64,000 bases of DNA from Trichoplax adhaerens. Lineage: Eukaryota > Animalia > Placozoa. Positions 1-64,000 of the stretch are shown in pieces. Both the position numbers and the translations under genes were made by a program. The notes under the pieces were generated by a model. That model made no database searches. It saw only the letters and a program-made list of their open reading frames with translations, and was not told the origin of the DNA. The stretch lies in NCBI RefSeq assembly GCF_000150275.1, contig NW_002060947.1, positions 480,695 through 544,694 of the forward strand, given 5' to 3'. How positions within the stretch are numbered: position 1 is the stretch's first letter; every line of letters begins with the position of its first letter.

Positions 1-200
1 GAAAAGCGAACTCAATACTTTTTAATTCATTTGCTAAAAATTGTTTTACTTCCTCACAGATGGACGCAATCAAGAAATATCTGACATTACTTACTATACA
101 CAAAATAAAAACAAGTTGGTTTATTCTTGTGAATGCATAAATGGAAGCTGCTTTTGAAATTTATTTTAATGAATCCATTTATTCTAATGTTAATTGCAGG

Positions 201-3070
201 CATATTGTATCGGTTGGTTGGGATAAAAGAATAAATATATACAATGTAAGATGATTAGCTGTCTAACTTTTGATCTTTATAAGAATTCAACCTTGAGGAT
301 CATTATAAAGATTTCCGTTTATTCAGTATTAATATTCCTCAAAGATTCCGTAGCAGATAAATTTTTTAACTTCATTGCCCATCTACCATAATTAAGGACA
401 ATCCGGATGATTTTCGATATGTCCAGCCACCTATGCCTTACTGGACAGAAGATACTGTATGAAGTTGCTTAAGATTAATTATCTTCTGTTTGTTAGTGTT
501 TATATACCGATATTATATCGTGGTTTAATCATTAACAATAGATCAATGGCCATCAAGATGATATTCTTGGTATTGCTGTATGCTCACCGAATTTATTAGC
601 TACATCGAGTTATAAAGGCAGGGTATGTGGCATATTGCTATTTTTTTACAAGCTATCTTAATTAACACCGGATTTTCAATAATTTGGTCTCCCTTTATTT
701 TCCTTATATTCTATAAAATAAAGATAATTGTATGGAATTTGGTTTCTGGGCATATATTTTGTCGCTTGCAAGTACCATGTAAAGACTCTCAATATAAAGG
801 TATTTGAATAAATTACTCGGCATAATGGGTGCTAAACCTATGCGAAGTCACGATTTAGTATTGCTATTCTTTATTTAATTAGCTGGTGAACAGAATGCCA
901 TTACTAAGGTTACATTCCTTGGCACACGCTTGAATGATAAATTTTCTGCTATATTAGTCTCCAATGGACCTAACGGTAAATTCTTACTTTTGCGCTAAAA
1001 TATCAATCTGATATTAAAATAACTGTATTGATGCCAAAGATTAAGAATGCGATGTTAAAATAAATATTTAGGCTATATCCATTTTTGGAATGTCTATAAT
1101 GGTGGTGCTATTTATGCGTCTTTCAAGGCGGTAAGTCTGCAAAATCCAATCATTTAATCTTACTTTTGGAAAAATTATTTCCATATAATTAAAGATAATT
1201 TTATCTATCATCCACAATTTTTAATAAAAATTACAGACGGATTTTGATGAAATTGTGGCCATTGCCACCAATCATGATAACAGTAGATTATTTACCGCTG
1301 ACGCTAAAGGTAAGCATTAAATGTAGCGCAAATGTTAAAATTGCACGCATAACATAGAGTTCTTATAATTATCAAATTAGGTCAGGCATGATTTAAATTC
1401 TAATATTATATTTTAGGTTTTATTGGCACTTGGGATATCAAGACTTATGCGTCCGGTGGCAAAGAGTATATGCCACCAGATGGTATGTACAATATAAATT
1501 ATTATCATGATATCAGATTATTTATTATGATAGTATGATAATAATAAGAATTACTATTGTACCGTCTCTTAATTAGTGCTATATTCTTGGAGAGCTCATA
1601 CTCAAACTATAACATCGTAAGTTTACAACGAGTATTCTGCGTAAATCATCGTTGTCATCACTGTTAATGTGTTTGAAAATCTAAATTTTGAGGCCAAATT
1701 ACAATTTATAGGATGGATTTGATTGAATATCAGGAGGCTATTGCAACAGCATCAACTGATTGTACTTTGAGACTTTGGACCTACGAAGGGAAATATATTG
1801 GTAAATTTTGTTGCTTCACATAATTAGATAAACTAACAACAAAATTGATAACATTGATGCAGATAAATGGCTATTAACATCTCTCTTGCTTTAGGCACTT
1901 TTGGTCAACAAGAGAGCTGGGATATCTACGATCCAACATCCTATCAGAGCCCTATGGTACCTTATGATGTCTTAGTCGATCCTCAAAGTCTTCCTAATCA
2001 CCCCATTTTGAAAGAGAAAACGGACATAATGCAAGTTGCGAATAAAAATTCGACTGTAGAACCTGAAAAAAAAAAAGGGCCCAACGTCCAGGTAAATCAC
2101 TAATTACAAATAATTTTAATCGGTATTACTAGTAAGCCTTGATAGATTTGGAATTCATTCCATATACTGTATACAGAAAATATGTTTGATATCACGTATA
2201 AAAGTGTAGCAATTTATAGTCCCAGTATTCAGAATCATAAAATATTACCCCTTTTAGAAATACTTAATTAGCCCTAGTACCACTGCTAACGTGTTTACCT
2301 TGCAGTATTTTACATCTGTTTGCTACCTCTATTGATTTAATTCCTAGAGCCTCTTTTCGTAATTATGCGTATTTCGTATGTACTGGTATTATTAATTCAA
2401 GGCTGTTAACTGATATCCTTAATTGTGTGCAATTTCTCTTATGTATTTTCATAGGTTGAGCAATCCCCGACGCAATGGTATAAGAATATGAAGCATAATT
2501 CAAAGTAAGCAGTCCCATTAGTCACACAATTAATAACTATAATTTATTATTGAGCTATTGTAGTGCCGAATCATATAGCCAGCGTTTGTATAAATAAGCA
2601 GTCCTTTATTGATAGTAACGCTTTGATCATTTATTAAATACTATTTGACTCATTTCAAGGTTCGATGATTTGGATATTACTTCTGAAGTTTTAAGAGAAA
2701 GGCTAACTGGATCTGGCAAGAGGTACTTTGTGTTGATAGATCAAATACTAATCCATAATAGATTGTATTCTACAATACACAGATGATAGGATATGCATCG
2801 AATAGACGACGTTCTTAGCCAATAATATTAACTTGACGTAATTTATATAGTATGTAGGATAGTAGTAGAATATATACCAACTTTACTAACTGAGGTGTTT
2901 ACCTGCGTAGATTACGTCACGAGATTCTAACACCATTACTAAGATCCAGAAGTGGCGTTACAAGGGAGTACCAATCTCTACCATGTTACGATTTGCAGGA
3001 CACACCCTCTATACCGGAGCCTCAAAAATTGACATCGCATAACGATCCATTCGATAGTATTTTTAACTAA
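201..3070 (+). CDS. WD40-repeat protein, WDR49/WDR64/WDR95 (WDY-like) family; 3' portion, multi-exon, 5' end outside window
   Basis: Short GT-AG exons translate to WD repeats: IVSVGWDKRINIY, GHQDDILGIAVCSPNLLATSSYKGR/IIVWNLVSGHIFCRL, GYIHFWNV, SWRAHTQTITS, IATASTDCTLRLWTYEGKYIGTFGQQESWDIY. Ends DPFDSIFN-TAA at 3068-3070. The subfamily is assigned from recalled similarity only. Confidence 0.8.
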
Positions 3071-3564
3071 CTGTATTACCCGATAACACATCAGGATTGT
3101 AAATTGCCACGCAATACATTTGTTAACTAGGACAATAGTCTTCTGAACTTATATTCTATCAAAGCATAGCTTCATGTAAATATGTGACATTTTATAAATA
3201 TTTTTAAACTGTAACATAAGAATTTCATTTGCAATGATTTCTTATCATTTATTCACAGTAATTTCATGTGATGACAGGATAAGTCTAATCTACTGCTATA
3301 TTGATCGAATCAATTAAATTATACAAAATCTATTATCTCCACACACTATTCTTATTCAAAGTATGCCATAATAAATATTGAATTTTATTTAACGCAATTA
3401 GCTACAGAAGCACTGCTAATTTACATTGAAATCATCTGGTACGGTATTACTTCAGGGATGAGCATCCCTTCATGGGACTGCTATTCATATATTTATATCA
3501 GATCCATATTAAGATGATTATAACGGTGCAGGCTCTAAGTCTTAGTACATTATCATAACATGGT

Positions 3565-6399
3565 TTAATATTCATGTTCAGTACGAAGTAAAAGATAGAC
3601 AGCAGCGGTTAAACCACCAATGTTGATCCAGTAGCAATGGCGTCTTTTCCATAAATGCTTGTACTGTTGTAGAACCTAATCAAACATTGTATTTTACATA
3701 ATTTTCTAGTTATTACATTCCAAATTTCGTATTTGATAAGAAAAAACGTTCATCGAACAAAGTGGCTACCTTAGTCATAACTTTGCTGTCTTGAGTTAGT
3801 AATACCGCTCTGCCACTTGAACAGCGACAAATCCGCGCCATTTCGGACAATGCATGATCATATAATTTCCAGTTTTTGTGCTTACTGCCAATTCTAATAT
3901 TTAATAACACTAATTTATCGACGGCAAATGATGCAAATTTATGTGATAACAAATAATGTTAGATAAAACACACAATACATCATTTCTACTTGACATTTCC
4001 CAACCTTTTGCCAAACGGCTGCAAAAGAAATAGATTTTTGAAATTATAACGATATAAACATCAAATTATATACAGTGAGTACTATTATCATAGCTGCAGC
4101 AGTTATACGTAATTACCATATCGGATACAACGATATCAACACTATTACGACGAAGTGGTAAACAGCAAACATCCCATGTTGCTACGTCCATCGCCATCGA
4201 TCTATGTAAAAAGAGTTCCGATATTATGCCAAGGGTAAATCCGAAATTAATTTATTAATGAGTAGCGGAGCTGGTTAGTAGTCAGAAATAATTTTTCACT
4301 CTTTCTTAGAATAAGCTAATCAATTTATGTCAAGTTGTGGGTGGTTGCTTTTTATTCCTTTATTTTACTTTGTAAAATTTGATTTAAGTACAGCAAGTAC
4401 TAGACATAAAAATTACTAACTCACCTAATATTATTCTGGTTACCAGCATAGTCCCTATTTGCAACAGATCTGAGGCCAGCAGCATGATGATTATCACCGC
4501 AGATATGAAATGAACTAATCCAATTAACAGCTCCCTAGATAGAGACAAAGATATCAAGGTAATGAATATGTAGGCAGGACTGATACTTCAATTCGAATAC
4601 TGCCCAGATTGGAGGTTACATTACCTCGACACTAATGGAGCCTCCACCAGCCATAGGATCACAAACAATGTCTCCATTCTGAATATCAGCTAACCTACAA
4701 AGTGGTTGAATACCAACATCGTAATGCGTATAGACGCGATATTCCGTAGTGTAATGTAAAGTGCAGTCATTAAGTAACAATGACAAATTTTCTACCTGAG
4801 CATATTATAAGCTATAGTTGAACGTAAAGCCGTTGGACCAAATTGGGTAATATTACGCCTGTGTAAGCTAGCACCAGTGAGAGCAATTGAGATATTGATT
4901 GAATTTTCGACAATATTGAGTATAACATTAATATCAGGGTTGCTTAGATCAACACGCCAATGCAGGAGGTCATTTATAGCTCCACCAAATTTGGCTGCAC
5001 AATCCATGGAAGTAAATTGATGATCCTTGCCAACACGGTTACACGTAACTCGAAAGGTTGGTGTAGCAATCGGAATAACGTTATTCGGATGTGCGTTGAT
5101 AGAGACATTGTTTTGAAGAGAAGCTTCTTGATTTTTATCATATAATAAAGCCGATGGAGGCATAGTAAAATCCGGAAGGGTTGGATAAGGCTTTCCGGTA
5201 AACAAGTGCCAGGTATATAACGGTTGTTTCCATTGTAATTGACTAGGTAAATCCAATAATCTATCCTGAAATGTCTCCTATTATCATTATGGTATAATAG
5301 TGTCGGTTGTGAGATTCATTATGCTTTGATATGTTGTCCTTGAGCAATAATGATTTATTAGGCAAAGAATGTCATTTGCATACGTCAAATAATACGTATT
5401 TGAGCATACGTTGTACTACTGACCTGAGGAGTGCAATATCCATCCATTTCAGCAACCATCACAGATAAGTTATCAACCGATTTTAAAGTATGCAGCTGGA
5501 AGTAGTATGCAATAGGTAAATTTCAGCTTTGTCAATAAATCATAATGAGGTATCGATGATAGCATAAGCACTCGATACTATTACTACAGCAATTATATAC
5601 GTATCATTGATTACGGTGGTGTGCGAGCAGCCTTCAGATTGATTCAACTACAGTACTAACAAATACATGTACTGTGTAGGGATACAGCACTGCCATCAGC
5701 CTACGCAAAAGGCAGTTGTACGCAGATACAGTCAATGTCCCTTCAGCCTATTTGCCCTATAAATGCAAGCTACGTGAAGATTCATTAAACCACTGACAAC
5801 TACATGTACTGTGTAGGGATACAGCACTGCTATCAGCCTACACCGAAGGCAAGTTGTACGCCAATACAGTCAATATCCCTTCAGCCTATACGCCATATTA
5901 ATTTAATGTGAGCTGCCTTAAGATAAATTAAACCACTGACAACTACATGTACGGTGTAGTTATACAGCACTGCCATCAGCCTACGCAGAAGGCAAGTTGT
6001 ACGCGAATCCAGTCAGTATCTCTCCAGCCTATACACCCCATCTTAAGGTAATGAGTGTTTGACTTCACTATTAGTACTTGACCAAGCTATGCTACAGTTA
6101 TTCAAGTGTTTAAGCTGTAATAGTCAATCCCTAGGTGAGAATCAGGTAACGCTGGATTTTCGATCAAGTGATAGCAATATATCAATATTTTTTATTTTCA
6201 CCTTATTGACGTCTGCTGGAGGTATGGAAAAATAAATCCGACCTCGTCCTAACTGGGCATCGGTGGTTAATTTTTCAGAGCACTCTTGACCAGCTAAAGC
6301 TTCAAAGCTGGTGGTCACCGTAGCACAGATTTTACTACTTGTTGTAGTATCCAATTGCATTGCAGGTAAATTAGTGTCTGAATTCTGCAATTCAGTCAT
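3565..6399 (-). CDS. THUMPD3: THUMP domain-containing tRNA m2G methyltransferase (Trm14/THUMPD3 family), multi-exon
   Basis: Exons give LHTLKSVDNL, TFRVTCNRVGKDHQFTSMDCAAKFGGAI, SLHRRNITQFGPTALRSTIAYNMLR, VCDPMAGGGSISVE (SAM motif), WDVCCLPLRRNSVDIVVSDMPFGKRLG and WINIGGLTAAVYLLLRT. Stop at 3565-3567. Confidence 0.92.
5662..6036. repeat. Tandem repeat, about 140-bp unit x3, in THUMPD3 intron 1
   Basis: TACATGTACTGTGTAGGGATACAGCACTGCCATCAGCCTAC...GGCAAGTTGTACGC...CAGTCAAT..CCCTTCAGCCTAT recurs at about 5662, 5798 and 5941. Confidence 0.9.
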
Positions 6400-6527
6400 G
6401 TCTTTATTCTAAGTTGAAGTCTATGTGTGCGATTTCAAGGCTGTAAAGAGTAGACAGATGATCAAGCAATGATAGACGGTCCAGTTTGCCTTGCAGACAG
6501 GTGAGTGTTGTGAATAACAATGGTCAG

Positions 6528-6952
6528 CAGCCGTATCGTTTCAATATAACTTGGATACGCTACTAGGAGACTAGATAAGGCTATTACGTATCGCTATACT
6601 CGTTCCACTCAGGTTTTTATTCGTGTCTACAGCCGTATCGTTTCAATATGCCTTGGATACGCTACTAGGAGACTAGATAAGGCTGTTACAAATCGCTCTA
6701 CTCGTTCCACTCAGATTTTTACTTGTGTCGGAGACTAGATACGGTTATTACATATCCGCTATACTCGTTCCACTCACGTTTTTACTCGTGTCTACAGCCG
6801 TATCGTTTCAATATGCCTTGGATACGCTACTTGAAGACTAGATAAGGCTGTTACAAATCGCTTGTACTCATTCCACTCAGATTTTTACTCGTGTCGGAGA
6901 CTAGATAAGGCTGTTACGTATCGCTATACTCGTTCCACTCAGGTTTTTACTG
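6528..6952. repeat. Composite tandem array of two units (A about 39 bp, B about 62 bp) in order A-B-A-B-B-A-B-B
   Basis: A=CAGCCGTATCGTTTCAATATGCCTTGGATACGCTACTAG at about 6528, 6630 and 6795. B=GAGACTAGATAAGGCTGTTAC..ATCGCT.TACTCGTTCCACTCAG.TTTTTACTCGTGTC at about 6567, 6669, 6731, 6834 and 6897. Confidence 0.92.
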
Positions 6953-6999
6953 GGGTGTCACATCAGCTACGCTTCAGTTGAGGGCGTTTACCTTACAGT

Positions 7000-7930
7000 C
7001 TCTACTACAGTAGTACTGTAGTACTCTGGCCTACTCGTTTCCGTACTGTACTGTACTGTACTGTAGACTGGCGAGAGTTTTATGGCGGCAGGCTTGTAGA
7101 CCAGAATAAAGAATAAGAAAGTGATTAACCCTGAGGTTGAGCCGCTTCTGAATTAAGTTTACTTCAGTCAATGGACAATTTGGTATAAGCTAGTGGGGGG
7201 TCTAGTGTACTGTATGTATCCTAGAGTCCCTCTTGGGTCTTGAGTGTACGCTAGAAAGCTGAACAAATCAGGATTTTTGACACTACAGTATTGATATTCT
7301 ACAATATAGATGAATCCAAGTGTTGCGCTAGCAGTGCAGTATCGCAGAATGCTGCAAAACAACGAGATGCATCATTCGACCTGTTGTCTAACATGGTGAC
7401 ATACTGTGCATGTCTTGTCGCTCCTCGTTTGCCTTATTAATGATGAATACTCAATCGCCATGTAACATCTTCATCATTCAGCAAGGCGATCTTGTCTTCA
7501 GTAGGGCTAAAGAAAGCAAGAAGGACGAGAAATCGACAGCATAATCGAATCTTGCAGCAACGAAATTGGGCCGACAGTCGTGGACACTGTCACTTGTACT
7601 GAACTCTGCCATGAGTCCATGACACTTGTGTACGAATCTGTCTACTGAGTCATACACTCCAAAAAAGACCTCCAGTAGTAGTCCCTCTATTTCTACTGTA
7701 CTGTACCATGGACGAGAGGTCCATCGTCTATGGTGTTATGTTGGTGGTAATCGGTAGTAGTTAGCCAGTACTGTACTATACTATACTGTACAGACATAGA
7801 GGGTCTCTACTGTACTGTACTGTACAGTATCGATATGTTTCTATATATAGTAACATATCGATGTGCAAGTGGGCAGTACCGTACCGTACCGTACTGCACC
7901 GGGCCGCACCGCGCCGGTCCGGACCGGACC
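7000..7930. promoter_or_regulatory. Putative bidirectional promoter THUMPD3 / NB-ARC gene with (TACTG)n tracts, a 34-bp palindrome and a GC-rich (GNNCC)11 tract
   Basis: Lies between divergent start codons (6399 and 8160). TACTG runs at about 7043-7063, 7694-7705 and 7808-7825; palindrome at 7829-7862; pentamer ladder at 7876-7930. The regulatory role is inferred. Confidence 0.5.
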
Positions 7931-8159
7931 ATTCCGTGGCGCCTGTGGAGCTAACAGCGCGTCGCTTTGCTACAAATACGCTGTTCTCTCTCTTTTCTAT
8001 ACATTTGTATGCTCACGCTACAGGTGCATTAACCATTTTACCGACCGAGTGGAGATCACGGGAGAAAAAGTGACGAAATCCACTACCCAAAATTTTATTA
8101 TTATTATTATTATCAATTGTTGTGGTTGCTATTTGCAGCACTTTGGCTAGCACGGTATC

Positions 8160-10853
8160 ATGTCCGCACAAGAGGTATCGGATATCGATCAAGTACTCCA
8201 TCAATTACAAAAATCAGTGGACGCTGGTGCACGTTCCGTCAACAGTAAACTATTGAAACAGTTACAACAAGCGTTGGATGAAGTTGACAATCATAAGATT
8301 AAACGTTCAATTTCTTTTATCTTGGATGTTGTGAAAGATGGTAAATCACAGGCTTGGTTGTGGCAAGTGGCCCGAGTGGTACGTTTATGCTTACTTAGAC
8401 ATTTGAAGGAAAGACGATTGGATGAACCAACGGTGAAATGTTATCGATCACTATGCGAAGAAATTGCGATAGTCTTTGGTATTTTAGATTCCAATATAGG
8501 TTACCATAAATCCCGACAATTATCAATCATGCCGCCTTACCTCTTATACTATGAGTTACGAATTATTGAGCAACAGTTGGCTGATTGCATCGATGAACAA
8601 TCCGACTTGGTTTTTGCACCTTTCAATCCAATTTATATTAGTGTCCAAGACTTAATCAATTGTTATGATAACAACGAAGATCCAAATGGTGTCCAAATGG
8701 ATCAAATACGACCAAGACAGAATAAATTTCAAGATATTTTATGGGAGTTGTGTGGTTTTCGAAATAACAACCCCTTCGATTTACGTATCTACCTCACTTT
8801 AGATCTTCTTTCTACTCTCCTGCTACAATGTGAACATAATCAGACTATTATACAAAAAATTGCTTACCTTAAAATTAATTATAATGCTTTTGCAGTGGAC
8901 GAAAATCAATTTACCTATGGTTTACAGGATTACTTGAATCAGTTATTAAACGACGTGGATAATACTGATCGTCACAATGCTAACTATAATCCTCAAAGGC
9001 TCATTGTTAAATATGTCGAAGATGCTACTAAATTATTACGCCTCAACGATCAATTATCTCCTTCTATTTCAGCCAGTTTACGAGCTGATCTAAAACTAGT
9101 CTTAACCAAAGCGTCTACGCCCTATTTAAATCGTGCACTCAGTCATCTTGATTTAGAAACAGAAGAGAACCTCAATGCAAACACAAGTAATAATAACCTC
9201 GATCAAATCGATGGTAACATCAACAACGAACTGTTAGTACTCTCCTTGCCCAATTTACCTCAACCTTGTATAGGACGAAAGGAAGAACTTAGCTTAATCG
9301 ATCAGCAAATATCTCAAACGGATAAATGGTCCATTTCACAGGTCGCAATTACCGGCTTAGGCGGTGCAGGGAAAACCTATGTTGCTCTTCAGTATGCTCG
9401 TACGTGCCTTGAAAGGCAACGTTACAATATTGTCTATTGGATCCATTCGGAAACTGTATTATCACTACAAAGTAGCCTAATAAGTTTGACCTATGAAATG
9501 GCTAGCAAGTTATCTCTAGATCAAGATCGATCTATTAAGGCTTTGTGTGAAGAAGTTAACAATGATCCTCAAGGGCGACCCATTTTATCATCGTATATGA
9601 ATAACCAGATATTAACGGCCATAGGTTCTAACGATCGTGTTCAAAATATCATTAGTAAATGCCGTCAGGTAATACAACATTCACGCCAACTCAACTTTCT
9701 ATTAATCTATGACAATGCCGACAATATTGAAATGGTTTCTAGTTATATACCGTCTTGTGGTAACTGTCATATTATAATAACATCTAGAAATAGGAACTGG
9801 CCTAATGCTATTGACATTGGCCCCTTCGATAGGCCAACATCGATTTGCTATTTATCCAACGAATTAACTAAGAGCGCCATATACCAACATCATCCTTTAG
9901 ATGAAGACCTGTTGGATAAATTATCTGATCAGTTAGGCGATTTACCATTAGCGTTATCGCATGCAACTAGATATATCATTCAAAATAAATACACGATCGA
10001 AAAATATATGGATTCATTTGAAAAAGAGCGTAGCCAACTATGGCATATTAAATATGCTCCAGATGAGTACAAACAGTACGGGCAATCAGAGCAAGAACAT
10101 TCGCAAGAACATTCGCAAGTAATCGCCCAAAAGAAGACTATCAGGACAACCTGGACTATATCTATGGATTCATTGCGTAAGAACGAAGAAATGTGCTATT
10201 ATATCATGCAATATCTTGCATATTTACGGCCGGATAATATTCCCAAGTGTTTAATTATTGATTTAACGAATTTTATCAGGAACAGTTGGTATTGGTATTT
10301 TCGTGAATTGTTACGTAAAGTTAATTTTAATAGTAAGAAGGACAAAGAAAATGTTCAACATTATATTGACATATTAGTAGACTATTCATTTTTATATGCC
10401 TACGATGACAATTATTCTATTCATCGATTATTACAACAGACTTTGCGCGATAAGAATAAAGTTGAAAAGCGACATAGTAAAATTTTATATACGCTATTGT
10501 CGTTTTTTGATAGTCAAGCTGAAATAGGGGTCGACTTGTCGATGCATGCATACCAATGCTGCAAATACACTACTAAAGATACCAAGTTATCAGCTGTACG
10601 GTCAAGTGTTCTTAAAAAAGTTAAACTTGCAGTCAAGTCTAACCCTTCCGATGCAGAAATTGCTGGTGATCTTGAATTTGATTTAATAACTAATATCGAA
10701 CGAATGAGCGATGAATTCAATAACAAATATTCCAGTAAGGATGAAACAACATCGAAAAGGATCTTTGGCAACTTAAGCCCATATATGACAACAACAATGT
10801 TGTTACCGCCATTAACCTTAATATGCGTGTTGATCATATTTAAAAGGGCGTAG
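8160..10853 (+). CDS. Intronless STAND NTPase (NB-ARC/AP-ATPase class, NLR-like), 897 aa, with helical N-terminal domain and C-terminal hydrophobic tail
   Basis: Pre-P-loop CIGRKEEL, Walker A GLGGAGKT (9354-9377), IVYWIHSE, Walker B LLIYDNAD, sensor-1 IIITSR, GxP motif LGDLPLAL, and winged-helix MHD-like YSIHRLLQQ. Ends MLLPPLTLICVLIIFKRA. Confidence 0.92.
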   Translation: MSAQEVSDIDQVLHQLQKSVDAGARSVNSKLLKQLQQALDEVDNHKIKRSISFILDVVKDGKSQAWLWQVARVVRLCLLRHLKERRLDEPTVKCYRSLCEEIAIVFGILDSNIGYHKSRQLSIMPPYLLYYELRIIEQQLADCIDEQSDLVFAPFNPIYISVQDLINCYDNNEDPNGVQMDQIRPRQNKFQDILWELCGFRNNNPFDLRIYLTLDLLSTLLLQCEHNQTIIQKIAYLKINYNAFAVDENQFTYGLQDYLNQLLNDVDNTDRHNANYNPQRLIVKYVEDATKLLRLNDQLSPSISASLRADLKLVLTKASTPYLNRALSHLDLETEENLNANTSNNNLDQIDGNINNELLVLSLPNLPQPCIGRKEELSLIDQQISQTDKWSISQVAITGLGGAGKTYVALQYARTCLERQRYNIVYWIHSETVLSLQSSLISLTYEMASKLSLDQDRSIKALCEEVNNDPQGRPILSSYMNNQILTAIGSNDRVQNIISKCRQVIQHSRQLNFLLIYDNADNIEMVSSYIPSCGNCHIIITSRNRNWPNAIDIGPFDRPTSICYLSNELTKSAIYQHHPLDEDLLDKLSDQLGDLPLALSHATRYIIQNKYTIEKYMDSFEKERSQLWHIKYAPDEYKQYGQSEQEHSQEHSQVIAQKKTIRTTWTISMDSLRKNEEMCYYIMQYLAYLRPDNIPKCLIIDLTNFIRNSWYWYFRELLRKVNFNSKKDKENVQHYIDILVDYSFLYAYDDNYSIHRLLQQTLRDKNKVEKRHSKILYTLLSFFDSQAEIGVDLSMHAYQCCKYTTKDTKLSAVRSSVLKKVKLAVKSNPSDAEIAGDLEFDLITNIERMSDEFNNKYSSKDETTSKRIFGNLSPYMTTTMLLPPLTLICVLIIFKRA

Positions 10854-11020
10854 TTTAGTGTAAATTTTGTGTAAAGGCAATTTTGAAAATATTACCAACG
10901 GTTATCAACTGTTCCTTTTTATTTTGTATTTTTACGGAAAGATTAGAAATATACATGTGAATGATAAAATCCAAGTATATGGAAATATAGCGAAAGAAAT
11001 AGAAATAATTGTACAAACAA

Positions 11021-14000
11021 CTAATATCGCCGTCTTTTAATGATATCCGGTTTCCAATTGATTGGATTAGTTTCTTCAGTCTTTATGCAAATTGAATGAT
11101 AATAATGTCATCATTCTAGGATTCTCATGTAATAAAATTTTTAAAATTTTAAAACGTACCGCAGTTTCGTCCTCTTTATAGATTTTGATAGTTTTGTCAG
11201 CTTCGCATGTTATTAGGCGGCTACCACTTTTATCAAAAGCCATGGCATAAATACCGGCTTCACTATCTAAGGAGCCGGGCTGTACAGCAGTAGTAATCTT
11301 CTGAAAGTTATATCCAGTTCTCCAATCCCAGAAATGGAGTGTTCCGTTATCGGCTACATAGGGCAAAGGAAAAATTGACGTTATACATCATTCGTAAAGG
11401 CGATAAGGTAAATTTTAAAATTTTGATTCGAAGCTATTCAACAGGAAAGCAATTTTGAAGTGTTTACCTCCAGAAACGACAACATTATCATTATTAATAG
11501 ATAAACAGTTTAAAATAGCATTGTGCCCGGAAAAGTTTTGCATAAATTCTCCATTGGGTAGTTTCCATTGTTTGATATTATCAGATGAGGCGGAAGCGAA
11601 CGCAAATCTATAATTGATCATAAATACATATTGACCAGTATGAGTGAATAATAAATAAATAAATGATAATTTTATAACGAAAAATTCAGGATATCAAATG
11701 TATATATGTAAGATAATGTTAAACATACTGAGAAGGATGTAAGGCAACTGTCCTAATACTTTTTTTATGGTTGGTTAAAGTCGTTAATGTTCGACCAGCA
11801 GCAAGATCCCATAATCTTATAGTGCTATCATGGCTTCCAGTGATTATCTACAATGTAATAGAAAACAATATAGACTAATTAAAGATGGATTGTGAATAGA
11901 AGCCGTGTCCGAATCGTTCTAGTCACGGGACATGCATTACTTGCGGATCAACAGCCTGGCACTTTACTGTAGCCACAGTATTAGTATGACCAGTTAGCGT
12001 GTGAATAGCTGCCTTAGTTCGCATATCCCAAACCTATAATGGATTCAAATTAAGATTCATTCATGACTGTAACTTAGTTAGGTACTGCAAATTGTTAATG
12101 TGTCATGGTTATAAGATTACTCTAGCGGTAGCATCGCGACCACAAGTAACGAGGACGTCTATAGAGGGGTGGATATCAACAGCATGTACTGCGCTTAAAT
12201 GCCCATGATAATGTCGAATGACCTAATATAGCATCAAATCATGACTGCCGATTAGAGCGAGATGTTTATTCAAGGGTGAAATAATGCCTTACTTATGTGA
12301 AGTAGCTGACAACCGTCCTTACCTTGTTACATTCTAAATCCCAACATTTCACTTGTTTATCCTCACCTACGGAAAACAAATACGGATGTCTTGGGCTAAC
12401 AGCTAACCCACGTACTACACTAATGTGACCGGTTAGAGATAGCTTTAATCGTCCAGACGCTAGATCCCAGATCTTCATCACAAATAGTTGAATTATTTAG
12501 TTATGGAATAAAATGGTAACATTACTAAAGTTAATACAATCACTACCTTAATCGTACGATCTCCAGATCCAGTGGCAAACCAATCGTTTCCTGGTTCGAT
12601 AGCTACTGCCCGGACCCATCCATGATGGCCACTAATTACCTAATGAATAAGAGTATAGTATTAAGATACGAATGATTCCTAGCGTGCGCAATCACTACTT
12701 TGATAACAACGTGTGGTTGATGCTGTTCTTACCCTCATGAGTTTCCAAGGTGGATGCCATTGTGGCTTAGGTAAAGATGATGCTTTTCGCGCTATTAACT
12801 GACTACTAGACGGTTGTATCTTGGCTACAGCCTTCGACTACATCATTCAAAGGCATCAATGATAAAATTATTCAAATTGATTTTTATAAAACCAAATCAA
12901 TATTATTATCAACACAAAGGATGAACAATTAAGAAATACATTATTCGATTTTCCTTTAATGTCAGCAATTCCAGCGCCACGTTTCTGCACTTCTAACCTA
13001 TAAGATGTCGATCTAATGGTGATGATATTGTCAATGCATAATAGTTTAACTTTCAATAATCTTACTGGTCTTTGGAAGGAGGTAATGAACGATACACTTG
13101 GTCCTTGGCGGCTTGAGAAATAGGCTTTCCCTTAGCCATAGTATTATCGGAAAGTTGGACGCCTAGAACACATGAAAGATGATCGTCTGAACGAATACGA
13201 GCAAACACAAGTATGATATATTCCGTTGTTACAATAAAGGAAGACATCAAGTTTTTCCAAAGCAATCAATATCTACTACGTTTGAGTTAACAAGTTAAGG
13301 CAATGGCTAGTATTTTGTGATAAATTCATAGTCTATCAAGGGTCAAAGATATCGGACAAATTTGAGTTGTGTTAATACGTTTTTCCATCTAACCTGGTGC
13401 AGACGGGTATGGATGACCTCCAGTTACAATCGGTTGTGAAGTATCTCCTATGGATTGTCATTATATGTACAATAATTAATTAATATAAGAGTCCATTATG
13501 AACCTGGAAATGAGCTTGCGAAACAAATTTCAAACGCAAGTCATTTATCAACTGCTTCTTGTATAGTGCACCATTCTATTACTGTATATAACATTGAATT
13601 ACTTTCTGTCGTTGCAATGATTTCTGGATCTCCGTTATCGTTGGAGGTCGCTATTCCTGTCATGGCTTGCTTGATTGGTGGTAAATCTTTTACATTGCAA
13701 TATTCATCCATAACTTTAAAGTTCATCCGAGATTCGTCGCTGTCAATATTGTAGTGAAGATAGAAAGCAATGCAATGAATGATGTGCAAATGTAAGCATG
13801 AACAAGAAAGAAGGATTAACATTGAATCAAGTTTTCAAATCGTTGTATAAGTGTATTTGGTATACAGAATCAATTTTTAGCATGGACCCATTGCAGTATA
13901 CCGTAGTAGTATTACGCTTGGCAAATGAACGATCCAAGTGGATCAACGTAGTGTGTTAACGATAGCCTCTTTATTGGCGAAATGTCGTTATGGACGGTAT

Positions 14001-14337
14001 ACACTTTCAATCAATAACATCATTTTACATGCTACTGGAATGAGACAAGTCGATGTTGGAGAATCAAACCTAATATCATCCTGTGGTAACGGTTTCATAA
14101 GATCGGACATGAACATCTCGTGGGTTCTTTTGAGTGAGCGAAATATCATTGTATGTGCGGAAAATTTTTGTTGGGTTTCCTAAGCAGAAGATAATATTGT
14201 TAGCAAGCATTGAACAAAACAGTTTGAATAATAGTGTTGTCCAGTCTGGTGACTACAGTGGAAATGGTCGGTGAAGACGATTAACATGAGTTGATTTCGA
14301 TTTTTATTCTAGCAAAATAACAGCATTAACTCACCAT
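11021..14337 (-). CDS. PLRG1: Pleiotropic regulator 1 (Prp46, Prp19/NTC spliceosome WD40 protein), multi-exon
   Basis: M|[125 protein letters not shown] and [12 protein letters not shown]-stop. The first coding exon appears to be the ATG alone (14335-14337, followed by GTGAGT). Confidence 0.97.
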
Positions 14338-14439
14338 TTTGATTCTCCACGGACGGACACGTTGTGGTACTGTACAGACTTCGCTTTACAGTGGGTCATT
14401 ATACATTATTATACCAGTTTAGCATCAACGTTGATCGTG

Positions 14440-15125
14440 TACCGTACTGTACAGTACAAAAAACTGTCGCAAGTCTGCAGTAAAGTACTGTACTGGTAGG
14501 GCCCGCGCCGCGCTCGTGTATAGTGTACCCTGTACTGCTATCTATGGTATAGGATAGTACAGTACAGTACTGTAGAGTTCATACGAACAAGCGTATTGAA
14601 GGTTAGTACAGTACTGTACTGCAGTATTCTCAATCTGTACTGTACACTGTACACTGTACAGTACTGTACGCTTGTTCGTTAGTATACTGTACTGTACTGT
14701 ACTGTACTGTACAGTACAGTATTGAAGGTTAGTACAGTACTGTACACTGTACACTGTACAGTACATCGTCTAGTACAGTACAGTACACGGTATAAAGTTA
14801 CTGAACCTCTGACAGATCTACGACAAATGGTAATACTATCTGTCAAATGAGCACATTATCGTAAACCGTCAGCAAAGCGACGGGAGTTTGTACTAGTAAT
14901 ATTATAATTTATATATTACTAGTGCAAACTCCCGTCGCTTTACTGACGGTTTACGATAATGTGCTCATTTAACATCTTTTACGTATAGAAGGTTAGTACA
15001 GTACAGTACAGTACTGTCAATCTGTACTGTACTGTACGTATGTACTGTACACTGTACAGTACAGTATACAGTATACAGTACAATCAATTTTGCCCGGCGT
15101 GATAGTACAGTACACTAGTACAGTA
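14440..15125. repeat. Dense (CAGTA)n/(TACTG)n pentanucleotide tracts in both orientations, upstream of PLRG1 and the TIR gene
   Basis: Examples are 14686-14721 and 14996-15082, interleaved with three copies of GAAGGTTAGTACAGTAC (about 14598, 14724 and 14988). Confidence 0.9.
14807..14974. mobile_element. Two Helitron-like 3' termini arranged tail-to-tail (inverted repeat 14841-14974)
   Basis: Left copy: hairpin CCGTCAGC-AAA-GCGACGG, about 9 nt spacer, then CTAG|T at 14893-14897. The mirror-image copy starts at CTAG 14919-14922. An AT-only spacer lies between them, and a third copy is at 41379. Confidence 0.7.
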
Positions 15126-15791
15126 GTTGCAAACCAACCGTCTTTGAATGACGCACAAGATGGACGTTGTCCTACAGTTCTAGCACTAGTCTTTTACAAG
15201 ATTTTAAAGCTAAAAAATGGCTTCGTTTTTGAAAAAATTTCTTGTTCAGGATAGTACTAAGCGTTCGAAGGGTTAAGTGCAACAGTCGACACACAGTCTG
15301 TACTACGACTATATGACAATCCATACTTGTCACTTGGCTGACGAGGCTAGCTTGAATTTTACTAATCATTATTTTAATGAATACCCTATTAAATTGACAA
15401 ATAGAAGAAGACGAGTAACATCGAATAAGTAACTCTATGATAAATTCAGTGAATGATCGAAAATCGGCTATTAATATCATTCATCAAGTAAAAATAAGCG
15501 TTGAAATACATTTGACAAAGTAGAACTATCAAGATTGTACTGACAATTTGTCCAATTTGGATCCCCATACCCAGAACTGGCAATGCGCTAAATTTAGTCC
15601 ATCAATTATGACGAAAAATCCCCTTGCATCAAATAAATAAATAAATAGATTATCGAAACAAGTTCATGTTATATATATTGCAGTACATCAACAGCTTATC
15701 GTAACATATCTGCTGTGCAATGCCATGTACGTCAAACTGTATTGATATACGAGTAAGTCGAAGATTATTGCAATTCTAGCTCTGTTCTCAA

Positions 15792-18301
15792 ATGAAGTCG
15801 ATATGGAGGCGCTGGACAGTATCGAATAAAACGACACCAAAGGCTATCTCATTTTACTCTCATTCCAATGGCGATATTACCGCAGAGGTTATCTCATCTC
15901 CCTCGAATTCCAACGACGCTATTTCTAACAACAGCACGCCAAAGGTTTTCGCAGGTCGTTCCAATTCCAAGCGCGACGTGACCGCAAAGGCTATCTTATC
16001 TCACTCTAATTTCAAGGACGATATTTCTAATAGCACTAGGCCAAAGGTTTCCTCATCTCATCCTGATTTCAACCACAACATTCCTAATAGCACTAGGCCA
16101 AAGCTTTCCTCATCTCACTCTGATTTCAACCACGACATTCCTAATAGCACTAGGCCAAAGCTTTCCTCATCTCACTCTGATTCCAACCACGACATTTCTA
16201 ATAGCACTAGGCCAAAGCTTTCCTCATCTCACTCTCATTCCAACCACGACATTTCTGATAGTACTACACCAGAGGTTATCTCAGCTTACTCTAAATCCGA
16301 TAATACTACACCAGAGGTTGTCTTATGTCACTCCGATTCCGATAATGACATTGCCTACGGCAAGAAATTAGAAGTACACTTGAAAGAGCTCGGTGTAAGG
16401 GTTTTCAGAACTGATAAATCACTCACTCCAGGAAAGTCCATAAGTGCAGAATTTGGTAGACTTGCTCAGAAGCTCTTTATCTTTATTTTAAGCGGACACA
16501 TTTTTACCCGTGCGAATAACTGGCTAGATCATGTTTTATCACTTAAAAGCGATGAAGCTGATCCTTCAGCTAGTACAAACAGGGGACTCGATGATATTGT
16601 TATAATTCCTGTTCTACGTATGCCAAGTCATGAATTCGATCGCTATTGCCGCCCTAGCTTAAGTAATTTAAACAAAATCGAAGGTTTAAGAGGGCCCTCA
16701 AGCGTTGCCGATATTGTACATCATATTCTACAGGAAGGTAACAGTATTGACAATAATACTAATAGTGAAATTTGCTTTGCACAATTTTCTATCCAAGTAG
16801 ATACCTATCTTAATCGTAATCAACTGATTTTGACTAATTTTTATTACATTAAATAATAATGCTATAACTCACTATTTGCAATATCATGCTATACAATTTC
16901 AATAACCAACATTCAGTATCCTGCCTTGATAACAATGCAAATTAGCTGTTGTTGATACTAGCAGAAGCTTTCTGCTGGTTACAATTTAATGCCCCGACTT
17001 GAGTAGACTAAGTTAAATATTACTGTAGCTCCTATTTGAGATATTTTGAAATGTGTTGGCATATTGTGATGGATGCCCTTGTAGAAATTGGCGTTTCGTC
17101 TCCATCGATTGATTAACTATGCCTATTAATATCAGTTGTTTGATAGAATGGACGTGTTTGTGCGCTTGTTAGAGGACTACATCATAACGCAGCTTTAATT
17201 AATTCTAATACCTATAGTACAAAAATGCGTTAGTTTGAAGGGCAAGACTCTACGACTGGTGGGATTACATAGTAACCTCACGGAGTATTTTACTGCAATT
17301 AGTCTTACAGATGGATTTGTAATATCTTTCTCACGCGTCCATTGAAACTATTTTATCAGAGACAAGATTTATTTGCAGTTACGCTTGAAATGAATACCTT
17401 ATATTACAAGTTGCGATAGCAATAATTTCATGAAATATCAAAAATTTCTCTTATATTCTTTTCAATTTTTTTTGCAGTATTTGCAGGTATAATTTAAGAG
17501 TGGTTTAAAATACAGCTTGCGAGCTTATAGATTGAAAATTTTTTAATGTTTTTCCTGCCAACTTATTCAATTTTTAGGAAGTACAAGTAGTAATTTTGCA
17601 CCTTGGCTATCCCAATATCTTCGTAATCGAAAGGGTCAAGGTATTCGATATTCTAGGAGTTAATTCCTACCAACGCAATTTTGCTGCATCGATAAGTCAG
17701 TTTAGAATGTCAAGAGATGTTACAATTGAGGATATCATTAAAGTAGAAGATGAAACAATCTGAATAATAATTTGTAACTGACATTAATTCAACACTATAT
17801 TAAAAAAAACTTATTGGAACGGGTAGAATTCACTAGTTATTACAAAAAACTTCTTAGATTAATAAAATAATTTTTATAACTTTCCTATTCTATTCACGCA
17901 TAGAGTTACCCAAGGGTATACAATACGATGTATTTGTTACCTATCAAGAAAAAACAGAATACGTACAAGCATTAGTGGGAAAACTGCGCTCAGATTGGTT
18001 CAGTTTAAAGGTCTACGATAAAAAGCTAGAAGGTTTAACACACTCTCTTATTGAGCCAACAATTGAGAAATCGGCTAAGATTTTGGTCATTTTAAACGGC
18101 AATTTTAACTCTGTAAAGTGGCAGAATCATTATCAACCATGGATAAAGTATCATAAAAAAACTGCTCAAGTTACGTGTATACTATGTGATCCAGAAAAAT
18201 TTTCAAGATTAAGTGAGACCGTTTTTGCAAAGGCGCAGCGCATTGACTGGAATGATGCCTACCTATACGAAACGTTGTATAAAAGATTACGGGAACAGTA
18301 A
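15792..18301 (+). CDS. Tandem-TIR-domain protein with Ser/His/Asn-rich N-terminal repeats; exons 15792-16737, (17478-17486 possible micro-exon), 17578-17640, 17904-18301
   Basis: TIR1: PEVVLCHSDSD...KKLEVHLKELGVRVFRTDKSLTPGKSISAEF...FIFILSGHIF...NNW...VIIPVL. TIR2: QYDVFVTYQEK...LVGKL...LKVY...IEKSAKILVILNGNF..VKW...IDWND..LYETLYKRL. All introns are GT-AG and phase 1, preserving frame. Confidence 0.8.
15830..16352 (+). repeat. Coding tandem repeat, 45-60-bp units, about 11 copies (core 60-bp x4 nearly perfect at 16020-16260)
   Basis: ATTTCTAATAGCACTAGGCCAAAGCTTTCCTCATCTCACTCTGATTCCAACCACGAC repeated, encoding ISNSTRPKLSSSHSDSNHD. Confidence 0.93.
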
Positions 18302-20204
18302 GTTGCTCCAACTTCTCATATTCACTTTCAAACTGTAACCTTATTACAGTACAAGTACTTTGAATAAATGAATTAATTAGTGTGACAATTAACTAATTAT
18401 AGTGTCATCAATGATATAATTTTGTTGAGTAATGAATCATATGTTAACACCTAGCCATTAATTAATTAACGACTATTAAATATCATAGAAAGTGTGTTGC
18501 GATTCTTGCTCTATTCAGCATGTAAACTTGACTATAAATTTATCATTGTTTTGCATCAACGAAGCTTGTGAGGCTATCTAAAAGCCTCAAAGTTCTTAAT
18601 TGAAGGAGTTGATAAGTTAGTCGATAACAGATGGTTATCAGTTGTTAGTAGTAGATTGTAAGTTATGATTTCGATCGGTCATTTTAATAAAAAGCCTTTA
18701 GAATAAAGCTTTAATCCTTAACGTCAGTATTTTATCGTCTAAGACTGGAATCTAGGTTTGGTAGATTAAAGAGCGCTTAGAGCTACTTGCTTCGATAGTT
18801 AGCACTACTTTAGAGGAAAGAACCCCTTTAATTTTTTTATGTAGCAATCTCGGTTGTGACAATTAGGAAAATATTTGTATCCGCTTAGTCAAGCGATATA
18901 CGAATTGTCAAGCTATGCTTTTAAGTAATTTTGCACGTATGCTTGCTGCCAGTGATACCATGCCACGGCGCTTAATTAATAAAATCCAGGTGAGCTGGTT
19001 GAAAGTGTATATGTCGTTTACCAATAACTAGTAGCTTTCACGTAGCCCTTGATTGAACTATCTATTGGATAGCTGGCACACGCAAGATATAAACATAATC
19101 AGTTTAAATAAACAAGTATGAGCTGGCCTACTTGCTATTTTTCAAAATTATAAAAACTACACGTACTGTACTTGTACTTTTTACTTGACATTATCGTGGA
19201 CTTGCGATGGCTGCACTAAAATAATAGCCTTACTTGACCATATACCGCGTAATGCAAACCCTCGTCAAGAGTATTTCTAGGCAATGTAACTTATAGGAAC
19301 GTATGTCCTTGTATATCCATAGCAGAGAATGCTACCTAACATTATTTTAGGCTACTAGAGTTTATTCTTGGTTTGCATAGCTTTTAATTGCTACATACAA
19401 AGTGAACGATAGATCAACGACAAGCCAATTTCTACAGTACCAGGAAGGCTTATAAAATAGTTGACAAGACAGTAAAATGAAAAAATGCAGAGTAGTCAAA
19501 CAGTTGTACAGACTATAAAGGATTACCTTGTAGGTCATGACAATTGTAGAATCTACCTTTGTAACATTGTATGTCTAGCAGACCATATTAATCCCTATAC
19601 TGAATGTTATGACGTTGCCGTAAGCGCTAAATAAATCTGATTACAAAATTGATTAGAGTCCGCTTCATTCTAATTTCCTACTCTACTCTGGTTACGGCTA
19701 CAAAGTCTGCTATAATGAAAAAATTGATTGACTACTATAAGACGTTAACGATAATATGTAATCATATAGAATCAATTAATTATCGATGGGCTTCCAAAAC
19801 AATTCATCAATAACATTCACTCAGAAAATAAAAGTTTGAATTTGGATCATGACTAATAGTTTCTAAATCATCATATTAGAAATGACGGAATTAACAGGTT
19901 ATGATACAGATAATGTGTATTTACATGCAGTACGTATAATTCGAAGTCAATAAAAATACTAAATAATTCGAGGATATACTGCATTATCATATTGCAGTAT
20001 TGTAACGGGCAAAAAAAATTGGCACGGGTGCAATCCCTAACTGTAACTTTTCGCATCTATAGGCCTATTAATAATAACATGTTTGTAACGCCATCATCAC
20101 ACAGTGATGATCATTTTTGTGATATGCTAAAACTACGAATATTCGTATTTCATGACGTAATGGCAAAGGCCAAAAATATTTTGATTTTTCTACAAAATAT
20201 CCGG

Positions 20205-23200
20205 TTAACGAGACTTTTTCACCGAAGTGGTTTTCATAATATTCCCAGAATTGATGCAAGGCTTAAGTGGAGTTGCAAGTCTATCAAATGTGTTCGTTGT
20301 TTCATGAAGGATTTGATTTTCCAGCTTTCTTGTTGACCTTTTCTCTTTATCTAGTTGGTCTTGAAGCTTTACTACCTCCTATATACACAAAAAGGTGATA
20401 TAACTTTCCTGGTGTTGACTTATATGATTACGTAACTTAGGTATCATGCAAGAAAACAAGAATTGAATGAAATTTAGTGTTTAATTACATAAATAGAGAC
20501 TTCACATACCTGCTTTAGTCGAAGATTCTCCTCTTTAATGCGTTTAATATGCTGAATTTTCTGCTTGTTATTCTGATGTCCAAGAAGCTTAGCATAGTTT
20601 TTACTTAATTGATTGACCTAAAAATTAAATGAAATCCAAGTGTTGGATAGAAAGTAGCATGTACTGTCTAGTCGCTTTCAGTAATAAAAGCGTTCTGCTA
20701 AATATGTGTATAATTGAAGTTTTATGACCTCCTTCGTTGCTTCTTTATTTTGATAGAGAAGTAATTTCTTTTCTTCTTCATACTCCTCCAATTGTGCCTT
20801 AATTTAATATTAACGTTAGCGATATTCTAATTAGCATAAAAGTTATATTGGCAATATACAGTAGATTGTAGGATAGCAGTCTTCGATTATGCGTACCTTA
20901 AAAGGTAATATCATTTCGTTCAAATTTTCATACATAGTTTTCCATCTAGTATACAAGATAGAGTTTTCATATTTCAGACTACAATCTATCAATGGTATAC
21001 TAACTAGCTACAATAATCCAATATCTTACTTCTCTGCCTCTGTACGCCATTGTAGTGATTCTGTCAAATATCTAACGGGCGGTATAAGTTAAAATGTAAT
21101 CTTAAAAACAATTCTTGGTTATATGCTGTTAAAAAGATTTTATTCATTAGTATATTTAAATTACTGTTGGCTTTTCTCCTGGTATGTTGCAATGACTTCC
21201 TCCTTAGCTGCTGTTAGTGAATTATTAAACTGCAAGAAATTTAAATGTTTGATAGATGGGTTAAGTTCAGTAGATGAAATAAACCATTAATTACAACTGA
21301 TAACTAGCAATCGTATTATAGCACCCGCAACTACCTTGTGCACTTCCGATTCCATAGATGCTCTACATGCTGTAATATCTTTCTTGAGATTATTAATTTC
21401 TGTAATGCTTTCCTTAGCTTTTAATTCCCATCGTGATACTTTTTGCAGATCTCTGCATTCGGATTATATTTTGATAACAAAACATTTTCAATCGTTTCGG
21501 CTTTTAACCAACTTAAATGTGTATTGCTTAGATTTCTTACTCGATTGTACTTTCAAGTTCCATCTTATGCGCTTCAGCTAACTTTTTGGCTTCCACTAGT
21601 TGGCCGGTTACCTACGCATTACAAGATTATCAAATACTATTAGTGAGAGTTGCTTACAATATTTTGACAATATAGCGTAATCTGGTTTAATTAAAGCCAT
21701 ATTGACAACAAAGTCAAATGAGTCCAATATCTGCGGACATATCTTCATTCATCTACTCACTAAGTCAATTTGATGAGTTGATTCTGCTTTCACTTCATCA
21801 TACATTTTGCCTAATTCATCGTATCTTTTATCTTTTTCCAACACAGCATTCTGTAACAATTTAATGTTGTTAATAGGTAAGACTGCCAGTAAATTAGCTT
21901 TTAGGTCGATTTTAGCTATCTTAAATTCTACGTAATTGCGTAATAACCTTTAGCTCATTCAAGTTTTCAGAAAGTTCATTTATATTCCTTTTCATGTTGG
22001 TATTCTCAAATTGCCTAATAAAATTTTAGTAAGTTAGGTGAGTTGAAACGCATACTTTAATCTAGTGCGATTGCGGATTTACACAGTTGCAAAACTAACA
22101 AATCTTCAATCAGCTCTTTTTTCTCTGCTAGCTCATTTAAAAGTTGCTGCTGTCTATTAGTTGCATTTTTCTTTTCGTTAGTCAGCGCTTCTAATGCCAA
22201 ACGATTCTTTTCCAATAAGGAATTCATTTCCTGCTCGATAAATCCCTCGTTTCTGTTCGTAAAGTTGATTATTATTATAATTATACGCATTGTCAAATCC
22301 CACAGCATCAAAGATATTACTTTCATAACGATAAGCTATGAATTCTTGGTTTGCTTCTATTTGTTACAGTACACTTACTTCTTAAATTCATCCTTCAGCA
22401 TTTGTATCATTCCTTCAGTTTCAGCAATAATTAAAGAACGCGCTGCTAGCTGCTCTTGCATGGTATAAACTTCAGCCTTTAAATTTCTACACAAACAGTG
22501 AATCATCACATTAACTATAGCCAAGTGTTGGTATATCTACGCTGTGGTTAAGACATTTATTTCTTCGGAAAGTATATACTACAGTATATATAAATTTACT
22601 GCATTAGTAAATAGGTTGTTGCTATTTAGACAACAACAATTTTTGGTGATTGCCTAGTAATAGTTGTCATCCATTTTCCCAATCGATAAAAATCAAACTA
22701 TGCATACTATATAGCGGCAGTCCAGAATTAGATTTCTATCATATAACATGTGGAAATTTTACGTGTTTAGGAAAAAATTATAGATAAATTCATCGAAGCT
22801 TACAGAATAGTTTCCTCCATGCTCTTCTTAGAGTCTGTTAATGTCATAACTTCCTTTGTAATTTGATTCACTTGATTTTTTAATTGTTGTCTGTCCGGCA
22901 TAATTAAGTGAATGAGTAACAATAACAGCATTTTTAATTCATTTTCATCGGCATTACATGATATTACTTACTTTTCCATTGCATGGGAGTGGATCGAATT
23001 TTTGGCTTCATCTGCTTCCGTTTCGAGTGTTTGAATACGCTGATTACGGACATTAATATTTTCTTCAGCAATTTCGATGTCGACTTGATATCTATCAATA
23101 GCTTTCGTTAGTTCATGATTTTGGTTTTCTAACTGTGTCAAACGCTTCTTTAAAACTGTAATTTCATTTTCTGAATCGCGCTTAATTTCTTGTAGTTTTT

Positions 23201-26200
23201 CTATCTCAGAGAACTGTTTGTTAATCTCACTTTCACAGTGAGTTTGCTTTTCTAAAGCCATTTTTAAGTGCTGCTCTAGATCCTTGACTGTATTTTCAGT
23301 AGCGATCAAAGTATTTTCGGTTGCAGCTAATTCTTGATTGCAATTTTCAACGTGTGCTTGACTTTCAGCAAGATTTTCTTCAAGTTCTTGCATATCGCCA
23401 GCTATTTTCGAGTTAATTTCTGTTAAACTAGATATTTTTTGTTGTAAAGATGCCTTCATATTTTGCATTTCCTCTTTAGCTTCGTTGACTTGATTGGACA
23501 TGCCATGCAATTCATCACGAAGTGAAATATTTTCTTCATTACTTGTTCTTAAAGCTTGCTCCATTGATGCAAGTTTAGTTTGCAATTCATTGATGCTTGC
23601 TTGAGCATCTTCAATCTTATCATTTAAATTTTTTAATTTTAAATTTAAATCGTTTATTGTTTGGGTGGCTACTTTATTTTCGGACTCCTGCTCGCTGAGA
23701 GCTTTTGCTAAGCCACTATTTTGATTTTGCAATTTCTAAAATAAAATGAAACCGCCTATGAGGATGTAGTTGTAAATTTGACCAATTTCTATTTTTACAA
23801 TTTAGGAAAGCTTGCTTTCACATTCTTAGTACTGTTACCTCACGATCCATTTTTATTTGGCCAATTTCCACATTTATGGAGGCATTTTCAGTTTCAAGCT
23901 TCGCTTTGCAGTCTAATTGATCGAATGAAATGAATAGACATGAAGTATACTGTACGCTTAGCCTTATAACTTATATTATATGCTACCACAGCAGCTTTAT
24001 AGTTGCTCTATATAACTCCAACCTTGGCTAACTGATAATTTCTGTCGAATGTCATCACAATTTTGTTGAACATCGATGAGCTTACTTTCTATAAATATCA
24101 TTAGATAACATTGGCATTTACATTAAAATTGCTAGCTTGCCCACTTGCTATGTGATGTGAATTATATATTACTTGCTATCGTAATCAGCACACAGTCAGC
24201 AAAAATTTGTCAACATAAATGTACCATTTACTACGCACAATAATTGTTACAGATAAACACGCAACATTTGCTATATCAATTTTTTAAAATATATAAATAT
24301 AGATATACTGTAGATGAACGAAAATGGATTCCATTAATACATATATGGTTATAAAATATTTACCGATCTCTAAAGTTTTTGACTCAAGTAACTCATTCTC
24401 AGCGATAGCTTCTTCTATTTGGTGAGTTAGAGCATTAACGGCAGATTTCGATCGTGATTCTGTATTCATGAGTTCCTAACAAGAAAATGCTCTGATATCT
24501 CAGCGACATTGTACCATTTGAGGAAAAGTTAGCAAAAATAGGCGATTTAAAGACCATAGTAGGTACCTCGTCTTTTACAATTAATTTTTTGTTTATATCG
24601 GCTAACTCTGCTTGGACTTGATTTAATTTGGAAACGTTTACACTTGATTTCATCTAAACAATATACCAATGAATAATTGATTCATGCAAACAAGCTTTAT
24701 GACAAACTATCAGGTTATTGAAGTATTAAAGGTAGTAGCTATCTAGTATATAAAAGCATCAATTGAAAATAAATTATTACGGAACTATCACTATTGAATC
24801 AACTTTCCAAAATTAATCTAAATCGAGTCAGTCGCTAATCAAGATTTAATTTATCTTTTGAGACCTCACGCTGAAGACCTTCATTTTTATGTAAGATATC
24901 ATTGATTTCTTTCTGTAGTGATGCAATAGTTGATTGCTGCTTAGTAGTCTCTTGCAATGCCATCTGCCAAGCAAGTGACATGAGTACAATATATATATAT
25001 TAGCCAAAGCTTAAGGTACGATGAAATCAGTGCAAATTAGCCCGATTGATATAATAAAAATGAAGTATTGGCATACATTTAATTTGCTGTCAATTCGTTT
25101 TTTCTCATCTTGAAGTTTCTGCAATTCCTTGTCTTGCTGAACTCGCTCATAGTTTAGCTGTCGAATACGTTTCTCTAGTCCGCTGCAATCGTTAGTATTA
25201 CATGTTGCAGCTTTCCTTTTCCTGGTGCTAGACGTAGTGATGCTAGCCTAAAAGAAAAATATTTGTTCAGAACTGCTGGTAATGGCATTGATTTTACTAG
25301 CTAGAGTGGACACCAGCTTTAAAACTCGAAAGAAATACTGTATATACCTCAGAGTTAGTTACCGGTTTAACACCACAATGCCTTTTAGCGGGAGTCTCTA
25401 TTAATTAAATAAATAAATGATATTCGTATCATACTAATATTTCATTATTAGATACAGGAAATAGATAGTTGGATAGATAGATTAAGTGTATCAATAAAAT
25501 AGACAGGTTACTGTGGATATTTCTGTTAAGGTAAATGCTATAATAGCTGTTATATATTTATACGTTCGAAATTACAACACATATATTCATTTATTTATTC
25601 TAATATGCTTGTATTTATATTCTAAATGAAAATGTATTATTTTAAGCATTGTATGGCCTAATGTTGTGTATTATTAAGATGGTATAATTGTACATTGCAT
25701 CTCTACCATTTCTCAATTTATCAATCCAAAAGATTTGTAAATATCCTCGTATTATCTGCACTATTTTGTTATGTACAGAAACAGGCATAAGTCGGTACGA
25801 TAATTGAATCTTCTTACCTGTAGTCTTAATTTTATTATTACTATAACCGGCAGCATCTTCATCTTCTATGTGATAGATTAGATTACAACATTCAGTATAA
25901 TTATTTATCAAACTATTTTCATATACATGACATGAGTTGTTAAAAAGAATGAACTATATGATCATGACAACCTCTTAAAAAGATATTAAACCGTATTCGA
26001 GTACATGTGCTGCAGAGACCTGCATGGGTCTTGAAGACCTGATATGCAGTAATCATTGCGTGTACGGTAGATTATAATAATGAATTTTTAAAATTTCAAT
26101 CAAACAATTATCACAACTCATTCGCAAGAATCAGGTAATCTAATTAAAAGAACTGATTATATCTAGGAAAATGAATAACTGTTAATAGTTTACAAAATGT

Positions 26201-27120
26201 CTCACAGACCAGTTGTGACACTACAAGCACCCTAAATTATAGCATACCATTTTGCGAAAACCGTTTCGCTTTATCAAATATAGCAGCACCGGTAGTACCA
26301 GCTTCCGCCTGAAAAGTCTCGTAACTGCCCACAGGTGGCCCTTGTGGAACTACAAGTTTGCGGTAGAAAATATCATATTATCAAAAAAGAGACTAGTGGT
26401 AAAACTAGCGTCAAGCAGGTATCGAGCCCATTTCATTTTTGATTTAATAAAAGTTCAACTAGGATTGGATTTTCAACATTTATATTTGATAACCTATGAT
26501 TGGTCGACGATCGAGATAGGATGCAAGCAAAACATGCTGATTATTGCTAAGTAGTAAAGCACAGTAAATCAGCCTAGATACTGTGGATATTATATACGTT
26601 TAATTTAATTTATGAGGCAAGATGTTATGATTCCTCTTCTTATCTTGTAAAAATAGGTATTGCTTACTCCTCTACCTTGACCATTGACTGATTACCGAAT
26701 TTGAAAACTACGTTTTTGCAATACTATGAGTGTATGGCATTAACACATAGTATCAGCTAAGTGAGACATCCAAGGATTTTCTAAATCAACCCATTATTGG
26801 CTATCCGATGTAGAAGTGACTGTACTGTACACTGAGGTAATCCTTTTCTTGTTGATTTTCTAAATCAACAAATTACTGTCTATCCGAAGTCAATGTACAT
26901 GGAGGTAAATCAACAAAATACTGTGCATCCGATCTAGTAATCAATGCACGTGGAGGTAATTCTTTAATCCATTACTAGTTAGACGATCGGCTATCCAAAA
27001 AAAATCGAACGTAAGCATGGTAACAACCCACTAGACTTGATCGCGATGTTAATCCATTACATAACATTGCCAATGATGCAACTTACCTTCTTCGATGAAT
27101 CGTTTTGCTCGAGGGAACAT
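20205..27120 (-). CDS. HMMR: Hyaluronan-mediated motility receptor (RHAMM), spindle/centrosome coiled-coil protein, multi-exon
   Basis: N-terminus MFPRAKRFIEE|VPQGPPVGSYE...IFDKAKRF matches the HMMR microtubule-binding motifs, followed by a long coiled coil. The C-terminal signature LSKNYAKLLGHQNNKQKIQHIKRIKEENLRLKQ is at about 20510-20615. Ends TTSVKKSR-TAA. Confidence 0.92.
26772..26962. repeat. Degenerate tandem repeat, 60-80 bp x3, in HMMR intron 1
   Basis: TAAATCAAC...CTATCCGA...TGTACA..GAGGTAA recurs three times. Confidence 0.7.
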
Positions 27121-28620
27121 TTCCTATTCTGCAACGTAATACTACAATTTGTTTCTATGCGTAAGATAGATTTCTTTCACCAGTGCAAGATGGCTATAAC
27201 TTGTTTCTTCTTACCTCGTTGACAGATTTGTGATCACCAAGACGAATTGCAATCTATTTCAATCAACGAGATCGGACTAATATGATCCAACTGAGTGACA
27301 GAGGCAACGGATCCTAATAATGTGCTAAGGGAGGTTGGGCACGTAGTAGCGAATTCGAGACCAATATCGGTCCAAATATTGTTGTTTACTATTGGCTTTG
27401 GTAGGCGTTAAGTCAGGATTGCAATATTATTTGCGGTTGAAATTTGAAATTTTAATTTATTCGGTTATTTATTCGACGGTTTATGCCGGTGTGTGTACAG
27501 CTCAATGTACCGTGCATGTCTCGAGTCAACAGCAATCGACTAGAGTACAGGACTGTATTAGCAAATACAGTATCTCGAACCTCCTCCTCTACATACAATA
27601 CATTTTGTTGCCTCTATGAAGCCACTTTATTTAATTCGATGAGATAGAAAAAACTTTGCACCTTGTGCATTGCCATGCAGTTAGACTGTATGTCTTTTCC
27701 TATTTTACTTGTGCAAGCACGCTCATCTTTCCAAGTTGAAACTTAGAAGGATTAGCCTGCACGCTACCAAATTGTCTAAGTATGACTTATCATTCTGAGT
27801 TTGGCCTACTCTACAACATCCAATTGTCCATCTATAAGCCACAGACCCACTAATTCTTAGCAAAATGGAAGAATTATAGCCCCCAAATCCCTAATTTGCT
27901 TCCAAAATGCGATAGGTAGCACCGCATTAAGTTGCAATGTTGACAAGTCTGATGAAAAATTGAGGAATCAATCGTCTCCTTCACTTGATTATATAGTATC
28001 CCATTCAGTAGATTGCACTGAACTATTTTAACTAGAGTCTCATCGAGTATCGGTGATACTATCGCCCGTTCCTACCGCTATAACCGCCAACCATTTCAAT
28101 TTTCTGTTAGCCAATCAGCGTTCGAAAACGCAACGTCGCCAACTCAAATTCCAAAGGACGTCCGGTGTCCGGTGTCTGTAAAAATGGATGCGAAGGATAT
28201 ACTACTGTATTACACACTACTGCCGTATTCATACTAACCAGTAAAACGATCGCGGCGATAGGCTAGGGGACTTGTATGCTGGACAAAATCAGGACTAATT
28301 CTGACAGACGGACAGAACTACGCATAACGTCTCGATCCAGTCTTGAAAGAAAGGATATCATTACCAAGGAAACAGTTCGAATTTGAACGGATGCTATGAG
28401 ATGACAAGAAGTGGCAATTTAGCCTACTCGTCAACGTCTATATGATAATGAACTCATAAGATCATCATTAACGTCAGTATTGGATAATTGTTGTAATTTT
28501 TAAAACATCAGTATATCATCTACAAGGAAAATAGAAGTAATTGGACCAGTAGACGTACGGTAGTTCCGGCTATTTCGTTTATTTATATTAGTATTGGATT
28601 GGCAAGGGGATCATTATAGC

Positions 28621-31600
28621 ATGGACCGCAGTATGGCTTCTGACGCAGATCGACTATTTCTAGAAGATCAAGGTAAGTAAAACGATTCAATGTGGTGATA
28701 ATTCAAACTAGGAAAGGATGCTTGTGATATCTCAGCGGAGGATATGGATTGAAGTAGACGATCGCATAAATTGATACTACTGTATGATCAACTATCAACA
28801 AGGCGTAATAACAATACAGGATAGCGGCTAAGTCATCCAACATCGATCAATCAACATGATACACTTGCGCTCGTCCATTATTATTATTGCTTATGTGATT
28901 GCTTACTATCCTACAATGATTGCATTTAGCCTTTTCTGATTGAAAACACGATATATTTCACGACTGCCATAGTCACCAGTTCAACGTCTCCACGTACAAT
29001 TTCAACACTCGTATACTATAGTTATAGAGCTCTCACAGAATATTGACGTACGCGTATAGTCATAAAATGAACAACATGTTAGTCATATTGATACCCTATG
29101 CGAATGACCTAAATATTTCCAATGTATGATTATGATTAGTTATCGTTCATCTGTCTACATTATTGCATGATCAGTGTATCATTACATCATAGGAATAGAA
29201 CTAAAAATGCAACAGTGCAATGTGTTGGCTATATTTCTATCCATTTTCATACAGTCGCTTACATGTACACTGCGGAAAGATGTTAAATGCACATTAACAT
29301 ATTTTAACCGACGAATACTAAACCTTAGTGGTAGTGTTTATAGTCTGAATAATTTAAATTGATCAAATATTGATATTCACGGATATGTCGTATAGTTATG
29401 TTTAATATTTCTCTCTCTAATGGATAAATTCAAATAGTTTGCAAAATTGCAATGAAGTAATTTTGTACCAATCTATTTAATTACAAAGAAATATAACAGT
29501 TGTTGTTATAGCGAAGACTATCACACTAAACGTTTTTATTTTGATCATATCAATATTGGCGTGCTCTAAATCTTTCCTAATATTTTGCACATTTTAAATT
29601 GCAGAAGACAAAAATTATTTGTATCATACTCTTTATAAGTAAAATTCTCGCGTTATGTGCTAATCGACTCACTTACTTATGACTGCAATATTTGCCATGT
29701 TGATATAGTGATAGACAAGACAGTAGTACATCTATAAAGATTCCAAGTTCAATTCCACTAATACATAATTACAGCTGATTATGAATTAAAGAAATTTTAC
29801 ATTACTTAAAGCCATCAAATTATAAGTTTTTAATATTCATCAATTATGTGACACCGATACTATAGTGCGACGCTTGAATACAGCTTTAGCCCGATATCGG
29901 GCTAAATATCCTCCACTAAGCGATGACGAACAACTTGCTCAGGTAAACTCCTATAATAACATGGAATAACAGAAAATTGCTGAATTTCGTTTATGTTTTA
30001 TCAGCCTTGACTGCAAACACTAGCAATAATTAATCCATGTATTCATATTTTAGAAACTCGATCCAACATTATTGCAATTATCGACCGATCGAAGGTAAAA
30101 TATAGATACATTATGGTAAATTACTGTAATATTGTAACAATCTGCATTCATTTTAAAATAATGATAATAGAAATTATGTACTAGCTGTGTTATGTTCATG
30201 TGATCTGCTTTTCAATGATTACACATAGTTTGATGACACCATTATTACAAGAATATGAAGACACAATCACCTTACTTAAGAGTGAAATTCAGTTTTATAA
30301 GGTAACTAGCGTAATTTTGTAGAATTATTAACATTATTTTTACGTTCATAAAAACTAATCATGATTATGTATGTATTTATTTTCATTAAATTTCTATGAT
30401 TAGTCTCAAGTTGATTCATTTAAGGATAGAACCGGTGAGCTCGTTAGCGAAAACAAAAAGTAAGACATAGAATGATTTAGTTAGCAGCACTACTATATAC
30501 TGTACTACAGAACATTTAAAGCGATCCATTATTTGTATAGATTGTATACTGAATTAAAGCAAATAACTCTCAATGCTGGAGAAATGAAGGCATCAACTTA
30601 TAGTCCTCCTATATTGCCCGTGGATACCGCAAAAGGAGATTTACACGAACGATTTCAAGCATTATCACAAGTAACTAATAGAATAGTACTACAGAATTTA
30701 ATATTTTAAAATCCAAATCTTTATCTATCTTATAAATTGATGATAGGAAAAGGATAGATACGTTGAACTATGGCAACTACAATCTCGAGATTTAAAATCT
30801 ATTCGGCAACAGTTTGAGGTAAAAATGATAATAACTCCAATAAAATGACAGTATAAAGTATTAATATCTAATAAAACCACTTTTGGGATATGAAGTAGTA
30901 CAATGTAATATTCCATTCTAATATATTTAATTAATCATATCGGGCAGGAACAATCACAAGAGCTGCAGAAAAAGGCTTTGGAATTAATTGCTACTCAGGT
31001 ATGCACGTCTCATGCATTTGGATAGCTTTATCCTTATTCTAGTAGTAAAGGAGCAGTGGCATAGATCAACAACTTACTATTTTCTAATAGGAACAACTGG
31101 ATGAAATAGTGCGTGGAATGGAAGAAACAAAACAGGAAAATCGGCGATTAAAATCTGTATGCTTTCGATCATCAATTATTAATTTGCTTTAAGGTAGCAA
31201 TACTTGCTAGCTAGTGGAGCACTCTTATTAATTACAGCCAATATTTTTTTGCAGGAATATCAAAAGTCTAGTCACCATAATAAGTTACAAACTGAAGAAC
31301 TGGAGACATTGCAAAACGAATTGAGGTAGGGTGAATTAAGTTAAAGAATTTTATCTATAGGATTCTTGCAATCTTACTATCTATGGATGTAATTACCTTA
31401 GGAAAGGCAAGGCGGAAATGCGAACTTTACAAGCCAATAAGCTAGAAATGAGAAGATTACTAGATAATGTATCAGATAGAATGAAAGAAAAGGTAATGTA
31501 ACTGTGGAATGAGCAGTTAGTGTGATAGATTAAAATAATATTACACATACCAAACAATTGGCTAAAGTTCATCAATACTTGAAAGGAAAAACAAGTGGAA

Positions 31601-34600
31601 GGGGCATCGTATAGAGATAAAACAATGGAATCACAAATACAAGACATGCAAAGAAAATTAGTTGAAATGGATGCAAGGTAGCACAGAATTTTACTGTGAA
31701 TACATAATATCTAATCATTACCTTAACAATAATCATAGAAGAATTATTCCAATAGATTTAAAACTTCAGTTGGAGAAGTTAAGCGTTTACAATTAGAACG
31801 CGGTGAATTAGAGGAAAGATTAGCACTCATACAAAAGAAAGGGTATGTAAACCAAGAAAGTTAAATTGTTAATGTAAAATTAATTTGATTGTTCCTTATT
31901 TTTAACAAATATAGAGTTCTATTCCAACTAAAATTCAAACTACTTCATTTATATTAGAGCTGATTATGAACAGCGAGAATACGAAGCAGTTAAGCGAGTT
32001 CGAGATAGCATTCAATTAGTCGAGAATGCAATGCTAGAAAGAGATCAGGTTTAACCTTCGATAAATTCATAATCATTTTATTTACATGACTTAATGCTTA
32101 GACATAACAAAAGTCTATCGATTCTTTATTTATCTATACTGTAGGCCCTTATTAATGAACAACAAAAAAATTTAGAAGCGATGCGCCTACAAGAAGAAAT
32201 TTCTAAACTAATGAATCAAAATCAAGATAAAACGCGCGATGAAGTTGAAGCTACTCGGAAACATTATAACCGGACTATTAATAAATTGTCGGAAGATATA
32301 CAGTCTGCAGAGTTTGTAAGCTGGAACAGTAAAGATCTCGAATATCTTTTATGTAGTAATGTTCCAAGTTGTAATAGTAATGACATATCTGTCTATACTA
32401 ATATTTATAGGAATTGGATGAGAGAAAATTAGAAATTGAAAAACTCCAACGAGAGAAGAGATTGCTAGAACAAGAATTACTCAAGGTAAGCAACACTACC
32501 CATATTACTATCGTATATATCCATTTCATGTAATATGGTGGCATAGTTTACGGGAAAATTTACCTTATCTAGAATTAACGACGTATATCTTCTCAACATG
32601 ATTTCTTTACCACCAATATTGTTTATAAAATTTCAGTTTTTTTCTGTTTGCCGTACTTGTATTGTAAGATACTGAAGCTTCAGCACTGCAAGCTGGCTCA
32701 TATAGTTGCTAGAACTAAAATCTCACGCAACTTAGAAGTGTGATATTATGCTTGTAATAGCATTGTAATTAACCATCGGATTTGAAATAGGCAAACTCTG
32801 CCGAAACTAGGGAAGATGTCCGATCATATAATCAAATTGAACAATATCAATCCAGAGCCTGTATCGCTGAAAGAGCTAGAGATGAAGCTCTTCTTAAAGT
32901 AGATCAGCTTCAATCTGTTCTTCGGTCTATGGACAGCAGGTAGAGCACTTCCAATTATAATACTACATCTTATTATTTAATATTTCTAATAACCAACTGC
33001 AAATGGCAATAACAATGTGGCTCATGTTTTTGCATTTTATCTCTACAACGACAGTTATCGAGACGATAAAAATCATCTCCTCACTCAGAATGAGGAGTTA
33101 AAGCAACGTCTAAAACAACTACAGAATGAATGCGAAACTATTAGTGAAAATAGGCTAAAAATACTAAGTAAGCCTAAATCTATATAAGAAAGAAAGCTAG
33201 AACAATTATTATAAGTCAACATAGAATGAAATGAATGTCAAAACTGATAACATGGTTCGGCTTATGACCGTAGTAGACAAAATTACGATTTCATTTCTAT
33301 TATGATTCTCATGGCAAATACTTGCTATGGTTCTTTAATTAACACTCTAGGCCAAGTCGATTCTTTACAACGTGAAGTTAGGATATCGGAACAGAAACAA
33401 ATGACTGGTGAACAAAAATACTTAAAAGAAATATCAACTTTAGAAAATAAAATCCAGTTGAGGGAGCGTGAATTTCAAGCTCAATTAAAAAATAGCGAAA
33501 ATGTTTCTTGGCAATCATCTCAAGAAATAAGAACTCTTTTACTTTCACAACAACGTGCTACGACAAAATGGCGAGAGGAATCAAAGGGTATGGCCTCAAA
33601 ATATGAAGCCCATGTTAATCAATCACGGAACGAAGTACATAAATTAAAGCAGCAAAATGAAGAATTGATAACCAGCTCCAGATTAGCCAAGGATGCGATA
33701 GAAAAGGTGAAGCTAATGGAGCATAGCTGAAATAAATATTGTCATAATTTTTTCTACTAAACGTATATTACTATAACTTTACAGTATTTTATATGTCTTG
33801 CTTTCATCCTTACGTCCATTACTAGCTAGATAAATAGAAACAATTCTATACATAATATTAACTAAATTTTGGAATTAGAATTAAGCTTGTTCATATTTAT
33901 ATTAATTAGCTAACTAGAAAATTGAAAGACTCTCAGGCTAGTGAAAATCGTCTAAAACGATCCTTACAGGAAACTGAAGAGCAAATGAAGGAATCATCGC
34001 AAAAGGTAGAATTGAAATAACTTTCATATATAGCAGTGCATGTTTAGCTTTTTCGTGGACTGTAGCTCTCAGTAAAACTCTAAATAAGCTTTGAGTGCTT
34101 TATGTCCAATATTTTATATAACTTTTTTGAATTTTAGTAGCTGCGTCCCAAGTTATTGCATTGTTCGTAATAATTAATTTAGGTTCCTGTATAAAATATT
34201 AGCAGTGCTTGAAACTGTAATGATTTAAGTTTAAGAGCAGTGAACGAATTATTTCCCGGGCCTTGATTAGAGATTTCATTACTATAGAGTACCGTAACAT
34301 TAAAAATTGATGATTAGAGTGCCATTAGGAATAATCACAGAGGCATCAGTGAAAAAAGAGTCTAGCCTAATCAATAATTTTTCATTCTTTTATAAACGAC
34401 TAAAGTACTATAAATAGTATAAGGGCTGTAATTTTTGAATCTCCAAATTTTTCACTAGTAATCACAGGAAAGTAGTATTTCCCTCGTATTATTCTAAAGA
34501 TGCATAGAATTGCCTTTTAATCATGACTAAGCGTTTATTGGAATGTCACAAAATTTTATGAGGACTCTATCCGATAATTATAGTATTGTAATAATAACCA

Positions 34601-35365
34601 ATATTAGAAGACAGGAAAATGAATGAAATGTATGCTTAATCAATTTTGCCATCTCTAGCTTTCAAGTCTATTGTCCAGAGAGAGGCAAATACTAGACGAA
34701 AGGAAGCTACTCTTAAAAGAAATTGATAAACTTCGATTAGAATCTGGAAGATCGTTTAGGTATAGCACCTTAACTGGCTAAATTCGGTTGAATTGAAGAG
34801 CGCATTAAAAAATTTGATTGAATAGAATTTTTTCATTTTAAGCCAAACTAATCATTAAAAAACAGCTATAAATACTAAAATTAAGCTTAAGTGTAGGCAG
34901 ATGATCGATCCATTCCATTAAAACTTTTTTCATCAACTGTTTTAGGGATCAATCAATTAGAAGATTTGGAGGCGAATCATCCAATCTTTTCAATACAACA
35001 GGTGGTAACATCCAATCTTCAGCTCCTTTACGAAATTACAGCGGAATGGCTAATCCTACTATACTTACTGATAAACCACTTAATTCTCAAACTAAGCCTT
35101 CTACAGTTAAGCCCCAAGTCGTTAAAAAAATTAAAAGTAGTCGAAGTAGGTGAGTGCAATCAGGCTTTCGCCTTCTGTAACAATTATAATAAGTATTCTA
35201 GTCAATCTTTATACCTTGCGAATAGTATTACAAACAGATCATCTACAATCCTCACCGATAAATATTTTCATTCATTACATTCGCAGTTCAAGGTCTCAGT
35301 TATTGGATGATGGCAGTTCTAGAGCGTCTTCTGAAGGCTATAATCGTATATCTGATTATTTATAA
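28621..35365 (+). CDS. SCLT1: Sodium channel and clathrin linker 1 (centriole distal-appendage coiled-coil protein), multi-exon
   Basis: MASDADRLFLEDQ|VRRLNTALARY...LMTPLLQEYEDTI..LKSEIQFYK...LVSENKRLYTELK, REYEAVKRVRDSIQLVENAMLERDQALI and LLLSQQRATTKWREE match SCLT1 as I recall it. The last exon ends RISDYL-TAA. Confidence 0.87.
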
Positions 35366-36679
35366 CTAAAATATATGAACTATAATATATGAAAGCAAGC
35401 GTGTAATACATATTTTATAATTTATTTAGTATGTATTAATGTAATCATATTGATTTCCTATTTCTATAGTAGCTTTAGAGACTTTCTCCATTATGGCTTT
35501 TAATTTTATTTTAAAGGGTGATAAAATAAGTTTAAGCTTATCCCACTCTCAATCGTTAATATGTTTTATCGAACTTTCTTTCATTTAATTTAAATCATAA
35601 AAATTATTTTCTTAACCTGATACAGTCTCAATTAACTACTCCATTTTTAATTCAATCCTTGTAAGCAAAGAAATAAGCTAATGTAAAGAAATTTAGTTCT
35701 ATTATCGACTGAATAATGTATTGATAATTATTAGATAGAGTTTAATGAAATAAAAGTGTGTATCTTTGATTTATTATTAAATAAGATTTAACTTGCTTTT
35801 ATATATATACTAAAGAACTAGCGATATGTGTAGAGACTATTTTAAGAAGATGGCGATTCATATCCTTGATTGTATTGCTTAAAATAAAAGGAAAAATGAA
35901 CTGATGTCTTTATTTCCGATAGACACCCTATAATAACTAAGTGCTATCACTATGAGGTAAGATAGAGGGGAATTTGTGTTGATTTAAAACGTTGTTTTTA
36001 TTCCATTGATTCACAAATATTGGCCTTATCAAATTGAGATATGATCAACTCTTTTTATGCAATTAATTGATTAATAAAATGGTCATTGTGACTAAACCCT
36101 ATCGTATGAAGTCAGCTAATGATCTTACACATTACCATATTAAAAAGTAATTACATAATATAGTGCAGCTCAGTTACGAGATAATATTGGTATGTATTAT
36201 TTATGATTAACTGCGCAATAATACACCAGAAAACGGATAATCAGCTAATAGAATCAATTGTAGTATAGATTAAATAAACAGATAAATTGAATTCGCCCTT
36301 AATTCATCAAATATATTATAAAACCTATATCTCAAAAGCCATTGATCAGTCACTATATCGACTACAAACGCGAAAAAATTTAGACAACAAAAAGAATGGT
36401 TTACTATGATAATTAAATTCATTTTCGATATATGAAATCAGAAAAAATTGATCGATAAATTTTACTGAGTGATTGATTAGGCAGTTAAACTATATTGCAG
36501 AAGTTAATGGGCGAAAATAGTGGTACCTTAATGAAATTTATGATGATCGAAAATTAATGCTATCGTTTTAATCTTCGATTCTACGTGTGATCACTACTTA
36601 ATATCCGAAGATATCAATCAATCTTCTCTCGCATACATCATCAATGAGTAATGGAGCCCAAATCAATTGGTTAACCCGA

Positions 36680-39600
36680 TTAAACTGTAAGAGGACGAAG
36701 AAGACAATCATCATTAAGAGTAATTCTATTCCATAAATATAATGCTTAAAATAACTTATTAATGCTTATTGCACAAACTGCCGTAATTTAAGTAATAGCA
36801 AAATTCATGAAAGCCATAAGTAACCTAATAATTACCTTTTTGTCCCAGTGGTTGTTGTTGTGGTGGAGGTCGAGGAGCTCGATGTGTTTCTTTAGGAGGT
36901 TCTTGAACTGGGCCACTTCGGAATTGGCGATAAATCATATATACGAGTATTAAAGCAAGAATAACACCCATAACAAATAGAATAACGAACCAAGCCCGAT
37001 TGAAAGGTGGCAAATTCTCTATACATTTAAAGTGAAAAGATTAATAGAGAAATGAATTGAGTTAAATGGGACTAAAATGTAATTTATATTATGGTTAAGG
37101 AATAGCTAATTTACCTTCGAATGACGACATTGCGGCTAATGCTTGAGGTGTTGGACTACTTTCCAGTGGGTTACGTCCGGTATTAAGAATACTAACCATT
37201 CGAACGTAATAATTCTTAGTTCCGTCGATACCATCTAGAGTAATTTGGCGAGCAGTTCCAGGTATATTAGCACCATACTTGTACCATACTGAATCATCTA
37301 CAATACCAAATATTATTATATGTTATATAGATTTCAGAACATAAGATAAGATACAATTTTGCTATTTACATCAAAGATATTTTTGATAGTTTTATACTTA
37401 CTTCGAGCTTCTCGCAAACGAACTTCAAATCGTATTGGATTTTTAACAACAAGCCAACTTATTTCGATGCGGCTATTCGATACAGCCTTGGCAAGGTAAT
37501 TGTATGGAGCATAGTCTATTTAAGTTAATTAGAGAAAGTGATCTTTGATCAGCTTTGTGAATCTCAGATAAGTTTAAAATAATTTCATAGGATATTTTAT
37601 AATGATGTGACAAAAAAAGATCACTTTATCTGTGTAAAGAATGTGTTACCGTAAGGTAAAGACTGCAAATGAGTGTAGTCTTGGATATTATCATTTCGAA
37701 ATATTGGATAAATAGTAACGTTATAGATCGCAGTACTGGAGTAATAATTAAAATTATACTCAAATATATAAAGGTCATGCGTTAAATTACGATATGTCTA
37801 ATATTCAAAATTACAGAAGAAATCACTCTTATGATTAATAATGAAATGAGCAGATTCTAAGTAGTGATAGTACCTAGAGATGAGTAATTAAATCTATAAC
37901 TGCTCCATATCATCAGTAGAATTCTCGTATAATAGAAATTAAACAAGCAATACCATTGCATCAAAATAAATAAAAATGTATCGAACATGAATTTTACTAT
38001 AGAGCTACTCTATTTGCTACTGTAGAAGGAATTTAGCAGGATTTAAAAAATAATCAATATATCGACATATTGCATAATATGACGTATGATTCTCAACATA
38101 CCATCACCAGAGGCATATGCTTGTGCTCTTCGAGATGGACCAAATCCGGCGGCATTCTCCGCTGATACTGTAAATACATATGTACCTCTCGGAACACGAC
38201 TTAGGCTGAAATGGTGAACGTTGCCAGGAAGCAAATATGATCCATAGTATTGATAAGCTCGACCAGTTAGAGTATAAGTGATATTTAAGCTATAGCCGAT
38301 AATAATACCATTCGCACGCGCTGGACGTACCCAGTTAGCCGCTACAACATTTCCTGTTGATATTGCACCGGCAGCAAGTTGCATAACAGGATCAGGTTCT
38401 ATGCAGAAGTAATTAGTGCATTCAAATTAGAGCTAAATATTAGACTATCATGTTAATGATATGAAAATTCAATTTCTGAATGAACTTACTGCTTGATCTA
38501 GTACGAACAACAATTCTAGCAGAGTAACTCCTTCCACTGCTACGACTTCTTCCGAAAGCTTCAATTTCATAAACAGTATATGGCATCAAGCCATAAAATA
38601 CGTAAGTTAAAGTGTTGGGTCCCACAGTATAGTTAGTTGATCGGCCTGGAGCTCTGACATCCCATATCCTCAGCTAAAGTTTAAACAATCATAAGTCAGT
38701 TGATTCAAGAGTGAAATAGTCCCTATTCACCGCAGCTAGAACTCTCATAGAGAATGTGCATAATGTTGCCTTACTGTATAGCCACGTAGTGTTCCTTCAA
38801 TAAAATTCTGGGGTATACCATCCCAACGAACAGCAATCGAATTTGCTTCAATTTCGGTAGTTCTAAAATTGACAGGTGGACTTCTAGGAGCTATGATTTA
38901 CCAATTAAAATTCAATTATTATCACTTAATAAAGGTTCGTTTTTTCATATTAAATAGAATTAACTTACGAGCTTCTGATGTGAACCCACGTACTATGGTT
39001 GTTGTCCTCAGGCCAATACCTAAATTATTATAAGGTTGGATATAGATATCGTAATATCTTTCTCGAAGCAAGTTATTAATAAAGTAGGAGTTGACATTGG
39101 AGACATTTAAGTTGGTATAAAATCGGTCGCTGTCGAGTTTATAGTATAGCATGTATCCAATACCAGGAGCATTTTGTTCTTCACCAGGAAGAGCCTAGGA
39201 AAGAAGTTTAAGAAGAATTGTAACAGTTTACTGTTTCTCTATTTTATAAAAGAGCTGCACCACATAACACTCTTATTTTAGATTCAATTTAGAATAGACA
39301 TACCATCCATGATACAAAGAGTCTATTGGGATAACGTCCAGAACCTTCAACTCTGAGACCTTTAGGAGCATTGTAAGGTACTAGAGCAAAAAATTTGCCA
39401 AGTGTTGTTTAATCGTTATAGCGAAACGTTAAAGATCAGCATTGTAAAGAAAGTTTATTCAATTATAGATGATACTGTAAATAATTCTGTGTTTGGACAT
39501 ACTGTAATCTAATTATCTAGAATCGTTCAGTACATGTCTAAGATTATGAATAATTTCTGTATTAATTTAGTTATCCAATATGAACTACATTTCATGAACT

Positions 39601-42600
39601 ATTATGACTCATACATGATAGCAGCTGCCGAAGGGTATTTAAGCTCGGCAGATAGTTGAATAAAAGAGAGTTCTATAGTTGTTTAACGCAGAAGCAAAGC
39701 GTCTAAGTTCTTGTGAGATAGTTAAGGGATACTGAATCCCGCAGACTATAGTAAATTTCGAGATTTTTTTACGTTATCTTGTCACGAAACTGGTTTGTGA
39801 CAGTTAGTTACTACAAATTACCGATGGTAAATTTTATCTACTCACTTACCTGCTGGTTCAGTAATATACGCTGCTGTCCATAAGCTTCTTTCACCAACTC
39901 CAACTGTATTGATGCCAGCGACTCGGAAAACATACTGTCCCCAAGGTGATAGCTTGACAGTAGCATTGTTGGCCATAGGATGGGTTACATTTTGCACACG
40001 TATAGTTTGATTATGATTGGATCTGTATTCGATACGATAGGCAAGAATTGGACTATTATGATCTTGGCCATGAGTGAATGTCCAATAGACATTGACGGAT
40101 TCTTTCATTTTATTGAATAGTACAACATAGCGTGGCTTGCCAGGAACATCTGCAGATAATAATTACAGGTGGAAAGATTTATATATATATATATTATTAA
40201 GATTAGGATACCATTTTAAAAATAGATTGGTTTACAATCTCAAGTCATGATTCTTAGATCGATACGCAAAATTTCGTGATCATTAATTTTAAAATGTAAC
40301 GTATAGAAACTAGAGAAAAATCGATGTTTACAACTTTATTGCAACCTAACCGTTAACAGTCAGTTGTGTTGTGGTAGAAATAGTTTGACCTCCGGCTAGT
40401 GCTGAGCATTGATAGGAGCCAGTATCCGGTAGTAATGCATTGGATATGATCAAAGTGTTATTTGTATTGACGTAAATACGAGAGCCGTTTAATACCCTTG
40501 CGCCACCTTTAGTCCACATGATATACGAGCCATTACGATTTGGAAAAGCATCAACCGAACAATTTAGTTCAATGCGTGATCCAGTACGATAGACGATGTA
40601 TGGAGCTGAAGTCGTTGTAAAGTAGATTCCCTGAGCTGTTTCAATACATAAGAAGGAGTAATATTAGCAAGTAGATGATATGGTTATAAGTACATTTCCT
40701 ACCTTAGTATTTACCTAAATACTACCATATACATGAACGATGACATTATAAGTAAAACAAATGTTCAACTTTTAAGATAATTTAAAGCAATTTTTCTAAA
40801 ATAAGAAAATTGATGATTCGATCGGAATAATTCGATAGCCATATTATTGCGAAACGTAAATCATTATTGACATATAGTTTAAACTATTTTATGTCATGTG
40901 AGTGGAAGCGTAATTGGAAAATTCAATTCATTACAGTCCTATTTAATAAGTATAGATATTGAATGAAAGTTGGATTGTTATTTAATCCATTTGCTGGATC
41001 AATATTCGTCCAAAAGTGAATTATACCAATGAGAACGTTGTTAAGGAAAAGGTGAGCTTGCTTATGCTTCCTTATATCGTGCATACTAATATATTAAACT
41101 TGTACAGCAGTTTATAGTTGGATTACAAGCAATCATTTCTGGGATAAGGAAATGTGCTATGCTAGCGTATTCTTTGGACACCTAATAGGCTACCAAAGCT
41201 GATACTTTTTGCAGTATATGTCTGATTTCTAGGATCAAATACATTATTTCGTCAGGCAATATATGGAATAAGGTCATTTACAACACATGCAAATACGTGC
41301 TTCGTTTTGTGGCACCTATTAATCTACTTTCCTTGAACGGTAGTTGTAGTTAGTTTAAAAGCAATCATTTCAAGAAAACTAGTGCAAACTCCCGTCGCTT
41401 TGCTGACGGTTTACGATAATGTGCTCATTTAACAGATAGTATTACCATTTGATAGACCTGTCAGAGTAAGGCATGTATATCATTGAGTCAAGGAATAGAT
41501 AGGGTAAGGCAATCAATAACGCTCTTATGACTGAAAATGATCATGAGTAATAATCATTCGATTAGTTATACTCTGCCTTGGCCCTGCCATAAAGTTCTAA
41601 ACTAAGCAACTAACTCATATCCTATCAGTTCAAGAAATTGATTTTAATACAAATAAGAATTATTGACACTCTTGCAATACTATATCACATCTTGTGGTAG
41701 TCTAAGCATAACCCTAAAATGGGTAACACTGTCTAGCATTTGATTTGATTCTATACGTAGCTGGATTTTCTTACAGAACATTTTAACACTACTTGAAAGT
41801 AATGACTCCCACTTTAGATGCTTGCAACCATAGCAAAGCAAATATCACTTCCTGCATGATTAATTATCAACTCTAACGACTTAAAGAAGGTAAGTTTAAG
41901 CAACAAGAATTCTTCTTCGGTCAAATTATTTTGAAAAATTGTATTTAGCATACTCGATCATTATGTTTATTATTTATGGTTACGCTATGTAGGTAAACTT
42001 CAACGATACTAGCTACTAAAACAGACTTATTAAAACAATTATAGAGGGCTTAGTAAAAGAAAACTTAACTATCAATTCGGATAACCTTGATTATGATTTA
42101 AGTGCAAAATCTGTTCTAATGACCCTATTGAATTAGACAAGCTTTACTTTATAGTAGAAGAAATGATATGGACAGACATGATTGATTGTTGTATGAAAGT
42201 TCCAGGATTGCATTGCTTTTCATTAAATGGACCAACTAAAATGGCTGCTTAAGTGGAAAGTAACATTAAAAGTATGACTAGTAGAATATGCGATCGAATA
42301 GAAATGAAATAAATGGCCATTACATCCTTAAAATGATCATCAACCTATAAGTCATAACTTCCTAGGCATTAAGTTAGCTCTATCGAGTTTCATTATCTCA
42401 ACAGTAGAGCTAGGAAAGAACAATTTAAAAGACTAGCTAGGAATAAAAAGGAATCAAAAAATCGGTCGGAAATCATGAAAAGTTATTTTAAATTAAAGCT
42501 ATAATCTACAAAATACAAATCATCGAGGACATTGGAATTGATCAATTACATTTTGCTAACATTCGATGCTACAAAAAATTTGAAATCTTACCAGAATGAC

Positions 42601-42646
42601 TGCAAAGAATTAGGGCGATTAAATAGAATAGGTATTGCCGTTTCAT
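36680..42646 (-). CDS. L1/neuroglian/contactin-related type I membrane protein: signal peptide, 1 Ig, 5 FN3, TM, short Pro/Gln tail
   Basis: Signal exon 42592-42646 MKRQYLFYLIALILCSHS|AQG. Ig exon at about 40350-40636 (IELNC...W.K...TLII....DTGSYQC). FN3 repeats DHNSPILAYRIEY..LSPWGQYVFRVAGIN, EEQNAPGIGY, GLMPYTVYEIEA and others. TM WFVILFVMGVILALILVYMIY. The tail ends GQKV (spliced, stop 36680) or GQKGNY (unspliced, stop 36825). Confidence 0.87.
41379..41466 (-). mobile_element. About 88-bp dispersed element with Helitron-like 3' end, intronic
   Basis: Near-identical to the reverse complement of 14807-14896 (CTAGTGCAAACTCCCGTCGCTTTGCTGACGGTTTACGATAATGTGCTCATTTAACAGATAGTATTACCATTTG...CTGTCAGAG). 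Confidence 0.75.
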
Positions 42647-43132
42647 GTTGTATAATTTTGTTGTTCGGTCCTAGTCACTCAAGCTTTTCCTGTGATAAGC
42701 AGAAGAGAATAGATGAGAAAAAATGGAATTTTTTTATTCTATCGTCGATTTACTAGAATACATAACTCGATTGCGATAATGCTCAATACTATCAGCATGA
42801 TGATGGCAAATTAACATTTCAATGCCAAAGTTAGAATACATGCATTTTATGCTATGGAATAAAAGGTTAATCATTCAATATTTCAAGTTACATTTAGCAA
42901 AATAGCTACGTAAGCAGAGGTGTTCTTAGTACGATATGAAAATGGCTAAAGCAAAATATCAATATTGATTTTATTGACATAGGAAAACAATATCCTCTTT
43001 CTCAGTAGAATGTTCTGGTTGCATAACCTGATGTTAAATCAAATTTGTAATACCCCTAGAGAGCATCAGATGCTATTAGCTGGCCCTTTTATTGGATAGC
43101 TGAGCAACCGTTTCTAACTGGTTAGTACCGTT

Positions 43133-43482
43133 AGATCTACCTAAGACCGATAGAATGGATTGAAAAATGGCAGTTTCTCGTTCTACCGAGACTAACAAAT
43201 AGTCCCTTCCTCCTTTTCGACTGGAACTATAAAAAAGAAAAATCGGTGCTCGTTGTCGACATCTCAGAAAATCGCAGACTATAGTGGCATCGCAAGATCT
43301 ACCTAGGGACGATGGGGTGCGATGGAAATGGCAATTTCTGTTCTAGCCAAAATTAGTATACACCAAATTTCGATTGAAATCATGTGAAAGAAAAATCGCC
43401 GCTCGTTATTGACCTTTCAGTAGACTGTACGCTATAGCAACGCCGAAAGATCGATCTAAGGACGATAGTGTACAATAGAAAT
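43133..43482. repeat. Degenerate tandem repeat, about 160 bp x2.3
   Basis: AGATCTACCTA.G..CGAT.G...AAATGGCA.TTTCT...GAAAAATCG..GCTCGTT.T.GAC at 43133, 43295 and about 43448. Confidence 0.8.
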
Positions 43483-44324
43483 GATCTTATACTTAAGTCT
43501 CCATGGGTGAAATAACGAAAACGTTGATTGGCATCGATCATGCACAGTTGGTAAGAAGAAAAGGACGATTTAGTGCAGTAAAAATTGTATCAGGGGCAAT
43601 TTAAATTAAGTGCTATGGTCGATAAATAAATATCTTTCATCAGCATCAAGGATAGGTGGCAAGAAAATGTAGAGCGGAACACTTGCTCCTACTGTCAATT
43701 TCCATCGCTAACTGCTTGCTGTTTGAGCCATAATGATTCTAGATTGCTATTCTATCATGACAAAGCTATTGGTGTCGTAAATGATCTATCCGAGGCTCTG
43801 AGGCCTTCGTTTTAAACTCTCGCTCTCCACATCGTCAGTAAAGAATATCCTAAATGGCGTCAGCAAATCAAAAATCAAGAAGAAATCGCTTCTTAAATCA
43901 AAAACTTCCAGTTGCCTATAACGAAGAAAGTATATTATCCACACATTTAACGTAGAATGGTTGTTTAATGGACTAGAAAAGCCTCTATTTGATCTATCCT
44001 GTTCATGGTAAATAACTTGACTTTTGGATCAGATGTAATACCAACTGTAAATCAGGAAAAAACTGAAGGCTGCCTTACAATGATGGAAAGAAGTTATTCT
44101 AAACTATCTTGCTGCGCTTCTACCAGAGATGACAGATTGTATTGCTTTGATGGCAGAATAAAATAGGACAACATCCTAGCTGTTCCACTGCTGTATACGG
44201 AATCAATTAAAATAAAAATGAATACCATCTTGTGATATAATTAGTCTCATGGATGGAAGCTAGTTTTTGCCTTATTGCTGATTTTATAATTAAGTTGATT
44301 AAAAGAAAGAATTCGAGATTACCC

Positions 44325-45125
44325 GATGGAGGAGTAGAAAAATAAATTTTAGTTAGAATACGCTTTAGGAGAATACATTATTCTACTCCTTTTTTCGGTC
44401 TAAAATGGCAGCAATGCGAATCATTGATTCGAAAAACTTCCTTGAATATCAAAGAAGAATAGATTTTAAATAGGATGCACTTTAGAGCCTTGGAATAGCT
44501 CATATTCTACTCGTTATTTCTCTTCCGTAATCCCGATAGTACGGTACTAGTCGTTGATTCAAAATGTAGAGTAAAAACTTCCGTCAATATCGAAGAAAAA
44601 TTAGATTTTAAATATGTTGCGGGTTTAGGTAACGCATTATTCTCTTCGTTACTTCTCTCCAAAATGGCAGTAATGCTGTTATAATCGTTTTAGTTTGAAA
44701 ATGGTGGTAAAACTTCCGTGAGCTTGAAAGCAAAATAAGTTTTAAAGATGATGCGAGTTAGGATAACACATTATCCCTAACTCGCTATTTATCTCCAAAA
44801 TTGCAGTACTGTAATACTATGCTAATCATTGGTTAAAATGGAGAGTAAAACTTCCGTAAACTTGAAAGAAAAGCAGATTGTAAAGATATTGTCGGTTAGG
44901 ATAGCACATTATCCCATTTGTTAGTTAAAATTAAAGGTAAAACGTCCCTGCACTTGAAAGAAAAACGGGTTTTAAAGACGATGCGTATTCTAGGATAACA
45001 CATTATTCTACCCGTTCTTTGTCGGCAAAATGCCAGCAATACTAATCGTCGGCTAGAACTTGGTGGTCAAATGTCCATCAATCTCGGAGGATTTTAAGAA
45101 ATCGATTTCAAATATGATGCTCGCT
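44325..45125. repeat. Degenerate tandem array, 110-140-bp units, about 6-7 copies
   Basis: Recurrent GAGTAAAACTTCCGT...AAAGAAAA..AGATTTTAAA..ATG.TGCG..TTAGGATAACACATTATTCTACTCG...AAAATGGCAG. Confidence 0.85.
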
Positions 45126-45164
45126 ACTCTAAACTACTGTAATTAGCTGAAACCACTACGAAAT

Positions 45165-45832
45165 TATTATAGAGATCTGAATTAAATGAGATGCGAAACT
45201 TTTTCGAATATTTCAAGTTAATATTGGCGTTGGCATAGACCAATCGTGGGTTAAAATTAGGTAGTGAAACTTCCGTGAAATGAAGGTAATATTAACGTCG
45301 TCGTAGACTAACCTTGGGATGAAATTGGTTAGTAAAACTTCCGCGCATATTAATAAGATATGAAAACTTTTCGCACACACTACAAGGTAATATTTGCGTT
45401 AGCATAGACTAATGGTGGGTTGAAATTAGGTAGTAGAACTTCCGTGAATATTAATTAATGAAATGCGAACGGAATGAGATGACACATGAAGACTTTTTCG
45501 CATACTACAAGGTAATATTAGCGTTGGCTTATACTAATCGTGGGCAGTAAAATCTTTCATTCATATTAATGAGATCTGAAAACTTTTTCGCACGTTACAA
45601 AGTGATATCATCATTGGCAGACTAAACGTGGTTAAAATTAAGTAGTAAAAAGCTCCGTGAATATTAATCAATGAGATATGAAAACTTTTTCACACACAAT
45701 AGGTAGCATTAGCGTTGGCTTAGACTAATCATGGCTTAAAATTGATTAGTAAAAGCTTTCGCTAATATTAATGAGATCTGAATTGGGAAGATATAAAAAC
45801 TTTTTCGTAAATTACTAGGCAATATTAGCACT
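45165..45832. repeat. Degenerate tandem array, 60-130-bp units, about 7 copies
   Basis: Recurrent GAGATATGAAAACTTTTTCGCA..CTACAAGGTAATATTAGCGTTGGCATAGACTAATCGTGGGTTAAAATTAGGTAGTAAAACTTCCGTGAATATTAAT. Confidence 0.88.
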
Positions 45833-46799
45833 AGATTTGAATACAGTATTTTGAGAAAGAGAAGAAACTAGACAACAGGTTGATGTTATTCGTTTGTTTG
45901 AGTGCTGACAAAACGACTCTTTCGTTCATTGTGTAGAAGAAGGACGCCATAACAGACTGGATCAAAGGGGATTAGGAAAAATTAGCAAACATATTCATGG
46001 TGTTGACAACAGAATGTATTAATGGCCTACTTTAGGTTTACCTTGTGGATGGAAGCTTTATCTAATACATTAAAAATAATTTTGAACGAAATTTGGATCA
46101 GAAATTTTTTAACAGCGATCATAACCAGGACGCCGCAGCTAAAGAACTATCAGTCGATATCGACAAGCAACGGCAGATAACGTTAACCCAAAATTGGCTA
46201 TAACTTTCTAGTCTTATTCAGACCACCTACTATTTCTAAATAACGGAAGACATGGTCCCCAAAAACGTGCTTCAAAACCTATACATTAATCTATTCTATC
46301 AGCGTGGTCTAGTTTATACTTTGTCAACATGCTTAAATCGCAATTCTTTTTCCTTATAAGCTTAATTTAATATCTGCTGATCTAATGTTGGATCACCTCC
46401 TGCTGGTTGCCTATTTTTTAAATAGTTCATGGTACTACCATGAGAATGGTTTATGTCCAATACAATTAACACTAAAATAAGGTGATCTCTCTAGCTCGCA
46501 CTACTCTCTTCTGCCGAGGACAGTAATGCTTAAATTGCGTTTAAAATGGATGATCGAGTTCATTATTCTCATCATTCTTTCTTGCTAGTTGTGCCGACTA
46601 AGCACGGTTGTTATTGGATGAACTTCAATTCCAACTGCAATCAAGTACAACGGCGATGATAGGAGAATAAATACGATACAAACTCAAAGACTGCTTGGCA
46701 ATGTATAGGAAATGCAATCATCGAGTTCCAGTTGCCTTTAGATAGAAGGGAAAAAGGATACTGAGATAGGCCGCTCCCCTACCTAGACTGCAACGATAG

Positions 46800-47165
46800 G
46801 AAAGGCAATCTAGGCACTGATTGCTTTTAGCTCCAAAAAGAAATAGTAAAAAGTCTACTGGAATAGATAAACCTGTAGACTACAATTTTGATAGCAATAA
46901 GAGGTAATGCCTAGAAAAAACGATCATCCAGTCATTAATTGCTTTGAGCTATAAAAAGAAAGCGTTAAAGGCATGAGTAGATTGGGATAGAAATCTCCAA
47001 GGCTGCAGTTCTGACTGCAAAGATAGGAGATACTAGGGTATGCAACCACATGCTTTGATTGGCAATACCTAGAAAAGGTTATCATTCGATCACTATTAGA
47101 CTTGAGATTGAAAGAGAAAAAGTAAAAATAATATTAGGATAGAAAAATGAATCCCCTAGACCGGA
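46800..47165. repeat. Highly degenerate tandem repeat, about 130-160 bp x3
   Basis: AAT.CCTAGAAAA...ATCAT.C.....ATTGCTTT.AGCT..AAAAAGAAA....GGATAGAAA motifs recur. Confidence 0.5.
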
Positions 47166-47544
47166 GTTATCATGCTAACTAAATTGCCAAGCCTACTTGA
47201 TTGGCTAAAGAAACCATGATGCTAACATGTTAAGCTTGAGCAACAATATTGTTTTCTACCCCCTGCTATCCAAATCGACCATATTGCCCATTAATAATGC
47301 TATTATAATTAGCGACCGTTGCTTAGATAGAAAAACATTTCAGTTTTTTTTAAATTAGCGTGTGCTCTGATATCAACGTATCGTGTAAGAATAGACAATT
47401 TCTCCGTGCTTGATAACAATGAAAACTGTTTGCATGATAGAAGTTAGTTCAAAGGTTGATGATACTGATTTGGAAGGAGAACTTCCAAAGAGAATCAAGA
47501 TTATTTACTGTACTTATGATGAGCAACTAATTAGTACGTATATC

Positions 47545-47545
<1 letters not shown>

Positions 47546-47576
<31 letters not shown>

Positions 47577-47577
47577 T
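47546..47577. repeat. (TA)n microsatellite
   Basis: TATACATATATATATATATATATATATATATAT. Confidence 0.9.
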
Positions 47578-47877
47578 GAATATAATCGATTGGAACTATT
47601 TAAAATTCAATTTACCGTTAGACTAGCCTAAACAATAATGTCTAAAATCTAATATAGTAATGAGGATAGAAATCAAGGGCAAACATGTTGATCTTTAACT
47701 TTGATCATTTTTTTTAATCGTAATCAATCAACTAACCAATAGGATATTCCAATCATCACTTGTAACATTGTAATGAAGAGAAACATTTTATTTTAGCCAT
47801 GATAATAGTACATGCTAAAAGATCAAAATGTCGACCATTCTTTAGATTCGTACATTGAAACAATGCTATTCCGCGTT

Positions 47878-48203
47878 GATATCAACTCATACTCTACGCT
47901 ATCCATCTTATTGGTCTTGTTAAGTAGATAAAATCCTATCCCGACAAAATAGCAATAAATATCAATTTTGAACTCATAGATTATCCGTCTTATTGGCCTT
48001 ATTGAGTTGATGAAATCCCATCTAGGAAAAATGGTAACGGATATCAATTTAAATTCATAGTCTATCTTTCCTATTGTTCTTGTTGAGTAGATGAAATCTC
48101 ATTAAGGAAAAATGGTAACAGATATCAATTTAAATTCATCGTCTATCCATCTTATTGCCCTTGTTGAGTAGATGAAATCTCATCAAGGTACCAACGGATA
48201 TCA
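47878..48203. repeat. Tandem repeat, about 80 bp x4
   Basis: GATATCAATTTAAATTCAT..TCTATCC.TCTTATTG..CTTGTTGAGTAGATGAAATCTCAT.AAGGAAAAATGGTAAC at about 47878, 47958, 48040 and 48120. Confidence 0.9.
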
Positions 48204-50155
48204 GACCCAAACAGAAATAGCGACGGATAAAGGATGATTTTATAAAATAATATTGACACGCAGGGTAAATTTATTCACCAATCACGATAAAAAACATGAG
48301 AACTCGTCCACGTTGTTTAGAGGTCATCATTCTAAATTACGAAAATGCTTTCTATCAGCTAAGCCTAGAACTTAATCTTATGCTAGCCATTTTTCAAATC
48401 GATCTACTGAATTTTTTTTCCTCATTTTGGTAACTATCCATTAATAATTATATATGAAAGGTGCAAGACGGTAGAAAATGTTTTCAATATTGATTACAGT
48501 AACTATTTCATCCTAATACAACAAAGAAATCGAGCACGCTGGTATCAGTTTTTATTACTACTTCTCAATAGGATCAAATTGGCGTTCATATTCGCCCACA
48601 TAAAATTGCAATCAGAAATTCGAAACTGTAAATAGAGAAGCGATGAAAATTCGTAAAGATTCAATTACTAAATGACAGACTTAAGAATAGGCTAATCGGC
48701 TAACGTATCGATAAAATAATTGAATAGAAAAGCTAGTGCGACTTAAAATGTCATTAAAAATCGGTGAATGAAGAGAATAGAACTGAGAAGAATTGAGACT
48801 GATGAAAAAGTAGAGGAAAAAATGGAATTTATTCGCAAGGCTTATGATTAAAAGAAAAGTGATATTTAATCACAGCAAATGTCTGGTAGTGAGGTCATAA
48901 AAATAATAAATTGTGTAATCGTGACCACATTAACAGTCTTCAATTCGTTAACGCGAAAATGATGAATTCATTAACGCCAGAATTGCATTTGAACAAACTT
49001 TTAACAAATAGAATGTACGCGTAGATAGTCATGGTCCAAAATGATCGTTTTTAGAACAAAAGATCGAATTAAGGACGTTAGGACTAGCTATGTCAAAAAG
49101 CGTACAATGTGTCTTCTAATCGTGCGGTAGGATGATGGCAGTACTACTAGGTGAGTCAAATTCGTCCAGAGTATAATGTAGTCTTGTTATTAAAATTAAT
49201 GCGAAAGAAAGGATGAGGAAAATGATCAAATCGCTAATCAGTTCTTTATACCAATTGTTTGTATGTCTTTTAATTTTTCGGGGAGGATAAATGATGCTGA
49301 AACTAAGTGGGGGATTATAATAAGCTAATATAGTGATAGGGGTGAAAAAAGTTCACCAATTTTTTATCTAATTAAACAAAAATAAAAGTTTTATGGGTGC
49401 AGAAGGATTTATAGTTAGTTAATTGGTTACCGTATTCATAGTGCTGTCTTTTTCCTTTCTCTCTCTCATTTTTTTTTGTTATTATAACGTATACAAGCAA
49501 AAGGATAGATTTCTACACTGTATGGATATTATAACGGGTTTTGCTAGTCTAGTATCGTAAGACCGATGGAAAAACCATCCATTGACTATCGAATCAGACA
49601 GAAATAAAATTTTATAAATTTTGAAGCATTGCAAGTTCAATCCGGATATAAATAGCATCGCCTTTTCAATCTCCATTTTGTACTATAACTAAAACGATGA
49701 AGGATAAAAAATTCTCCGTATCCATTACCTTGGATTATATCAGACTACTTTTGTTCGACCGAGAGAAAAAAAGTATCACTTTTCTACACACACTATGAGA
49801 CTAAAATGCAATTTTATGTGTGTAGAAGGATTGTAAGCCCTATTGGATATAATTGGAAATAGAGCTGCTTTTCTCTCTCTTGATCTCCTTGCTATCATTA
49901 TAACTTGATTAAGTAAGAACTCAGTCATGATACAATGCCAAAAGGAAAATGGTGTTATTCTTACTAATCAAGGACATGAATAAAAAGATAAATAAAGCCC
50001 ATGTTCAGATGAAAGATTAAATATTCATTGATTTAGTCAATACAAGGGAGAAATAGTTCTTGCAATCGATTAGCTATAAGGCTTTAATCCGATGTTAATA
50101 ACTCACATTTTCTATCTTTTAAACTCAGACATGATGACACTGATGATAAACTTAC

Positions 50156-50326
50156 CTCGATCGCGTCGTCTCAGGTGTTGCTGTGGTGGTCTACGATGAA
50201 GTAAAGATTTCCTTTCTAGACGCTTTAAACCTGTTTTCAAACCCTCGAAGAGTTGCAATCGATTACTAATCGCCAGGCGTTATTATTCTCTAATTATTGT
50301 CAATATCTATCCAAGAGATAATAGGG
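50156..50326 (-). other. Candidate non-coding upstream exon of the Ig-FN3 gene
   Basis: Locally GC-richer block ending in a perfect donor GAG|GTAAGT on the minus strand. The signal-peptide exon has a good acceptor (TCACAG at 42690) upstream of its ATG, so it needs an upstream exon. The linkage is inferred. Confidence 0.4.
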
Positions 50327-50759
50327 CGCCGTTTTGCAATAGATAAGCGGTAGGGGGCCAACCGTTACTTACTGTCTTCACTTTCCATCGATTGTTTGTA
50401 TTGAAAGTAGAATGATTGTTTGCTGATGTCTAGACAATAGACATGCAATACGATTGGTTCAATGGCATCATCAATTGTGTTCTCTTTTACTTTTCTATCT
50501 TGATTACATATTATAATCAAAGCTATTCTATCGGTTAATTTATTTTTTCCTCTCTCTCTCTCTCTCGACATTAAATACGATGAATGATAAAAATGATTTG
50601 AATACAGCAAGGCAGGATCAAGGTTAGGTTGCTATCAAGAAGAACTACAACAGTCTATTATCATGAGAGTGGATGAAAAGCCACGTCATAAAGTGTTTGT
50701 TGCAGAGGATAGAAAATTGGGTACAAGTTAGCCGTGAAATTATCTAAATTAGCATCTCG

Positions 50760-51312
50760 AGATGGAAATAATGAGGATCGGGGAGAGAGATGGGTAGTTT
50801 TTTCTAGGCATTTTATTTCTTGGCCATGATTAATATTGATTGAAATGCTACGCAAAGAGACTAAAATCAATCATCGATTAACGGAGAACTGATAGGATAT
50901 CGTACTAAACTGTAGACATTTTCTAATAGTTTAAAAAATCAACTATGTTGATCGATAATTATAAAATGACAACAATGAGGGATGGAAAGAGAGATGGATC
51001 GGATATTTTAGGCTTTAATTTCTTGGTCTTGATTGAAATGAAACTTAACGAGACTAAAATCGATCATCGACAAATAGAAAGTTGATATGAAATAGCACTC
51101 AACTGTAGTCATTTTCCAATGTTTTAAAAAAATACTATGCCGATCAATAATAATGATAATGATGAAGGATGAGGAAATAAATGGAAAAGATGTTTTAGGC
51201 TTCAATTCCTTAGCCGTAATCAAAACTGATTGAAATGTAAGGTACCGAGACTAAAATCGGTCTTCGATCGATGGAGAGTTGACGATACGTTATTGCAATA
51301 AATTGTAGTCAT
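50760..51312. repeat. Degenerate tandem repeat, about 195 bp x3
   Basis: TTTAGGC.TT.A.TTCTTGG....TGATTGAAATG...GAGACTAAAATC.ATCATCGA....GGAGA..TGA...AACTGTAG.CATT, with GAGACTAAAATC at about 50857, 51050 and 51247. Confidence 0.85.
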
Positions 51313-54300
51313 TCTTTATCACATAAACACAATCTCAATCTGGCATCCGTGCTGTAATAAAATAGAACACCTCGATCGAAATCGCTAGGCTTGCTTGGTT
51401 TGTGACAGAGCTATCATTTTGAATTATTCAACATGAATCGTAACAAGATATTTCTAGATCGTTCGTAAAGAGTTGCGTTAGATACGACATAGCATTCATG
51501 TGGTGTGATGCTTCATTGCTTCAATTCCATATCAATTACTTTTCAAAATTTAAACAAGAAATAAAAAGTTAACTCAAAGAGATAGATAGGATTGACTAAA
51601 TTACAATGTACCTTTGATGCTCAGCTTACATCGCTAATCGTGCACAGAATAAGGTGCTAGGAACACAACGCTACAATTAGCAGTCATCACTTATTTTCAT
51701 CACATTATTAATTAGCTATCAAGCAATCAGGATACTTTCCATATTCAAATGACATACGCGAAACACTAATCGATACAATATGCTGGCCTACGACTCAATT
51801 CTCATAGAATATCATTTCAACTTTGTCTGACATTTTATTATAGTCGATTTGCAACTTAATATACCCTATATGAGATGTCATAGACGGAATAGAGCAATAC
51901 TTAAGATCTCTATTCATCGTCTGAATTCAGTCTAGCCAAAAACTTAATACGATGGCATAAAAATAGAACTAACATAGAACAGCTTTCAGCTTTTGCAGAT
52001 TATGCTAGTTTTCAATAACGTTCAAGTAATCTCTAAAGGTTAATCTGATAGAAGCAGTGTTCACTTCAGTTACCGTTTGTAAGTCTTTTATTACAGTAAT
52101 TCAATTTTAAATCAGCTCCTAACCAATTAAGCTATAATTAATTATATAATAGCAAGCGGTCCGTCAAGAATAACTAAGGCTATAATTATAACCGAATCAT
52201 ATCCCTTTAACATAATACGTTGTTTCGGTGGTCATTAATGATCGACATTTGGTTAGCCAATAGCGTTATCCAATTATGTTTCGCTACCCATCTTCCTTTG
52301 CATGCCTCGGCTTTGCTTCAAGCTAATCGACCAATTAAGACATATTATTCAAACCTAACATATTCTTAATACTATTGTTCATTTTCATAAGATCATACTA
52401 GGTCAATTTTACCTTGTTTTCCGGCAGTTTTATCCGTATATGAATGGTCAATATGCCTCCATGGCCTAAGACTAGATCGTCTAGCATGATTGTGCAAGCG
52501 TGCATCCCTTGATGCTAATTAAAATGAGTCAGCGCTAGACAACCATCGTAAGATAATTTACATAATATTATCAGTTAACATAGCATTCATCATAATAGTA
52601 TTATTTACCGTAGACAAATCAATGCTATAATATACTTAGTCAAAGTTTAAATTAAATTATAATCAGAATCACGATACAAGCATCCACTAATGCATCAATG
52701 TCAGCAACTAAACAGCAGTACATTTACTATTAGTTGATGACTCATACCGTTCTGTTATCCTATTTCGTTAGCGTTATGGCAGTTATGGTATAGTTCAAGC
52801 CAAAAAATGGCACAAAATCGTTGATAGTAAATAGGATAAGGGCAGTTTATGCTTGAAATGTGATGGAAACGGGTTTCAATAGCGTGATAGGCTCTAAGCA
52901 AAAATCAGCATAATTCGTTGTTGTAAGGTTGATAACTAGAGTAGAAAAAATAATAGTACAGTAGTTTGTAGTGGCCCGTCTGCCTAAGGTTATAGTCTTT
53001 CATAGAACGTTTTCAGAACTGAAATTGTACTATCTTATCCTATTTAAACGAGTTACACTAATTAGTTAAGTTATTTAGATAAAAAATAAAATTTTAAGTG
53101 TAAAATGCAAAGATTTGAAGCTAAAAATTTGTCTAATTATCTCTGGACTTTCTTCGGATCCCTAAGTTAATTACACTGATCTTACTTCAATAGTACACTT
53201 AATGATTATTACCAGCATGATTTGACGCTTATACTGTGCTATTTTAAAAGATTCAGTTTAATTGCGCGGGAGTCATATTAATCCTCTTTCTTATAAAATT
53301 ACTTTATTCTTCTGCACGACTCTTCAGTAAATTATTAACTAAGAAATGGACGATAAAGCTGAAAAGTACAGAATCTCAATCAATGTATCGTCTTGACATG
53401 ATGGCACTGAATAATATACTTAGTGAATGTAATAATAATGGAACAGTTACAGATTAAACACGCTTTGAGATGCTATAATTCATGCTATAAAGGAAGATCA
53501 GCTAAGATATTTGATGGCTGCTAAGCAGTTAATAGGTAAAAGAGCTTCAAAGTTTAAGTGATTGCCAGTCTAGCTAGAAAATAAACCTATATACAGTAAG
53601 CGTCATAGTAAACCATCTAATCATTCAATACTGCAAGGAATTAAGATTGCTTTTCCGCGTTATAAGAGATTCAAACTTAAATGAATTAAGCTGTTAAGGC
53701 CTCTAACGATTTATAAATGAGAAATATAGTAGAATCCTAATTTTTTAAATGATTAGTGCTTATTCTATCTTTTAGTATTTGCTAAAGCTACAAATTTACT
53801 TTATAGTATAGGTTTGACCATAATACTCGTTTATGCTTTAGTCCAACTTCGGCACTGTAATTCTAAATGAGACTTCTTTGAAAAAGAAGCCAATTATTCC
53901 GGCTTCGTTTTTACCTCATTTCACTTTGAATTAAATGAGAGATTTAAAGTATAGTAAAATAGAAACATTTATGCTCAGTCTAATTAATCATAGAATTTTG
54001 AGTAGACAACTTAATTCTAAGACTTAATAGAAGTTTAAAATATTATAGTACTTGAATAAGGATGTTCATCTTTACTTTATTTCGTTTTAGCATATAACTA
54101 TGTTTAAAATACTCCAAACAGATGGCAATATTATATAAAGATACAGTTAAATTGCTTATAGATGTTACAAACATTGTATACTACATTTTTTGAAAAATCA
54201 TCCTCTTAAATTTCGAGAAATTCTTGCTCTTTTACCAACATCCCATTTTTTCTTGTGTATTAAGCTATCGATTAACTAATAACACTTCTTGACAAGCAAA

Positions 54301-54562
54301 TAGCGCTTGATATATTAAGTTGATAGAGTTACGATAAATATCTAATAAACTGGTATAGGCGGGTAGATTAAATTTGTGTATTAAGTTAATTCTGGTACAT
54401 AACTTCGTTTAAAGGAATTAAGGATCTAATGTTGATTTCATGGCATACTGTACGGAACTTGTGATCGAACACTCTTTAATTTATCACTTGGATAATCATA
54501 GAGTTGAATTGGCAGCGGTAGTTTTATGAGAAAATATCTCAATGTATTCTTTAAATGGCCTC

Positions 54563-57500
54563 TCATGGTAACGGAGGAAAATTGAGCTTCTTAAACAGAT
54601 CTTCGGGTATATCTGGTAACTTGTCATCTTCGATCAAGAAGGAAGAAATATTAATTAAATCGACAAAAACTCGGAGCCTTTCCCTGTAATATAATAAAAT
54701 AATTATAATAACTATTAGTAAAAGTTCGAAACATAAGCCAATATGTTAATTTGTAAAGTAACAAGTAATGCTGCAAGTATCTCTGCTGTATCAGCTCTTA
54801 ATTGAATGTAACTCTATTTTAATTTACCCTGTGGTTGCTTTTAAATAAGTATAGCCGGAAGTCTGCGCCAAGCCAGATTTGTTACCTATGATTTTATGCA
54901 CCATGGCTGCATGGCTCACTATATTTTCATAAAATTAGTATTGGTAGTTATGTTGACATACGAGTGAGATGCAGTAATACATACGAGTACATGGATATAT
55001 TGCGCTAAAAATATCGTAAAATATTATGCAAATATTAGTTGATGGACGTTATAACTCGAAATTTTTAACGAGAAAAATTAAAAATTACTACAAGAAAACG
55101 AAACATTGTGAGTTTACTGTCGGGTTTTTTCTTTCTGATATCAACCTCTAATACTTATAAATTCTCCATCATCAGGAGGAAAAGTAACCAATAGTCTCAC
55201 TTAAGTCAAAACTGAACTCAGACATTATTGCAAAATCAGTTAGTTTATCGTGCAGTCACAATAACGTGAGCAATCAGTACTTAGATAATAATATAAAACT
55301 AAGCTATTATCTATTCAAAGTATACAAGACATCATAGATAAATTAATATCGATATATTACTCGATGAGTAATTTTGCGAAAACTATCGTATGGTTACTAC
55401 GCAATAGTTACTCCGTAAGAACGGGTGATAAAAATTCTAAAGATAAAGCTGCATCGTCGCAAATTTTCTGTTAGTAATCTTGTAATAGAGAGCAAAGCAC
55501 TGAAACTTTCATAGTCAAATTCTTATCGAATATAGACTGTTTATAAGAAAGTACTTAAACCTTCATTGACAGATGAAGAGATATCTAACAGCCTAACAAA
55601 CATTAGCTACAGATTTACGCTATTCAACTATACAGCATTTTTATTAATAAAATTGATAACGTCTAAGTAAAATTTAAACTTCTCCTTGACCCTTACGTTC
55701 ATTTTATAAAACCGAACAGTATTACGAGATTAAATATTAGATACTGTTAATATAGATACACTTTTAATATGTAGACAAGCACTATTTCGGCTAATCATAT
55801 ATTTTTAGGAATCTCTGTAGAAGAATATTATATTAAGTAGCATTCCACGTAACATTAAAAAAGATCTAACGTATAGAATTGTGTTATGGCAGTATATTTA
55901 AATACCATTTGTAGATATTTATAACGGCTAAAATAAATGCAGTGCCTATCGCTTATATAATTATTAATCGCGAAAGAACAAAAATTCATAATGAAGATAT
56001 CGTATCGATTAATGAAGCTCAACTAAATTTGGTTATAAAATATTATATGATGATGAATAGCTTAACTTACAACGAAATTCAAGAATTGCTTGATCTAAGT
56101 CCTGCAATAAATTTATAATCATGAAAGGCACTTGAAATCGCATCTCATACCTAAGATTTTTCAAAGTAATAAAAAATTCATAATTTTAGTAGTGACAAGT
56201 ATTGTTAAAGTATCTGTCTTAAGATCACAAACCTATAACGATAGATTGCGATAACAGCTCTAAAGGCCTGCAGAGAAAAATTTCTTTCTCCTTAAAAAAA
56301 AGTAATCATTGCTAATGTATTGGCTAAGAGTTTTCTAAACTAAATACAAGTTTTCGTAGAAGACTTAAATCAATGACTATTCATCCATCTATAAGAGAAG
56401 CACTCAATATAAAGCAGAACCATACAATTTTTACCTCTTTCTATGCAAGCTTTGTGCTTTTCTGGATCAAATAATGAATCATACCATCTCTGTAGAAATA
56501 ATATCGTAATGTGGAAGTTACGTATTAGGCAAAAGTGGTACGATATGTTTTTGCCCGATGGCCATAATATAAGACTAATTTTAGTTCTGAATAACAGGTG
56601 AGTTCGTTTTAAATTGACTATCATCATTGTCAAAAATTCTTTTCGCTACAAATATCCGAAATGATACAAAGTACCTGCTACATGTATTATTCCATATTGC
56701 TTTTATCTCTTAATATTACTAACTTAAAATATATCATCAAATAAATTCATTGAGCTACCTCCATCTTTTCGCACTCTCTAATTGAATCAACTTTTTCTTC
56801 ACTGTCGTCGTTTCTCTGCTGATATAAGTTTATAGATAATAAATATTAGTAATTGCAGTGAGGCGAAGTAAATCATATAGTGAGTAGAGTACGCTAATTT
56901 AGTCATTAGGATACCTCCGCTATTTCGCGATTAGCTTTTAACATCGCTGTTACAACATTTGTAAATTTTTTCCAGAAATTGTCTTTATGGAACACGAACT
57001 GTATCACCTTGCTATTTTCCAACCAAAGCTAAAAATGTCAAGCGTGCATGATGGCGCAAGGAAATTGCAAACAGTATTAGAAAATGAAGTTTCTCACATA
57101 ATTTAAGCAACGATTCAATCTGGATTCTATCTGGAATATATGCTACAATTGCTATCTAATAGTCCGATTGCAGCTATATGATCAGCCTACTTCTACTACA
57201 TCACGAAGAGAAGACTTGTTTTCTTCAGCCATAACAGATTCTTGATCATATTCTGCAAGCTCTTCACTATTAAGAATGAATTGAAGAGAACTAATGGTTT
57301 TCTAATATCACAAGGCATAATACATGTTATTAAATTTTTTCCTGTTCAAATTCAGTTGTATAAGTTATAGTACGATACAATTCATTATGGCCAGAGATTT
57401 GTCCTTAAGATATTAAATAATTAAAATAAATTATCGATAAATCATAGTTACAAGTATTGCTTTCGTTTTGACTGGATTCTGCAACCCTGTTAATGGTTAG

Positions 57501-60500
57501 ATGATAAAATGATGTCAAAAAATGAATAACTCATATTTTCAAAATTATGAGTTCATATTATTGCAGTACTAAGCAAATCTGCGCACAACATGTCGATAGC
57601 TAGACATTTTCATTTAAGGGAATGAAAAAAGAAAATAGCTATTCACAATATTAAAGTAATATGCTTATAGGTTTCAATATCGAAATTACTTTCATCGACA
57701 ACAGTTCATACTGTAATAATAATGCGCTCATGTTATAGAAATATAAATTCATTTTGAAAGAGCCTAAATTGTAAATATTCTAACTATTCAATATATTATA
57801 GAGTAAAACTAATTTATTCAGCTAAAATAGTCTTTCAAAATATTGTAATCAGCTATATTATGAACTGATAAATTCACGTTAAGATTACTAATTGAGTAAT
57901 TTACCCTTTTTAGTCCTAGTTTATTCTCCAATAGCCGAAAATTTTTACTTTGAAAACCTGAGCCACGACCAAGAGTAGATCTAGTCGGTTTAGTTTATAA
58001 GCATTATTTTTACTATTTTACCGAATTACTAGTAAGACGTCTTGGAATTCTATTAATATCTAAAATTCTAAAGTCCATTGAGCATACGAGTTCATACGTT
58101 CAACCACAATATATCTTACTTACCTGAATTCAAAAAATTCCACTGTGTGCATTGTATTTAAAATGGCTACTTCATTGCTTACTAACTATTAGATATAATG
58201 AAAAGTTAGTAAGCGAAGGATTATAATATCAATTTAATACATATTTTCTTTTTAATGTGTGGTGCGGCTCTCAAAAATAGCTTTATAGATTGTGGAAAAT
58301 CGCTAAGTGATATGCAAAATTGTAAGATTGATACTATAAGTCCGAGATTGTAGATTAACTTGAAATTCAAGATTGTGTCAATTGGGTATTCGTGCTGAAT
58401 GGCTACAGAAAATATTGCAGCTTTGATTAGGAATTGCTTATTAAAGTGGTTGATAACTAGAGACTATGCGAGTAATTTGATGCTAGATTACTCCAAAATT
58501 ATAGATATAGTTAGATCATAATGTAAATAAGGTGAAGATTTCTTCTCCCGCACTTAATTAGTCTTGTTCTTAATTGAAGAAGTAGATTGCATAGATAAAA
58601 TGAACATCATAAATTATCGAATTATTGATCATTTCTAATTTTAAGACGCTTTATCATGTAATATATTACTGCATTTGTATTTCTCTATAGATAAGTGCCA
58701 CGATATTGATTTTAGTGCGTAACAATATTACAGATCTAAAATGTAGGTAAAATTTAGAATTACTCCATATAACTGCTCTTCTTCGATATCGTATATAATT
58801 TATGTGTGAACTTCAGGTCAGACTGTAATCTTATGGTAATTAATCTCGTGTTATGTGGGTATAATAAGGTGTTTTAAAGTATAAAGTTATAATGCATGTT
58901 TCAGGTCTCAGGATATTCGAAAACTAGTATCATTAATTAATGTTAACGTACATGTATACTTGTATATGCAAGTAAAAGTTCAAATCTGGTAACTTATACA
59001 CTCTTGTAACTGCTCGCAAGTAAGTTAAAAGATATATCAGCGGACTACTTCTTGGAACGAAAAAATCCTGTTTTTGAAAACGCTTAAGCCAATAAGCCTG
59101 CTTTTCATTACCATTACAGGCATTTCTAGTGTTACTATAGTCGAGGCAATATCATGATATAGAAGAAATAAATCGGTCACTTTTTTAGAATATTAGAAGA
59201 TAGATTGATTTTGATTTCAATCCTTTGCTTTATCATTGCATAATTAGTAGCGATATGGCTTTACCTCAAAATTTAGACTAATAGCAAAACCTGGGCTTGC
59301 ACAGCTTTTGCTGGAATTTTATTTAAGGTAGCTAGTGACTATAATATTCATTGGCGATAAGTTTATTATGTAATATGTATCAGCATTAAATTTTGTACTG
59401 AAACTAAAATCTGTTTTGCCTAAGATAAACAAGGTCCAGTACTATCTGTTACGTAGTTATACGATAATCTATAAAACATTTGATGTACTTTAATAAATTC
59501 AATATCTTGGTATTAGCTATTGCTATTCTGCATACTAGTAGCAAATTATCGATATGCGATAATATGATTTATAGAACCATTCATTCACGTCATTATAGTA
59601 GACTTCAACAACTCTTCTAATTGCATTAGAATAAATCGTTATTAAAAGACATATTAGATTATATAGATGAATATTTCTGAATTGAATTACAGATTCCATC
59701 TTTAATTTGTAATAATTAGCGACCGACCTATGCGTGGTTAACTTTTGTTCCTTCTGAAAAGTTAGTAGTACTAATTGAAGATATCTTTGTGCAGATTACT
59801 ACAGTTATATATGCAGTTTTTTGTAATATTTTGGTGATTACAATGGGATCAATGTACTACATATCCTTCATCTCATAGAATTAATAATTAACGATCGATT
59901 TTCCTGTGTGAGCTATTCCTGATAAATAAGTAGTTAACATCGATATCTGTTATTGTTGCGGTTAAAATTAATCGTAACATTATCGCGCTTAGATATTGTT
60001 ATCGTCACGGTATTAATAGTGATATTTTCTGTTCGAACTTGATGTAATATTATTACAATTAAAATACATTTACCTGTTGCATTTTTACTGTAGAAGGTTT
60101 GGAAATTAACCATAAAGCTCTATGGATCATGTATATATTGCATTGATGTTATATATATACATCACGGGAAATAATGGGTGTTAACTTAAAGTATAATTTG
60201 ATATTAACCTCAGATACATTTTTTGTTGTCATGATTGAGATTAATCGAGATATATGCTCTTCTAAAGACTGCATAGTGAGAATAAATATGATTACTTCTA
60301 AACAAATTACTAAACAGCATGCTGAGGAAGATTTATTAAATAATAGGCGAGAATTTTCCTGTTTTAACTTCGTCTCTTACAACATATGCTTTTCAATCGC
60401 TTAGTAAAACAATTACGAATGATAATAATGATACGTATTTGAAAATGAATACTGTTTAGATAATTTACAATCTAATATAGAAATTAGCTACCTTCAGAAT

Positions 60501-63500
60501 TTCACAACATCGTCTTAGTCTTCTAACAATATCAAGTCCCTTTCTTTCATCTTTCATCTAAAGATATTGCAAAAATAATATGATACAAAATGATTTAATA
60601 TTTTCAATCATTCAATTTTTAAGCTACAAAGGTAGCGTATCACTTAATATGCTATTTATTTGTATGTTAGAATATCTGTAAAATTGACTTTTGCAATTCG
60701 TAGTGTATTGATTTTGAAATTATACATAGTAGCAAAAAATTGATCAAATACTAGTCATACTTGTATTGGTAATCGTAATACACATATACTTACAATCTGT
60801 TGAAATAACTCCTTTATAGAATCGATTTCATGATTCAGCTGGCGAAGCCATAATTCAATCACTTAGAAAAAAAGCGAATCTTTTTAATTACGGTACCTAT
60901 ATCATACTCCTGAACCAAAATGTCTACCGTAATATCGATATCGGTATACATCATAAATTAATATCAATTTGTTATTGAGAAAATTTCGAAAATAAGTACA
61001 CTAACATGCTGTAAATCTTAATATGCAGTAGGATAGTAAAGTTGTGTAGACGTATATTCGAACATAATTCAACCAAGGCGTATCCGCTAAGTTCGAGTAG
61101 GTCATGGGTAGTATCATCAGGCATAGTGGTATATTGAATTATTAATATTAACCCAGTTTAATACAGATAGATCGACATAGCATTGGATAAATCTCCTTAT
61201 TCATTATGCAATACTTGCATAGCCGCAACAACGCTTAGTAGCATATTTAAATACGAGTATACTATCACATATAATGTAGCCACTAACATACTAACATCAT
61301 TAGTATGTACTTAAATATAATATTTTCGTATAATTAAAAACACATAGCCTGAAAGCTATTTGTAATAATAAAGAAACTATGATAAAAATAACATTAATAT
61401 ATCGTACAAAGGAAACGTAGTTATCATCGGCATTAGAGCAAGATTCCGCTTGAATAAACTATTTCTTTTGATATTTTGGCCTCAATGAGCCGTCAAGCTA
61501 ACATAAAATTGAAGAAGTTATTTTGAGACCCATCATTGAAACATAAGCAATTAAACGTAAAAATCACGTGGCTACTTTCGCACAGAAAGCGGATATCTGA
61601 ATAGTTGATTATTGAACGTTTTAGATTGCAGAAATTTTCTAATATTTCTATATGCGGGATGCACAATACTATCTATCTGGTAACTATTTACTATGCATGA
61701 AGATGAAATTAATTAAAATTTAGTACCAAGTTATTATACTATTGCTTAAATTCTATTATTTCTAGATTGTATACTAATCAAAATAAAATGTGATTACCTG
61801 CACCTATATTATTAACGTTCCCTATCATTTTAATTTAAGGGATAATGTAAGACCGTTAAATTTCTATCATGACAAAATTATAATATTTTTAAGCTTTCTT
61901 GACGATGCTCCTTCATCAATTTTATTACTTATTTTAAATGATTAAAGCTCTATAGAAGTCGAATATTAATACATGGGATAGGTCAAGACACTGCTTGCAT
62001 AGTTTTGGTGATCTTTAAAAATTGTTTTCGTTATATACAGTAAAGGAATAAAGAGAGAGTTAAGGATCTCAGTTGGTTCTTCTATTCATTCACATATTTG
62101 CTTATAAAAGCATAGTCGGTCTCTTAGGACTTAGAATTGTGTAAAAATTTATAATATTTTAATTTGATTATAATTAAAAGAGTTATTGACTTGTTTATTT
62201 TGATCTCTTAAGATGTAACTGTACAATTCTTATCGGTAAAAGGCCATCTTGTGCTTAAAATTTTTAATAATCAGTATGACCTTATAGTTTAATTCAAAGC
62301 AGGGAAATACTATCTTGCACGCCATTAAGGTTGACAGTAATAAGATGTTTTACGGTAGGCATACGTATTATTATGAAGTACCACAAACAATTTGAATCAA
62401 AGATAACGAAGAAGAGTTTTAAGCATCGATAGAACTAGGTTCACGGTTAATTCTTCATGTTTTTATAAATACTTTTATCCAGAAAACAATCATTCTGACT
62501 CCAAAGTAAAATATTAGACATAGATAAGTGATTAATAGCCATTAAATCAGCGTTTAAATTATTGTAAAGTAGGCCGAAAGCAACTAGTTAGCAATACCAA
62601 TAAATGCAGCTTAGATATAAATTGATTTTAGCAGTATCCATACTTTTATAAATTAAGTCTACGAGAAGATACGATTTAGAACACTGAATAGTTTGTAGCA
62701 GGTTAATATTTGTCAATATCTCATTCATGTTGGATAGTTGATAAAGTATATTAAGCGTATAAATCCTGTCTCAAGTCAAAGTTAATCTTATCTAATATTC
62801 AATGGTTATAGTATCACAACATCGCTTATAATCTAAAAGCTGGTCATGAATGACTTGGAATTAAATGATAGGAACCGTTGATACTATAGATGTGAGTGAG
62901 CATTAGTAAGACTATATCGATTATGTCTATTTTTTTGATTGCGAAAGCTAAATTGCAAAGACTGCATCTAAAACGTTGAGTAATGGAATACTTTAGGAAT
63001 ACTATTGAAATTGGATCGTACTAAACTGTGAGAAATGACGATAGACTATAAAGAATATCGTTTAATAAAACAGCTATAGTAAAGTTCCCGTTTCAAATGA
63101 AAGGGTATATATTCTACACAAAGCAATATATTAAAATGAAAATTTACAGCTAGATTATTTCTTACTACTGTATATATATGCTTACTAAGGTAAAAATTAT
63201 AAGCGGTAGGACGTACAAGACGATTAATCTTGGTTTCGAACACGACTTATCATTTGATAATTGTCATTACTAACTGCACGTAATAAAATCAAAGGCTACT
63301 GTATTAGAGCACTCTTATTAAATATAGCTGTATTTTTATTAATCATGCCTTCCAGATAGGCCTTAATTATATTTCCATTGCTATTAAGACTTGACAATCT
63401 TACCTTGGTGAGCAGTAACAAAAAAAAGTTCATGATGCGAAGGCAGACGATTTGTTTTATGTTCATCATTGAATGCTTTTGTAGGTGAACAATAACAGGA

Positions 63501-63658
63501 TAGCAGTCTTTTGGGCTATTAAATAAACGTTACCAACAAATTATTTGGATAAATTCTGAATCACTATAAAGTAATACGAATTAAAGGGAATTTTATAGAT
63601 AACAGCTATTACCTGCATGATTTTGTCGTATTCAGTCTTATCAGAACCATTCTCTTGA
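54563..63658 (-). CDS. TDO2: Divergent tryptophan 2,3-dioxygenase (TDO2/vermilion family) homologue; 15 exons reconstructed, start exon uncertain
   Basis: Exons 63613-63658, 63404-63515, 60794-60861, 60492-60557, 58124-58185, 57905-57980, 57452-57486, 57191-57290, 56915-57028, 56759-56818, 56435-56489, 56233-56290, 56071-56150, 54828-54918 and 54563-54683 are all GT-AG, phase-compatible and stop-free. They give HHELFFVTAHQVIELWLRQLNHEIDSI, TMHTVEFFEFRSTLGRGSGFQSKNFRLLENKLG, SLFDPEKH...GERNFS, RFQVPF, SHAAMVHKIIGNK...SGYTYL and RVFVDLINISSFLI. A possible start MAYPF at 63751 does not splice cleanly. Confidence 0.93.
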
Positions 63659-64000
63659 CTAATTTTAATAAATCCCAGATAAAAAATGAATATTTCAAAA
63701 ATAAGCGAAATTTAAACTCCTCCTTATACAGTATCTAAATGGATATGCCATTCTGAGCTCGCTACACGAACATACAGAATTAATAATCGAGATAGAATAC
63801 TTCTCGTAATGATAAGTTAGCTACTAATATCTATAAAATCTGATAAAGCGGTGTAATTTGATTTACATCTGTAAGATTCTTCGACTGAAAGTGGTACTAA
63901 CAATGATTAGTTGCGAGTTCATTTAAATCAATCGAATTTGTATTATAGTAAAAAGCATCAAAAACTATAATTTGAAGGTGTACGATAACAGACAAACAAT

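Follow-up and report, generated by a model that had tools for sequence, protein, structure and literature searches.

Tryptophan 2,3-dioxygenase (TDO) is a heme-bound homotetramer that turns L-Trp and O2 into N-formylkynurenine. In TDO, Thr342 binds the amine of the substrate and sets the preference for the L or D form, and a Tyr45Ala mutant retains only ~1% activity (PMC8518741). TDO and IDO are reported to share a conserved GTGGS lid loop, to which Thr342 belongs (PMC12312684), and this loop steers the reaction between di- and mono-oxygenation; in the bacterial enzyme MarE a Leu stands at the Thr342 position (PMC12312684, PMC11904535). Human TDO in which GTGGS was changed to SLGGS, thus replacing Thr342 with Leu, yields ~95% N-formylkynurenine from L-Trp (PMC12312684). 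Duplicated TDO genes are known from zebrafish and sea urchin, where they are lineage-specific, highly conserved and similar in activity (PMC4191572). What an earlier reading of the DNA presented here (the sequence-only reading) had taken as established for Thr342, for Tyr42/45 and for the GTGGS lid agrees with these reports (PMC8518741, PMC11904535, PMC12312684).

The window analyzed here, a stretch of 64,000 nucleotides from Trichoplax adhaerens, contains a TDO-family gene of 15 exons on the minus strand, between positions 54563 and 63658, whose frame is intact, and this confirms the earlier observation. Exons were searched against databases singly and joined in silico for translation, alignment and the calculation of dN/dS. 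Local splicing and translation gave 372 codons across the 15 exons, stop-free until 54563 (Table 1). Ten introns were read straight from spliced RNA-seq contigs (two runs of one study), all of them GT..AG, and an eleventh junction, that between exons 4 and 5, was deduced from a loose contig end. The gene is, therefore, transcribed and correctly spliced. The length of the RNA contig agrees with the exon sizes, including exon 1, within 3 nt; the boundary of exon 1 was set from splice signals and frame, and this exon aligns to exon 1 of the two paralogues described below. Beyond the stop, the transcript continues as a 3' UTR, with an RNA contig extending past 54500. At the opposite end, the exons proposed by the sequence-only reading were all in place, but no in-frame ATG was found upstream of the YDKIM motif within 54563-63658, so that this range has no start codon upstream of YDKIM. 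Translation may start in a further upstream exon or at the Met of YDKIM, and when possible start exons further upstream were enumerated, none stood out as decisive. An out-of-frame ATG is found at 63648-63650.

Table 1. Exons of the divergent TDO paralogue (window positions) and its two relatives on the same scaffold (positions on C1410).
Feature	Position	Strand	Content and support
Exon 1	63613..63658	-	First base ends a split codon; YDKIM 63616-63630; AG before and GT after, open frame
Exon 2	63404..63515	-	Distal Phe 63420-63422, His 63408-63410; GT-AG and frame; intron phase common to paralogues A and B
Exon 3	60794..60861	-	Helix after distal His; PF03301 55-74, 12.7 bits; GT-AG and frame
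Exon 4	60492..60557	-	Exon 4/5 junction: RNA contig X5, loose at 58187, resumes at 60494, 1/30 mismatch
Exon 5	58124..58185	-	Phe140 equivalent and first 2 bases of Arg144-equivalent codon; RNA joint 57980/58124; paralogue alignment
Exon 6	57905..57980	-	Last base of Arg codon, then RGSGFQS (SGFQS 57947-57961); RNA joints; PF03301 120-142, 29.6 bits; aligns to human TDO
Exon 7	57452..57486	-	RNA joints 57486/57905 and 57266/57452
Exon 8	57191..57266	-	RNA joints
Exon 9	56915..57028	-	RNA joints; contig pieces X4#12 and X5#16 map here
Exon 10	56759..56818	-	RNA joints
Exon 11	56435..56489	-	RNA joints
Exon 12	56233..56290	-	RNA joints; orthologous exon on metagenome contig L018
Exon 13	56071..56150	-	Ends in EFR 56072-56080; RNA joints; orthologous exon on L018 has NFR
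Exon 14	54828..54918	-	Proximal His 54911-54913; lid GLAQT 54860-54874; PDB alignment; PF03301 302-328, 19.6 bits; RNA
Exon 15, coding part	54563..54683	-	Stop 54563-54565; RNA joint 54683/54828; orthologue stops at same residue
Canonical copy A	C1410:828478-832422		TDO-family, GTGGS lid
Tandem paralogue B	C1410:836550-841796		TDO-family, intact frame, Leu at proximal His position

An orthologue was identified on metagenome contigs L018-L020, 61% identical, with the last four exons, the intron phases, the proximal His and the stop all matching. The comparison of the pair, covering 4 of the 15 exons, gave a dN/dS of ~0.19 at a pS of 0.64, where dS is near saturation, and the C-terminal third of the protein is under purifying selection. 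The lid of the orthologue reads GIGKS and has one of five loop residues in common with GLAQT, but the 12 residues following it are identical, so the old lid contacts have seemingly been freed while the fold is still constrained. The sequence-only reading had called for dN/dS and transcripts to be examined, and for GLAQT to be checked as an assembly error. A transcribed pseudogene in early decay would be in keeping with a range devoid of an in-frame start and with the out-of-frame ATG of exon 1, yet 372 codons are open over 15 exons, spliced RNA is present, and a young pseudogene was rejected on the dN/dS of 0.19 against a deeply diverged orthologue that shares the stop. As for the lid itself, RNA contig X4#9 covers exon 14 without a single difference, no variant is listed there in any of the four runs, and the deep DNA-like run likewise lists none in this exon; the identity of the RNA contigs and the lack of a listed variant rule out an assembly error. 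Decay or misassembly is thus largely refuted and must be regarded as very improbable.

Matches to the Pfam profile PF03301 were found in three colinear exons, with a rough sum of 62 bits. The curated cut-off is 34.9 bits and, as the scan was made exon by exon, each single exon lies below it; the summed scores place the predicted protein in the TDO family. The GTGGS lid with Thr342, characteristic of the enzyme EC 1.13.11.11, is replaced in both orthologues (GLAQT and GIGKS). A search with exon 14 among 1.84 billion representatives returned a sole match, the 67-residue fragment P0001, and no annotated protein carrying this exon; since canonical TDOs would fall below threshold with a 31-residue query, this outcome is hardly informative on more remote relatives. 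Word searches with the open frames of exons 2 and 6 yielded no candidate, which is uninformative given the length filter applied. When metagenomes were scanned with the frame of the last exon, no match appeared; a scan of the genome with the Pfam IDO profile gave none either, a weak result because the control was also silent. Literature searches on placozoan TDO and on the sequence network of heme-dependent aromatic oxygenases (HDAO) retrieved no relevant paper.

The active site was compared with that of human TDO. Exon 14 aligns over 29 residues to human TDO chains 5TI9 and 4PW8 (E = 2.6e-4 in a PDB search), with the proximal heme ligand (human His328) aligned to the His of these chains and GLAQT lying opposite GTGGS. 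Four of the five lid positions are changed: that of Thr342 is occupied by Leu in this paralogue and by Ile in its orthologue, and the lid has lost its glycine hinge. The SGFQS segment (containing Ser151 and Gly152) aligns to human PASGFQS, the Pro-Ala of PASG being replaced by Arg-Gly to give RGSG. PDB searches with exon 2 alone or exon 5 alone gave no match, and the distal Phe and His, Arg144, YDKIM and EFR were located through local alignment to the canonical paralogue only, whose exon aligns to solved TDOs. In this way, the equivalents of Phe72 and His76 were found in an ungapped alignment with a common intron phase; those of Phe140 and Arg144 were found by alignment to paralogues A and B, and a phase-2 intron, common to the three genes, interrupts the Arg144 codon (58124-58125 plus 57980 here). 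In canonical TDO, Tyr42 and Tyr45 of the N-terminal arm roof the pocket of the adjacent subunit; within YDKIM, which is translated or not depending on the position of the start codon, the Tyr42 equivalent is kept and Tyr45 is Ile. EFR stands where canonical TDO has KWR. The retained proximal and distal residues, Arg144 and SGFQS, as well as the GLAQT replacement, the loss of Tyr45 and the EFR change, had all been described by the sequence-only reading and were found where it placed them. With respect to human TDO2 (PDB 5TI9/5TIA) and the canonical copy, then, the gene is alike in its colinear PF03301 pieces, proximal His, distal His and Phe, Arg144, Phe140, Ser151-Gly152 and, provided that YDKIM is translated, Tyr42, and differs in GLAQT for GTGGS, Ile for Tyr45, RGSG for PASG and EFR for KWR.

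The scaffold carries three TDO-family genes, namely a canonical copy with a GTGGS lid, its tandem neighbor B and the divergent gene described here, in agreement with the sequence-only reading, which gave placozoans several TDO paralogues; a 3-hydroxyanthranilate dioxygenase gene was also found in the genome. Local alignment puts the identity between the divergent gene and the canonical copy at 35%; the two have 13 intron positions and phases in common, and the divergent gene has one extra intron. The intron preceding exon 7 is absent at that place from both A and B, and exon 2 carries, after the N-terminal arm, a 12-residue insertion relative to them. Its lid exon scores 15.6 to 19.6 bits on PF03301, versus 48.4 bits for that of the canonical copy. 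The gene could be an ordinary L-tryptophan 2,3-dioxygenase isozyme that tolerates the loop changes and is set apart from the canonical copy chiefly by its kinetics, its regulation or the cell type. Such a view is consistent with the retention of His328, His76, Phe72 and Arg144, the mutation of which abolishes human TDO activity (PMC8518741), with the product formed by the human SLGGS variant (PMC12312684) and with the similar activity of the zebrafish paralogues (PMC4191572). However, a lid conserved in TDO and IDO has been altered at four of five positions, and differently again in the orthologue, Ile occupies the position at which Tyr45Ala nearly abolishes activity (PMC8518741), identity to the canonical copy is low and the lid exon falls ~30 bits short on the family profile. 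An ordinary isozyme is considered somewhat unlikely.

Paralogue B resembles the divergent gene in family, exon structure, intact frame and replacement of GTGGS. In contrast, B arose from the canonical gene by a recent duplication (53% identity) and has Leu in place of the proximal His, whereas the divergent gene retains this His and is far more diverged. The loss of the proximal His in B indicates that this gene family is subject to catalytic decay, and it lends some weight to the idea that the divergent gene encodes a non-catalytic heme- or tryptophan-binding protein, either a sensor or a regulatory subunit in mixed tetramers with the canonical enzyme. The lid that is free to vary between orthologues on a conserved scaffold, and the N-terminal arm, which completes the pocket of the neighboring subunit and is here altered, possibly absent, point in the same direction. 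Against it, the distal His and Phe, the Arg and SGFQS have all been retained, and a non-catalytic role appears quite unlikely. The lid variation between orthologues is also in keeping with a lid that has lost its importance, as in a non-catalytic protein.

The explanation that we favor, at about an even chance, is that of a functional, lineage-restricted TDO paralogue with the His-ligated HDAO fold, in which the amino group of the substrate is handled differently. According to this model, the protein would still bind heme, take up an indole-carboxylate in its distal pocket and activate O2, but the alpha-amino group would not be read as in canonical TDO. Loss of this reading would lead to one of two outcomes: the enzyme might accept tryptophan-like indoles that lack the amine, carry a modified one or differ in stereochemistry, or it might partition more to mono-oxygenation, like MarE. 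The kynurenine pathway would be left to the canonical GTGGS copy of the scaffold, a division of labor with which the presence of that copy and of the 3-hydroxyanthranilate dioxygenase gene is consistent. The altered specificity proposed by the sequence-only reading is supported in part, in that the gene is intact, transcribed and conserved and has lost GTGGS and Tyr45. Given the ~95% N-formylkynurenine of human SLGGS, the loop change by itself is no proof of a new specificity, and the enzyme may have kept its ordinary activity. The candidate substrates listed in that reading are speculation. A bolder and unlikely version of the favored explanation would be a TDO-derived placozoan heme-dependent indole oxygenase, blind to the alpha-amino group, that mono-oxygenates or cleaves amine-less or modified indoles, for example indole-propionate, indole-lactate, N-substituted tryptophan or D-tryptophan from food bacteria and algae; if true, it would give the bacterial MarE-type HDAO branch its first counterpart among metazoans.

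MarE, a bacterial HDAO monooxygenase in which ascorbate promotes the formation of 2-oxindole (PDB 9CA3; PMC11904535, PMC12312684), shares with the placozoan gene the His ligand, a TDO-like fold (predicted for the placozoan protein from its family) and a lid other than GTGGS, a likeness tested at the level of the shared family only. In its SLGGR lid, which has given up binding the amine of the substrate, the Thr342 position is taken by Leu, as here, and this Leu is the only element of the MarE-type combination of SLGGR lid and DATG loop held in common: MarE retains two Gly of the lid where the placozoan gene has Ala-Gln, and has DATG instead of RGSG. MarE, moreover, serves antibiotic biosynthesis in bacteria. 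A rewritten lid in a maintained animal paralogue contrasts with the published picture, in which animal TDO is unusually conserved, its duplicates have the same activity (PMC4191572) and GTGGS is treated as invariant (PMC12312684). An expressed, selectively maintained animal paralogue would thus represent, at the sequence level, a natural loop swap parallel to the MarE/TDO swaps made in vitro, and could be used to test the control that the lid exerts on substrate choice and on di- versus mono-oxygenation. It may also be that one of the simplest animals performs indole chemistry beyond the kynurenine pathway. Like the zebrafish and sea urchin duplicates (PMC4191572), the gene derives from a lineage-specific duplication of an animal TDO gene; while those duplicates are conserved, the placozoan paralogue has a rewritten active-site lid.

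RNA contigs from two sequencing runs of one study (X4 and X5) were aligned onto window positions 54500-60499 of the assembly (105.6 Mb, 1,414 contigs), within an AT-rich window (C1410:480695-544694) that has about 30% G+C around the gene. The RNA contigs skipped ten stretches, every one of them edged by CT..AC on the plus strand, and these therefore correspond to GT..AG introns of the minus-strand gene. The exon 4/5 junction was given by a 1,618-nt RNA contig whose loose end at 58187 resumes at 60494. The three most upstream junctions are predicted from GT-AG borders, reading frame and homology, and they receive indirect support from the length of the leftover part of the RNA contig, since its 293 nt exceed the summed lengths of the predicted exons (64 + 68 + 112 + 46) by just 3 nt. 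Across the exons, the reference differs from the RNA contigs at four positions (two synonymous and two nonsynonymous). The gene is real, expressed and maintained.

Its membership in the tryptophan 2,3-dioxygenase (TDO) family was examined with Pfam PF03301. When the complete genome was scanned in all six frames, two exons of the gene were matched, and all matches fell on one scaffold, C1410, where two more TDO-family genes lie about 285 kb away. When the exons were scanned singly, exons 3, 6 and 14 matched colinearly at 12.7, 29.6 and 19.6 bits, a sum of about 62 bits compared to a cut-off of 34.9. A search of PDB chains with the exon carrying the heme ligand and the lid loop GLAQT retrieved tryptophan 2,3-dioxygenases as the only matches; the alignment with human TDO (5TI9, 4PW8 and others; E = 2.6e-4, 29 residues) places the proximal His opposite His and GLAQT opposite GTGGS, and the codons to which the sequence-only reading had assigned the loop agree exactly. 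The SGFQS segment was aligned with human PASGFQS. The GLAQT exon is fully matched by an RNA contig, with zero differences, and no variant in it is listed in any of four runs, one of them a deep DNA-like run with the same species label. An assembly error, the artefact that could have produced GLAQT, is therefore rejected and the loop stands; that the gene as a whole is a pseudogene or a product of misassembly is considered very improbable.

PDB searches with exon 2 or exon 5 alone were blank, these exons being too diverged for single-exon matches, and for this reason the two paralogues, A (canonical) and B (its tandem neighbour), were modelled from their coordinates and the three translations were aligned locally. 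A and B share 53% identity; for the gene studied here, identity amounts to 35% with A and 28% with B, and its lid exon scores 15.6 to 19.6 bits against PF03301, compared to 48.4 bits for that of A. The start of A is uncertain, because the open frame extends upstream of its first ATG. B, with the exon structure of A, has Leu at the position of the proximal heme His and a replaced lid, one residue shorter than GTGGS; from its sequence, B might be a duplicate that lacks heme or is in decay. Animal TDOs have been described as highly conserved, and their known duplicates as similar in activity (PMC4191572); literature searches for placozoan TDO paralogues found no paper.

Locations of the TDO-family genes and other features (plain coordinates are window positions)
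Feature	Location	Strand	Description
Gene under study	54563-63658	-	15 exons, 372 codons without stop in the model; GLAQT lid, His kept
Its terminal stop codon	54563-54565	-	
ORF with His ligand and lid loop	54824-54919	-	
GLAQT codons	54860-54874	-	
Gene-specific intron	57487-57904	-	between exons 6 and 7; missing from A and B
Closest ATG	63648-63650		out of frame, inside exon 1, strong context
Candidate initiator exon	64082-64092 (window-equivalent)		11 nt, beyond window end
Paralogue A	C1410:828478-832422 (L016:2478-6422)	+	canonical; 14 exons, 351 codons, intact GTGGS
Paralogue B	C1410:836550-841796 (L017:550-5796)	+	tandem neighbour of A; 375 codons, frame intact
3-Hydroxyanthranilate 3,4-dioxygenase gene (PF06052)	C1411:2357917-2358803	-	two exons, 112.9 + 79.9 bits
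NB-ARC-like ORF	8160-10853	+	intron-less, 897 residues
TIR_2-like ORF	15792-16856	+	354 residues

Elsewhere in the window, the NB-ARC-like ORF contains an NB-ARC/STAND NTPase P-loop region that scores below threshold (22.3 bits, cut-off 23.5), and the TIR_2-like ORF consists of Ser/Asn/His-rich repeats followed by a TIR_2 match, also sub-threshold (21.9 bits, cut-off 28). Their proximity suggests that the two may form an immune-type gene neighbourhood.

The alignment to the paralogues, with which the gene has 13 intron positions and phases in common plus the one extra intron of its own, indicates which active-site residues have been retained (numbering of human TDO). The distal Phe and His, Phe140, Arg144 (its codon split by a phase-2 intron common to all three genes), Ser151-Gly152, the Arg of KWR and the proximal His are kept. 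In the lid, Thr342 is changed to Leu, Gly343 to Ala, Gly344 to Gln and Ser345 to Thr, and further changes are found at Tyr45 (Ile), Pro149-Ala150 (Arg-Gly) and Trp324 (Phe), together with a 12-residue insertion, including Cys-Tyr-Cys, after the N-terminal arm in exon 2. In human TDO, Thr342 makes a hydrogen bond to the amino group of the substrate and contributes to the preference for L over D (PMC8518741), and published work treats GTGGS as a lid that IDO and TDO have conserved (PMC11904535, PMC12312684). Heme ligation and the indole/carboxylate pocket look preserved; the amine clamp and the lid hinge are gone, and the constraint on them seems lost. With moderate confidence, the protein would be a heme oxygenase that is active but differs in how it recognises the amine or in the product it forms; a non-catalytic binder seems quite unlikely.

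The 5' end bears on the Tyr42 segment. In human TDO, Tyr42 and Tyr45 are supplied by the neighbouring subunit, and their mutation to Ala leaves residual activities of about 0.5% and 1.1%, respectively (PMC8518741). Upstream of the YDKIM motif, the open frame contains no ATG, and a protein initiated at the Met of YDKIM would be devoid of the Tyr42 segment. The RNA contig ends about 3 nt past the AG preceding exon 1, an end point more readily explained by branching of the assembly graph at a splice acceptor than by the start of transcription, and a short upstream coding exon is therefore favoured. The candidate initiator exon, about 420 nt upstream, has a good start context and a GTAGGT donor, and might fulfil this role.

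A search with the lid exon, covering 1.84 billion cluster representatives, yielded a sole match, P0001, a 67-residue ORF with 69% identity, located on three contigs of metagenome or Logan origin, all short and AT-rich. On these contigs an orthologue is represented by its four final exons, with the same intron phases, the His ligand kept and the stop following the same residue; given this shared gene structure, its source is probably another placozoan lineage. Over 115 codons, identity is 61% (pN 0.23, pS 0.64) and dN/dS is about 0.19, with dS near saturation. The orthologue's loop reads GIGKS, so that the Thr342 position is hydrophobic in both proteins (Leu and Ile), and the 12 residues following the loop are identical; apart from that hydrophobic position, the lid would appear free to vary between orthologues.

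The kynurenine route can do without this gene, since a canonical TDO and a 3-hydroxyanthranilate dioxygenase are both present in the genome; a profile scan for IDO (PF01231) gave no match, as was also the case in control genomes. That the protein is instead an ordinary L-Trp dioxygenase isozyme is less probable than an altered oxygenase, though this alternative is kept alive by the behaviour of human TDO given an SLGGS loop: dioxygenation efficiency falls and about 5% of mono-oxygenated product appears, but N-formylkynurenine still accounts for about 95% (PMC12312684). The known system to be compared with an altered oxygenase is MarE, a bacterial, TDO-like heme monooxygenase forming 2-oxindole, which carries SLGGR at the lid and in which the amine is not bound by the loop (PMC11904535); when MarE was given the GTGGS loop, dioxygenation was up to four-fold higher (PMC12312684).
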